Shown here: one piece after another, positions 1 to 37,880 of the stretch
Position numbering within the stretch: position 1 is the stretch's first letter
Layout: every line of letters starts with the position of its first letter
DNA from: a virus
Lineage: Duplodnaviria; Heunggongvirae; Uroviricota; Caudoviricetes
Length of the DNA stretch: 37,880 bases
IMG/VR virus record: IMGVR_UViG_3300031911_000001
Span: 1 to 37,880 of that record
Reading direction: 5' to 3' (one strand)
The notes under the pieces: model-generated
What the model was told of the DNA's origin: nothing
Seen by the model: the letters and a program-made list of their open reading frames with translations, nothing else
The model's database searches: none
Translations under genes and position numbers: made by a program

Positions 1-134
1 CGGGTGATGATCTTGCCGACGACCGGGGTGACCTCGAAGAAGTCGTTGGTCCTTTGGTCGTAGGCCATGAGCTTGATGTTCCCGGCTACCCGTCGCCGCT
101 CGTACAAGAACTTCTCCATTTCACTGATTCGCAT
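1..134 (-). CDS. Hypothetical protein, N-terminal part only (runs off the window's left edge)
   Basis: ATG at 134 preceded by GAGGAG. Reads MRISEMEKFLYERRRVAGNIKLMAYDQRTNDFFEV... with no stop before position 1. Confidence 0.6.
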   Translation of the reverse strand, partial: MRISEMEKFLYERRRVAGNIKLMAYDQRTNDFFEVTPVVGKIIT

Positions 135-205
135 CGCGAACTCCTCATTTGTTGTTGATAGAGCGATTTTTATACGGAAGGCATTGAAATGCAAGGGGTT
201 TGGGC

Positions 206-236
206 AAAAAGAAAGGGCTGGTTGTTACCTAGCCCT
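206..236 (-). terminator. Rho-independent terminator
   Basis: Minus strand AGGGCTAGGT-AAC-AACCAGCCCT hairpin followed by TTCTTTTT, just after the 270-587 gene. Confidence 0.7.
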
Positions 237-269
237 ATGCTTTGTGTAATAAGTGGCGTCAGGGGCCTC

Positions 270-587
270 CTATTGCTTCCTCACCACTGGTCCTGGTTGT
301 CGCAGATCACCTTTACCGATTTCACGGATCGGGATGAACAGATCAAAGCCATTGTCGTCCTCAGGATGATTGATCTCTTCACTGAATCGTTGACCGAACT
401 TGGTTCTGATGTAGTAGAAGCGCTGACGCTCGGCGTTCCAGCTGGCGACACTGGAATTGCGGCAGGAGCCTTCGTACATCCAACCATCTTTCAGGTCAGC
501 CTTGCGCAGCATGCCGTTTGCCACGGCAGACTCAATATCAACGTTGCCTGGACTTAAGAAGTTTCGGCGGATTTGTTGAGGCGTCAT
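270..587 (-). CDS. Conserved phage hypothetical protein (paralog B of 1026-1370); ends in TAG
   Basis: Start moved to MTPQQ (GGAGAG SD). Motif GMLRKADLKDGWMYEG..ASW...QRF...INHPEDD..FDLFIP aligns with 1026-1370. Confidence 0.75.
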   Translation of the reverse strand: MTPQQIRRNFLSPGNVDIESAVANGMLRKADLKDGWMYEGSCRNSSVASWNAERQRFYYIRTKFGQRFSEEINHPEDDNGFDLFIPIREIGKGDLRQPGPVVRKQ

Positions 588-1029
588 AGAAATTGATCTC
601 TCCAGAAAAATTGACAGAGTTGATTCCGAGTCCACACCCGGAGCTCAATTGTATTGCTATTTGCACCGCCTGTACAGAGTCGCGTCCGCACAACATAGCA
701 GCCATGGCAAAGTCCCTGCCGCCACCGATAGCAAACTGTCGCTGATCAATCCTCACTGGGGTAGGGCAACCGTTCTCGAAGAGCATGGGTCGCTCCCCGG
801 ATGGACCGACTGCAATTGCCTCTGCCATGTTGCCCTTGGGGAAGTCGGCCTTGACCATGCCTTCCTCGATCCACTCAAGCAACTCTCGGCACCTTCCACT
901 CTCGCCGGCCGCACCAGCCAGGAGACCGTTCTTGAGCTTCCTGATCTTGACCGTCGGTACAGTCAACCCGTAGAATGTCGATTGACGGTCAGCCGCTAGG
1001 GTATGACCGTCCCATGCCACTACGGTCAT
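538..1029 (-). CDS. HslV/20S-proteasome beta-subunit-like Ntn-hydrolase (putative threonine protease)
   Basis: N-terminal M-T-V-V-A-W-D-G..AADRQ, KIRKL, AGAAG, FAIGGG..AMAAM follow the HslV/proteasome beta pattern with Thr exposed after Met removal. Confidence 0.75.
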   Translation of the reverse strand: MTVVAWDGHTLAADRQSTFYGLTVPTVKIRKLKNGLLAGAAGESGRCRELLEWIEEGMVKADFPKGNMAEAIAVGPSGERPMLFENGCPTPVRIDQRQFAIGGGRDFAMAAMLCGRDSVQAVQIAIQLSSGCGLGINSVNFSGEINFYDASTNPPKLLKSRQR

Positions 1030-1370
1030 TCGCCTAGCTCAAGGTTGTACTTGAGGAAGCCCTTCACGGCCACCGGAATGAAGATGTTGACGCTGTCCGT
1101 CTGTGCAGGGTGGAAGACGTTGACGAATCGACTGTCACCACCCTGCACGATACGAACGATGAAGCACTGACGACGGAAGTCCCAATGTGCAAGGGTGATC
1201 TTGCGCGGGCTCCAGCCAAGGTAGATGGCCCCGTCGATCATCTCACCGAGACGGATCATGCCGGCATCGTAGGCACCGTCAATGTCGGCTTGTTTGACAT
1301 CCTCTGAATCGAGGTATGCCAGGTAAATCTGTTGACCGAGGATGCTCGGTTCTTCGATATCTTCACTCAT
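1026..1370 (-). CDS. Conserved phage hypothetical protein (paralog A of 270-587)
   Basis: Start at MSEDIEE (1370), overlapping the previous stop. GMIRLGEMIDGAIYLG..AHW...QCF...VFHPAQTD.VNIFIP aligns with 270-587. Confidence 0.7.
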   Translation of the reverse strand: MSEDIEEPSILGQQIYLAYLDSEDVKQADIDGAYDAGMIRLGEMIDGAIYLGWSPRKITLAHWDFRRQCFIVRIVQGGDSRFVNVFHPAQTDSVNIFIPVAVKGFLKYNLELGE

Positions 1371-1761
1371 ATATGATCTGCTCCACGTTGTTGAGGATGC
1401 CATCGAGTTCTTTGATGCGAGCATCGGATTCTCGAATGGATTCTTTGAGGTCGTCAATCTCGGAATCCTTTTCCTCGATCTGATCCTCAAGTGTCTTTAT
1501 TCTAGCCTCAAGGTCTTCAATTTTCGACTCATAAGGATCAACACGGGTGCGGAGCTGTTCATTGATGGTGCGGATTTCTTCCATCCTTGACGAGCCGTAG
1601 CGACCGGCCGGATGAATGCCGTCCAACTCTGCCTCAATGTTCCTTCTTGCGAAGTCGTCCAAGGGCTCATCGGATGGGACGCTGTCTAGAATGCTTCTTG
1701 TCTTATCGACAGCATCAATCACTTTGTCGATCAAGGGACATGAGTAGGGAATGTAAGGCAT
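1363..1761 (-). CDS. Coiled-coil hypothetical protein
   Basis: 132 aa ORF with an N-terminal SCPLID motif and a heptad-rich C-terminal half (KIEDLEARIKTLEDQIEEKDSEIDDLKE). Confidence 0.75.
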   Translation of the reverse strand: MPYIPYSCPLIDKVIDAVDKTRSILDSVPSDEPLDDFARRNIEAELDGIHPAGRYGSSRMEEIRTINEQLRTRVDPYESKIEDLEARIKTLEDQIEEKDSEIDDLKESIRESDARIKELDGILNNVEQIIYE

Positions 1762-1797
1762 GGAAATGGGTGACCTTTTGAGGGATCACCCATTTTA

Positions 1798-2607
1798 TTA
1801 GACCGAGTGCTTCAACAGCTTGTCGATAAGGACCTTGATCCCGCCGTGGTGGCTGAACCAGTTGGCGCCTTCTTTGATGTACTTGATCAGCATGTTCTCG
1901 GTGTCATGACCAATGAAGTTTGCCATCGTCACCGTCAGATCGGCCTGCCGCACAGCATCACGGGCTTCGGTAGCCTTGTCTGCAGTGAAGTGCTTGATCT
2001 TGAACTTGTGACCGACCGCAGCATTGACGATATGGACCTGTGCCCCGAGCAGGCCGCAGATCACCAGCTTGGGCAACTTCTCTTTGACCTGAATGAGTTC
2101 GAAGATTTCGTTCTCGATTTCGGCCTTGGTGATGTCCGGCGAAGTCATCAGATCGAGCAGCTTGTTCAGCTTCAGGTTCTGCTCTTCGAGGATTTCGTCA
2201 CGAAGGGTGCGGGCCGCCAAGATCAGGTAGGTCTCGAAGGTCGGCTTTTCGTCCTCGTCGTCTGCCGGTTCGACCGGTGGAACCCAAGGAGTCGGCTGCG
2301 TCTGATCCTGCGGCTTGACGTGATAGAAGCCAGACACCGCCGGTGGCCGTTGGATTTCGTCCGCGATGACCTTCAGTCGATCTTGGAAGACCTCTTCGGC
2401 CCTCGTGAAGATTGCCAAGACGCCATCATTGACGCCCAAGGTCTTCACTGTGCTGTCGTTATAGCGACGGCTAGGTGCAACAGAGTGGTTCTGTGCCTTG
2501 ATCCGGGCCGCTACCCGTCCCATCCCGTTGGTACGCTGAAGACAGTAGTAGTCGATGAATTCCTCTGCTTCTGCCGCTGTCCAGTTCTTTGTTGATGCTT
2601 GACCCAT
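1798..2607 (-). CDS. Hypothetical early protein with a DUF2325-like C-terminal domain
   Basis: 269 aa, strong SD and promoter. C-terminal ADLTVTMANFIGH...GGIKVLIDKL resembles DUF2325 (by eye). Confidence 0.65.
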   Translation of the reverse strand: MGQASTKNWTAAEAEEFIDYYCLQRTNGMGRVAARIKAQNHSVAPSRRYNDSTVKTLGVNDGVLAIFTRAEEVFQDRLKVIADEIQRPPAVSGFYHVKPQDQTQPTPWVPPVEPADDEDEKPTFETYLILAARTLRDEILEEQNLKLNKLLDLMTSPDITKAEIENEIFELIQVKEKLPKLVICGLLGAQVHIVNAAVGHKFKIKHFTADKATEARDAVRQADLTVTMANFIGHDTENMLIKYIKEGANWFSHHGGIKVLIDKLLKHSV

Positions 2608-2638
2608 ATTGCTTTCTCCAAAGTGTTGAGGAGCCTAC

Positions 2639-2667
2639 AGTATACGTGACACTGAGGCTCCTTTCAA
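2639..2667 (-). promoter_or_regulatory. Sigma70-type promoter
   Basis: TTGAAA-17 nt-TATACT, inside an inverted repeat AGGAGCCT..AGGCTCCT (2629-2662). Confidence 0.75.
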
Positions 2668-2682
2668 CAAAATGTTGAAGAA

Positions 2683-3219
2683 TTATCGTCGGCTGGGCGA
2701 CGAATACGACCGGCTCGGGGCCGAGTAGGAACGGCTTGGGGATGGGACCGAAGGCTTGTAGTTCGACGTCGGTGCCTTGTATGCGTTGGAGCTGTAGCTC
2801 GGGGCAGGCTTCGGAGCCGGTGCAGGTGCAGGGGCGGCCACGACCTTGGGAGGCTCAACCTTCGAAGCAACCACCGCGGGCTTCGGGGTGCTCGGCTTGA
2901 ACCAGCTGCTGCGAGCAGGCTCACGTGGAACTTCACGCACGACCTGACGTTCGATGATTTGCGGGGCCGGTGCCGCCTGACGATTGCCAGAACTGCCAAG
3001 CATGTAGCCGATGGCACCACCGAGCAGCATGTCACCTACGCCGGAGTCCTTTTGTTGAACAACGACTGGAGCCGCACCGGTTGGAGCAGGGGCACCGGCA
3101 GGAGCATCTTGAGGCTGAGCTACCTGCTCGGTCCCGATCCTTGGAACGTCACTGTGATCTGAACCGCCGCAGGCAGTCAGGATGGATGCTACGGCGAGCA
3201 CGATCAGGGTCTTCTTCAT
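2683..3219 (-). CDS. Putative lipoprotein with Pro/Ala/Ser-rich disordered tail
   Basis: True start MKKTLIVLAVASILTAC (lipobox LTAC, GGAG SD). Contains a GGAIGYMLG hydrophobic segment and a low-complexity C-terminus. Confidence 0.75.
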   Translation of the reverse strand: MKKTLIVLAVASILTACGGSDHSDVPRIGTEQVAQPQDAPAGAPAPTGAAPVVVQQKDSGVGDMLLGGAIGYMLGSSGNRQAAPAPQIIERQVVREVPREPARSSWFKPSTPKPAVVASKVEPPKVVAAPAPAPAPKPAPSYSSNAYKAPTSNYKPSVPSPSRSYSAPSRSYSSPSRR

Positions 3220-3259
3220 GGACTTCTCCAGTTGATGTAAACCCTGATTGTACAGGTGA

Positions 3260-3817
3260 TCACTCAAACTTCGATGCGATTTTGTCGAGACATTTTCTTT
3301 TGATCTTGAAACTGTCAGTATCGAATCCACCGAACAGGACGGCCGCATTGGCATGTAGCTCTGCGTAAGCCGTGAGGATGAGGGTAGGACCAAGGGGATG
3401 CTTGGCAATGTGTTCTCGGTCCTCTGCCTTGGCCGTATGGCACCACATATCGAGCCTCATGAGTTCGATTGTGGTGTGATCCTCCGGGTACAGACTCGCC
3501 CATGTGCTGGAGCTGATCTGTGCGTGTCCGGGGAAGTGACGGCGGCCATCCTCATCGACCTGTAGACAGTAGGGCTTTCCACAGTCATGGAACACATGAT
3601 AGTCATGTGCTGCATCCGGGCGGATTGCCTTCTCCTGTATGCTCTTGAGCTTCTCGAGAATGTCTGGCTTGAAGGACCATTCCATTCTCCCATTGCCCTT
3701 GAGCGTAGCCCAGAGGTCGGCATACCGGTCAGCCACATCGGTCCCATGCTTGTAGATAGAATACCCGGGTGCTTGCTCACAATAGGTCATTGCTTTGATA
3801 AGATCGACGCGGCTCAT
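3260..3817 (-). CDS. HD-type metal-dependent phosphohydrolase-like protein
   Basis: Motifs YKHG, FHDCGKP, RHFPGHA, DMWCH, ELHAN fit the HD-domain pattern. Confidence 0.65.
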   Translation of the reverse strand: MSRVDLIKAMTYCEQAPGYSIYKHGTDVADRYADLWATLKGNGRMEWSFKPDILEKLKSIQEKAIRPDAAHDYHVFHDCGKPYCLQVDEDGRRHFPGHAQISSSTWASLYPEDHTTIELMRLDMWCHTAKAEDREHIAKHPLGPTLILTAYAELHANAAVLFGGFDTDSFKIKRKCLDKIASKFE

Positions 3818-3993
3818 GTCGGCCCCATTTCTGAGTCAAATTCTTGACTCGTGAGCATCAGATGGAATCCGTCTCCGCGATGGAAGACTAGCTTGCCGTT
3901 GCTGAGGGTGCCGATGTATGAGTAGCTACAACGATCCTTGCGGTTCACCCAGCACCCACCGACGTTCAGAATCCAATTACGATTTGAAACCAT
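3814..3993 (-). CDS. Hypothetical protein (59 aa)
   Basis: MVSNRNWILNVGG...; TAATG overlap with the Pth2-like stop and ATGA overlap with the HD gene start. Confidence 0.55.
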   Translation of the reverse strand: MVSNRNWILNVGGCWVNRKDRCSYSYIGTLSNGKLVFHRGDGFHLMLTSQEFDSEMGPT

Positions 3994-4364
3994 TATGCTC
4001 TCCAGAGGTTGTACTTCTTGAAATGGTGCCGAAGGTCTTCCGTGATAGGAAGGGTGGCAAAGGACGTGTAGCCCGGTGGGTAACCGAGGTGCTCGTCTGG
4101 TTCGTAGAAGATTTCGGAATCGATCCCAGCGGCCGTGATCAGATCGCGCGCCTTGAGGAGCTGGTATTCGTTCTTGACTCTGAGGACAATGATCGAAGAG
4201 GTCTGAGCGTATCGTAGTCCGGATTGCCCGGCCTTGAGCCCTGCTTCGAGTGCCGCGTGATTGGACTGTGCCAATTGTTGGGCGAGTGGGATGTCGGTCC
4301 TGATGAAGACATAGCAATACGTCTTATCGAGGATCAGATTGAGGTTCTACAGTTGCTTGGTCAT
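3993..4364 (-). CDS. Pth2-like peptidyl-tRNA hydrolase with an in-frame amber codon at codon 6 (4347-4349); candidate readthrough gene
   Basis: GGAG-6 nt-ATG ACC AAG CAA CTG TAG AAC ... in frame with YCYVFIRTDIPLAQQLAQSNHAALEAG...IVLRVKNEYQL...GI...FYEPD...TSFATLP (Pth2-family pattern). Confidence 0.75.
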
Positions 4365-4419
4365 TTGATGCTCCGGTCGATGATGAAATAAAAACACAGT
4401 TTGGATTGTATAACAGGTC

Positions 4420-4425
4420 TATTTA
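4420..4425 (-). promoter_or_regulatory. T4-type late-promoter-like TAAATA upstream of the Pth2-like gene
   Basis: AGGTCT-TTAAAT-AGACCT hairpin centred on TAAATA. Confidence 0.45.
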
Positions 4426-4650
4426 AAGACCTAGTGAATTCCGCACTTCTTTTTGTGCGTCCAGTTTGCCTTGCTTGTAGGCTCGGTCAATGATGTCGGC
4501 AAGCAGATCGACGTCTTCCTTGGTCAAATCCTTGACCTTGACTACGTCACTATCGAGTCCGAGCCCATCGACGAACAGGAGGTTGGTCCAGGTCTCTTCT
4601 TGAGTGACCTCGTCAATGTCCATCAGGATACTGTGAGTCCATGCTCTCAT
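4423..4650 (-). CDS. Hypothetical protein
   Basis: Start at MRAWTHS (4650) overlapping the previous stop; 75 aa. Confidence 0.65.
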   Translation of the reverse strand: MRAWTHSILMDIDEVTQEETWTNLLFVDGLGLDSDVVKVKDLTKEDVDLLADIIDRAYKQGKLDAQKEVRNSLGL

Positions 4651-4913
4651 TGTGTTGCCTTTGTGGGGAAGGTCCACTTGACGTCGAGCACTTCACGTGC
4701 TTTCTTCTTGCGCTTCAGCTGAATGACTGCGTCTGCATTGGGATGCGTACCCAAGACCAGATCACGGTAGGCATTGTGCTTGCGACGGAGCTTGAGCATC
4801 TTCTCGTGCATCCCACGGAAGAACTCTTGATGTTCGATCGGTAAGGCATCGATGCGAGCCTCGAACTCATTGTGCTCGGTGCAGACCTTACAGGCGCAGT
4901 CATTCTTCATCAT
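4647..4913 (-). CDS. Hypothetical protein (CxCxxC N-terminus, coiled coil)
   Basis: 88 aa ORF with 4-nt overlaps to both neighbours. Confidence 0.65.
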   Translation of the reverse strand: MMKNDCACKVCTEHNEFEARIDALPIEHQEFFRGMHEKMLKLRRKHNAYRDLVLGTHPNADAVIQLKRKKKAREVLDVKWTFPTKATQ

Positions 4914-5212
4914 GTCTCCAATGCGTGTTCATGGACCCATGCCATCCGCTTGGGGTTGTGATGCTTGGCTGCCTCAGAAGCGTAATCATCACAGTTTTCG
5001 TTGAATGGATATTCTTCGTCGAGGCCATCCATCACAAACTGCTGAATAAGTTCATCTCTTAGGCCTTCATGACCGAAGCTGAATGCATTGCTGCAGAGCC
5101 CAGCGTGTCGACCAAAGTGGTGTTCGTTATGGACCGGGGCACCATCTTCGGCCCACTTGAGGTAAGCCTTGTAGAAGTCGGTCAGCTTCTCTGATTGATT
5201 AGCAATTGACAT
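4910..5212 (-). CDS. Conserved phage hypothetical protein
   Basis: FYKAYLKW..DGAP...F.RHAGLC...YPFN...RMAWV is a recurring phage ORFan pattern. Confidence 0.7.
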   Translation of the reverse strand: MSIANQSEKLTDFYKAYLKWAEDGAPVHNEHHFGRHAGLCSNAFSFGHEGLRDELIQQFVMDGLDEEYPFNENCDDYASEAAKHHNPKRMAWVHEHALET

Positions 5213-5214
5213 GT

Positions 5215-5889
5215 TCACCACCCCGCGTTTTCTGCCGACATGTAGACCTGTACCTGCTTGCGTACCTCGTTGCTTCGATTGCCGAATCGCTTCTTGACGT
5301 TGCCGTCAGTGTCCCAGTAGCGGCTTGCTCGGATGAAGAAGCGCCACCCGTTGCCGGTTGCTGCGACACCACGGTGCCACGTCCGGTCATCGAACTTGAT
5401 CAGCGTCTTGTCCGGGGCTTGGATGACGTCGAGGGCCTTGTCCGACACCATGTCGGTTACGTCCTGATGCCACTTCTCGTAGATCGTCTCACCCAGTGCC
5501 GGAACCTTAAAGGATTGCTTGCCAAGGGCAAACTCGGTCGGGGCAAGGTGGGAGTTGACCAGCATCATGATGTGCTCGGCACGGTCAGTCGGCTTCTCGT
5601 ATTCGGGTTGACCGTCGGAGCGGGTACGGGGAACGTCGTCGTGGTGCCAGCCGGGGATGCAAGGGAACCAGCCCGGCATGAGCATGTGAACCCGGCTGTC
5701 GATCACCAACGGCACATTCTGCCATGCCTTGGGCAGGTGGTCCAGGAAGACCCGGGTGATGACGTCACCGTTGTCCCATGCGCCGTCGAGGTCATTGTTG
5801 AAGAGCATTGGCTCATTCTTGATGCGCTCGGTATTGAAGTCGCGCTGGAGGTAGGTGACGAAACTGGCTTTGCTGTCGATGCTGATCAT
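5215..5889 (-). CDS. 2OG-Fe(II) oxygenase-like protein
   Basis: PGWHHDDVPR (HxD), TWHRG (distal His) and WRFFIR (2OG-binding Arg) match the DSBH dioxygenase layout. Confidence 0.65.
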   Translation of the reverse strand: MISIDSKASFVTYLQRDFNTERIKNEPMLFNNDLDGAWDNGDVITRVFLDHLPKAWQNVPLVIDSRVHMLMPGWFPCIPGWHHDDVPRTRSDGQPEYEKPTDRAEHIMMLVNSHLAPTEFALGKQSFKVPALGETIYEKWHQDVTDMVSDKALDVIQAPDKTLIKFDDRTWHRGVAATGNGWRFFIRASRYWDTDGNVKKRFGNRSNEVRKQVQVYMSAENAGW

Positions 5890-6206
5890 ACGAGTTCCTT
5901 GAGTTGATCGATGATCTTGTCGGCCAGATCATAGCGGGCTGCCGTCAGAGCATCTTCTGGTGCGTTGGTCACCACATCCTCGTCCAAATCCAAGAGGTAG
6001 CCCGTCAGGGTGTAGGTGCCACCGAGTGCGGAGTCGATGATGAGGCAAACGTATGCGGCCTCGGTTTCATCGGCACAGCTTGCCGCAACCGCATGACACA
6101 GGTAGTAGTGGGAATCGATTTGCAATTTTGCATCGAGCAGAATTTCGATTGCCCGGGATGCACTGATTCTCTCAGGCACACGGATAGGCTGGATGTCAAA
6201 TTTCAT
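5886..6206 (-). CDS. Hypothetical protein, paralog family member 3
   Basis: AIEIL.DAK...YLCHA...TLTGYL...ARYDLADKII shared with 6593-6925 and 6922-7251. Confidence 0.75.
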   Translation of the reverse strand: MKFDIQPIRVPERISASRAIEILLDAKLQIDSHYYLCHAVAASCADETEAAYVCLIIDSALGGTYTLTGYLLDLDEDVVTNAPEDALTAARYDLADKIIDQLKELV

Positions 6207-6207
6207 A

Positions 6208-6417
6208 TCAATCCCTTATGGTAAGTTCAAAGGCCGGGCAGCTATAGACAGTGCCCGTGATGTCCCAGCAATCGCCCCTGCGGCCACATGCCTTGTCGAC
6301 GATTTTACGCTCTTTCAAGACGCATCCGCGCTGAAGAGCATTGACGTGTTGGGTGTCAACCGGACTGCGCCCACAGGCAGCAAGTAGAAGGACCAGAGAG
6401 AGGATGAGGTATTTCAT
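6208..6417 (-). CDS. Small Cys-rich lipoprotein
   Basis: True start MKYLILSLVLLLAAC (lipobox LAAC); four further Cys residues. Confidence 0.7.
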   Translation of the reverse strand: MKYLILSLVLLLAACGRSPVDTQHVNALQRGCVLKERKIVDKACGRRGDCWDITGTVYSCPAFELTIRD

Positions 6418-6596
6418 TTCTGTTCGTCCTTGTAGAAGCACTTGTACCAATCGAACTTGGAGCCGAGGTCCTTCTTCATCGCTGCGCCCATCTCGTGGCA
6501 CGCTTGGACAGAAGGCATTGAGATCATTGCTGGACCACCGGTGGCTCCCGTACCGAAGCCGGAGCTGATGTAGATGAGGAGGATGACGGTGTTCAC
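6414..6596 (-). CDS. Small hypothetical protein, possibly exported
   Basis: 60 aa with a hydrophobic N-terminus and two Cys; GGAG SD before the GTG start. Confidence 0.6.
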   Translation of the reverse strand: MNTVILLIYISSGFGTGATGGPAMISMPSVQACHEMGAAMKKDLGSKFDWYKCFYKDEQK

Positions 6597-6925
6597 ATTT
6601 TCTCCAGTTGGTCGATGATTTTGTTGGCGAGCATCACCCGTGCTTCCTTTGACTGTTCGACGGTGTCAAAGATACCGATGCAAGAGATACCAAAGAGGGT
6701 GCCAAGATAGCCACCGAGTGATGTGCTCGGATAGATTGCCGATAGGATGATCTTCTTGGTGTAGAAGCGATCATCATAGTAGGCATCTACTTCTTCGACT
6801 GCATGGCACAGATAGATCTGTTCATCCAGATGCAGCCTCACAGCATCTTTCAAAATCCGGATGGCTGTAGACGGCTCGATGTACTCGACGTGGACGGGCC
6901 TGATTTGGAAGTCTGTCAGTGTCAT
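6593..6925 (-). CDS. Hypothetical protein, paralog family member 2
   Basis: AIRILKDA...YLCHA...SLGGYL...ARVMLANKII. Confidence 0.75.
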   Translation of the reverse strand: MTLTDFQIRPVHVEYIEPSTAIRILKDAVRLHLDEQIYLCHAVEEVDAYYDDRFYTKKIILSAIYPSTSLGGYLGTLFGISCIGIFDTVEQSKEARVMLANKIIDQLEKM

Positions 6926-7251
6926 GCGAGGCTCCCGAGGTGTGCGATCATCTTGTCGATCAGATCGTAACGGGCCTGATAGGACTTTTCCGGGCCATCG
7001 TACAGGTCTGAAAGCTCAAAATCGTAATGTTCACGGAGGTAGCCGGTGAGTGTATATTCTCCGCCGATGGCCTGACGGATCATCTTCTGGATGTCCGAGA
7101 CCTCAGCCGGCGTTGCGTTGGTTTCTTCAATCGCATGGCAGACATAGAATCTGCGTGGGATGAACACCTTGGCCATGTTGAGGATTTCGATGGCTCGTTC
7201 TGGCGACGTGTCCCGGCGAAGATCGAAGGGGATGATGACAAATGATTTCAT
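6922..7251 (-). CDS. Hypothetical protein, paralog family member 1
   Basis: AIEILNMAK...YVCHA...TLTGYL...ARYDLIDKMI; GGAG SD. Confidence 0.75.
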   Translation of the reverse strand: MKSFVIIPFDLRRDTSPERAIEILNMAKVFIPRRFYVCHAIEETNATPAEVSDIQKMIRQAIGGEYTLTGYLREHYDFELSDLYDGPEKSYQARYDLIDKMIAHLGSLA

Positions 7252-7273
7252 TCAATTTTCTCCAAAATAAAAA

Positions 7274-7348
7274 TGGTGGCCCCGATCGGATTCGAACCGA
7301 CAACCCGGGAGTTTAGAAGTCCACGCTCTACCGTTGAGCTACAGGGCC
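7274..7348 (-). tRNA. tRNA, most likely anticodon CUA (amber suppressor); CCA end is encoded
   Basis: GGCCCTG TA GCTC AACGGTA GAGC G TGGAC TT-CTA-AA CTCCC GGGTT GTCGG TTCGAAT CCGAT CGGGGCC A CCA. Acceptor, D and T arms pair normally. Standard spacing and the GGA/TCC symmetry put CTA (7314-7316) at positions 34-36. Confidence 0.85.
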
Positions 7349-7356
7349 ATTTTTGT

Positions 7357-7656
7357 TTACACGCCGTAGACTGCCTTGGTTGCAGCCAACCCATTGTTGA
7401 GGATGGTCGTAAGGGCCATCTTTGCCTTTTCGCGAGCCGGGGCCGTCTTGCCGGGCATTTCCTTGACTTCCAACACACAGGGCCAAACGGTGCCGTTGTC
7501 GTTGATCGCATCGACCATCAAACGGCCTTGGACCACATCGCTCTTTTTACCGTAGCGTTCTGCGAGTTCCGAAGACCAAGAATCGTGGAAAGTGATTCGG
7601 GCCGTAGCAAGATCGACTTTGTAACCGATGTTCAGGGTAACGATTTGTTGGGCCAT
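7357..7656 (-). CDS. Hypothetical early protein, co-transcribed with the tRNA
   Basis: MAQQIVTL... with strong SD and promoter; the stop lies 8 nt upstream of the tRNA. Confidence 0.75.
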   Translation of the reverse strand: MAQQIVTLNIGYKVDLATARITFHDSWSSELAERYGKKSDVVQGRLMVDAINDNGTVWPCVLEVKEMPGKTAPAREKAKMALTTILNNGLAATKAVYGV

Positions 7657-7688
7657 TTTCACTTCTCCAAGTGGTTTACAGTGCCTCT

Positions 7689-7716
7689 AGTATAACCGTT
7701 TGAAAGACACCGTCAA
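7689..7716 (-). promoter_or_regulatory. Sigma70-type promoter
   Basis: TTGACG-16 nt-TATACT, with imperfect inverted repeat GTGTCTTT/AGAGGCAC around the -10. Confidence 0.7.
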
Positions 7717-7724
7717 CAAATATT

Positions 7725-8042
7725 TCAAGAATATTTGATCTCCGTCTTCAACTCGACCTTCACCTTCTTGCAGATGTATGCCTGAAACTTCTGACGACCA
7801 TACGACCGGGTCATGTTGTCCTTGATCCATGCCTCGAACTGGGCACGGTCCTTGAACTCCTTGAAGACCTGATTCTCGACTGTGTGCTCAGGGTAGCCAT
7901 GACCCGGATGGGTACGACTACGCTCGTCCCCGGGGATCGTCGTCGATTCAGTGATGACGACAGCAAGTACCTCATCTGGATCGTACTGATCGACATCGGG
8001 GCGCTTGAAATCATCCATGTCTGTTCCGTAGATTGGTCCCAT
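7725..8042 (-). CDS. Hypothetical protein
   Basis: 105 aa ORF in the operon; motif PGDERSRT.PGHGYP. Confidence 0.7.
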   Translation of the reverse strand: MGPIYGTDMDDFKRPDVDQYDPDEVLAVVITESTTIPGDERSRTHPGHGYPEHTVENQVFKEFKDRAQFEAWIKDNMTRSYGRQKFQAYICKKVKVELKTEIKYS

Positions 8043-8045
8043 AGA

Positions 8046-8255
8046 TCACCAACGTGGTTGACGGTAGTAGTAGCCACCATAGCGGTAGCCGGGAGGGTGA
8101 TGGTAGTAGCCCGGGGTCGGGTGGACCACCACGGCAGGGGCTCGAGACACGCCGATTCCGATGTTGACCGGAGTGGCATAGACCTGCCCCGTTGGACTGA
8201 CGGCACACCCTGTGAGGGTTGCACCCAAGATGATTGCTAGGATTTGTTTCTTCAT
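8046..8255 (-). CDS. Small lipoprotein with Tyr/Pro/Gly-rich tail
   Basis: MKKQILAIILGATLTGC (lipobox LTGC), tail PGYYHHPPGYRYGGYYY. Confidence 0.75.
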   Translation of the reverse strand: MKKQILAIILGATLTGCAVSPTGQVYATPVNIGIGVSRAPAVVVHPTPGYYHHPPGYRYGGYYYRQPRW

Positions 8256-8261
8256 GGCTTG

Positions 8262-8289
8262 AGTTTACCCCTCATGTTTTCAATGTCAA
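8262..8289 (-). promoter_or_regulatory. Possible sigma70-type promoter
   Basis: TTGACA-16 nt-TAAACT, ending 6 nt before the ATG at 8255. Confidence 0.5.
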
Positions 8290-8504
8290 GGGAAGAAGTC
8301 GTCCTTGACATTCAATTCGGTGACACGGTGACCGAGTCGCTCCAAGAGCTGGACGACCATGTACCGTGAGATGCTGTGGCCTTCCTCAAAGAGGACGCCG
8401 TCGATCTTGATCTGGACCCAGTCTCCTGAGCCCATGCTGTTAGCTATGATCTCGACGTTTCCACGGGTTTCGAGTTGGTTCGGAGGGAGGTAATGCTGAC
8501 TCAT
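8286..8504 (-). CDS. Hypothetical protein
   Basis: Likely start MSQHYLP; globular-looking 72 aa. Confidence 0.55.
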   Translation of the reverse strand: MSQHYLPPNQLETRGNVEIIANSMGSGDWVQIKIDGVLFEEGHSISRYMVVQLLERLGHRVTELNVKDDFFP

Positions 8505-8682
8505 TTGCGGGTCCTGGACAGAAGCGGGTATCGAATTGAACTGCCATCGCCATCCCATCAATGGTCGGGGAGTTTTGCATGTAGGCACTCGGCTGACCGA
8601 ATGCCGGGATGTGACCATGCTTGATCGTTTCCGGCCATTGCTTGCCGGTGTTGACCAAGGTCAGTAGGTAGTGAGAGTTCAC
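8440..8682 (-). CDS. Hypothetical protein
   Basis: GTGA overlap with the upstream stop, but overlaps the next ORF by about 65 nt. Confidence 0.4.
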   Translation of the reverse strand: MNSHYLLTLVNTGKQWPETIKHGHIPAFGQPSAYMQNSPTIDGMAMAVQFDTRFCPGPANESALPPSEPTRNPWKRRDHS

Positions 8683-9044
8683 TTCTTGAGCATCTCGGTC
8701 AGGATTTGGTCACGCCCCAAATCACCTTCCCATGCCCAGTCGAAGCGGTTGGTGAAGAGGAACTCGACGTCGGTGCGATCGAGCATCTCGTCCATGTCAC
8801 CATACGACGACCATGCACAGATTCCACCCAGTTGTTCGACCCGCTCCCACGTCCATTTGACGTTGCAGCCCATCAAATGCCTGAGCTTCCGGTAACGGGC
8901 AGCATCACGCCAGATGCGCCACGGAGTGAACCACGGTGCCCACATCTTGATCTTGAGGAGCAGGGTCTTCAGCTTGACCTTGCGGGTCTCACGCTTGGTT
9001 CGGCGAATCTCACGTTTGAGGGATTGGTTGACGGTAAGGGTCAT
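8679..9044 (-). CDS. Hypothetical protein with basic N-terminus
   Basis: MTLTVNQ... with ATGA overlap; contains a RDAARYRKLR motif. Confidence 0.65.
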   Translation of the reverse strand: MTLTVNQSLKREIRRTKRETRKVKLKTLLLKIKMWAPWFTPWRIWRDAARYRKLRHLMGCNVKWTWERVEQLGGICAWSSYGDMDEMLDRTDVEFLFTNRFDWAWEGDLGRDQILTEMLKK

Positions 9045-9223
9045 TGAGTGCTCCATTGAATGTATGCCACCAGCATGGCCGGTGGGTAGAAAAAGATGTC
9101 AACGACGATCGCCCATTTGGACGGACGGTCTCGCCATGTGCGCTTGAATACGACCAGACCGTACCATAGCAGGCTTCCGATCACGTAGGCCAGCAAGACC
9201 AGCAAAATGAATAGGAGTTCCAT
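9041..9223 (-). CDS. Small membrane protein (2 TM)
   Basis: MELLFILLVLLAYVIGSLLWYGLVVF...; TAATG overlap. Confidence 0.6.
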   Translation of the reverse strand: MELLFILLVLLAYVIGSLLWYGLVVFKRTWRDRPSKWAIVVDIFFYPPAMLVAYIQWSTQ

Positions 9224-9450
9224 TACTTTTGCTTGATGAATGGAGCCGTCAACCAGCCCACGACGAACCAGAAGACCAAGAAGCTGAACCAATAGGCCAC
9301 GATGCCGGGGAAGGCAATGCGATTCGCCAGCTTCTCGAGCCTGCTCAAACCACGTTCACCGACCTTGGCGGTATGCCAACTGGACTTGTTCCTCGTCACG
9401 CAGAAGCATGCATAGAGGCAGAGCACGACGAGCAGGTAGATCAGGATCAT
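9223..9450 (-). CDS. Small membrane protein (2 TM)
   Basis: Two hydrophobic stretches; ATGA overlap with the queE stop. Confidence 0.6.
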   Translation of the reverse strand: MILIYLLVVLCLYACFCVTRNKSSWHTAKVGERGLSRLEKLANRIAFPGIVAYWFSFLVFWFVVGWLTAPFIKQK

Positions 9451-10289
9451 TCGATAGCTCCGAACAGGTGGGTCTGGTAGCTCAGGCGCAGGCCATGCAG
9501 CAGAGCATACTGGGCGGCGTATCGGTAGTTCTCACCGGTTGCCTGGAAGTCGATCTCGTCCGTGTGCCAGATCGAACTGATGCGACCCTCGGGGTACGAC
9601 TTGAGGTAGACCGCCATGCCCGAGACGTACAGCACGGTGCCGGTTTCCTTGCAACGTTCGATGACGCTGGACGGAATCGTGTGGTAAGGAGACTCGGGGT
9701 CCGAACTCACCACGTACTTGAGGAACGTCTCGTACTCAAGGCGCCCACCCTTTGGAGTGAACCATGTGTCCTTTGCCTTGGGGTATGCGTTCTTCGTGGC
9801 CGCAACCTTGGGGCTGATCACGATCATTGGCGCCTTAGCGTAGACGCTGACGCCGGTGAAGGTGTCTTCACGTACGAAGTAGCCGTTGGTCTCGATCTGG
9901 AACTGGAAGTTCATGCCGAAATAGACCATCTGGTTGATCAGGGCAGTGATGGCGTCCTGTTGGAGCAGGGGCTCACCGCCGGTGACGACGACGTGTTCTG
10001 CCTTGCCTCCTGCCGCCGTGATGATGCGACGTGCAAGGTCATCGATCTTGTAGACCCGGCCCTTGTCGAAGTCGAACTTCGTGTCGCAGAACGGGCAATC
10101 TTCCTTGGCCCCAAGGTTACACCCCGCAAGGCGCACGAAAACCGTTGGAATACCCCCTAGCGGGCCTTCTCCTTGGATTGTGTAGAAGGGGGCCCCGGTA
10201 AGGAGAATCTCGTCGTCTTCAAGGACGCGCCGATAGTCCGCGAAGCTCACGTTCCGGTCGATATTGATGGGGATGATTTTTTGGGTCAT
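9447..10289 (-). CDS. queE: QueE-like radical SAM enzyme (7-carboxy-7-deazaguanine synthase)
   Basis: FYTIQGEG...VFVRLAGCNLGAKEDCPFCDT, VVVTGGEPLLQ, IETNG, ISPK, LSYQTH. Confidence 0.85.
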   Translation of the reverse strand: MTQKIIPINIDRNVSFADYRRVLEDDEILLTGAPFYTIQGEGPLGGIPTVFVRLAGCNLGAKEDCPFCDTKFDFDKGRVYKIDDLARRIITAAGGKAEHVVVTGGEPLLQQDAITALINQMVYFGMNFQFQIETNGYFVREDTFTGVSVYAKAPMIVISPKVAATKNAYPKAKDTWFTPKGGRLEYETFLKYVVSSDPESPYHTIPSSVIERCKETGTVLYVSGMAVYLKSYPEGRISSIWHTDEIDFQATGENYRYAAQYALLHGLRLSYQTHLFGAIE

Positions 10290-10755
10290 AGTTTCCTTGT
10301 TGTATGACGAGTTCTGGGCCTCGAGCTACGATTGTAACCCGTTTTGAAGGATCATTGGTTGAAGTTCGTGTGTAATCACGTCCTCCGTCGATGCTGACTG
10401 ATCCGTCCTGTGAAGTTACATAGTCGTGTCGGAATCGACTGTAGATAACTTCACCGTTGTCGGCTTCAAGGCCGTCGATGGGTTCACAGAAGGCGCTCTC
10501 ACCATTGACGATCGAGACCTTGTCACCGTATGCACCCTTGATGAAGGCAAAGTAGTGGCTGTGGCCGACACTGGGCACAGGTTGATAGAAGACCGGGCTG
10601 GCAAAGTCTTGCCATTCGTAGTCGTTCTTCTTCAGGCAGTGGAAGCCCATGAACTTCACATGACCATCGGAACGACTGTAGACCCTGCTCACCTTGCGGC
10701 AGAGATCAGGAGACCACCCAAAGGCCAGGAAGTCGGTGTTGTTCATGAGGTACAT
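10219..10755 (-). CDS. Conserved phage hypothetical protein
   Basis: Likely start MYLMNN; C-terminal SRFRHDYVTS...SIDGGRDY.R is a recurring phage motif. Confidence 0.7.
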   Translation of the reverse strand: MYLMNNTDFLAFGWSPDLCRKVSRVYSRSDGHVKFMGFHCLKKNDYEWQDFASPVFYQPVPSVGHSHYFAFIKGAYGDKVSIVNGESAFCEPIDGLEADNGEVIYSRFRHDYVTSQDGSVSIDGGRDYTRTSTNDPSKRVTIVARGPELVIQQGNYDPKNHPHQYRPERELRGLSARP

Positions 10756-10757
10756 GG

Positions 10758-10964
10758 TCAGCCCTCCCAGATATCGTTGTACCAAGTCTTGAGTTCTTCC
10801 ATGCTCACGATCAATTGGTCACCCCTGCATTTGTGAACCACAGGCTTGTCGCACTCGATGACAAGGGTCGCGAATGCTCGCATCGAGATTGGAATGTCTT
10901 CGATTTCTGCCTCTACGAAGAGAACACTGGAGATGCCATGATGGAGAAATTGAATGACGATCAT
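10758..10964 (-). CDS. Hypothetical protein
   Basis: 68 aa ORF, operon-coupled. Confidence 0.55.
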   Translation of the reverse strand: MIVIQFLHHGISSVLFVEAEIEDIPISMRAFATLVIECDKPVVHKCRGDQLIVSMEELKTWYNDIWEG

Positions 10965-11158
10965 GCTTTGCCTTTGATGTCCCGGTGGGCCAGACAGTAG
11001 AGACTGTCGGTGTTGTCGGCTGTGACGTGATAACCCGCCACGTCGATCATCTTGATCTGGAGTTGCTTGATCATCTCCTGACCTTTGGCGGTGATGGACT
11101 CCCGCAGCTTCTCTTGAGCCGGTCCCCAGAGGACGACTACATCGTTAACGCGATACAT
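10961..11158 (-). CDS. Hypothetical protein
   Basis: 65 aa ORF, operon-coupled. Confidence 0.55.
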   Translation of the reverse strand: MYRVNDVVVLWGPAQEKLRESITAKGQEMIKQLQIKMIDVAGYHVTADNTDSLYCLAHRDIKGKA

Positions 11159-11415
11159 TCAAACGCCTTTCCGGTAGGGTGTTCGTAGGAGGCTTCCAGG
11201 TCATCGAGCATGTCGATCACGGTCGTACGTTCCTGGACGCAGAAAATCTTCGTGTTGAAGGCCACCAGCATCATCGGGACATTGGCCAATTCACGTGCTC
11301 GAATCGCTTCGACAGCCACATGAATGAACTCGGTGTTGTCCTTTGCCTCAACAAAGATGACCATTTCTTTGTTGAGTTCGTAACTCTCGAAATTCTCAAG
11401 GTGAAGGTATTTCAT
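11137..11415 (-). CDS. Hypothetical protein; ends in TAG
   Basis: 92 aa ORF starting 3 nt after the previous stop. Confidence 0.6.
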   Translation of the reverse strand: MKYLHLENFESYELNKEMVIFVEAKDNTEFIHVAVEAIRARELANVPMMLVAFNTKIFCVQERTTVIDMLDDLEASYEHPTGKAFECIALTM

Positions 11416-11418
11416 GAT

Positions 11419-12093
11419 TTATGCCGTTTCCGTCAAAAGAACCTGATAATGTTTTTCGAGCATGCGGCTCACTTCGACGGGCAGGTGTCCGGCAAAGAAG
11501 CACTCGACGAGCAGAGCGCCAATGGAGATTTCTTGCTTGAGTGGCTTGTCTTCCTTTCGGAAATGATTGCCTGTGAGCTTCGCCATGATGGAATAAAGGC
11601 GTTGAGTCGAGCCATGGCCATTGAAGGGGTCTTCAAGGAACATATCTTCATCAACAGGAAGGTCGCAGAGCTTGTAGCACAGGAATTTCTCGATGCAGTC
11701 AAGGCAAATACCGCATTGTTCTTCTTCGATCTCACGGTGAGCACAATCACCGTTATTCAGCTTATGATCCGGCTTATCCTTGACGACGTCAATAAGCTGG
11801 AGTTTGGCAAAGGGGAAGTAAAAGCGCACATCAATTCCTTGCTCCAGGAATTTGGCTTTGAGTGTCTTGACTTGAGAGTTCCAGTACGGCGATTCCACCT
11901 CGGTGGCTTCCCACAGAGTGGGCACGTAAAGGTCAATGACCGTGTCTTCAAAGATGATGCCGTCGAGGCTATTGGTCAGGTCGGTGTTCGCGAGAATACG
12001 AACGATATCCCGGTTCAAAACTCCACGTTCGGCTTTGATCCAGCCTTGGAGCATTTGAGAAGCATCATCACCACGGTCGAGCATATAAATCAT
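11419..12093 (-). CDS. QueC-like (PP-loop/Zn-binding) protein with a degenerate PP-loop
   Basis: C-terminal FPFAKL..IDVV...C-x9-CGICLDC...LEDP resembles the QueC Zn site. N-terminal IYMLDRGDDAS aligns with the SGGxDS position but is degenerate. Confidence 0.45.
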   Translation of the reverse strand: MIYMLDRGDDASQMLQGWIKAERGVLNRDIVRILANTDLTNSLDGIIFEDTVIDLYVPTLWEATEVESPYWNSQVKTLKAKFLEQGIDVRFYFPFAKLQLIDVVKDKPDHKLNNGDCAHREIEEEQCGICLDCIEKFLCYKLCDLPVDEDMFLEDPFNGHGSTQRLYSIMAKLTGNHFRKEDKPLKQEISIGALLVECFFAGHLPVEVSRMLEKHYQVLLTETA

Positions 12094-12189
12094 ATCAACT
12101 AATCCCAAAAATTATTCACAGTTCTATCTTACCTGAGGGGTTTTCAATCAATGGGATTTAATCGATATCTGCTAACTCGTATGACAATC

Positions 12190-12423
12190 TCAGCCGACAA
12201 CTGACGTTGAAAGTTGTGCTTGATTGAGGATATTGTTGATTTGGTCTTTCCAGATCCAAACCTTTGACAACGGGCAAAGGAGAACGGCTCCTTTGATTGT
12301 TTTGCGCACCTCAATTACGGTATTGCTCGTGTTACGAACAAGGGTAGTAATTTTGTGGAGGTCCTCTGTTTTGAGGATCGCGAGAGGCAGCAGGGGTTCT
12401 GTAATTTCCGTCGGCATGGTCAT
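12190..12423 (-). CDS. Hypothetical protein
   Basis: 77 aa ORF in an AT-richer segment. Confidence 0.5.
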   Translation of the reverse strand: MTMPTEITEPLLPLAILKTEDLHKITTLVRNTSNTVIEVRKTIKGAVLLCPLSKVWIWKDQINNILNQAQLSTSVVG

Positions 12424-12589
12424 ACTGTAACCGAATCCTATACGTTCCCACGAGGGAGACAGACAAAAATTAAAGTGAAAATACTACAGACAAGTAACCA
12501 GACTGTGTATATAATCTCGCTCCCTGACTGTCAGACTGGCCTCAGTACAGGGATGTTAACGACGTAACTGTAGTGCTTTTCTATGCGAT

Positions 12590-12985
12590 TCACCGAAGGC
12601 GAGTGAGTTGAATCGTCTCTGTGAAGGGTGTTTCTTGGTCTAGTGCGTAAAAAACAACAGAAACGAACACAGATTGACGATCCGTGGAGTTGTACACGTT
12701 GACCTCCTTGACTCTCACTCTGGGCTCATGGTTCTTAATCGTTTCGCTAATCTTACTCTGCAGCGTGTATGCCAGAAGAGGCGTGTTGTTCTTGAACAAC
12801 AATTTGAATACGCCACCCCCGATGTTCAAGTCTCCGACGAACTCTCCCTCTGCAGTCATGACCAGATTCCGGATGGACTGAAGGAGTGCATCTACCCCTC
12901 GCTTCTTGGTCAGGTCACCCGTTACCGGGTGTGCAGTGAACCGTAGGTCGATGTCGGTGTACGCGTTTTGTAGTTCTTTTCTCAT
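12590..12985 (-). CDS. 25: Baseplate wedge subunit gp25
   Basis: YTDIDLRFTAHPVTGDL...QSIRNLVMT..GE...IGG....LF...I...EPRV.V; directly downstream of gp5. Confidence 0.9.
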   Translation of the reverse strand: MRKELQNAYTDIDLRFTAHPVTGDLTKKRGVDALLQSIRNLVMTAEGEFVGDLNIGGGVFKLLFKNNTPLLAYTLQSKISETIKNHEPRVRVKEVNVYNSTDRQSVFVSVVFYALDQETPFTETIQLTRLR

Positions 12986-14472
12986 GGTGTTTCCTCATCT
13001 GGTTCGAACACGGAGTCATCCTTGACTCGATACCAGTTGCCTTCTCCTGTGTCTGGGTCGATTGTCTGCCAGTAACAGAGGGCCGGTGGCTCCCCTGTCT
13101 TGTCCATGACCTGGAATCGAGTACCGTTGATGATCACTTCTTTCTCGAAGGTGACGTTTTCCTTGTTCTCGACTGGCTCTTTCATCTTGATATTGTCGCC
13201 ACTGAGGTCGATGGAGTCGCTAAAGGACTTGTCACCACCGCCACCGGCCGCACCGATGAAGAGCATACCGACCAGAGCGATACCCGCAGTCAGGGTTCCT
13301 GCTGTAGCCGTCGTCATCGTTGCAGTGGTCATGGTCGCCGTCGTGGCGGTCATGTCGGTAAAGGTTGCTGTCGGTCCCTGCAGTTCCTCTTCAAATGACA
13401 ATAGGGGCGTGTTCGCCTGCACCCGGTCCGGGGACTCCAGCGTCATGCTTCCACCCGTCTTAAGGACGATATCGCCCTCGACGTTCTTATAGGACTGGCC
13501 CGACACACTAATAGTCTCGTCGCCCTCTGTCTGCTGCTTCTTGTCGCCCTTGGTAATCTCCATGTGGTCGAGAGCCGACTTAATGGTCAGATTCCCAGTC
13601 GAGTCAACCTGATAGTAAGTTCCGGCTCGGTGGTAGATGTGGATTCGCTCGTTGCCGGGAGTGTCGTCGATCTCAATGATGTGGCCTGACTTGCTTTCGT
13701 AGGTGCGATTGTCAGGATACGAAGACTTGTTCCCGGTGTAGGCCGGCTCAGACATGGACGTAGTCTTGGCAATCGGAGTCGGCTCTTTCGAGATAGTCGT
13801 CGTCTTGTCCGGCTCTACCTCTGCGGCCTTGTCCTTGTCGGTGTCTGGACTCTCGTCATCCAATACCTTCAGGGCTCTCTGATACAGGGCATTACGGTCA
13901 GCAGCACCGTTCATTCCACCGTTGATACGACGAGTGATCGTGTCGAACTCTTTACGGTCGGCATAGTTGTTCAGGCCTTTGCTGCCCCAGAACCAGCCTG
14001 CCGACATTGCAGCGTTTGAATCGGTCAGCAATGCATCTGGTTCTTTGATCAGATTCAGGTCCAATGCCTTGGAACATGCCGTGTAATTCTCTTTACCGGT
14101 GACCTGAATAAGGCCACGGCCACGGTATTTGTAGCCCTCTCCTGAGGCCTCATTACCGTTGCCCATGCGATTGGCGTATACACGTGAGCCAATACGTTCA
14201 GGCTGACGAGCATAGTCCTCGGCTTGTTGGGCATTGAAATACTTCCCGAACGTCTTCGTCAGGCCATCGGCCGAGTAGTTCAGGTTCTCTTCCTTCAGCC
14301 TGAGGCGACCGGATTCATGACCAACCTGAGCGATCCAAGCCGCAATGCGCAGTTTGGAATTGATGGTGTATTTTTCCATCGCCGCATCGAGGTGAGGCAT
14401 CCACTGCCCAGCAACGGATTCGGTGATCGAGAGGATTTTGGCCAGCTTGGCCGTGGTGAGGATGGTGCCCAT
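12982..14472 (-). CDS. 5: GH19 lysozyme/chitinase-like domain fused to the gp5 C-terminal (spike) region
   Basis: AQVGHESG, YRGRGLIQVTGKENY and TRRINGG.NG..DR (GH19). YPDNRTYESKSGHIIEIDDTPGNERIHIYHRAGTY matches the T4 gp5 C-terminal region, followed by beta-repeat-like sequence. Confidence 0.85.
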   Translation of the reverse strand: MGTILTTAKLAKILSITESVAGQWMPHLDAAMEKYTINSKLRIAAWIAQVGHESGRLRLKEENLNYSADGLTKTFGKYFNAQQAEDYARQPERIGSRVYANRMGNGNEASGEGYKYRGRGLIQVTGKENYTACSKALDLNLIKEPDALLTDSNAAMSAGWFWGSKGLNNYADRKEFDTITRRINGGMNGAADRNALYQRALKVLDDESPDTDKDKAAEVEPDKTTTISKEPTPIAKTTSMSEPAYTGNKSSYPDNRTYESKSGHIIEIDDTPGNERIHIYHRAGTYYQVDSTGNLTIKSALDHMEITKGDKKQQTEGDETISVSGQSYKNVEGDIVLKTGGSMTLESPDRVQANTPLLSFEEELQGPTATFTDMTATTATMTTATMTTATAGTLTAGIALVGMLFIGAAGGGGDKSFSDSIDLSGDNIKMKEPVENKENVTFEKEVIINGTRFQVMDKTGEPPALCYWQTIDPDTGEGNWYRVKDDSVFEPDEETP

Positions 14473-15438
14473 TTACTTCTTCTGTGTGGGGAAGCGGATC
14501 GCTACGATCTTGGACTTGCTGAAGGTTCCACGGGTGACCTGTCCACCGGTGTCGAATTTCTTCCCGTCACCGACCGTCTGGTTCCCGCCAACACATTCGA
14601 ACTTGTCGCCAAGGTCTTTAGTAAAGAAGACGACGTGCCCGCTGGAGGGACCTCTGGTTCCTGACATTACAACGACGGAACCGTAGGGTACGTTCTTGGG
14701 GTCCACAGCCTGCCCGAAGTTGCTATAACTGCGCGCTAGGGCACTTCTCGTCCCCTTGTACGCTGCCTGATCCAGACACCAGCCGATAAACGATGCGCAC
14801 CAAGGCACCGATTCGGACATAGCCGAGCCGCCTCCGACCTTGTGGTACTCCTTGACCCGGGTCGGATTCTTCTCTTCGTTGGTGCCGATTTCACCGATAG
14901 CGAATGGCATCCATGGGGCCTTGGTCGTGTCTACAGGTGCATCTGGCTCCTTGAAGACGTCCTTGTCCACCGTAGCAGGAGGGGCGGCATTGTTGGCGCG
15001 GTCTGCTAGGAACGGCGTGTTGGTCGGAGTAGCACCACCATCAGAGCCACCGACCAGAGGATTGATGTCTGAGGTACGATCCGAACGTGGGTAGGTTCCA
15101 CTCGGGTCATTGAAGCCGGTAGAGCTGTTCTTGTTGACGGCTCTACGACCAGGAATCGAGAAGAGGGCAATGGGTTGTTGCTTTGCTTCTCCGTCCAGGA
15201 AGATGCCTGCCAGCATGGTTCCCGGTAGAGCCCCGTTAGGGCTCAGGCCAAGACCACTGATCGAGGCGTTGTCTGCACCTTGGGCGACTTGGCACCAAGG
15301 GAGGTCTTCTGTGGGGATGAGGCTCTTGTCTTCGGTATGGGCACCGTGGATGCGAATACGGAGACGACCCTGTTGAGCGGGGTCTTTATTGTCCTCGCAT
15401 ACGCCGAACCAGAAGTAATTGTCTTTGAATGGGATCAT
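14473..15438 (-). CDS. 5: gp5 N-terminal OB-fold domain fused to an NlpC/P60-CHAP-type (TIGR02594-like) peptidoglycan peptidase
   Basis: WFGVCED..DP.Q.GRLRIRIHG.HT....LPW..V...G..V.G.FLDG..KQQP (gp5 OB fold). PWCASF.GWCL, SALARSY, GHVVFF, GGNQ (Cys-His peptidase). Confidence 0.85.
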   Translation of the reverse strand: MIPFKDNYFWFGVCEDNKDPAQQGRLRIRIHGAHTEDKSLIPTEDLPWCQVAQGADNASISGLGLSPNGALPGTMLAGIFLDGEAKQQPIALFSIPGRRAVNKNSSTGFNDPSGTYPRSDRTSDINPLVGGSDGGATPTNTPFLADRANNAAPPATVDKDVFKEPDAPVDTTKAPWMPFAIGEIGTNEEKNPTRVKEYHKVGGGSAMSESVPWCASFIGWCLDQAAYKGTRSALARSYSNFGQAVDPKNVPYGSVVVMSGTRGPSSGHVVFFTKDLGDKFECVGGNQTVGDGKKFDTGGQVTRGTFSKSKIVAIRFPTQKK

Positions 15439-15444
15439 ACGAGG

Positions 15445-15450
15445 TATTTA
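15445..15450 (-). promoter_or_regulatory. T4-type late promoter TAAATA
   Basis: TAAATA 6 nt upstream of a structural gene start, inside a CATACG..CGTATG inverted repeat. Confidence 0.6.
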
Positions 15451-15705
15451 ACCCGTATGACGCTCCCAGATTTTGTACTTGAGGATGACTGCGAGGCAGG
15501 TCAGGTTTAGGAAGTAGTTCACGAGCAATGGCATGTCTTGCTTCGGCCACACGTAGCAGATGGTGAGAATCTCACCAAACAACCACATCAAAAGGAAAGC
15601 CCAGCTCAGGCCACGACCGTGACCCTGCTTGTAGCTCTGCCATGATTGAGGGATGGCACAGAGCGAGAACATGCCCGCTCCGATCCAACCGAGAGCCTCG
15701 TTCAC
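15448..15705 (-). CDS. PQ-loop (SemiSWEET/MtN3-like) membrane protein
   Basis: Three TM segments, AIPQ motif, GLSW..L..W..G..L..Y pattern. Confidence 0.75.
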   Translation of the reverse strand: MNEALGWIGAGMFSLCAIPQSWQSYKQGHGRGLSWAFLLMWLFGEILTICYVWPKQDMPLLVNYFLNLTCLAVILKYKIWERHTG

Positions 15706-15788
15706 TTCTTCTGCTCTACCGGGACGGTCTGAACAGGAACTTGTTGCTTGATACGGTCACCCGTCAAGGCTGCAAACATATTGATCAT
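15702..15788 (-). CDS. Possible 28-aa peptide
   Basis: MINMFAALTGDRIKQQVPVQTVPVEQKK; fills the gap and has a GTGA overlap with the PQ-loop start. Confidence 0.35.
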   Translation of the reverse strand: MINMFAALTGDRIKQQVPVQTVPVEQKK

Positions 15789-15795
15789 CGTATTT

Positions 15796-16257
15796 TCAAT
15801 TCTTGAAGTCGAACTTACCGAGACTGACGCCAAAGGCAGCATGTGCAACTTTGATCATCTTTTCTTCTGCCGCATCGATTTTCTCGCGGGATTCCTGACC
15901 TTCGCCCTTGGCACTTCCAATGTCAACGGCAACGACGCCTTGACCACCATCCAGTTCGGCATAGATTTGATACTTGGTGTTCGAGCCGTTACGAAGACGA
16001 TTCTTAACGTCGTACATCGTAGTCGAGAAGAACTTCAGCTTCCAAGCTGTTCCGTCTGCCGCTGTAGCATGGTATTCGCCACGAGCAGCATGTTTCCACT
16101 CACCATACAAGAAGCTAAACTTTCCAGTCTTGAGTTGCTTGGCTGCTTCCTTCTTGTTGTCCCAAGTAATGCTTTCAATAGGAGTAGCGGTAGATTCTGT
16201 CAATGGCAGTTCTTTTGCGGTGTTGACTGCTTCATGCAATTCTGAGAATTTCATCAT
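15796..16257 (-). CDS. Putative internal head protein
   Basis: N-terminus MKFSELHE resembles the T4 capsid-targeting sequence; lies in a late-promoter operon. Confidence 0.55.
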   Translation of the reverse strand: MMKFSELHEAVNTAKELPLTESTATPIESITWDNKKEAAKQLKTGKFSFLYGEWKHAARGEYHATAADGTAWKLKFFSTTMYDVKNRLRNGSNTKYQIYAELDGGQGVVAVDIGSAKGEGQESREKIDAAEEKMIKVAHAAFGVSLGKFDFKN

Positions 16258-16271
16258 GATTGAATTGTACC

Positions 16272-17336
16272 TTACTTCTTTGCGGCAGGCTTTGCGTCCG
16301 CCACCTTGGTGACAACACCGGTCTTCGTATTCACCCAGGCAACCTCGTGGCCTTCCTGAGCACCAGCACCGCCATAGTAGTCAGCGAGCCATGCCGTCTT
16401 GTGTTCCATCGTCTCGCCCTTCTTTGGCTTGTCGATGACCTTGTTACCCTTCATGTTGATGATGGCCCAGCCTTCTTCATCACTCTTCGACGGGTCTTCC
16501 GGATTGACGGTAGGGAGCTCTGCCAATGCAGCGGCTTCTGTGAATACTACTGCGTCTTCGTCTTCACCCATGTCGTATTCAATCTCTTCATCCCCGATGC
16601 GTTCACCGGTGACGACGTCGTAGTTCTCTTCGATGTACTTCTTGGCGTCGTGGATGATTTCAATCGTCACATCGTTGAGACCGAGCGAGTCTGAACCTGC
16701 CTTGACCTCTGTGACAGCTGCGTTGAAAAGACTGTCGATTGTGGCAGCCTCGTCGTCAGAAGTGTAGAGATTGTCAAAGAAGCAAGCCACGATTTGACCA
16801 AACACATCGGATTCGTCATCTGTTTTCCCCATGTCCTCAAAGTAGTAGCCATATGCCTGGATGTACTCTTCATCCTCATCGGCATCAAATTCGTACAGTT
16901 CACCTGCCTCGACGATCAGGGGCATGACCTGAGACTCGTCGAAGACGGTGAAGTCCTCGATGCTCTCGTCTTCTTGCTCAGTCGATTCGTAAGCCATCAT
17001 CGTCGCATCGATATCCTGAGCCTTTTGAGCACGGCGTTGGATCGCATGCTTCAGTACGACAGAGAGGCCGGTCTTGGCGTTGGTGATCAGGCAGCAACCA
17101 TCACGATAGAGTGACTTCTGGACAGCGGCCTTGATGTCCGGGTTCGGTAGGTGGGTCTTCCACTTGGCGAGACGCTCACGACCATTGCGGATGGTCATGT
17201 AGTGGTCTTCAGGCACGACGTGATCGTCCCAACCGCCAAAGCGACGGGTAGAGAACAGGGGCACGTCCGGGGTCGCCATTGCAGCAACAGAGTTGACCGA
17301 TGCGTCGGTCTCGAGAATTTGGTTGAGTGATTTCAT
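16272..17336 (-). CDS. Acidic putative virion/internal head protein
   Basis: Start MKSLNQILE (CTS-like) after a TAAATA promoter; very Asp/Glu-rich central region. Confidence 0.6.
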   Translation of the reverse strand: MKSLNQILETDASVNSVAAMATPDVPLFSTRRFGGWDDHVVPEDHYMTIRNGRERLAKWKTHLPNPDIKAAVQKSLYRDGCCLITNAKTGLSVVLKHAIQRRAQKAQDIDATMMAYESTEQEDESIEDFTVFDESQVMPLIVEAGELYEFDADEDEEYIQAYGYYFEDMGKTDDESDVFGQIVACFFDNLYTSDDEAATIDSLFNAAVTEVKAGSDSLGLNDVTIEIIHDAKKYIEENYDVVTGERIGDEEIEYDMGEDEDAVVFTEAAALAELPTVNPEDPSKSDEEGWAIINMKGNKVIDKPKKGETMEHKTAWLADYYGGAGAQEGHEVAWVNTKTGVVTKVADAKPAAKK

Positions 17337-17698
17337 GCGAGTTCGCTCTTGAGTAGGTTCGTCGTATTTACACAAACCTCGTGATCAGGCAAATAGTTGA
17401 ACGGAGCCCGGTTCAGCACGAACAGAAGAGCCTTGAGTCGCCCGTAGTTCTTCTCTTCGACCACATGCACCAGTAACTCACGGGCAAAGAGGTAGTCGAA
17501 GCAGTTGAACAACGTGACGACGTAGTTCATCAGGAGCCGAGGGTTGGCCTTTGAGTCTCCCCGCTCTAGCTTGTTGAGTTGCTGGGAGATTTTCCTTGAC
17601 AGGTCAAGGTCTTTCTCAAATTCGGCCTCGCCGGTGCAGCCGATGCTCATGTAGTATTGAGCGGCTACTTCCTTCAGGTTGTCTTCAGTCAGATGCAT
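17333..17698 (-). CDS. Conserved T4-like phage hypothetical protein
   Basis: LTEDN...AAQYY...C..EAEF.KDL...K...L...N.RLL.N....L.N.F...LK..L..LN.LP-like pattern, common in T4-like phages. Confidence 0.7.
   Translation of the reverse strand: MHLTEDNLKEVAAQYYMSIGCTGEAEFEKDLDLSRKISQQLNKLERGDSKANPRLLMNYVVTLFNCFDYLFARELLVHVVEEKNYGRLKALLFVLNRAPFNYLPDHEVCVNTTNLLKSELA
17365..17370 (-). promoter_or_regulatory. T4-type late promoter TAAATA
   Basis: gTAAATAc flanked by AGGTT/AACCT. Confidence 0.6.
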
Positions 17699-17770
17699 AT
17701 GGGGCAGTGTTTGTTCTCTTTGCTTACCTACCACTTAGGTGAAGCCAAAAAACGTGCCCACGGGCCTCTG

Positions 17771-17899
17771 CTAGCTCTTCTTAACCCCTTTGAGGAAGGT
17801 GACGGCCGCGTTATACCACTTGGCTACGAGCTCTTTGTTGTTTTTGTACCAAGCAAAGGCTTGGATGGCTGTGATGATGTTTGAAATCCATGTGAACAT
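17771..17899 (-). CDS. 42-aa amphipathic peptide with its own late promoter; ends in TAG
   Basis: MFTWISNIITAIQAFAWYKNNKELVAKWYNAAVTFLKGVKKS; GGAG SD and upstream TAAATA. Confidence 0.6.
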   Translation of the reverse strand: MFTWISNIITAIQAFAWYKNNKELVAKWYNAAVTFLKGVKKS

Positions 17900-17919
17900 G
17901 CTTTGTCTCCGTTGTCATG

Positions 17920-17925
17920 TATTTA
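17920..17925 (-). promoter_or_regulatory. T4-type late promoter TAAATA
   Basis: CTCCG-ATG-TAAATA-CAT..CGGAG inverted repeat, just downstream of a terminator. Confidence 0.65.
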
Positions 17926-17937
17926 CATCGGAGGAGC

Positions 17938-17964
17938 AAAAAGAAAGAGGCCGAAGCCCCTTTC
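17938..17964 (-). terminator. Rho-independent terminator with UUCG tetraloop
   Basis: AAAGGGGC-TTCG-GCCTCTTT-CTTTT after rIIB. Confidence 0.85.
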
Positions 17965-17983
17965 CTTGTAACCCGGTGTTAGG

Positions 17984-18040
17984 TTACTCACCGTGACCGT
18001 CACTGTCGTTCCACGCCTCGTCGATGACGTCGTCTTCCAT
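17984..18040 (-). CDS. Possible 18-aa acidic mini-ORF
   Basis: MEDDVIDEAWNDSDGHGE; TAATG-coupled to the rIIB stop, preceded by GAAGGCGAAG-like purine run. Confidence 0.25.
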   Translation of the reverse strand: MEDDVIDEAWNDSDGHGE

Positions 18041-19083
18041 TATGCCCTCACTTCGCCTTCGATCATGAAGGCCGAACGGTCCAACTGCAAGCCGATCGGG
18101 TCGTCGGCTTCGATTTCCTTCTTGCCCAGGATCTTGAGGCCGTTGTCGGTGACGTCTGCCAGCACATCGTACTTGCAAACACGGGCCTTGCGGTTACCGT
18201 AGTCACGCGGCACGGCCACGAAGTCAGCAGGATCAACCCGGCACAGCACGATACGGTTGCCACCCGAGCTGTAGCCGAAGGCCGTCAGGTAACCAATCGA
18301 ACACACGTGCAATCCGTAGGAGCAGGTTTGATCGACGTTCGGGTCAACCTTCTTGCGATCGATCTGCACCGTGACGCCGGGGCTGTTGTCGAACGTACCG
18401 CTGTGGATGTCCTTGTAGTTGCCGCGCACCGACTTGTAGGTCAGCACATAGCCGTCCTTGTCGATCTTGATGTCGTTGAACTGGCAGAACGCAAACAGGC
18501 GCTCGACCATGTTGTCATCTGGGTTGCTGTACACCCGGACCAGGAAGTTCGAGAACGCCTCGGCCGCGTCTTCACGACCTTCTGCAGCCATGGCGACGAT
18601 CTTCTTGCCGATATCAGAGTTGATCTGGACACCGTTGTAGATGCAGGCACCCTCGAAGATTTCGACCTTGCCACCACCGAAGGTCTTGACCCCTGACTTG
18701 TCGTTGATCAGGTCGTAGGCCTCGGCATACTGCTTCTTGTCACAGAGCTTGCGAATCTGCTCGTAGTGGCGGTGGGCCTTGTCGGCAGTGGCAGGTTTGC
18801 CGTTGCGGATCAGGGTGATGGTCTTGTTGGTCAGCACCATCTGGAACTTGGCGGTGGCGTCACCCTTCTTGGCAACCTGTTCGTCACCAGTGAGGAACCG
18901 GAGTTTCTCGGTGTCGAAGTAGGACTTGACCTTGCCGGCCTTGCCGTCGTAGAAGTCGGTCAGCATACGGCCGGCGGTGCGGTCGGAGACTTCCAAGATC
19001 ACTGCGATCTCTTTGATCGTCAGGTCACTGTTCTTGCGGAGCCATTGTGCTACCGCTACTTTGTGGTCACGTGTGATTTCCAT
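18040..19083 (-). CDS. rIIB: rIIB protein
   Basis: N-terminal HTH; DGYVLTYKSVR.NY.D.HSGTFDNSPG..V...R.KVD....TCS.GLHVCS; follows rIIA. Confidence 0.9.
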   Translation of the reverse strand: MEITRDHKVAVAQWLRKNSDLTIKEIAVILEVSDRTAGRMLTDFYDGKAGKVKSYFDTEKLRFLTGDEQVAKKGDATAKFQMVLTNKTITLIRNGKPATADKAHRHYEQIRKLCDKKQYAEAYDLINDKSGVKTFGGGKVEIFEGACIYNGVQINSDIGKKIVAMAAEGREDAAEAFSNFLVRVYSNPDDNMVERLFAFCQFNDIKIDKDGYVLTYKSVRGNYKDIHSGTFDNSPGVTVQIDRKKVDPNVDQTCSYGLHVCSIGYLTAFGYSSGGNRIVLCRVDPADFVAVPRDYGNRKARVCKYDVLADVTDNGLKILGKKEIEADDPIGLQLDRSAFMIEGEVRA

Positions 19084-19119
19084 TCTTCTCTCCAGTTAAA
19101 CGGGTTAGTCCGTGTGTGA

Positions 19120-19148
19120 ACTATACCCGTTAGTGATCAGCACATCAA
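19120..19148 (-). promoter_or_regulatory. Sigma70-type promoter for rIIB
   Basis: TTGATG-17 nt-TATAGT, with an AACGGGT/ACCCGTT inverted repeat. Confidence 0.65.
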
Positions 19149-21406
19149 GTGTTCAATGCGAAATTTTCATCGATGTACTTGACGATCTTTGTCTTGTCAT
19201 CCTCGTCGACTTGCCAAGCGTTCAGGTTGTCGATCATGACCATCAGCGGGTGTTGGCGCATCACCTTCGACTTCCGCTTCAGTTCATTTAGTTGCTTGAT
19301 GAACGCCACCGACTTGGGGCTGGTCCGGTAGTTGAACGCGGTCGGCTCCTGCCCATTGTAGTACGAATGGATTTCAATGAAGGGCTGGATTTCCTTCTTT
19401 TCAATCAACTTCTGGAACTTGGCGGCAACGCTCGTCAGAGACGCCTTCTTTTCCATGAAGTCCAGAATGTCCTTGTTCGTGGTGTCCTCAAGGAACGTAT
19501 GGGTCTGCATGAGGCTGACACCAGCCATGGCACGGGCAACGAACACCCGGTAGCGCCATGCATCGACACGGGCCTCGATCCAAGCTTCCAGTGAAGGGTG
19601 GCCGTTCTGTACGAGCAGGTTGATGTCCCGGGTTGCCGACTTGTTGACCATGATGATCTTGGTCTTACCCGATGCCTTCATCAGGGAGTGCTTCAGGGAT
19701 TCATCCACCGTGCTGCGCTCGCTGATCACGAACGGGGCGCCCGGGGGCAGATCGGCAACCGTCTTCACCCGGTGGTAGGACAGGCTACCACGGCTCACCA
19801 AGAAGGTACTACCGAGGGCTTCCTTGGCACGTTCCACACGTTCCCGGGCAACCTTGGGTACAACCACCGCACTGATCATTTTGACGCGTGCCTTGATCTC
19901 TTCGTAGGTGCCGGCAATACCGACGAAACGCTTGATGAAAGAGTCAAGATCGTTGAGGCTCTTGTCGATCACCGACGGGTTCGGGTAGATGGCGTAGGTA
20001 TGACCCTGCGTGTTCGTTGTTGCGACGTGACGAATCTTGGCCATTGCCTTCTCGGTGTCGTCGATCCAGAGCAACTGGGTGTGCGGCTCGCACAGCATCG
20101 TCTTGATGGCATCACCACCAAAGCGATGAACGATATCGGGGGTCTTCTTGACGGTCGTGTTCCGGCTGCTCATCGACTGCATCAGATACGGGTAGTAACT
20201 GAAGACAGTATCGACCATCTCAACCCCGGTCGTTTCGATGCCGGTCAGTTCGTCGATCCGGTGGAAGACCTTCGGCTTCTTTTCTTCCTGGCGGATCGCT
20301 TCGATCTTCACGAGGTTGTGAAAGGCGCTGCCGTAGATCAGTTGACCGATATCACCGTCGTACAGCTTCGGGGCGACAAACTTGATCGTCTTGGTGTAGC
20401 TGGTCAGCGCGTGTTGGTTACGCACCCAGTCCATCGCCTGAATCAGGGTTTCTTGGTTGTCGGCGAAGTCCTTGACGAGGTTCGCGTCGTACTCTTCGAA
20501 CATCTCGGTGAAGTATTCATTGAGGGCGTCCTTGGTCTGGGGGATGTACGACAGACCTTCACGGCTGGGCTGGATGTCCAGAGCGCCCATCGGGAACTCG
20601 GTGATCGTCAGAGTGTTGAAGACCTCGAGGCCAGAGAACTTCTGTTGCAGCTCACTGCTCAGTTCACTGACCAGCAGCGGGTAGGAGACCGGGCCCATAC
20701 GCACGCGGTGACCGCTCCAGACCGGGTTCTTCTCGAGGTAGGTGTTCTTTGCCAGCAGTTCCTGCTTGTGGGGCTTGGGCCACAGGTAGTCCGAGCTGTG
20801 ACCTTCGACCGTTGGCTTGTTCGGGAAGAAGTACAGTTGGCGCTTCAGGGCACGTTGGATGGCGTAGGTGTCTTCTGGCTTGACCGGGATCGTCACCGTC
20901 ACGCCGTTTGGCTGGTCAGTTTCCTCTTCGGCAAGGTCCAAAATCTGGGGGCACCCCGAGCTGTCCTTGTAGACCAGGAAGGTGAAGACCATTCCGTTGA
21001 AGCGGGATTCAACTTGGAACTGATCGGTGATGGCAAACGGGCTCTTGGAACCCAAGCCGAAAGCACCGATTGCGTCGTTGCTTTGGTCCTTCGTCGATTC
21101 AAAGATCGTCGAGAACAGGTGACGCGCAGTGGCCTTGCTCAGACCCGTACCGTAGTCACGGACGACAAGATTGGGCACCAGCGCATTGGGAAGGGTGATG
21201 TCGAAAGGCTTCGTCGGGCAACCGGCCGCAACGTGGGCATCCCATGCATTCGAGCAGATTTCACGTACGACCGAGTCATGTTTCTCGGAGTACAGGCCGG
21301 CAATCAGTACCTGAAAGGCCTTACCGTTTGCCTTGATGGTGAAGCCCTTTGCTTCGTCGTCGGCGATGCCATCGGTTTTGAGGCTGTTGTCATTTGCAAG
21401 TTGCAT
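19145..21406 (-). CDS. rIIA: rIIA protein (GHKL/Hsp90-like ATPase N-terminal domain)
   Basis: Start MQLAND; LYSEK..VVREICSNAWDAH, VRDYGTGL, STKDQSN..IGAFGLGSKSPFA. Confidence 0.92.
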   Translation of the reverse strand: MQLANDNSLKTDGIADDEAKGFTIKANGKAFQVLIAGLYSEKHDSVVREICSNAWDAHVAAGCPTKPFDITLPNALVPNLVVRDYGTGLSKATARHLFSTIFESTKDQSNDAIGAFGLGSKSPFAITDQFQVESRFNGMVFTFLVYKDSSGCPQILDLAEEETDQPNGVTVTIPVKPEDTYAIQRALKRQLYFFPNKPTVEGHSSDYLWPKPHKQELLAKNTYLEKNPVWSGHRVRMGPVSYPLLVSELSSELQQKFSGLEVFNTLTITEFPMGALDIQPSREGLSYIPQTKDALNEYFTEMFEEYDANLVKDFADNQETLIQAMDWVRNQHALTSYTKTIKFVAPKLYDGDIGQLIYGSAFHNLVKIEAIRQEEKKPKVFHRIDELTGIETTGVEMVDTVFSYYPYLMQSMSSRNTTVKKTPDIVHRFGGDAIKTMLCEPHTQLLWIDDTEKAMAKIRHVATTNTQGHTYAIYPNPSVIDKSLNDLDSFIKRFVGIAGTYEEIKARVKMISAVVVPKVARERVERAKEALGSTFLVSRGSLSYHRVKTVADLPPGAPFVISERSTVDESLKHSLMKASGKTKIIMVNKSATRDINLLVQNGHPSLEAWIEARVDAWRYRVFVARAMAGVSLMQTHTFLEDTTNKDILDFMEKKASLTSVAAKFQKLIEKKEIQPFIEIHSYYNGQEPTAFNYRTSPKSVAFIKQLNELKRKSKVMRQHPLMVMIDNLNAWQVDEDDKTKIVKYIDENFALNT

Positions 21407-21442
21407 GTTTACTTTCTCCAAAGTGTTAAACGGTATGGGGCA

Positions 21443-21472
21443 ATTATAACCCCATCCGTCAACACTACTCAA
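21443..21472 (-). promoter_or_regulatory. Sigma70-type promoter for rIIA inside a long inverted repeat
   Basis: TTGAGT-18 nt-TATAAT; the -10 lies in the loop of AGTGTT-GACGG-ATGGGG..CCCCAT-ACCGT-TT-AACACT (21422-21466). Confidence 0.75.
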
Positions 21473-21490
21473 CAAAAATTTGAAAGAATT

Positions 21491-21670
21491 TCAGTTCCCG
21501 AGGGTGCCGTCAAAGATCAGCGATACCGGAGCCGGGATGGCAGGATATATCGGCTTCAGCGCACCGTAGGTGTCAAAAAAGGCCGCGGTCCATTGCTTCA
21601 GGGCGAATACCTCAAGCTCGGTCTCTGCCTTGATCGTCAGACGGCCCGTCGAGTCAATGTCGGCCTTCAT
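21491..21670 (-). CDS. Hypothetical protein (59 aa, below the ORF-track cutoff)
   Basis: MKADIDSTGRLTIKAETELEVFALKQW...; starts 2 nt after the dsbA stop. Confidence 0.6.
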   Translation of the reverse strand: MKADIDSTGRLTIKAETELEVFALKQWTAAFFDTYGALKPIYPAIPAPVSLIFDGTLGN

Positions 21671-21672
21671 GA

Positions 21673-21999
21673 TCAGGCGTCGCTGTCTTCACCGAACAGG
21701 ATGTCGTAGGCGGCCTCTGCGCTGGTCACCTCGATGGCCTGCTTGCGAGCGGCATTGTTGCCCTTGAACTTCCAGTTGGCAAACTTGGCGATCTTGCCGC
21801 GAGGGATGCCGACCTTCTTTGCCAGATTCTTGAGTGCTTCGGACTGGAAGTCACGTTCACCCTGAGCACGGATCTTGCTGTTGACGATCTCATCGATACC
21901 GTCCTTCAGTTCCTTGCGGAGAGCCGGATCACCGGGGAGTTCGAGATCGGGGTTGATCTCACGGCCGTCTTCTTCGGTGGTGTTCACGTTGTCGAGCAT
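21673..21999 (-). CDS. dsbA: T4 DsbA-like double-stranded DNA-binding protein
   Basis: LKDGIDEIVNSKIRAQGERD...LKNLAKKVGI...K.A..YDILF resembles the T4 DsbA layout; near rIIA as in T4-like phages. Confidence 0.65.
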   Translation of the reverse strand: MLDNVNTTEEDGREINPDLELPGDPALRKELKDGIDEIVNSKIRAQGERDFQSEALKNLAKKVGIPRGKIAKFANWKFKGNNAARKQAIEVTSAEAAYDILFGEDSDA

Positions 22000-22256
22000 T
22001 TTTGAGTTCCTTTATGGAGGTTGTTGAAATTGGTTTGTGTGGCCTTCTGGAAAGCCAGTTCTACAAAGGCGCGATCCATGATTTCCCACAGTTCGGCCTT
22101 GGCGGATTCACGGGCATCAGTGATTCGCTCTTCGACGACGTCAAGCTGTTCGAGAACGTCAATGTCCTTCTTGATGATGTCAATCAGGCACCGGGTCGCC
22201 ATCGTGTTCCGGTACTTGAGCTTGACCTCTTCGACAGTATGAATGTCGTTTCTCAC
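21984..22256 (-). CDS. Hypothetical coiled-coil protein
   Basis: Likely GTG start overlapping the previous TGA; the longer ORF-track start overlaps another gene. Confidence 0.5.
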   Translation of the reverse strand: MRNDIHTVEEVKLKYRNTMATRCLIDIIKKDIDVLEQLDVVEERITDARESAKAELWEIMDRAFVELAFQKATQTNFNNLHKGTQKCSTT

Positions 22257-22603
22257 TGTACTTCCCACGTCTTCACTTCGTACATGAGTATGATCTGCAT
22301 GTGCTTGCCGGAAAGGTAGTCCATGATCTCTCGGAAGTCCGGCTTCTCGTCGGCTCCCGGGCACACATAGACGCGACCCTTGGTGATGCCTTCGCACGAT
22401 GCAAAGGTATGAATGCACTCCCAGAACCCTGCCGTCGTCACCCCGATCTCGTCGAGGAACGCAAGAGCCGAGTTGTAGTCTCGGCCCATGAAGTAGACCT
22501 TGCCCCGTGGGGAATCGGACTGAGACTTCTGGGTCTGGTTGCGTGGGGTGCCTCCGAAGAGGCCAGGACGAATAGCGAGGTTCATATCAAAATTTCCATT
22601 CAC
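22253..22603 (-). CDS. Hypothetical protein
   Basis: 116 aa ORF after the helicase. Confidence 0.6.
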   Translation of the reverse strand: MNGNFDMNLAIRPGLFGGTPRNQTQKSQSDSPRGKVYFMGRDYNSALAFLDEIGVTTAGFWECIHTFASCEGITKGRVYVCPGADEKPDFREIMDYLSGKHMQIILMYEVKTWEVQ

Positions 22604-23966
22604 CTACGGTTTGTGATGTGGTTTGGGTCACTGTGCTGTGTAGTGTACTAACCTCATCTTCACTCATCACGGTCTGTTGTTCTTTCAAATCAACGTCGTA
22701 GAAGATTTGAAGGTCTGGGTCACTTCCCATGATGAACTTGCCGATCTTGTGCTTCCCGGCGTACCGGTTCTTCAAAATCTTGCAGATGATCTTGTTCTGC
22801 GGGGCCATTTCCTCTGGCTGCATACAGGCCATCATGAAGTCGGCAGTGGCAGGAATACCAATCGCCAGACCGGTGTCATCGATGCCGATGTTCTCGGACC
22901 TTTGACCAGCACGGGTGAACTGCGATGCGGACCATACCGGCAGATCGAACTCCTTGCCCAGAGCCCGTAGTTCCTCGGCAACACTCGTGTAGTACAGGTT
23001 GCTATTGGACGCCGCAGAGGACGGCAAACGGCTGGATGCTACGAGCGTCAGGTGGTCTACGCAGACCATGTCGATCTTGATCCCCTTCTTGAGCTTGATC
23101 TCGTTCAGCACGTGTCTGAAGTGACCAGCATGGGCCGTGTTGGCAGCAAACTCCTTGATGATCAAGGTGCCTTGGGTCTTCTCCCGCAGCTTGTCTACCC
23201 GGTTGAAGTATTGCTGTTTCTCAAGAGCATGGAGCTGGTCAAAGGTGATCCCCATGAGGCCGACGTCGGTACGCTCACGGATCACCTCCTCGGCAACTTC
23301 CATGGTGAAGTACACCACGTTCTTGCCCTGCATCAGCATCATCCGAGCCAACTGAATCAGGAATGTCGTCTTGCCGACGTTGATGCCCATCTGGACCACG
23401 TTCAGGGTCTTCTTCTTGAAGCCACCCTTGGTCACACGATTCAAGATGTCAATGTCGAATTTGATACGCTCACCGGGGTCAGCGTAGTATTCCCATTGGT
23501 CTTCGGTGTTGTCGAAGTAGTCATGTCCAATACGACTATCAAAGCTGACGCTCAGCGCATTGGTCATCAATTCGGGAATAGCATTCTTGTCCAATGACTT
23601 GTCTTCACCATTGAGAATGCCAATAGACTTCATGATGGCAAGGAACAGTTCACGGTCCTTGGCCCATTTCTCGGTCTGGTCGTACAGGAATTGGGGGTCC
23701 TGTTTTGTATCGGACGTGCCAAAGTCATTGATGATTGTGGCTGCCTCGATATACATCTGTTCCGGCATCTTCTCTTCTGAGAGCATGACGGCAAGAGCTT
23801 CCTTGGTCGGAAGGTTTTGGTATTTCCCTACATATTTCCTGATCAGCTTGAACACTTCACGTGCTGACTGATCTTCAAAGTATTCATCTTTCAGGTAGAC
23901 CGCAACCTTTCGACTATAGGAGTCAACGTTGATCAGTGCGTCTAGCGCGATTTTCTCGAAACTCAC
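22587..23966 (-). CDS. 41: Replicative DNA helicase gp41 (DnaB family)
   Basis: GINVGKT Walker A, YFTMEVAEE, IIKEF...AHAGHF, VDHL, EELRAL, WSASQ, KILKNRY; uvsX-40-41 synteny. Confidence 0.95.
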   Translation of the reverse strand: MSFEKIALDALINVDSYSRKVAVYLKDEYFEDQSAREVFKLIRKYVGKYQNLPTKEALAVMLSEEKMPEQMYIEAATIINDFGTSDTKQDPQFLYDQTEKWAKDRELFLAIMKSIGILNGEDKSLDKNAIPELMTNALSVSFDSRIGHDYFDNTEDQWEYYADPGERIKFDIDILNRVTKGGFKKKTLNVVQMGINVGKTTFLIQLARMMLMQGKNVVYFTMEVAEEVIRERTDVGLMGITFDQLHALEKQQYFNRVDKLREKTQGTLIIKEFAANTAHAGHFRHVLNEIKLKKGIKIDMVCVDHLTLVASSRLPSSAASNSNLYYTSVAEELRALGKEFDLPVWSASQFTRAGQRSENIGIDDTGLAIGIPATADFMMACMQPEEMAPQNKIICKILKNRYAGKHKIGKFIMGSDPDLQIFYDVDLKEQQTVMSEDEVSTLHSTVTQTTSQTVGEWKF

Positions 23967-24220
23967 TTGCAGGCTTTCTGGACAATTTCCAATAGGATTT
24001 CAAAGATCAGGTCTCTGAATTCCTTCGTATCGGTGTCAATTTTACTGGGGTTCTCGAACACCTCATATTGAAAGGATACGTTCACTCCGTCATCTGTGAG
24101 GGTCGGTTTAACCAAACCGTATTGATAGATGATCCCCTCATAGGGATCACCCTTGAGCATGACTTTCGTCATGCTCTCAATACCATCTGGCAGAGGTAGC
24201 ATTACATACTTCTCTGCCAT
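23963..24220 (-). CDS. 40: gp40-like head vertex assembly chaperone
   Basis: PYEGIIYQYG.V...F.YEV pattern and position between uvsX and 41. Confidence 0.6.
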   Translation of the reverse strand: MAEKYVMLPLPDGIESMTKVMLKGDPYEGIIYQYGLVKPTLTDDGVNVSFQYEVFENPSKIDTDTKEFRDLIFEILLEIVQKACK

Positions 24221-24225
24221 GATGA

Positions 24226-25329
24226 TTACTCTTCCAGCTTGATGATCACGCCGTCGCTGTCCGGAGCACTGAATTCCGACTTGACGATGCCCGAATTCAT
24301 TTCACCTTCACCCAGACGATACTTCTTCTCTGCAAGCTCTTGGAATGGCTTGCTCAACACAATCCGGCTCAGGAACTCAGGGGTCTCGAGGTCGGCCTTA
24401 CGGAACTTCTCGTTCGGATTGATGTCTGTGAAGCCCAGTGTCTCGCTGACTGTGTACCAAGCATTGCTAGGCATACGCACCAGCTCAAACTCACGGGCCA
24501 AGTCCCAGATACCCGAGTACTGATCGATGCCGCCCTCGAAGGTCACCTTGATAGGGAACTTGGTGCCTTCCTTGACGAAGCGAGACTTCATCGGTGTGTA
24601 GTTGAAGGTGAAGCCATTGAGGCCGTCTTCGTCCTTCTCCTTGGAGCGAGTCACGAACCACACAGCATCAGAGGACAGGAAACCCTGCTTGCCGCCCTTG
24701 ATGTGGCGCTCTGCGTACTTGTTGGTCATGTCGTCGTAGAAGCTGTTGATGGCGAACATGGGGATGCCACGTAGGTTCAGCTTCGGTGTGACGATACGCC
24801 AGAAGGAGTTGAGGGTACGAGCACGGGTCATGTCCGTGGTGCCCTTACCGTCCAGCGCGTCCTGAGCTTCCTTCTTCGAAGACACCTGACTGATAGAGTC
24901 GATGAAGAAGAAGACGTTCTCGCCCTTGGTGACGGCTTCAAGAATCTGGACGATCTCAAAGGTCATCTGTTCGATGTTCTCGACGGGGATGTGGACCACA
25001 CGGTCGGTGTCGATGCCGAAAGTCTTGAAGTACGAGCTGGCTGCACCGAACTCGGAATCGACGAACACCATGACGGCCTCAGGATACTTGCGCATGTATT
25101 GCCCGGCCAGGAACAGACACATATTGGTCTTGAAGGTGCGGGAGTCACCTACGACCATCGTAATCCCGGGGGTGATGCCACCCTTGACGAAACCACTCAT
25201 GAGCAGGTTTGCCATCGGGATGCTCGTGGTACAGACGACTTCCTTGTCAAAGAACTTGGAGTCGGTCAGGATGGAGGCACGGGATTCCTTGCCTGTTGCT
25301 TGGATAAGACGTTTTGCTAGTGAGCTCAT
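24226..25329 (-). CDS. uvsX: UvsX RecA-like recombinase
   Basis: GDSRTFKT Walker A, DSEFGA, FFIDSI..SSKKE..DA..GK..DMTRA, NFTYTPMKSRFVKE-like C-terminal motifs. Confidence 0.95.
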   Translation of the reverse strand: MSSLAKRLIQATGKESRASILTDSKFFDKEVVCTTSIPMANLLMSGFVKGGITPGITMVVGDSRTFKTNMCLFLAGQYMRKYPEAVMVFVDSEFGAASSYFKTFGIDTDRVVHIPVENIEQMTFEIVQILEAVTKGENVFFFIDSISQVSSKKEAQDALDGKGTTDMTRARTLNSFWRIVTPKLNLRGIPMFAINSFYDDMTNKYAERHIKGGKQGFLSSDAVWFVTRSKEKDEDGLNGFTFNYTPMKSRFVKEGTKFPIKVTFEGGIDQYSGIWDLAREFELVRMPSNAWYTVSETLGFTDINPNEKFRKADLETPEFLSRIVLSKPFQELAEKKYRLGEGEMNSGIVKSEFSAPDSDGVIIKLEE

Positions 25330-25337
25330 TTGTTTCC

Positions 25338-26000
25338 TTAATGGATTTTGATGACTTCAAACGGGGCTTCTTCAAATAGGTCATCAAACTTGCGTTTGAG
25401 CTTTTCATCACCGACCGCCTCCACAATAGCTACCATGAATTGTGGCAGTTTGTGGAATTGGTTATAGTCAAAGTTCATTACTTTGACCGATCGCAGGTTG
25501 TCAGTGAGGGCCTTGATTTCCTCTTTCTGAGCCTGCACAACAGATTCCAGATTTGCTACTCGGCGGAGCAACAATACTGACCTGATGTGGTGGTCATATA
25601 CGTTCGAGATCAGGTGTGATTGTACTGAATCGAATTCATCATTGGCGCCATCGACGCTTTGATGAGTGTTCGGCAGCAACTCAGATTGAACCCCTTTAAA
25701 CGTGGAACCCGCAGGGAATCCATATTTGCCGGCGTCAAGTGCAAGGTCGGCTCCAATTTCCTGGAAGATCGTTTGAGCTTCTGAGAACTTTGCCGACGGC
25801 ACGAAACTTGTGTAGGTGAACCAGATTTTGGTATGCTCGTCGTCAATAGGAATTGACTCGGCGGCCACCGCACCGTTCACCTCAATGCTATTTAGGGTCT
25901 GCTTGCAGAGCCCCTTCATCTTTTCGACTTGGTCCTGGCTGTCGAGCAGCACATGGAACTTGACAAAGGAGAGATTCTCTGCGAGATTGACTTGGGTCAT
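25338..26000 (-). CDS. Hypothetical protein
   Basis: Likely start MTQVNL (TGATG overlap); 220 aa. Confidence 0.6.
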   Translation of the reverse strand: MTQVNLAENLSFVKFHVLLDSQDQVEKMKGLCKQTLNSIEVNGAVAAESIPIDDEHTKIWFTYTSFVPSAKFSEAQTIFQEIGADLALDAGKYGFPAGSTFKGVQSELLPNTHQSVDGANDEFDSVQSHLISNVYDHHIRSVLLLRRVANLESVVQAQKEEIKALTDNLRSVKVMNFDYNQFHKLPQFMVAIVEAVGDEKLKRKFDDLFEEAPFEVIKIH

Positions 26001-26557
26001 CAGAATTCGTCCGAGTATTGTTCCAGGATACGACGAACGCATTCGCCGACGTTGAAGCCATCTTCACCAGTGTCGATGACGTCGATCTGCACATTGTTCT
26101 TCAACAGGTGCGTCATCACGTCATAGTTGTTCTTGTAGTCGTTGGTCAGGCGAGCAACGGCCAATTCCAGATCGGGGCCGGGTTTGCGTCCAGCACGGGC
26201 ACGTTCTTCACGGATGTTGTGACCTGCATGGATCAGGAGGAAGACATTACGATGAGACTTCCAGCTGTTGAGCATTTCCTCGGCCTGCTCGACGTCACGG
26301 GGTTGGCCGTCGATGATGATGATCTCTGTGCCTCGTTCGAGGGATTCAGAAATCAGGCTCCGGTACATGTCAATTGCCTCTTGACGAGTCTTCTCGGGGG
26401 CGGCTTGGCCTTGGAAGTAGGCTTCACCGTACTTGGCTCGGAGGGCTTTGCCGATCTGGACTGCCTCTACGTTCTCGGGGGCAGCATCGACGAGTGCGTT
26501 GATGATGGTGGACTTGCCAGCACAGGTCGGTCCCATTGCATGGATGATTACAGACAT
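26000..26557 (-). CDS. Adenylate/NMP-kinase-like P-loop protein
   Basis: Start MSVII; GPTCAGKST, IIIDGQPR..EQAE and R.RA...D..RL match the NMP kinase family. Confidence 0.75.
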   Translation of the reverse strand: MSVIIHAMGPTCAGKSTIINALVDAAPENVEAVQIGKALRAKYGEAYFQGQAAPEKTRQEAIDMYRSLISESLERGTEIIIIDGQPRDVEQAEEMLNSWKSHRNVFLLIHAGHNIREERARAGRKPGPDLELAVARLTNDYKNNYDVMTHLLKNNVQIDVIDTGEDGFNVGECVRRILEQYSDEF

Positions 26558-26635
26558 TCTCTCATTTCCTTCGTAAGAAATCTTCGTTTCAATACATGGT
26601 TCCCCATGGACCAAAACGAAGATATTCAAATGGGT

Positions 26636-26665
26636 TAACAGGTTTGTATTTTAGTTGACCTGTTA
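26636..26665 (-). promoter_or_regulatory. Inverted repeat with TAAAATA loop (late-promoter variant or terminator-like)
   Basis: TAACAGGT-caacTAAAATAcaa-ACCTGTTA. Confidence 0.35.
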
Positions 26666-26863
26666 TCAATCGTTGTACGCAGTGAAGTGGAACACTCCAT
26701 TGATTTGATCGAAGTAGGTGAAGGTGCCACCGAAGGTCCCATCGATCTTCAGACGGACTTCCTTGCTGGTCATACCCGGGGTGAAGGTCCCCTTCAGGTA
26801 GGAGTTGGCATGACCGTGGCGGATTTCGGTAACGACCACTTTCTTTTCTGGCTCTGTTGTCAT
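26666..26863 (-). CDS. Hypothetical protein
   Basis: Start MTTEPEK, 1 nt after the ligase stop; 65 aa. Confidence 0.6.
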   Translation of the reverse strand: MTTEPEKKVVVTEIRHGHANSYLKGTFTPGMTSKEVRLKIDGTFGGTFTYFDQINGVFHFTAYND

Positions 26864-26864
26864 A

Positions 26865-28016
26865 TCAGTTTCCGGGTTTGAGGAGGTACTCATTCGAGAT
26901 ACCCTTGAAAGAGAAGTCGTTGTCCGAAGACAGGAGCTTGAAGACCTTGCCTTCACCGATCTTGTTGCGGATCGATGGGCCTACGACCTTGGCCAGCAGT
27001 TCTTCACGGTCCTTGGCGTAGTCCTTGAGCAGGATCGATTCATGGACGATCGGCACATGGTTGAGGCCAAACTCATCGCACAGTGACTTGGTCCACATCG
27101 GGTGCAGGTAGCGCTGCTGCTCAATGTCGAACATGTCATAGACGTAGAACTCGTTGCCGTTCTCGCACTTCTCGTGGTTGTCCTGGATCGACGGGCCGAC
27201 CATCTCACCCTGAATAGCCAGAGCCTTGAGCCCGTACAGGGACATCAGATGCAGGAGCTTCTCGTGGATCTGTTCCTTCTTGACGATGGCCCAGAATGCA
27301 TTGCCTTCGGTATCGACCAGATCAAGGTTACGACTGCAGACACCGTAGTTTGAGAACAAGCCCGGCACTTCGACACCGGCTTCATCGAGCTTCGGTTCGT
27401 AGTATTTGCTGTCGTGGCTCACGACGTAGGCGGTGAGTGACGACCCATCCAGCTTCTGACTGACTTGGAACGCCTCGTGGCCATATTCCACGAACACGTT
27501 CGGCAGATTCTGAACACGTTCCTGGTCCGTCTTGCGGAGGAAGTGAGGCCAGTTGCTCTTGCTGACCATGCCGGTCGAAGCGTCAATCTTCTCCCACTTT
27601 TCGACGCCGAACGTTGTCGCAAGGTCCATGCGGTCGTTGATCTCTTCAAGAGTTTCGCCATAGACAGCCATGCATGTCGTCACGTGGTCTTCGAGCCCTT
27701 GACTCTCTGCGGTGTCGGGCCATGCGATCATCGGGAGCAGGAGGCCTTGGGACAGTTGGCCCTTCATCTTCATCGTCTTGATGCGGACACCCTCTTTGCC
27801 GTTCCACTTGACGGCCCGTGGTGCGAGGAAGGCGAACTGCGGTTCGGTGTGATCGAGGAAAGAGTCAATCTCGAAGTAGACGCCGATGCCGCCGACTTGG
27901 AACTCGCCCTTCTTGGCGATGCATTGCCAGCCATCGATTTTGACCAGCTCGATCAGGTCGGCTCCTTCGATGGGGAGGATTTCCGTCACTCGACGGAGTG
28001 TCACCAGTTTACGCAT
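26865..28016 (-). CDS. ATP-dependent RNA ligase (Rnl2/DRB0094-like family)
   Basis: N-terminal MRKLVT.R....I.PIEGAD.IE...IDGW.C..KKGEF; motif I SQKLDGSS; SRN; IQGEM.GP.IQ; F.VYD; EGKV; FKGISN.YL. Confidence 0.85.
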   Translation of the reverse strand: MRKLVTLRRVTEILPIEGADLIELVKIDGWQCIAKKGEFQVGGIGVYFEIDSFLDHTEPQFAFLAPRAVKWNGKEGVRIKTMKMKGQLSQGLLLPMIAWPDTAESQGLEDHVTTCMAVYGETLEEINDRMDLATTFGVEKWEKIDASTGMVSKSNWPHFLRKTDQERVQNLPNVFVEYGHEAFQVSQKLDGSSLTAYVVSHDSKYYEPKLDEAGVEVPGLFSNYGVCSRNLDLVDTEGNAFWAIVKKEQIHEKLLHLMSLYGLKALAIQGEMVGPSIQDNHEKCENGNEFYVYDMFDIEQQRYLHPMWTKSLCDEFGLNHVPIVHESILLKDYAKDREELLAKVVGPSIRNKIGEGKVFKLLSSDNDFSFKGISNEYLLKPGN

Positions 28017-28019
28017 TAG

Positions 28020-28045
28020 AAAACCCCTTGTTGTTGAAGGGGTTA
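28020..28045 (-). terminator. Hairpin overlapping the RNA-ligase RBS (terminator or RBS-sequestering)
   Basis: AACCCCTT-CAACAAC-AAGGGGTT-TTCT immediately before the ATG. Confidence 0.45.
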
Positions 28046-28078
28046 GTCTAAGGGGTGGCGCCTTCAATGGCGCGTCAG

Positions 28079-28426
28079 TTACTCAGGTTTGATGCGGAAT
28101 TGAGTGTGAGGGTCCCAAGATGGATTTTCAGCATCACACCATTGATCTCGCATACCGGGATCACGTAGGTACTCGATCTTAGCCCCGTAGGCCCATGCCG
28201 TCTGGAGGTCGGTGTGATCGAAGGTTCGACCGGCAGGAATCTTGTCACCAAGCAGGCGACGGGCCTTCACCCACGGGCAACCCTTGTTATGGTCTTCGAG
28301 GAATCGACCGGCATAGCCGTAGGGGCGCCCGGGTGGATGCCCACCACAATGGATGCAGCAACCCATTTCGTCCCCGTTGATGGGATCACGGGGAGCCAGT
28401 ATGGCAAGGAGTTTGCGCGGAATCAT
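28079..28426 (-). CDS. Hypothetical protein (CxxC...H...C; C-terminal W...P.W...YRIKP-like motif)
   Basis: 115 aa; CCIHCG, DHNKGCPW, NPSWDPHTQFRIKP. Confidence 0.65.
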   Translation of the reverse strand: MIPRKLLAILAPRDPINGDEMGCCIHCGGHPPGRPYGYAGRFLEDHNKGCPWVKARRLLGDKIPAGRTFDHTDLQTAWAYGAKIEYLRDPGMRDQWCDAENPSWDPHTQFRIKPE

Positions 28427-28427
28427 G

Positions 28428-28688
28428 TCATTCCTTTGGGTAGTTTCCTACGACTTCACGATAGCGACGGATCATGATGGTCCGGGCTTCACTTTTGTAG
28501 ACGCAAGAAGGCCACGTCCCAAGTTCTATCGAGAATAGGCGGAATGCCTCTTTGAATCCATCAATCGGCAAGTTGAGGAATCGCCACGTGAAGTCAGAAT
28601 AGATCGGGAGCATGACTTGATCGAGCTCCATCTCCAGTTGATTCATCTGCCCGACAATCTCTTTGGCTCGTTCCAGTGTCATGATCAA
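28428..28688 (-). CDS. Hypothetical protein
   Basis: 86 aa, operon-coupled. Confidence 0.6.
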   Translation of the reverse strand: MIMTLERAKEIVGQMNQLEMELDQVMLPIYSDFTWRFLNLPIDGFKEAFRLFSIELGTWPSCVYKSEARTIMIRRYREVVGNYPKE

Positions 28689-28927
28689 TCCTCCTGGTCA
28701 AATTCGTCTGTGAAATCACCAACGTCCGGGTCGGTGATGAGGCCACTGTCTTCCAGCTCCCAGTTGTCGATGTGGTCGTCGACTGCATACTTCGTCTCGG
28801 CCTTGTCTTCCTCGGGAACATGCTTCTCGACCCATGCGTGGGCCAGGATCGTCACGTCCTCGACGAGAGCGCCTGCCATAAGCAGGTCATCGAGGTACTC
28901 GATCAGGTCTGCTGTGAGATGGATCAT
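28685..28927 (-). CDS. Highly acidic small protein
   Basis: Start MIHLTAD (ATGA overlap); 25 Asp/Glu versus 3 Lys and 0 Arg in 80 aa. Confidence 0.65.
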   Translation of the reverse strand: MIHLTADLIEYLDDLLMAGALVEDVTILAHAWVEKHVPEEDKAETKYAVDDHIDNWELEDSGLITDPDVGDFTDEFDQED

Positions 28928-29175
28928 TTCAGACTCTTGAAGAAGTTGACAACATCCAAGACTGCCGTCCGGTTGGTGACCTTGGGCAACGGCTCTACGG
29001 GGGCAGGTGCGGGCGGAGGGGCCGTAGGGCCAACCGTAACGCCGTCGATGGTGTACCGGGTAATGCTCGGACCCATTGCACACCACCGCTGGGCGGACTT
29101 CTCGTCTTCGCAGCAGTGGCCGTAGATTTCTTCCCACTTACCGGCCGTCAGGATTTCAATTTTGACTTGCTTCAT
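28924..29175 (-). CDS. Hypothetical protein
   Basis: 83 aa with a Pro-rich linker. Confidence 0.65.
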   Translation of the reverse strand: MKQVKIEILTAGKWEEIYGHCCEDEKSAQRWCAMGPSITRYTIDGVTVGPTAPPPAPAPVEPLPKVTNRTAVLDVVNFFKSLK

Positions 29176-29178
29176 GAC

Positions 29179-29388
29179 TTACTCCGCCTTGGGGATGCTG
29201 ACAGTAAACACGCCGGGGTAAGCCTTGCCGTCGATGATGACGGGACAGCCGGTGGCAATGGTATGACCAAAAGGCATCGGCCTCTCTGCACGCTTCGCCA
29301 AGGTGTCCATGATGTTTGAAACCAAACGCATTGCTTCGGCGTCGGTCATGGACAGCTCAATCCGTGTTCCTTCGATATCGATGTTCAT
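29179..29388 (-). CDS. Hypothetical protein
   Basis: 69 aa, operon-coupled. Confidence 0.65.
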   Translation of the reverse strand: MNIDIEGTRIELSMTDAEAMRLVSNIMDTLAKRAERPMPFGHTIATGCPVIIDGKAYPGVFTVSIPKAE

Positions 29389-29474
29389 TGCAGTTCTCCC
29401 AGTTGGCTGTGATCTACGTCAAATTCGTCTTCGGGGAAGGCTAGACCAAAGTCCGGTTCGTTGTTGGTAAACAT
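29385..29474 (-). CDS. 29-aa acidic peptide, first gene of a strong early operon
   Basis: MFTNNEPDFGLAFPEDEFDVDHSQLGELQ; GGAG SD, consensus promoter, ATGA overlap with the next gene. Confidence 0.65.
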   Translation of the reverse strand: MFTNNEPDFGLAFPEDEFDVDHSQLGELQ

Positions 29475-29504
29475 TTGCACTCTCCAGTGTGTTTGTGTGC
29501 CTCA

Positions 29505-29533
29505 ATTATATGAAGCCCACGACACACTGTCAA
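29505..29533 (-). promoter_or_regulatory. Consensus sigma70 promoter
   Basis: TTGACA-17 nt-TATAAT; GTGTGTC/GGCACAC inverted repeat around the -10. Confidence 0.9.
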
Positions 29534-29793
29534 CGATTTTCTTCAATCTGTTGTTTTCTGCAGGCTTTCCACCCGTCGAACCATCGGCACCAGTCGCCCT
29601 GCGTCTCTCGATTGAGGTAGCCTACCCAGAAATAATCACGCCTTGGCCGGGAACTACGTTGGTCGGTCTCGCCGCAATACACAGGGGTCAGGCTGTATGC
29701 TGGGAGTTTGGAGTGGTGGGCCTCGAACTTCTGGCGGCAGAGCTCGTGGTCTGCCTCCGTCAGTTCCCCGTCCTTGTCAAAGTAGATGGGCAT
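29530..29793 (-). CDS. Hypothetical protein
   Basis: Start MPIYFD; C-terminal W.GWKA motif. Confidence 0.6.
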   Translation of the reverse strand: MPIYFDKDGELTEADHELCRQKFEAHHSKLPAYSLTPVYCGETDQRSSRPRRDYFWVGYLNRETQGDWCRWFDGWKACRKQQIEENR

Positions 29794-29800
29794 TTTGAAA

Positions 29801-30094
29801 TTATTTGTAGTCAACGGCTTTGCAGACGTCGGGGAAGACCCGTTGGGCAGTACCGGGGCCGTTGCGCTTGTCGAGTGCAGCCAGTTCACCACGGACATAC
29901 TCGGCACCTTGGAAGGTTTCGCCGCTGTCGCTGATACTGTTTTCTTCACCGGCGAGTTCAAAGCACAGATCACACAGTTGAACACCTGCACCATCACCGC
30001 CGGTGTCACGGGTGTTGTGTTTGCAGGAACGGCAGATGTAAACACCCGAGCCGCGTTGGAAGTGGGAGTTACGAGCGGTTTTGTTGGTTGCCAT
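29801..30094 (-). CDS. Zn-finger-like early protein
   Basis: YICRSCKH.TR.TG...LC.LCFELAG.ENS (two CxxC pairs); first gene after a promoter. Confidence 0.7.
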   Translation of the reverse strand: MATNKTARNSHFQRGSGVYICRSCKHNTRDTGGDGAGVQLCDLCFELAGEENSISDSGETFQGAEYVRGELAALDKRNGPGTAQRVFPDVCKAVDYK

Positions 30095-30114
30095 TTTCAC
30101 TTCTCCAAGTGGTT
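30090..30114 (-). repeat. 25-bp exact direct repeat of 7652-7676 (leader plus start codon)
   Basis: GCCATTTTCACTTCTCCAAGTGGTT occurs at both positions. Confidence 0.85.
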
Positions 30115-30126
30115 GTTGATGTTCCT

Positions 30127-30155
30127 ATTGTAGGTGTGCTTTTGGTGCTCGTCAA
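30127..30155 (-). promoter_or_regulatory. Sigma70-type promoter
   Basis: TTGACG-17 nt-TACAAT with an AT-rich upstream element. Confidence 0.8.
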
Positions 30156-30175
30156 CAACTAAATTGAAGAAATTT

Positions 30176-30304
30176 TCAATTCTTTTTGACGAAGTCCCAG
30201 AAGTCCTTCGAGATGCGACCTTTGACGACCCCGTGTGGCGTGAGGGTGATCCATTGGAACGGGGTGCGCTCCACGTAGAGGGCGGTGTACAGGGCTTCGA
30301 GCAT
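30176..30304 (-). CDS. Small hypothetical protein (42 aa)
   Basis: MLEALYTALY..., starting 1 nt after the previous stop. Confidence 0.5.
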   Translation of the reverse strand: MLEALYTALYVERTPFQWITLTPHGVVKGRISKDFWDFVKKN

Positions 30305-30305
30305 G

Positions 30306-30506
30306 TCACTCACCAATGTTGACCGGAGCATTGCACTGCACGAACTTGACGTCCTGGAAGAACCGACCAGACATCCCACTGTATTGATAGTGGACGCCTT
30401 GGTAGATCACCAAGCTGGCCTCGGCGATGGTTTCCTGGTCTACGTCGACGACCTTGACGAGTTCGTTGTTCTTGTCAAGAAGGCTGATTTTGATCATGTT
30501 GGGCAT
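30306..30506 (-). CDS. Hypothetical protein
   Basis: 66 aa; GGAG SD and its own promoter. Confidence 0.7.
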   Translation of the reverse strand: MPNMIKISLLDKNNELVKVVDVDQETIAEASLVIYQGVHYQYSGMSGRFFQDVKFVQCNAPVNIGE

Positions 30507-30532
30507 TTGGACTCTCCAGTGGTTGAAGCCGG

Positions 30533-30561
30533 AGTGTACACCCGCAAATTGGGAAACTCAA
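30533..30561 (-). promoter_or_regulatory. Sigma70-type promoter
   Basis: TTGAGT-17 nt-TACACT. Confidence 0.6.
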
Positions 30562-30932
30562 TACCCTCGATCAGACCACGGAGGCAGAGGTACGGTCTTC
30601 CCTGCTAGCTCATGGGTGCAATCATCTAGGAACTGAACCATACCGTCGGTGATGAACGTATGGCAGACGACACACTTGAAGACCGGTTCCTCGTCGGGGT
30701 TCTCTGCAGCATGGACGCACCAGCAACGGTCACCCGGTTTGAAGTACGACGAATGATGACCACTACGCACAAGGACCGATGGCGTGAATGTCGGGTTGTC
30801 CATGTCCCCATTCCAGCCCCAGCGAGGACCGGGACCCTCACCGACGCTGATCGAGTGCATCTCTTTGCACCCGGGACACCAGTAGGAGAGGCCGCCACCC
30901 TCTACCCGCCTGAGATATTCGCTATGACTCAT
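30558..30932 (-). CDS. DUF6527-like Cys/His-rich protein
   Basis: WCPGC...H.I...W.WNG....PTFTPSVL...CH.FITDG..QFL.DCTH.LAG.TVPLP. Confidence 0.65.
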   Translation of the reverse strand: MSHSEYLRRVEGGGLSYWCPGCKEMHSISVGEGPGPRWGWNGDMDNPTFTPSVLVRSGHHSSYFKPGDRCWCVHAAENPDEEPVFKCVVCHTFITDGMVQFLDDCTHELAGKTVPLPPWSDRGY

Positions 30933-31033
30933 AGTTTGATCGCCACGTAGATTAGGAAGGCCAGACTACCGATGAGGGATGAAGCGACGATAGTCCCTTC
31001 AATCCAGTCCCAGACGGTGGGCTTGGTGATCAT
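30929..31033 (-). CDS. 34-aa single-TM peptide
   Basis: MITKPTVWDWIEGTIVASSLIGSLAFLIYVAIKL; ATGA overlaps at both ends. Confidence 0.55.
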   Translation of the reverse strand: MITKPTVWDWIEGTIVASSLIGSLAFLIYVAIKL

Positions 31034-31239
31034 GATCGACTCATTCTGATCATCGGTGTCGTCTTGATAGACTTCATGATGCGCATTTGGAACTCAGTGA
31101 TGGGCCTGTGCTCAATTCGTTCGTGGTCATCACGACCCGGGAGATAGGGAGCAAAGAAGAATCCTTGATCGATGCTCATTTGTCCTTTGTATCCAATGGG
31201 ATGGCTCATCGTCTGGGTGTCAGTGTAGATCCTGATCAT
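31030..31239 (-). CDS. Small protein containing a gp23 major-capsid-like motif
   Basis: IGYKGQMSIDQGFFFAPYLP resembles T4 gp23 VGYKG.NEMDAGIYYAPYV. Confidence 0.55.
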   Translation of the reverse strand: MIRIYTDTQTMSHPIGYKGQMSIDQGFFFAPYLPGRDDHERIEHRPITEFQMRIMKSIKTTPMIRMSRS

Positions 31240-32552
31240 ACAAGCACCGATTGAATGACGACCGTGCTCTTGTCCAGCCCACCCTTCGTAGCGTAGCTCT
31301 TCAGCTGCTGATCGAACGGGTAGCCTTCGATGCCGTCGGTGTTCTGGAGGTCAACTTTGACGCCGTCGATGGACTTGTCCTGCCACACGAGGTACAGGTT
31401 CTGTGACGCCTTGCCGTTCAGGTTCAGGGCTCGTTCGCTGTAGGCATTGTTGCCGGGCATGCCAGACGAGCGAGCGAAGTTATCACTGATGTAGGCGGAG
31501 TGAATGTGTCCGCAGATGACGTAGTCGACGTTGACGCCTCGGCTTCCGTACTTGGCCTTGATGGCGATAACTTCGCGTTCAAGATTGCCGGTAGCAGCGA
31601 GACCCCGGTGGGCGTGTCCATGGACCAGAAGGAAGTTAACACCATTGAGATTGACTACCTGTTCGAGTGGGTTGGTCACCGGGATGAACGTCACACGGGG
31701 CACACCCTTGAAGACATAGGTGAGCATGTTGTGAATGACGACGTCATAGGAGTCGCCAGCCAGGAAGTTCGAGTAGTGGACGAACTCACCGACGCGGGAC
31801 TCATTGCCTGTGATCGATGCCACGGTCACGTTGAACTTGCTGCTCAGTTCCAGGATGGCCTGTTGCAGAATGTCGACAGCCAGGAAGATGGCCTTGCTGC
31901 GGTTCTCTGCTGCATTGGTGATTTCGTCGAGGCGACGATCAGAATTAAGCAAGTCCCCTGTACAAAACACCGCAACATCGGTTATATTGAAGGCTGTAAA
32001 GTAGGAGATCGCACGGCTCACATGCTTACGCACTCGTTGAGAAGCAATCTCGAAGTTGTATTGATTGCCATCGAGGTCGTCAATGAGCTCGTTGAAGTGG
32101 ATGTCGGAGAACTGAACAACACCGACCGGGGCCACCTTGCTGGACTCGACGCGCTTCAGCTTCGACTTGGTGAGGCTGTTGGCCTCCAGTGTGTCGATGA
32201 TGGCCTGCTGCATGGCAAGGATCAGGTTGTCCTTGCGAGCGTGTTCACGGAACACCTTACGCTCTACACGGGTACGATCCTGATAGCCTTGGATGCGCTT
32301 TTGCAGACGGGCGCTGTGATGCAGAGCCTGATCCAGCGTCACCGGTTGTTCCAGAGACTCACCGTCGTCTGTCGCCAGCAGGTAGGCGAACTTCTTCTGA
32401 TTCGACTCGTTACTGAGGATGCCTCGAACGGTGCGCTGTGGCACCCCTAGCAACGCCTCGATCTCAGGGCTGCTCAGGCCCTCGACGTATGCTTGATTGA
32501 AAATTTGAGCTACGGTCGTGTCAGACCACTGAGTTGCCTTGGACTTTGCCAT
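31236..32552 (-). CDS. HTH plus calcineurin-like metallophosphoesterase
   Basis: N-terminal HTH and coiled coil; SDIHF, TGDL, GNESR, HGH, CGHIH motifs. Confidence 0.8.
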   Translation of the reverse strand: MAKSKATQWSDTTVAQIFNQAYVEGLSSPEIEALLGVPQRTVRGILSNESNQKKFAYLLATDDGESLEQPVTLDQALHHSARLQKRIQGYQDRTRVERKVFREHARKDNLILAMQQAIIDTLEANSLTKSKLKRVESSKVAPVGVVQFSDIHFNELIDDLDGNQYNFEIASQRVRKHVSRAISYFTAFNITDVAVFCTGDLLNSDRRLDEITNAAENRSKAIFLAVDILQQAILELSSKFNVTVASITGNESRVGEFVHYSNFLAGDSYDVVIHNMLTYVFKGVPRVTFIPVTNPLEQVVNLNGVNFLLVHGHAHRGLAATGNLEREVIAIKAKYGSRGVNVDYVICGHIHSAYISDNFARSSGMPGNNAYSERALNLNGKASQNLYLVWQDKSIDGVKVDLQNTDGIEGYPFDQQLKSYATKGGLDKSTVVIQSVLV

Positions 32553-32594
32553 ACACCACTTCCTTTGATTGTTTGATTCATGATGTATTGCATT

Positions 32595-33638
32595 TCAAGC
32601 CTTCCTCAATTGTGAGAAGATATTCATAGCCTTGAGACCACTGTGGGCATTCTGGGCTATAAGTCGGAGCAGTTGCCCCTTAGTCATCCCACCCTTCACG
32701 ACCATGTCGTTCAAGTCTTTCCACTGAATCGAGTCCGGGAACAGCACTACCTTTTTCCCGGCTTCGATGATTTTTTCGATCTGCTTGCATACCTGAGCAT
32801 TCCTGTACTGATGGTCCGGGATGTAGAGATCACCCCATTCGACAGACATGAGATTCGAGTCTGCCGTCGCTACACAATTTGGCACAAACAGACTGTCAAA
32901 CGGTCCTTCGACGACGCTGACAGTAGACTGTCTATTTACCCGTTCGAGTCCATAGACCTTACTGGATGTATCGTCTCGTTTGAAAGTCAGATAGCGCTGG
33001 CTCTGGGGGCACTCTGGGTCCATGCTCCGGCCCTGAAAGGTCATCAACTCTTTCTTCTCATCGAAGAATGGAATGACGATCCGTGGCTCATTCCCGGCCT
33101 TGTCTTCGAGGTCAGGCCTGAAGGCTGCCACCGTCGCTTGGAAGTTCTCACTGAAGTACAAGAGGTCGAGTTGCTCGATCTTCCGATCCTCGATGTAGCG
33201 TCGAGCCGGGTGATCCGAATCGAGGCGATCCAAGGGGGTCGAATGCGGGGGATGGGTAAAGGGTAGTCTCTGCTCCTCGGGGGCCGCAAACAGAGGTTTC
33301 GGTGCTTCCTTCGGGGTGTTCTTCTTGTTGTCGATGAACTGTCGCCATGCCGAGTTCTCAGAGTAGGTTTCCAGGCGGTACTCGTTGTAGAGGCTCTGGT
33401 CAAACTCCTTGAGGAAGGCACCGAAGGGCTTGCTGTAGTTACAGTTGTGACAGAAGCAACTCATCTTGTTCGGGTCTGCACCCTGACGATGAGTCTGGTA
33501 GATGTAGAACCGACGCTTCTTCACCGTGTCATTGCAGAACGGGCACTTTGACCGTCCAAGGTTCGGACGCTCCCACTTGAACCCCTCTAGACGAGAGGAG
33601 CAAAAGGCGGCAAACTTCCGGTCGGTAAGATAGCTCAT
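32595..33638 (-). CDS. 61: DNA primase gp61
   Basis: Start MSYLTDRKF; CPFC...CHNC zinc finger, RIVIPFF..FQGR, YGLERV...VVEGPFDSLF, WKDLNDM. Confidence 0.92.
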   Translation of the reverse strand: MSYLTDRKFAAFCSSRLEGFKWERPNLGRSKCPFCNDTVKKRRFYIYQTHRQGADPNKMSCFCHNCNYSKPFGAFLKEFDQSLYNEYRLETYSENSAWRQFIDNKKNTPKEAPKPLFAAPEEQRLPFTHPPHSTPLDRLDSDHPARRYIEDRKIEQLDLLYFSENFQATVAAFRPDLEDKAGNEPRIVIPFFDEKKELMTFQGRSMDPECPQSQRYLTFKRDDTSSKVYGLERVNRQSTVSVVEGPFDSLFVPNCVATADSNLMSVEWGDLYIPDHQYRNAQVCKQIEKIIEAGKKVVLFPDSIQWKDLNDMVVKGGMTKGQLLRLIAQNAHSGLKAMNIFSQLRKA

Positions 33639-33868
33639 GCTGCCCGGGTTGTATCGACGTTGACGTTCTCGAGAAGCGCAAACACGTGCGTAGGCACAGG
33701 ATGTGTCTTGGCAGGCAGTTCTTCTGCAAAGACGACCTTGAGGGCATCCTCGGTGACCCACTCAGGATCAAACTCACGTGGATCGACCAGAGACTCGGCA
33801 TCGACGCGGCCGATCATCTTCTTGTTCTCGTCGAAGGCGAACATCGCCATCTTGATCATCTTCGTCAT
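33635..33868 (-). CDS. Hypothetical protein
   Basis: 77 aa, ATGA-coupled. Confidence 0.6.
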   Translation of the reverse strand: MTKMIKMAMFAFDENKKMIGRVDAESLVDPREFDPEWVTEDALKVVFAEELPAKTHPVPTHVFALLENVNVDTTRAA

Positions 33869-34089
33869 GGCTTCAATCCAAGTGCTTTTTCAATGTAGGG
33901 CCAGTAGATTTCGGGGTTCTTACTGTACAGGGAAAAATTCGAGAGATCGAACCTCAACTGGTGGTCAAAACGCATGTCTTTGCGTTGCCATTCGATCCAC
34001 AGTTTGAAGTGCTCATAGTCGATGATGGTTTCGACCGCATCGAGAGAGGTAATGACCTCTTCGACAATCTCATTGATGACAGGTGTCAT
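33865..34089 (-). CDS. Hypothetical protein
   Basis: 74 aa, ATGA-coupled. Confidence 0.6.
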   Translation of the reverse strand: MTPVINEIVEEVITSLDAVETIIDYEHFKLWIEWQRKDMRFDHQLRFDLSNFSLYSKNPEIYWPYIEKALGLKP

Positions 34090-34487
34090 TCGGTTTTCTC
34101 GCGATACCCTACAGAGGAAAAGTTGAAGTTGTGAAAGGATTTTGTGTTCAGATCAACCTGAACTCCGTCGCCGAGTGGGTACACCCGGGCAAAGAACTTG
34201 TACTCGTCAGGATGAGTCTCAAGACGGGTCGTCGTGAGGAACTCCAGCTCACCCATGAGCCATCCGTCCTCGACCCACATGCGGGTGCACATGAATTCGA
34301 GCGCATCGTCGGCAACCGTTGGTTCGATACCACCCATCATCCCTTTCAAGGGATGATTGATCTCACGGTACTGGATGGCCATCACCGGGAACTCTGTCTT
34401 GGCGATGGCATCCAGGATGGCCGTTTCGGTAAAACGATACCCCTGCGCTGTCAGGGGCTCATCGAGTTGAATCAGTTTCGCTTTCAT
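34086..34487 (-). CDS. Hypothetical protein
   Basis: 133 aa ORF after gp46. Confidence 0.6.
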   Translation of the reverse strand: MKAKLIQLDEPLTAQGYRFTETAILDAIAKTEFPVMAIQYREINHPLKGMMGGIEPTVADDALEFMCTRMWVEDGWLMGELEFLTTTRLETHPDEYKFFARVYPLGDGVQVDLNTKSFHNFNFSSVGYREKTE

Positions 34488-34511
34488 GTCCCTATTCTAA
34501 GGGTGAAACCA

Positions 34512-36275
34512 TCAAAGAACAACAGTGAAGTCGTCCTTGAGCATCAATTCAACCACGTTATCGAAGTACTCACCGAACTCTGCATTGCGCTGAGTGATGA
34601 CGAACAGGGTCGTTCCCTCTGGGTACTTGGATTCAAAGAACTCAACGAAGTCGCTGACGCCCTGAGCACTCAGGTTCTCGAGCACCTCATCCATGATGAT
34701 CAGGTTGGTATCGACCGAGCTCTTGATGCGAGCCACCTCACGCCATGCCAGCAGCATAGCCAAGTCGATACGACGCATCTGCCCGGTGCTCAGGTCGCTG
34801 ATGGACTGACCCTTGCGATCCGGTGCGAACATCGTCATGCCGAACTCTGTGTCGACGGTGATATTGACCCAGAGGTTCATCGCATCCAGGAACTCGTTCA
34901 CCTTCTGGTTGAGCACGGGGATGTAGAGCTTGGTGATCTCTGCCTTGAAGGCATCGTCCTTGAGGAAGGACAGCAGCACGGTCAGATCGGACTTCTTCTT
35001 GAGCAGTGCCTTCTCTTCGTCTTGCTGATCACGGAGCTCCTGCTCGAGAGTGGCAAGGGTTGCCCGTTCGACGACGATCTTGTCTCTCTCTTCCCCGGCG
35101 TCATTGATGACAGACAGGGACTTGATCCGGTTCTCGGCACTGGCTACCTGCGCGCGCAACTGGGACAGGCCATTGCGGGCCAGCGACAGCTTGTTGTTGA
35201 TCTCGATCAAGGCACGCTCTTCGGCCCGGAAGTCATTGATCTTGCGGGATTCCTCTTCGATCTTGTCACTGATCTTTTGGACGCCACCGACCAGAGTCTG
35301 GAGCTCTGGGTCCAGCTTGGCCTTGACCTCTTCCTTGCGCGCCTCACTTACCTCCTGCTCACAGGTAGGGCAGGCGGTCATGTTCACAAGACGGTTGCGT
35401 GTGTTTTCGATGCCACCATGCTTTGTCATGAGTTGAGTGCGCATGGTACTCATCTTCCCATGCAACTCTACGGCCTCGGCCATCCCGACGATCTTCTTAC
35501 TCTGCTCCAGTGCCTGATCATTGAGGGTGACGATCAGGGCCTCAGCGATCTCTACCTTGCGGATTGCTTCGTCACGCTCTGACTTGGCGGCGTCTACGAG
35601 GCCGGCATTGTCTGCCTGCTTCGACCGTACCGCGGCCTCAAGCACGTCGATCACCCGCTTTGAGGATGCGATGTTCGAGTCGGTCTTCCCGATGGCATAG
35701 TTCAGGTCAGACAGTTGACGCGTGACCTCCTTGACGTCATCCTTGGTGATCTCGTTCATCCGGCTGAAGACTTGCTGGTCCAGCATCATCTCTGCGTAGT
35801 TGCGGAGGTCACCGGCAGACATCTCGTTGAAGGGAACGAACTTGTCACGACCGAGCACGACGGTGTTGAAGAACACCTTGTCATCCATGCCGATCACATC
35901 GATCAGATACTTCTGGTAGTCACCACGGGCGGCCTCATCAGTGACACGTACCCCGTCCTTGACAATGTCGAACAGGTTGGGCTTGATGCCACGACGGACG
36001 AGCCATTGGGAGCCCTTGGTCTCGAACTCGATTTCAACGACACAGTCCTTGCCGTTCTTGGAGTTGAGTAGAGAGGTCTTCTTCTGTCCCTTTTGGTAGG
36101 CCTTGTCAAAGAAGCCGAAGGTCAGGGCGTGGGTGAGGCCAGTCGATTTACCGGCCCCGTTGTCGTTGGAGCAGACGAGGGTCCGTGGGCCATCGAGTTT
36201 GAACTCAATGAACTGGTTGCCGAATGAACGGAAGTTCTTGGCTCGTACTGCTTTGAATGTGAGTTTGGCTGTCAT
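34512..36275 (-). CDS. 46: Recombination endonuclease ATPase subunit gp46 (SbcC/Rad50 family)
   Basis: NGAGKST, long coiled coil with CPTC hook, LSTGQ signature, IIMDEV..L. Confidence 0.95.
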   Translation of the reverse strand: MTAKLTFKAVRAKNFRSFGNQFIEFKLDGPRTLVCSNDNGAGKSTGLTHALTFGFFDKAYQKGQKKTSLLNSKNGKDCVVEIEFETKGSQWLVRRGIKPNLFDIVKDGVRVTDEAARGDYQKYLIDVIGMDDKVFFNTVVLGRDKFVPFNEMSAGDLRNYAEMMLDQQVFSRMNEITKDDVKEVTRQLSDLNYAIGKTDSNIASSKRVIDVLEAAVRSKQADNAGLVDAAKSERDEAIRKVEIAEALIVTLNDQALEQSKKIVGMAEAVELHGKMSTMRTQLMTKHGGIENTRNRLVNMTACPTCEQEVSEARKEEVKAKLDPELQTLVGGVQKISDKIEEESRKINDFRAEERALIEINNKLSLARNGLSQLRAQVASAENRIKSLSVINDAGEERDKIVVERATLATLEQELRDQQDEEKALLKKKSDLTVLLSFLKDDAFKAEITKLYIPVLNQKVNEFLDAMNLWVNITVDTEFGMTMFAPDRKGQSISDLSTGQMRRIDLAMLLAWREVARIKSSVDTNLIIMDEVLENLSAQGVSDFVEFFESKYPEGTTLFVITQRNAEFGEYFDNVVELMLKDDFTVVL

Positions 36276-36472
36276 AGTCCGGTGATGTCCAAAGGCTTGG
36301 AGAGCCCTTCAAGGTAATGCTCAAGAATGACGCATATCCACAATGATACAGAGGTCGTCGTCATACCGACTGCCAACGGGTCGAGACAGAAGTGGATGTC
36401 CCTGACCCCACGTTCGATCAGTTGATCTTGCAGCCCCTTGAGGCGCTCATTGATGTTGTCGTTGGTCGTCAT
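36272..36472 (-). CDS. Hypothetical protein
   Basis: 66 aa between gp47 and gp46, ATGA-coupled. Confidence 0.55.
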   Translation of the reverse strand: MTTNDNINERLKGLQDQLIERGVRDIHFCLDPLAVGMTTTSVSLWICVILEHYLEGLSKPLDITGL

Positions 36473-36672
36473 AGTTCTTCAATTTTGGTCGAGACCAATT
36501 TGTTCGAGAGGTGCCTTTGCTTGTGGGTCTCAATTGCCTCCACAGCATATCCACGATCCGAGAACCATGCCTCTTGATACAGGGACCACCAGATAAAAAG
36601 GAACTTGACCTGCGGACCGAACCGCTTTGATCCATCGGCGAATGTGTGCTCTACGATTCGATATTTTCTCAT
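36469..36672 (-). CDS. Hypothetical protein
   Basis: KYRIVE...G...F.PQ.K.LF.W pattern; 67 aa. Confidence 0.6.
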   Translation of the reverse strand: MRKYRIVEHTFADGSKRFGPQVKFLFIWWSLYQEAWFSDRGYAVEAIETHKQRHLSNKLVSTKIEEL

Positions 36673-36887
36673 GTCACTTCTCTGACAATGATGGTCATTT
36701 CGACCTCAACGATGCAATAAAACCCGTCGATTCCCACTGCCTTCATGTAGTACATGGCACCTTCTTTGTTATCGAAGGTGTCGGCGTCCTCGATGCGGAC
36801 CGGCTGGCGCCAGCTCGTATAGTAGAGCTCCGGGTTATCGATGCTCTGAAGAGCAAAGAACTTGCTCGCTTTGTTCAGTGGGGTCAT
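36669..36887 (-). CDS. Hypothetical protein
   Basis: 72 aa, ATGA-coupled. Confidence 0.55.
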   Translation of the reverse strand: MTPLNKASKFFALQSIDNPELYYTSWRQPVRIEDADTFDNKEGAMYYMKAVGIDGFYCIVEVEMTIIVREVT

Positions 36888-37880
36888 GGTGTTTCTGCCA
36901 GTGCACGGGCCAAGATGTCGTCTTTCAACAGTTTAACTGCCGCCTTGTCAAACAGACCGTCCTCTTGTCCGTCGATGTATGAGTCAAAGGCCTCACGGGT
37001 GTTGACTGTCAGGTCTTCTTCCTTGATCGAAACCGACTGGGTTTGTACGACGGTCTCGTCAATGATCCGGTGCTCGATGAGGTCGACCTGATTTAGGGCC
37101 TTGACGAAGTTCTTGTAGTGCTTCTCGTTCGGCTTCTCGCGGACGATGACCTTGACGATCTTGCCAGCCAGTTGCTTGGACAGGCTCACCACATTCTCTT
37201 CGGCGTTCGGATCGTACTCGAAAACCGAGAACATGCTCATCCAGTCTTCGTTGGCTACGAACTCCTGTTGTTCGGTATCAGTGTCAAATATGAAGAATCC
37301 CCGATTCGTCCCATCTGGAACGTCGCCCCATGTAAGGTGATAGGGGCTTCCAAGATACTGGATGTTTTGTCGTTCTGAGATCGTGTGATAGTGCCCAGAC
37401 CAGACACGTTTGAACTTCTTGAAGGGCTCAATCGAAAGTCCGTGAGGTGCGACACTTCCTGCGTACATCGGAAAACCAGCAAACTCGAAATGGCCGAAGC
37501 AATAGTCGGCTCGGCTGGAGGCGATGTGTTTTTCAAGGTCTGGTCCAATCTGCTCGTCGAGCCATGGCATCATGAGGAAGGTCTTGCCACCGATCATCAC
37601 ATCGGTCGGCTGCTCATAGAGAACCACGTTCTCATTGCTGTCGAAAAGGCGGCATGCAGTCAGTGCATTGCTCGACCGCAGGAAGATGTCATGGTTGCCC
37701 GGGGTGGCGTACCATGTGATGTCCGTCGATTCCAGCTTCTTCTTGAAGCGACCCAAGACGTAGTCCACGACGCGGGTGTTCGTTGACTTGCGTACGTCGA
37801 AGAAGTCACCCGGATTGACGATGTGCTCAACCCCAAGGGCTACGCACTTGTCAATGAAGTGGTCGATGTAGTCGGCTTGG
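36884..37880 (-). CDS. 47: Recombination endonuclease nuclease subunit gp47 (SbcD/Mre11 family), N-terminus outside the window
   Basis: GDFFDVRK, PGNHD, MPW, GHFEF, SGHYH, YLGSPY.LTW.D; open frame continues to 37880. Confidence 0.93.
   Translation of the reverse strand, partial: QADYIDHFIDKCVALGVEHIVNPGDFFDVRKSTNTRVVDYVLGRFKKKLESTDITWYATPGNHDIFLRSSNALTACRLFDSNENVVLYEQPTDVMIGGKTFLMMPWLDEQIGPDLEKHIASSRADYCFGHFEFAGFPMYAGSVAPHGLSIEPFKKFKRVWSGHYHTISERQNIQYLGSPYHLTWGDVPDGTNRGFFIFDTDTEQQEFVANEDWMSMFSVFEYDPNAEENVVSLSKQLAGKIVKVIVREKPNEKHYKNFVKALNQVDLIEHRIIDETVVQTQSVSIKEEDLTVNTREAFDSYIDGQEDGLFDKAAVKLLKDDILARALAETP

What the first reader, a model, noticed from the sequence alone, without database searches (positions are those of the whole stretch)
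3993..7348. Candidate amber-readthrough switch: a CUA suppressor tRNA plus a Pth2-like gene interrupted by TAG at codon 6
Seen: the Pth2-like ORF has GGAG-6 nt-ATG at 4364, then ACC AAG CAA CTG TAG AAC, in frame with the rest of the gene. The ORF-track start (TTG 4274) lies downstream of the family's first conserved strand (YVFIRTD). Between the TAG and that motif there is only a CTG/ATC with no SD, so full-length protein seems to need UAG readthrough. About 3 kb upstream on the same strand is a tRNA whose simplest fold gives anticodon CUA. Established: Pth2 releases peptides from dropped-off peptidyl-tRNA; very short minigenes generate peptidyl-tRNA drop-off; RF2 autoregulates at an internal stop; 3' A favours amber suppression. 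Inference: the phage makes Pth expression conditional on its own suppressor tRNA and/or on low host RF1 activity. That would be a translation-rescue sensor or a timing switch. The tRNA follows an early sigma70 promoter, while the Pth gene follows a TAAATA late-type element.
Basis: partly seen in the sequence, partly recalled or inferred. Interest (0 to 1): 0.9.

Follow-up and report, generated by a model that had tools for sequence, protein, structure and literature searches.

The report
Amber-gated tRNA-hydrolase operon with suppressor tRNA
A 168-kb T4-like phage that otherwise uses the normal genetic code carries its own UAG-reading tRNA and a Pth2-fold gene with UAG as its sixth codon. The same pairing recurs, mostly unannotated, in many large phages including cultured ones, so it is probably a built-in switch, and it gives 'orphan' phage suppressor tRNAs a target.

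Summary
On the minus strand, GGAG is followed after 6 nt by ATG at 4364, four sense codons, TAG at 4349-4347 and then AAC. This is in frame with a 123-codon gene ending at 3993, and no ATG, GTG or TTG occurs before TTG 4274. A tRNA with anticodon CUA lies at 7274-7348 on the same strand.

This is not an error or a pseudogene. I found 23 distinct homologous leaders with SD-ATG, 1-6 sense codons and an in-frame stop ahead of the same conserved strand. Twenty use TAG, three use TAA, none uses TGA. The base after the stop is always a purine. The downstream frame is under strong purifying selection.

Every TAG-carrying genome or contig whose tRNAs I could examine (13) also has a tRNA-CUA, often within 0.4-4 kb. 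Acinetobacter phage ME3 has only four tRNAs, and one is this one.

The genome is not TAG-recoded. About 9-11 genes end in TAG, and no other gene has the leader signature.

The protein has a Pth2 fold. The coupled downstream gene is an HD domain like that of CCA-adding enzymes.

Best reading (about 0.6): synthesis is gated by the phage's own amber suppressor. The TAA variants and the switch's purpose remain unexplained. This scan has found the same module on other DNA. I found no publication describing it.

The parts
7274..7348 (-). tRNA with anticodon CUA (an amber suppressor by anticodon). Loop UUCUAAA, discriminator A73, CCA encoded. Anticodon stem mismatched at 27-43 and 31-39.
   Evidence: ARAGORN. 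Rfam RF00005 at 58.4 bits. It is the only one of 27 tRNAs outside the 45-56 kb cluster. Stem pairs.
7689..7716 (-). Sigma70-like promoter match (TTGACG-16-TATACT, 10 of 12) upstream of ORF 7357-7662 and the tRNA.
   Evidence: This is a consensus match only; the region has no more matches than its shuffles.
7357..7662 (-). 101-aa ORF of unknown function. It ends 8 nt before the tRNA and is probably co-transcribed with it.
   Evidence: No Pfam or PHROG match.
4420..4425 (-). TAAATA element 55 nt upstream of ATG 4364. It overlaps the stop of the preceding ORF and is a candidate late-type promoter core.
   Evidence: 19 of 28 genomic TAAATA copies lie within 80 nt upstream of a called start. The T4 consensus TATAAATA is absent from the genome.
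4371..4374 (-). Shine-Dalgarno GGAG, 6 nt before ATG 4364.
4350..4364 (-). Leader: ATG plus four sense codons (M-T-K-Q-L).
   Evidence: Homologous leaders have 1-6 sense codons including the ATG.
4347..4349 (-). In-frame TAG (codon 6), followed by A.
   Evidence: one TAG inside a 99%-identical full-length match.
3993..4346 (-). Body of the Pth2-fold gene (codons 7-123 plus the TAA stop).
   Evidence: AF2 model pLDDT 92.9. The top 14 Foldseek PDB hits are Pth2 structures or Pth2-like. Pfam PTH2 20.8 bits. PHROGs 34073 and 1866.
3814..3993 (-). 59-aa ORF. Its ATG overlaps the Pth2-like stop (TAATG) and its stop overlaps the next start (ATGA).
   Evidence: Whether it is a real gene was not tested.
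3260..3817 (-). HD-domain protein (185 aa) resembling the HD domain of CCA-adding and poly(A) polymerase enzymes. It is the syntenic partner of the Pth2-like gene.
   Evidence: PHROG 14850 at E 1e-51. ESM Atlas structure matches to HD/PolyA_pol proteins, TM 0.65-0.81. Synteny or fusion in 12 loci.

Best explanation

**Proposed sequence of events**
- Ribosomes start at the SD-served ATG 4364, make M-T-K-Q-L and meet UAG-A.
- Release factor 1 then ends a useless pentapeptide, unless the phage's tRNA-CUA (7274-7348) inserts an amino acid.
- If the tRNA acts, translation continues into the 117-residue Pth2-fold domain.
- Two downstream genes, a 59-aa ORF and an HD-domain protein, are joined to it by TAATG and ATGA overlaps. 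Their translation probably follows that of the first gene.

The stop sits in a non-conserved N-terminal tail, where any inserted residue is tolerated and aborted products are tiny.

**Net logic:** the Pth2-like/HD pair, both of which plausibly act on tRNA 3' ends, is made in proportion to suppressor-tRNA activity.

**Shown**
- The anatomy.
- Its conservation.
- Purifying selection on the gated frame.
- Co-occurrence with tRNA-CUA.
- Standard code elsewhere in the genome.
- The folds.

**Inferred**
- That the tRNA is expressed, charged and decodes this UAG.
- The translational coupling.
- The enzymatic activities.
- The purpose. The candidates I see are a timer, a dose-matcher that limits the side effects of suppression, or a safety catch on a tRNA-directed enzyme.
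For: 1. No canonical start lies between the TAG and strand 1, and the SD is placed for ATG 4364.

2. There are 23 distinct homologous leaders with an in-frame stop 2-7 codons from an SD-served ATG.
   - They include cultured phages: RsoM2USA, fHe-Yen9-03, Serratia BF, Pectobacterium CBB, Salmonella Arash and Acinetobacter ME3.
   - The short ORF is in frame in all 23.

3. The frame after the stop is under purifying selection. Amino-acid identity is about 70% with synonymous sites saturated, and dN/dS is about 0.1 where it can be measured.

4. tRNA-CUA is present in all 13 TAG-variant genomes or contigs that could be examined.
   - Distances from the gene in kb: L124/L200 0.55, L047 1.1, ME3 0.42 (one of only 4 tRNAs), Arash 1.0, this window 2.9, BF 3.3, CBB 3.7.
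   - The no-stop controls RaK2 and Hallingskeid have none.

5. The base after the stop is a purine in 23 of 23 leaders (A in 20). From established work on E. coli suppressors (my knowledge), this is the context that favours amber suppression.

6. 14 of 16 phage CUA tRNAs share the loop CUCUAAA.

7. There is no genome-wide recoding.
   - Stops are TGA 133, TAA 82 and TAG 11 in a crude gene call.
   - Only this gene has the leader signature.
   - The genome has no release-factor gene.

8. In relatives the syntenic HD gene carries its own in-frame TAG. It is at codon 3-4 in L009, L040 and RsoM2USA, and at codon 47 in BF, CBB and Yen9-03. The tRNA therefore serves this operon repeatedly.
Against: - Nothing is experimental. 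Expression, charging and decoding by the tRNA are unknown.
- The window's tRNA has a weak anticodon stem, with 3 of 5 pairs.
- Three lineages carry TAA at the same leader position with the gene still under selection. One of them has a leader homologous to a TAG form. A CUA anticodon cannot read UAA, so a suppressor of that kind cannot be the whole story for the family.
- XacN1 and G009 have CUA tRNAs although their copy of the gene has no stop. The tRNA is therefore not exclusive to this target.
- The phage still ends about 9-11 genes in TAG, so strong suppression would have a cost.
- Genuine TAG stops are enriched for a following C in this genome (6 of 9, p = 0.001). This was not replicated in four other carrier genomes.
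Confidence: 0.6

Rival explanations
1. Leaky termination without the phage tRNA. The stop lies so early that release is inefficient on a 2-6-residue nascent chain. Host near-cognate tRNAs (Gln, Lys or Tyr type) then read UAG or UAA at a low, constitutive rate. The stop simply keeps the dose of a potentially harmful enzyme low, and the tRNA-CUA has another main job.
For: - TAA variants exist and are under selection, which a CUA tRNA cannot serve.
- XacN1 and G009 keep CUA tRNAs without a stop in this gene.
- The stop is always within 7 codons of the start.
Against: - TAG forms co-occur with tRNA-CUA in 13 of 13 cases, with sub-kb linkage in ME3, L124/L200 and L047.
- TGA, the leakiest stop in bacteria (my knowledge), is never used in 23 leaders.
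- The HD partner gene of BF, CBB and Yen9-03 has a TAG at codon 47, far from any start effect.
Confidence: 0.15
2. Termination followed by reinitiation. The short ORF is a coupling device: ribosomes stop at the stop codon and restart at the next codon (often AUU, AUC or AUA) or at a nearby non-canonical codon. This would give a protein that lacks the leader.
For: The codon after the stop is ATT, ATC or ATA in 16 of 23 leaders, including all three TAA forms.
Against: - In this window the stop is followed by AAC CTC AAT, and the first candidates (CTG, ATC) are 4-5 codons on with no SD.
- BF and CBB have AAT after the stop, Arash has AAC, LR756511 and G003 have GTT, and L124 has GGT.
- The short ORF is in frame in 23 of 23 leaders, which reinitiation does not require.
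- Reinitiation does not explain the linked tRNA-CUA or the internal TAG at codon 47 of the HD gene.
Confidence: 0.08
3. The leader acts like a lambda bar minigene or like the RF2 gene's internal stop. Passage of ribosomes would depend on peptidyl-tRNA drop-off, Pth activity or RF1 availability, so the enzyme would regulate its own synthesis. This can be layered on top of tRNA-mediated readthrough.
For: - Many relatives have a two-codon ORF behind a strong SD (ATG TTG TAG), which is the bar-minigene layout as I know it.
- The gated product has the fold of a peptidyl-tRNA hydrolase.
Against: - There is no direct evidence.
- Leader length and sequence vary freely, from 1 to 6 sense codons and with many different peptides.
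- TAA forms are also read by RF2, so RF1 sensing cannot be general.
- The second gated gene (HD) is not a hydrolase of peptidyl-tRNA.
Confidence: 0.1
4. Artefact or decay: a sequencing error, a pseudogene, or a phage that has reassigned TAG throughout (code 15).
For: A single window cannot exclude a base-call error. Some database gene callers did translate relatives with TAG as Q.
Against: - The same stop is seen in 23 independent leaders from isolates and metagenomes.
- Purifying selection acts on the frame.
- About 9-11 genuine TAG stops exist, including a 697-aa gene.
- No other TAG-interrupted gene was found.
Confidence: 0.02

Closest known systems
Stop-codon recoding in phages with phage-encoded suppressor tRNAs (TAG read as Gln, 'code 15'; crAss-like, Lak and other gut phages; Borges et al., bioRxiv 10.1101/2021.08.26.457843)
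   Same: A phage-encoded suppressor tRNA lets in-frame stops be read. The stops are proposed to act as a post-transcriptional gate on particular genes, switched on once the tRNA is made.
   Different: - In those phages dozens to hundreds of late and lysis genes carry in-frame stops, coding density collapses under code 11, and TAG is given up as a stop.
- Here the genome uses the standard code and TAG still ends genes.
- Only one gene in this genome, and at most one small operon in relatives, is gated.
- The stop sits at codons 3-7 of a leader.
Orphan CUA suppressor tRNAs of jumbo phages (Xanthomonas phage XacN1, PMC5852040)
   Same: A standard-code large phage with many tRNAs includes CUA tRNAs. 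The authors looked for targets by reading through annotated amber stops.
   Different: They found no target. The target family proposed here is missed by that approach, because the stop lies at the start of an unannotated or truncated gene. In XacN1 itself the homologous domain is fused to the HD domain and has no stop.
prfB (RF2) autoregulation through an in-frame UGA (my knowledge, not checked here)
   Same: An early in-frame stop in a translation-factor gene makes its synthesis depend on the state of the termination machinery.
   Different: RF2 uses a +1 frameshift and senses its own product. Here the frame is unchanged, a dedicated tRNA is supplied, and no feedback has been shown.
Lambda bar minigenes and Pth (my knowledge, not checked here)
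   Same: SD-AUG-one-or-two-codons-stop units generate short peptidyl-tRNAs whose handling depends on peptidyl-tRNA hydrolase.
   Different: bar minigenes stand alone. Here the short ORF is always in frame with a conserved enzyme (23 of 23), and in this window it has five sense codons.
Synthetic suppressor-tRNA feed-forward gates (PMC7969014)
   Same: A gene carrying an amber codon is expressed only when a co-regulated suppressor tRNA is present. This suppresses leak (abstract shown).
   Different: That is an engineered circuit in E. coli. The present case would be a natural, widely conserved counterpart.
Archaeal/eukaryotic Pth2 (PF01981; e.g. PDB 2zv3, 1wn2, 1xty, 1q7s)
   Same: Same alpha/beta fold, with TM 0.6-0.7 and Foldseek E 1e-6 to 1e-4. 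Weak profile similarity over the whole domain.
   Different: - The match is below the Pfam threshold.
- The loop that carries the conserved Gly-Lys in Pth2 is shortened.
- The 'D-A-G' region reads E-P-D.
- Activity is untested.

Membership tests
PTH2 peptidyl-tRNA hydrolase (PF01981) | Sequence match at or above Pfam's gathering score. | tested here: not met
   20.8 bits against a cut-off of 23, E 4.8e-4, residues 18-109 on profile positions 4-102 of 115. A profile of 24 homologues against PDB Pth2 chains gives E about 0.002.
PTH2 peptidyl-tRNA hydrolase (PF01981) | Pth2 alpha/beta fold. | tested here: met
   AF2 model pLDDT 92.9, pTM 0.84. Foldseek ranks 1-12 and 14 in the PDB are Pth2 or Bit1 structures and rank 13 is the uncharacterised protein Atu0240, with TM up to 0.76.
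PTH2 peptidyl-tRNA hydrolase (PF01981) | Conserved catalytic residues (the Lys of the Gly-Lys loop and the Asp of D-A-G, as I recall them). | tested here: inconclusive
   In the HMMER alignments the Gly-Lys loop falls in a gap of the phage family. An Asp (E-P-D, invariant E88 P89 D90) aligns near the Pth2 Asp.
PTH2 peptidyl-tRNA hydrolase (PF01981) | Hydrolysis of peptidyl-tRNA. | not testable with these tools
   Needs an enzyme assay.
Amber suppressor tRNA | Cloverleaf that scores as a tRNA. | tested here: met
   RF00005 at 58.4 bits against a gathering score of 29. ARAGORN. CCA is encoded, as in the phage's other tRNAs.
Amber suppressor tRNA | Anticodon CUA in a 7-nt loop with U33 and a purine at 37. 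| tested here: met
   The loop is UUCUAAA. 14 of 16 phage CUA tRNAs have CUCUAAA.
Amber suppressor tRNA | Intact anticodon stem. | tested here: inconclusive
   3 of 5 standard pairs. A C31 mismatch is shared by 6 of 16 phage CUA tRNAs, against 11 of 235 other phage tRNAs.
Amber suppressor tRNA | Is aminoacylated and decodes UAG in vivo. | not testable with these tools
   The amino-acid identity could not be inferred. Acceptor stems and discriminators differ among the phage CUA tRNAs.
Stop-codon-recoded (code 15) phage | Many genes with in-frame TAG, and fragmented calls under code 11. | tested here: not met
   One gene only. A crude code-11 call gives 85% coding density.
Stop-codon-recoded (code 15) phage | TAG abandoned as a terminator. 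| tested here: not met
   9-11 called genes end in TAG, with short non-coding extensions behind them.
Programmed in-frame stop (recoding site) | The stop is conserved in position among diverged homologues, with the downstream frame under selection. | tested here: met
   23 leaders. dN/dS about 0.1, with synonymous sites saturated.
Lambda bar-type minigene | A stand-alone SD-AUG-1-2 codons-stop unit, unrelated to a downstream frame. | tested here: not met
   The short ORF is in frame with the enzyme in 23 of 23 leaders, and the window's leader has five sense codons.

The most novel reading that the evidence does not exclude
A natural, self-contained translational gate. Large phages would use a private amber-suppressor tRNA as the licence for a tRNA 3'-end maintenance operon (Pth2-fold hydrolase plus CCA-enzyme-like HD phosphohydrolase). 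These enzymes would then appear only when, and as much as, phage tRNAs are working. Their role might be to clean up the by-products of suppression, or to undo host defences that block tRNA 3' ends. The TAA forms would imply a second, still unknown reader (an ochre tRNA or a factor-dependent bypass).
Probability: 0.3. Interest if true: 0.85.

Novelty: new variant of a known kind. Interest (0 to 1): 0.75.

Why it matters
- **A target for orphan suppressor tRNAs.** Suppressor tRNAs in standard-code phages have had no known target. The XacN1 authors searched for one and found none (PMC5852040). A conserved, dedicated target would explain why such tRNAs are kept.
- **Recoding at single-operon scale.** It would show stop-codon recoding used as a regulator at the scale of one operon, a possible first step toward the genome-wide recoding seen in gut phages.
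- **Annotation errors.** The gene is unannotated in RsoM2USA, fHe-Yen9-03 and BF. It is truncated in CBB, ME3 and Arash. In protein databases it is N-terminally clipped or silently translated with TAG as Q.
- **Testable now.** Several carriers are cultured phages with tractable hosts, so the hypothesis can be tested directly.
- **Possible new function.** The Pth2-fold/HD pairing, fused in XacN1, points to an unstudied phage function at tRNA 3' ends.

Tried and rejected
- **Genome-wide TAG reassignment: rejected**.

- **Two other TAG-joined frames in the genome: rejected.**
  - 85516-86352(+) looks like an antisense shadow frame.
  - 93476-94261(-) is two adjacent genes with an ATG one codon after the TAG.

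- **'Homologues have Gln at the stop position': I first inferred this from the alignment, then rejected it.** The contigs encoding P0003, P0007 and P0004 reproduce those proteins only with TAG read as Q. This leaves no evidence for which amino acid is inserted.

- **Context test: inconclusive.** Genuine TAG stops are followed by C in 6 of 9 genes of this genome (p = 0.001 against other stops). This was not replicated in G001, BF, Arash or ME3, and the no-tRNA control RaK2 looks similar.

- **Search for TAA-variant phages in IMG/VR: no result.** A degenerate DNA pattern gave only chance hits. Protein queries found none, and the metagenome and genome scans added only TAG forms. I therefore could not test whether TAA forms travel with a UUA tRNA. 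About 30 kb of the one long TAA contig holds no tRNA.

- **Second TAG-bearing leader in this window: none found.** The only other hit (2637, minus strand) is a hairpin ahead of a gene that has its own SD and ATG.

- **Release-factor gene in the phage: none**.

- **Functions of neighbours:** Pfam gave nothing and PHROGs gave only unnamed families.

- **Megablast of the region against GenBank phages: no match**.

- **Alignment A1:** it was too diverse for a DNA-pattern scan.

Full report
**What is in the window**

On the minus strand the sequence reads GGAG (4374-4371), six bases, then ATG (4364-4362) ACC AAG CAA CTG TAG (4349-4347) AAC. It continues in the same frame to TAA at 3995-3993. Read through, it gives a 123-residue protein.

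The first ATG, GTG or TTG after the TAG is TTG 4274. An AlphaFold2 model built on 24 homologues is confident (pLDDT 92.9). It places the first beta strand at residues 15-22, ahead of that TTG.

The 14 best Foldseek matches in the PDB (E at most 1e-4) are Pth2 peptidyl-tRNA hydrolases, plus the uncharacterised protein Atu0240 at rank 13 (TM up to 0.76). By sequence the match to Pfam PTH2 is below threshold (20.8 against 23 bits). The loop that carries Gly-Lys in true Pth2 is missing. I therefore call the protein Pth2-fold, not Pth2.

ARAGORN and the Rfam tRNA model agree on a tRNA with anticodon CUA at 7274-7348 on the same strand. Its loop is UUCUAAA and its CCA is encoded. Two of the five anticodon-stem pairs are mismatched.

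**The genome**

The window is the first 37.9 kb of a 167,950-bp virus record. Its gene content is T4-like: UvsX, a gp41-type helicase, gp46/47-type proteins, a gp5-like lysozyme and an RNA ligase.

It has 27 tRNAs. Twenty-six lie in one cluster at 45-56 kb on the other strand, and the CUA tRNA stands alone.

A crude gene call gives stop usage of TGA 133, TAA 82 and TAG 11. The TAG-ended genes have short, non-coding extensions behind them. No other gene shows an SD-ATG-short-ORF-TAG leader ahead of a coding frame that lacks a start. Two other TAG-joined frames are not real interruptions. There is no release-factor gene and only one copy of the Pth2-fold gene. The phage therefore uses the standard code, with one exception.

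**Conservation of the leader stop**

Database homologues fell into two groups: N-terminally clipped proteins, and proteins with a Gln near the start.

- *Clipped proteins.* On their contigs, every clipped protein is preceded by an SD, an ATG, a few sense codons and an in-frame stop.
- *'Gln' proteins.* These reproduce from their DNA only if TAG is read as Q. They carry the stop too, and they say nothing about which residue is inserted.

The same layout is present in cultured phages, where the gene is mostly unannotated or truncated:

| Phage | Leader |
|---|---|
| Ralstonia RsoM2USA | ATG TTG TAG ATT |
| Yersinia fHe-Yen9-03 | ATG TCT CAC TAG ATT |
| Serratia BF | ATG ACG CAC TAG AAT |
| Pectobacterium CBB | ATG GCA CAA TAG AAT |
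| Salmonella Arash | ATG CTG TAG AAC |
| Acinetobacter ME3 | ATG ACT TAG ATT |
| Uncultured 595-kb phage (LR756511) | ATG ACT CAC TAG GTT |

IMG/VR and metagenome contigs add more.

In all I count 23 distinct leaders:
- 20 use TAG, 3 use TAA and none uses TGA.
- The stop is at codons 3-7.
- The short ORF is always in frame.
- The next base is always a purine (A in 20 of 23).

The coding frame after the stop keeps about 70% amino-acid identity while synonymous sites are saturated. dN/dS is about 0.1 where it can be measured. Sequencing error and pseudogene decay are excluded.

**Link to the tRNA**

A tRNA-CUA is present in every TAG-carrying genome or contig whose tRNAs I could examine. The 13 are listed below.

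| Genome or contig | Note |
|---|---|
| This genome (G000) | gene 2.9 kb away |
| G001 | |
| BF | gene 3.3 kb away |
| CBB | gene 3.7 kb away |
| RsoM2USA | |
| Arash | gene 1.0 kb away |
| ME3 | gene 0.42 kb away |
| LR756511 | |
| G002 | |
| G003 | |
| G004 | |
| L047 | 4-kb contig; gene 1.1 kb away |
| L124/L200 | gene 0.55 kb away; L200 is a contig binned into a Chloroflexi MAG |

ME3 is the most telling case. It has four tRNAs, and one is CUA, 0.42 kb from the gene.

Two small fragments (13% and 22% complete) showed none, which is uninformative.

Among homologues without a stop:
- RaK2 and Hallingskeid have no CUA tRNA.
- XacN1 and G009 do have one.

So the rule is one-directional: the TAG implies the tRNA, but not the reverse.

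The CUA tRNAs have unrelated acceptor stems and discriminators but nearly the same loop, CUCUAAA in 14 of 16.

**The operon**

The gene after the Pth2-fold gene in this window is an HD-domain protein (3260-3817). Its predicted structure resembles the HD domain of bacterial CCA-adding and poly(A) polymerase enzymes.

It is the syntenic neighbour in BF, CBB, Yen9-03, RsoM2USA, G001, L040, L118, Arash and ME3. In XacN1 it is fused in front of the Pth2-fold domain.

In relatives this gene has its own in-frame TAG:
- at codon 3-4 in G001, L040 and RsoM2USA;
- at codon 47 in BF, CBB and Yen9-03, where GenBank annotates it as two fragments.

In this window it has no TAG. It is joined to the Pth2-fold gene through a 59-codon ORF by TAATG and ATGA overlaps, so I infer translational coupling.

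**Transcription signals**

A sigma70-like site at 7716-7689 precedes ORF 7357-7662 and the tRNA.

TAAATA at 4425-4420 lies 55 nt before ATG 4364. Genome-wide, 19 of 28 TAAATA copies lie within 80 nt upstream of a called start, many of them in the 130-158 kb region. The T4 consensus TATAAATA is absent.

**Interpretation**

The best-supported mechanism is that ribosomes starting at ATG 4364 need the phage's amber suppressor to pass codon 6, which makes the operon's output depend on that tRNA. I put this at about 0.6, for three reasons:
- Nothing is experimental.
- The window's tRNA has a weak anticodon stem.
- The TAA forms cannot be read by a CUA anticodon. They are real, under selection, and in one case share a homologous leader with a TAG form.

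The rivals are set out with their evidence in the Rival explanations section:
- tRNA-independent leaky termination at a very early stop;
- termination followed by reinitiation, which fits poorly here because AAC follows the stop;

Why a phage would gate these enzymes is open. The Pth2-fold/HD pairing suggests work on tRNA 3' ends, and I list the options as inference only.

**Comparison with what is known**

The nearest described system is genome-wide stop-codon recoding with suppressor tRNAs in gut phages, proposed as a regulator of late genes (10.1101/2021.08.26.457843). The present case differs in scale (one operon), in keeping TAG as a terminator, and in placing the stop in a leader.

The XacN1 paper reports CUA tRNAs with no identifiable target (PMC5852040). 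Four full-text searches found no paper that links Pth2-like genes with phage suppressor tRNAs.

**Earlier notes of this scan**

After my main analysis I consulted the scan's own notes. The same pairing has been reported at least eight times on other DNA, with the observation upheld on later checks and the 'switch' reading priced low. Those notes prompted two checks: the search for further TAG-bearing ORFs here and in the relatives' HD genes.

- a 168-kb T4-like carrier with the stop at codon 6;
- the TAA variants;
- the finding that the 'Gln' forms in databases are TAG translated as Q;
- the all-purine context after the stop;
- the overlap-coupled layout of the operon;
- the HD domain's likeness to CCA-adding enzymes.

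Noticed in passing
G000:C1:47937-48349 (outside the window); L047:41-499: ARAGORN calls a permuted tmRNA-like gene inside this phage's tRNA cluster (tag ANDAQMRIAA). It calls another on the 4-kb contig L047, next to that contig's tRNA-CUA and TAG-gated Pth2-fold gene (tag AANDSVFEVRLAA). A ribosome-rescue RNA beside a suppressor tRNA would be worth checking with a tmRNA model.
   Followed up: no
window 7274-7348; L024, L073, L082, L103: Six of 16 phage CUA tRNAs have C31 opposite A39 or C39 at the bottom of the anticodon stem. Only 11 of 235 other tRNAs from the same phages have a 31-39 mismatch. Fourteen of 16 share the loop CUCUAAA, although their acceptor stems are unrelated.
   Followed up: partly
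window 4420-4425 and 27 other sites in G000: TAAATA behaves as a real upstream motif: 19 of 28 copies lie within 80 nt before a called start, and the motif is depleted elsewhere. The T4 late consensus TATAAATA does not occur at all in this T4-like genome.
   Followed up: partly
L053:1321-1887 (Serratia phage BF), L054 (CBB), L052 (fHe-Yen9-03): The HD-domain gene of these cultured phages is annotated as two small CDSs because of an in-frame TAG at codon 47. The Pth2-fold gene upstream is unannotated (BF, Yen9-03, RsoM2USA) or truncated (CBB, ME3, Arash, where a 50-aa piece is named peptidyl-tRNA hydrolase).
   Followed up: partly
L067 (Xanthomonas phage XacN1, AP018399 243756-244595); L070 (Erwinia phage Hallingskeid): In XacN1 the HD domain and the Pth2-fold domain are fused in one ORF with no stop. 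In Hallingskeid the Pth2-fold domain also follows a long N-terminal region, but that region did not match the window's HD protein. The XacN1 fusion supports a joint function for the two neighbouring genes of this window.
   Followed up: partly
P0003, P0004, P0007 (contigs L118, L201, L119): The protein collection holds products of short contigs that were translated with TAG as Gln. This makes a programmed stop look like a conserved glutamine in alignments.
   Followed up: yes
G000 genuine TAG stops (e.g. 80138-82231+, 116086-116985+, 55191-55673+): Six of nine well-supported TAG stops are followed by C, against 30 of 197 for other stops (p = 0.001). C is a poor context for suppressor tRNAs as far as I know. 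The bias was not seen in four other carrier genomes.
   Followed up: yes
window 2608-2660, minus strand: A 7-bp inverted repeat (AGGAGCC ... GGCTCCT) encloses GTG TCA CGT ATA CTG TAG. It is in frame with gene 1798-2607 and nine codons ahead of it, and that gene has its own SD and ATG. It is probably a hairpin rather than a second gate.
   Followed up: no
window 26865-28067, minus strand: An RNA ligase (PF09414 with the PHA02142 OB domain) lies in the same early region as the tRNA and the Pth2-fold/HD genes. It adds to a set of tRNA-repair-type functions.
   Followed up: no
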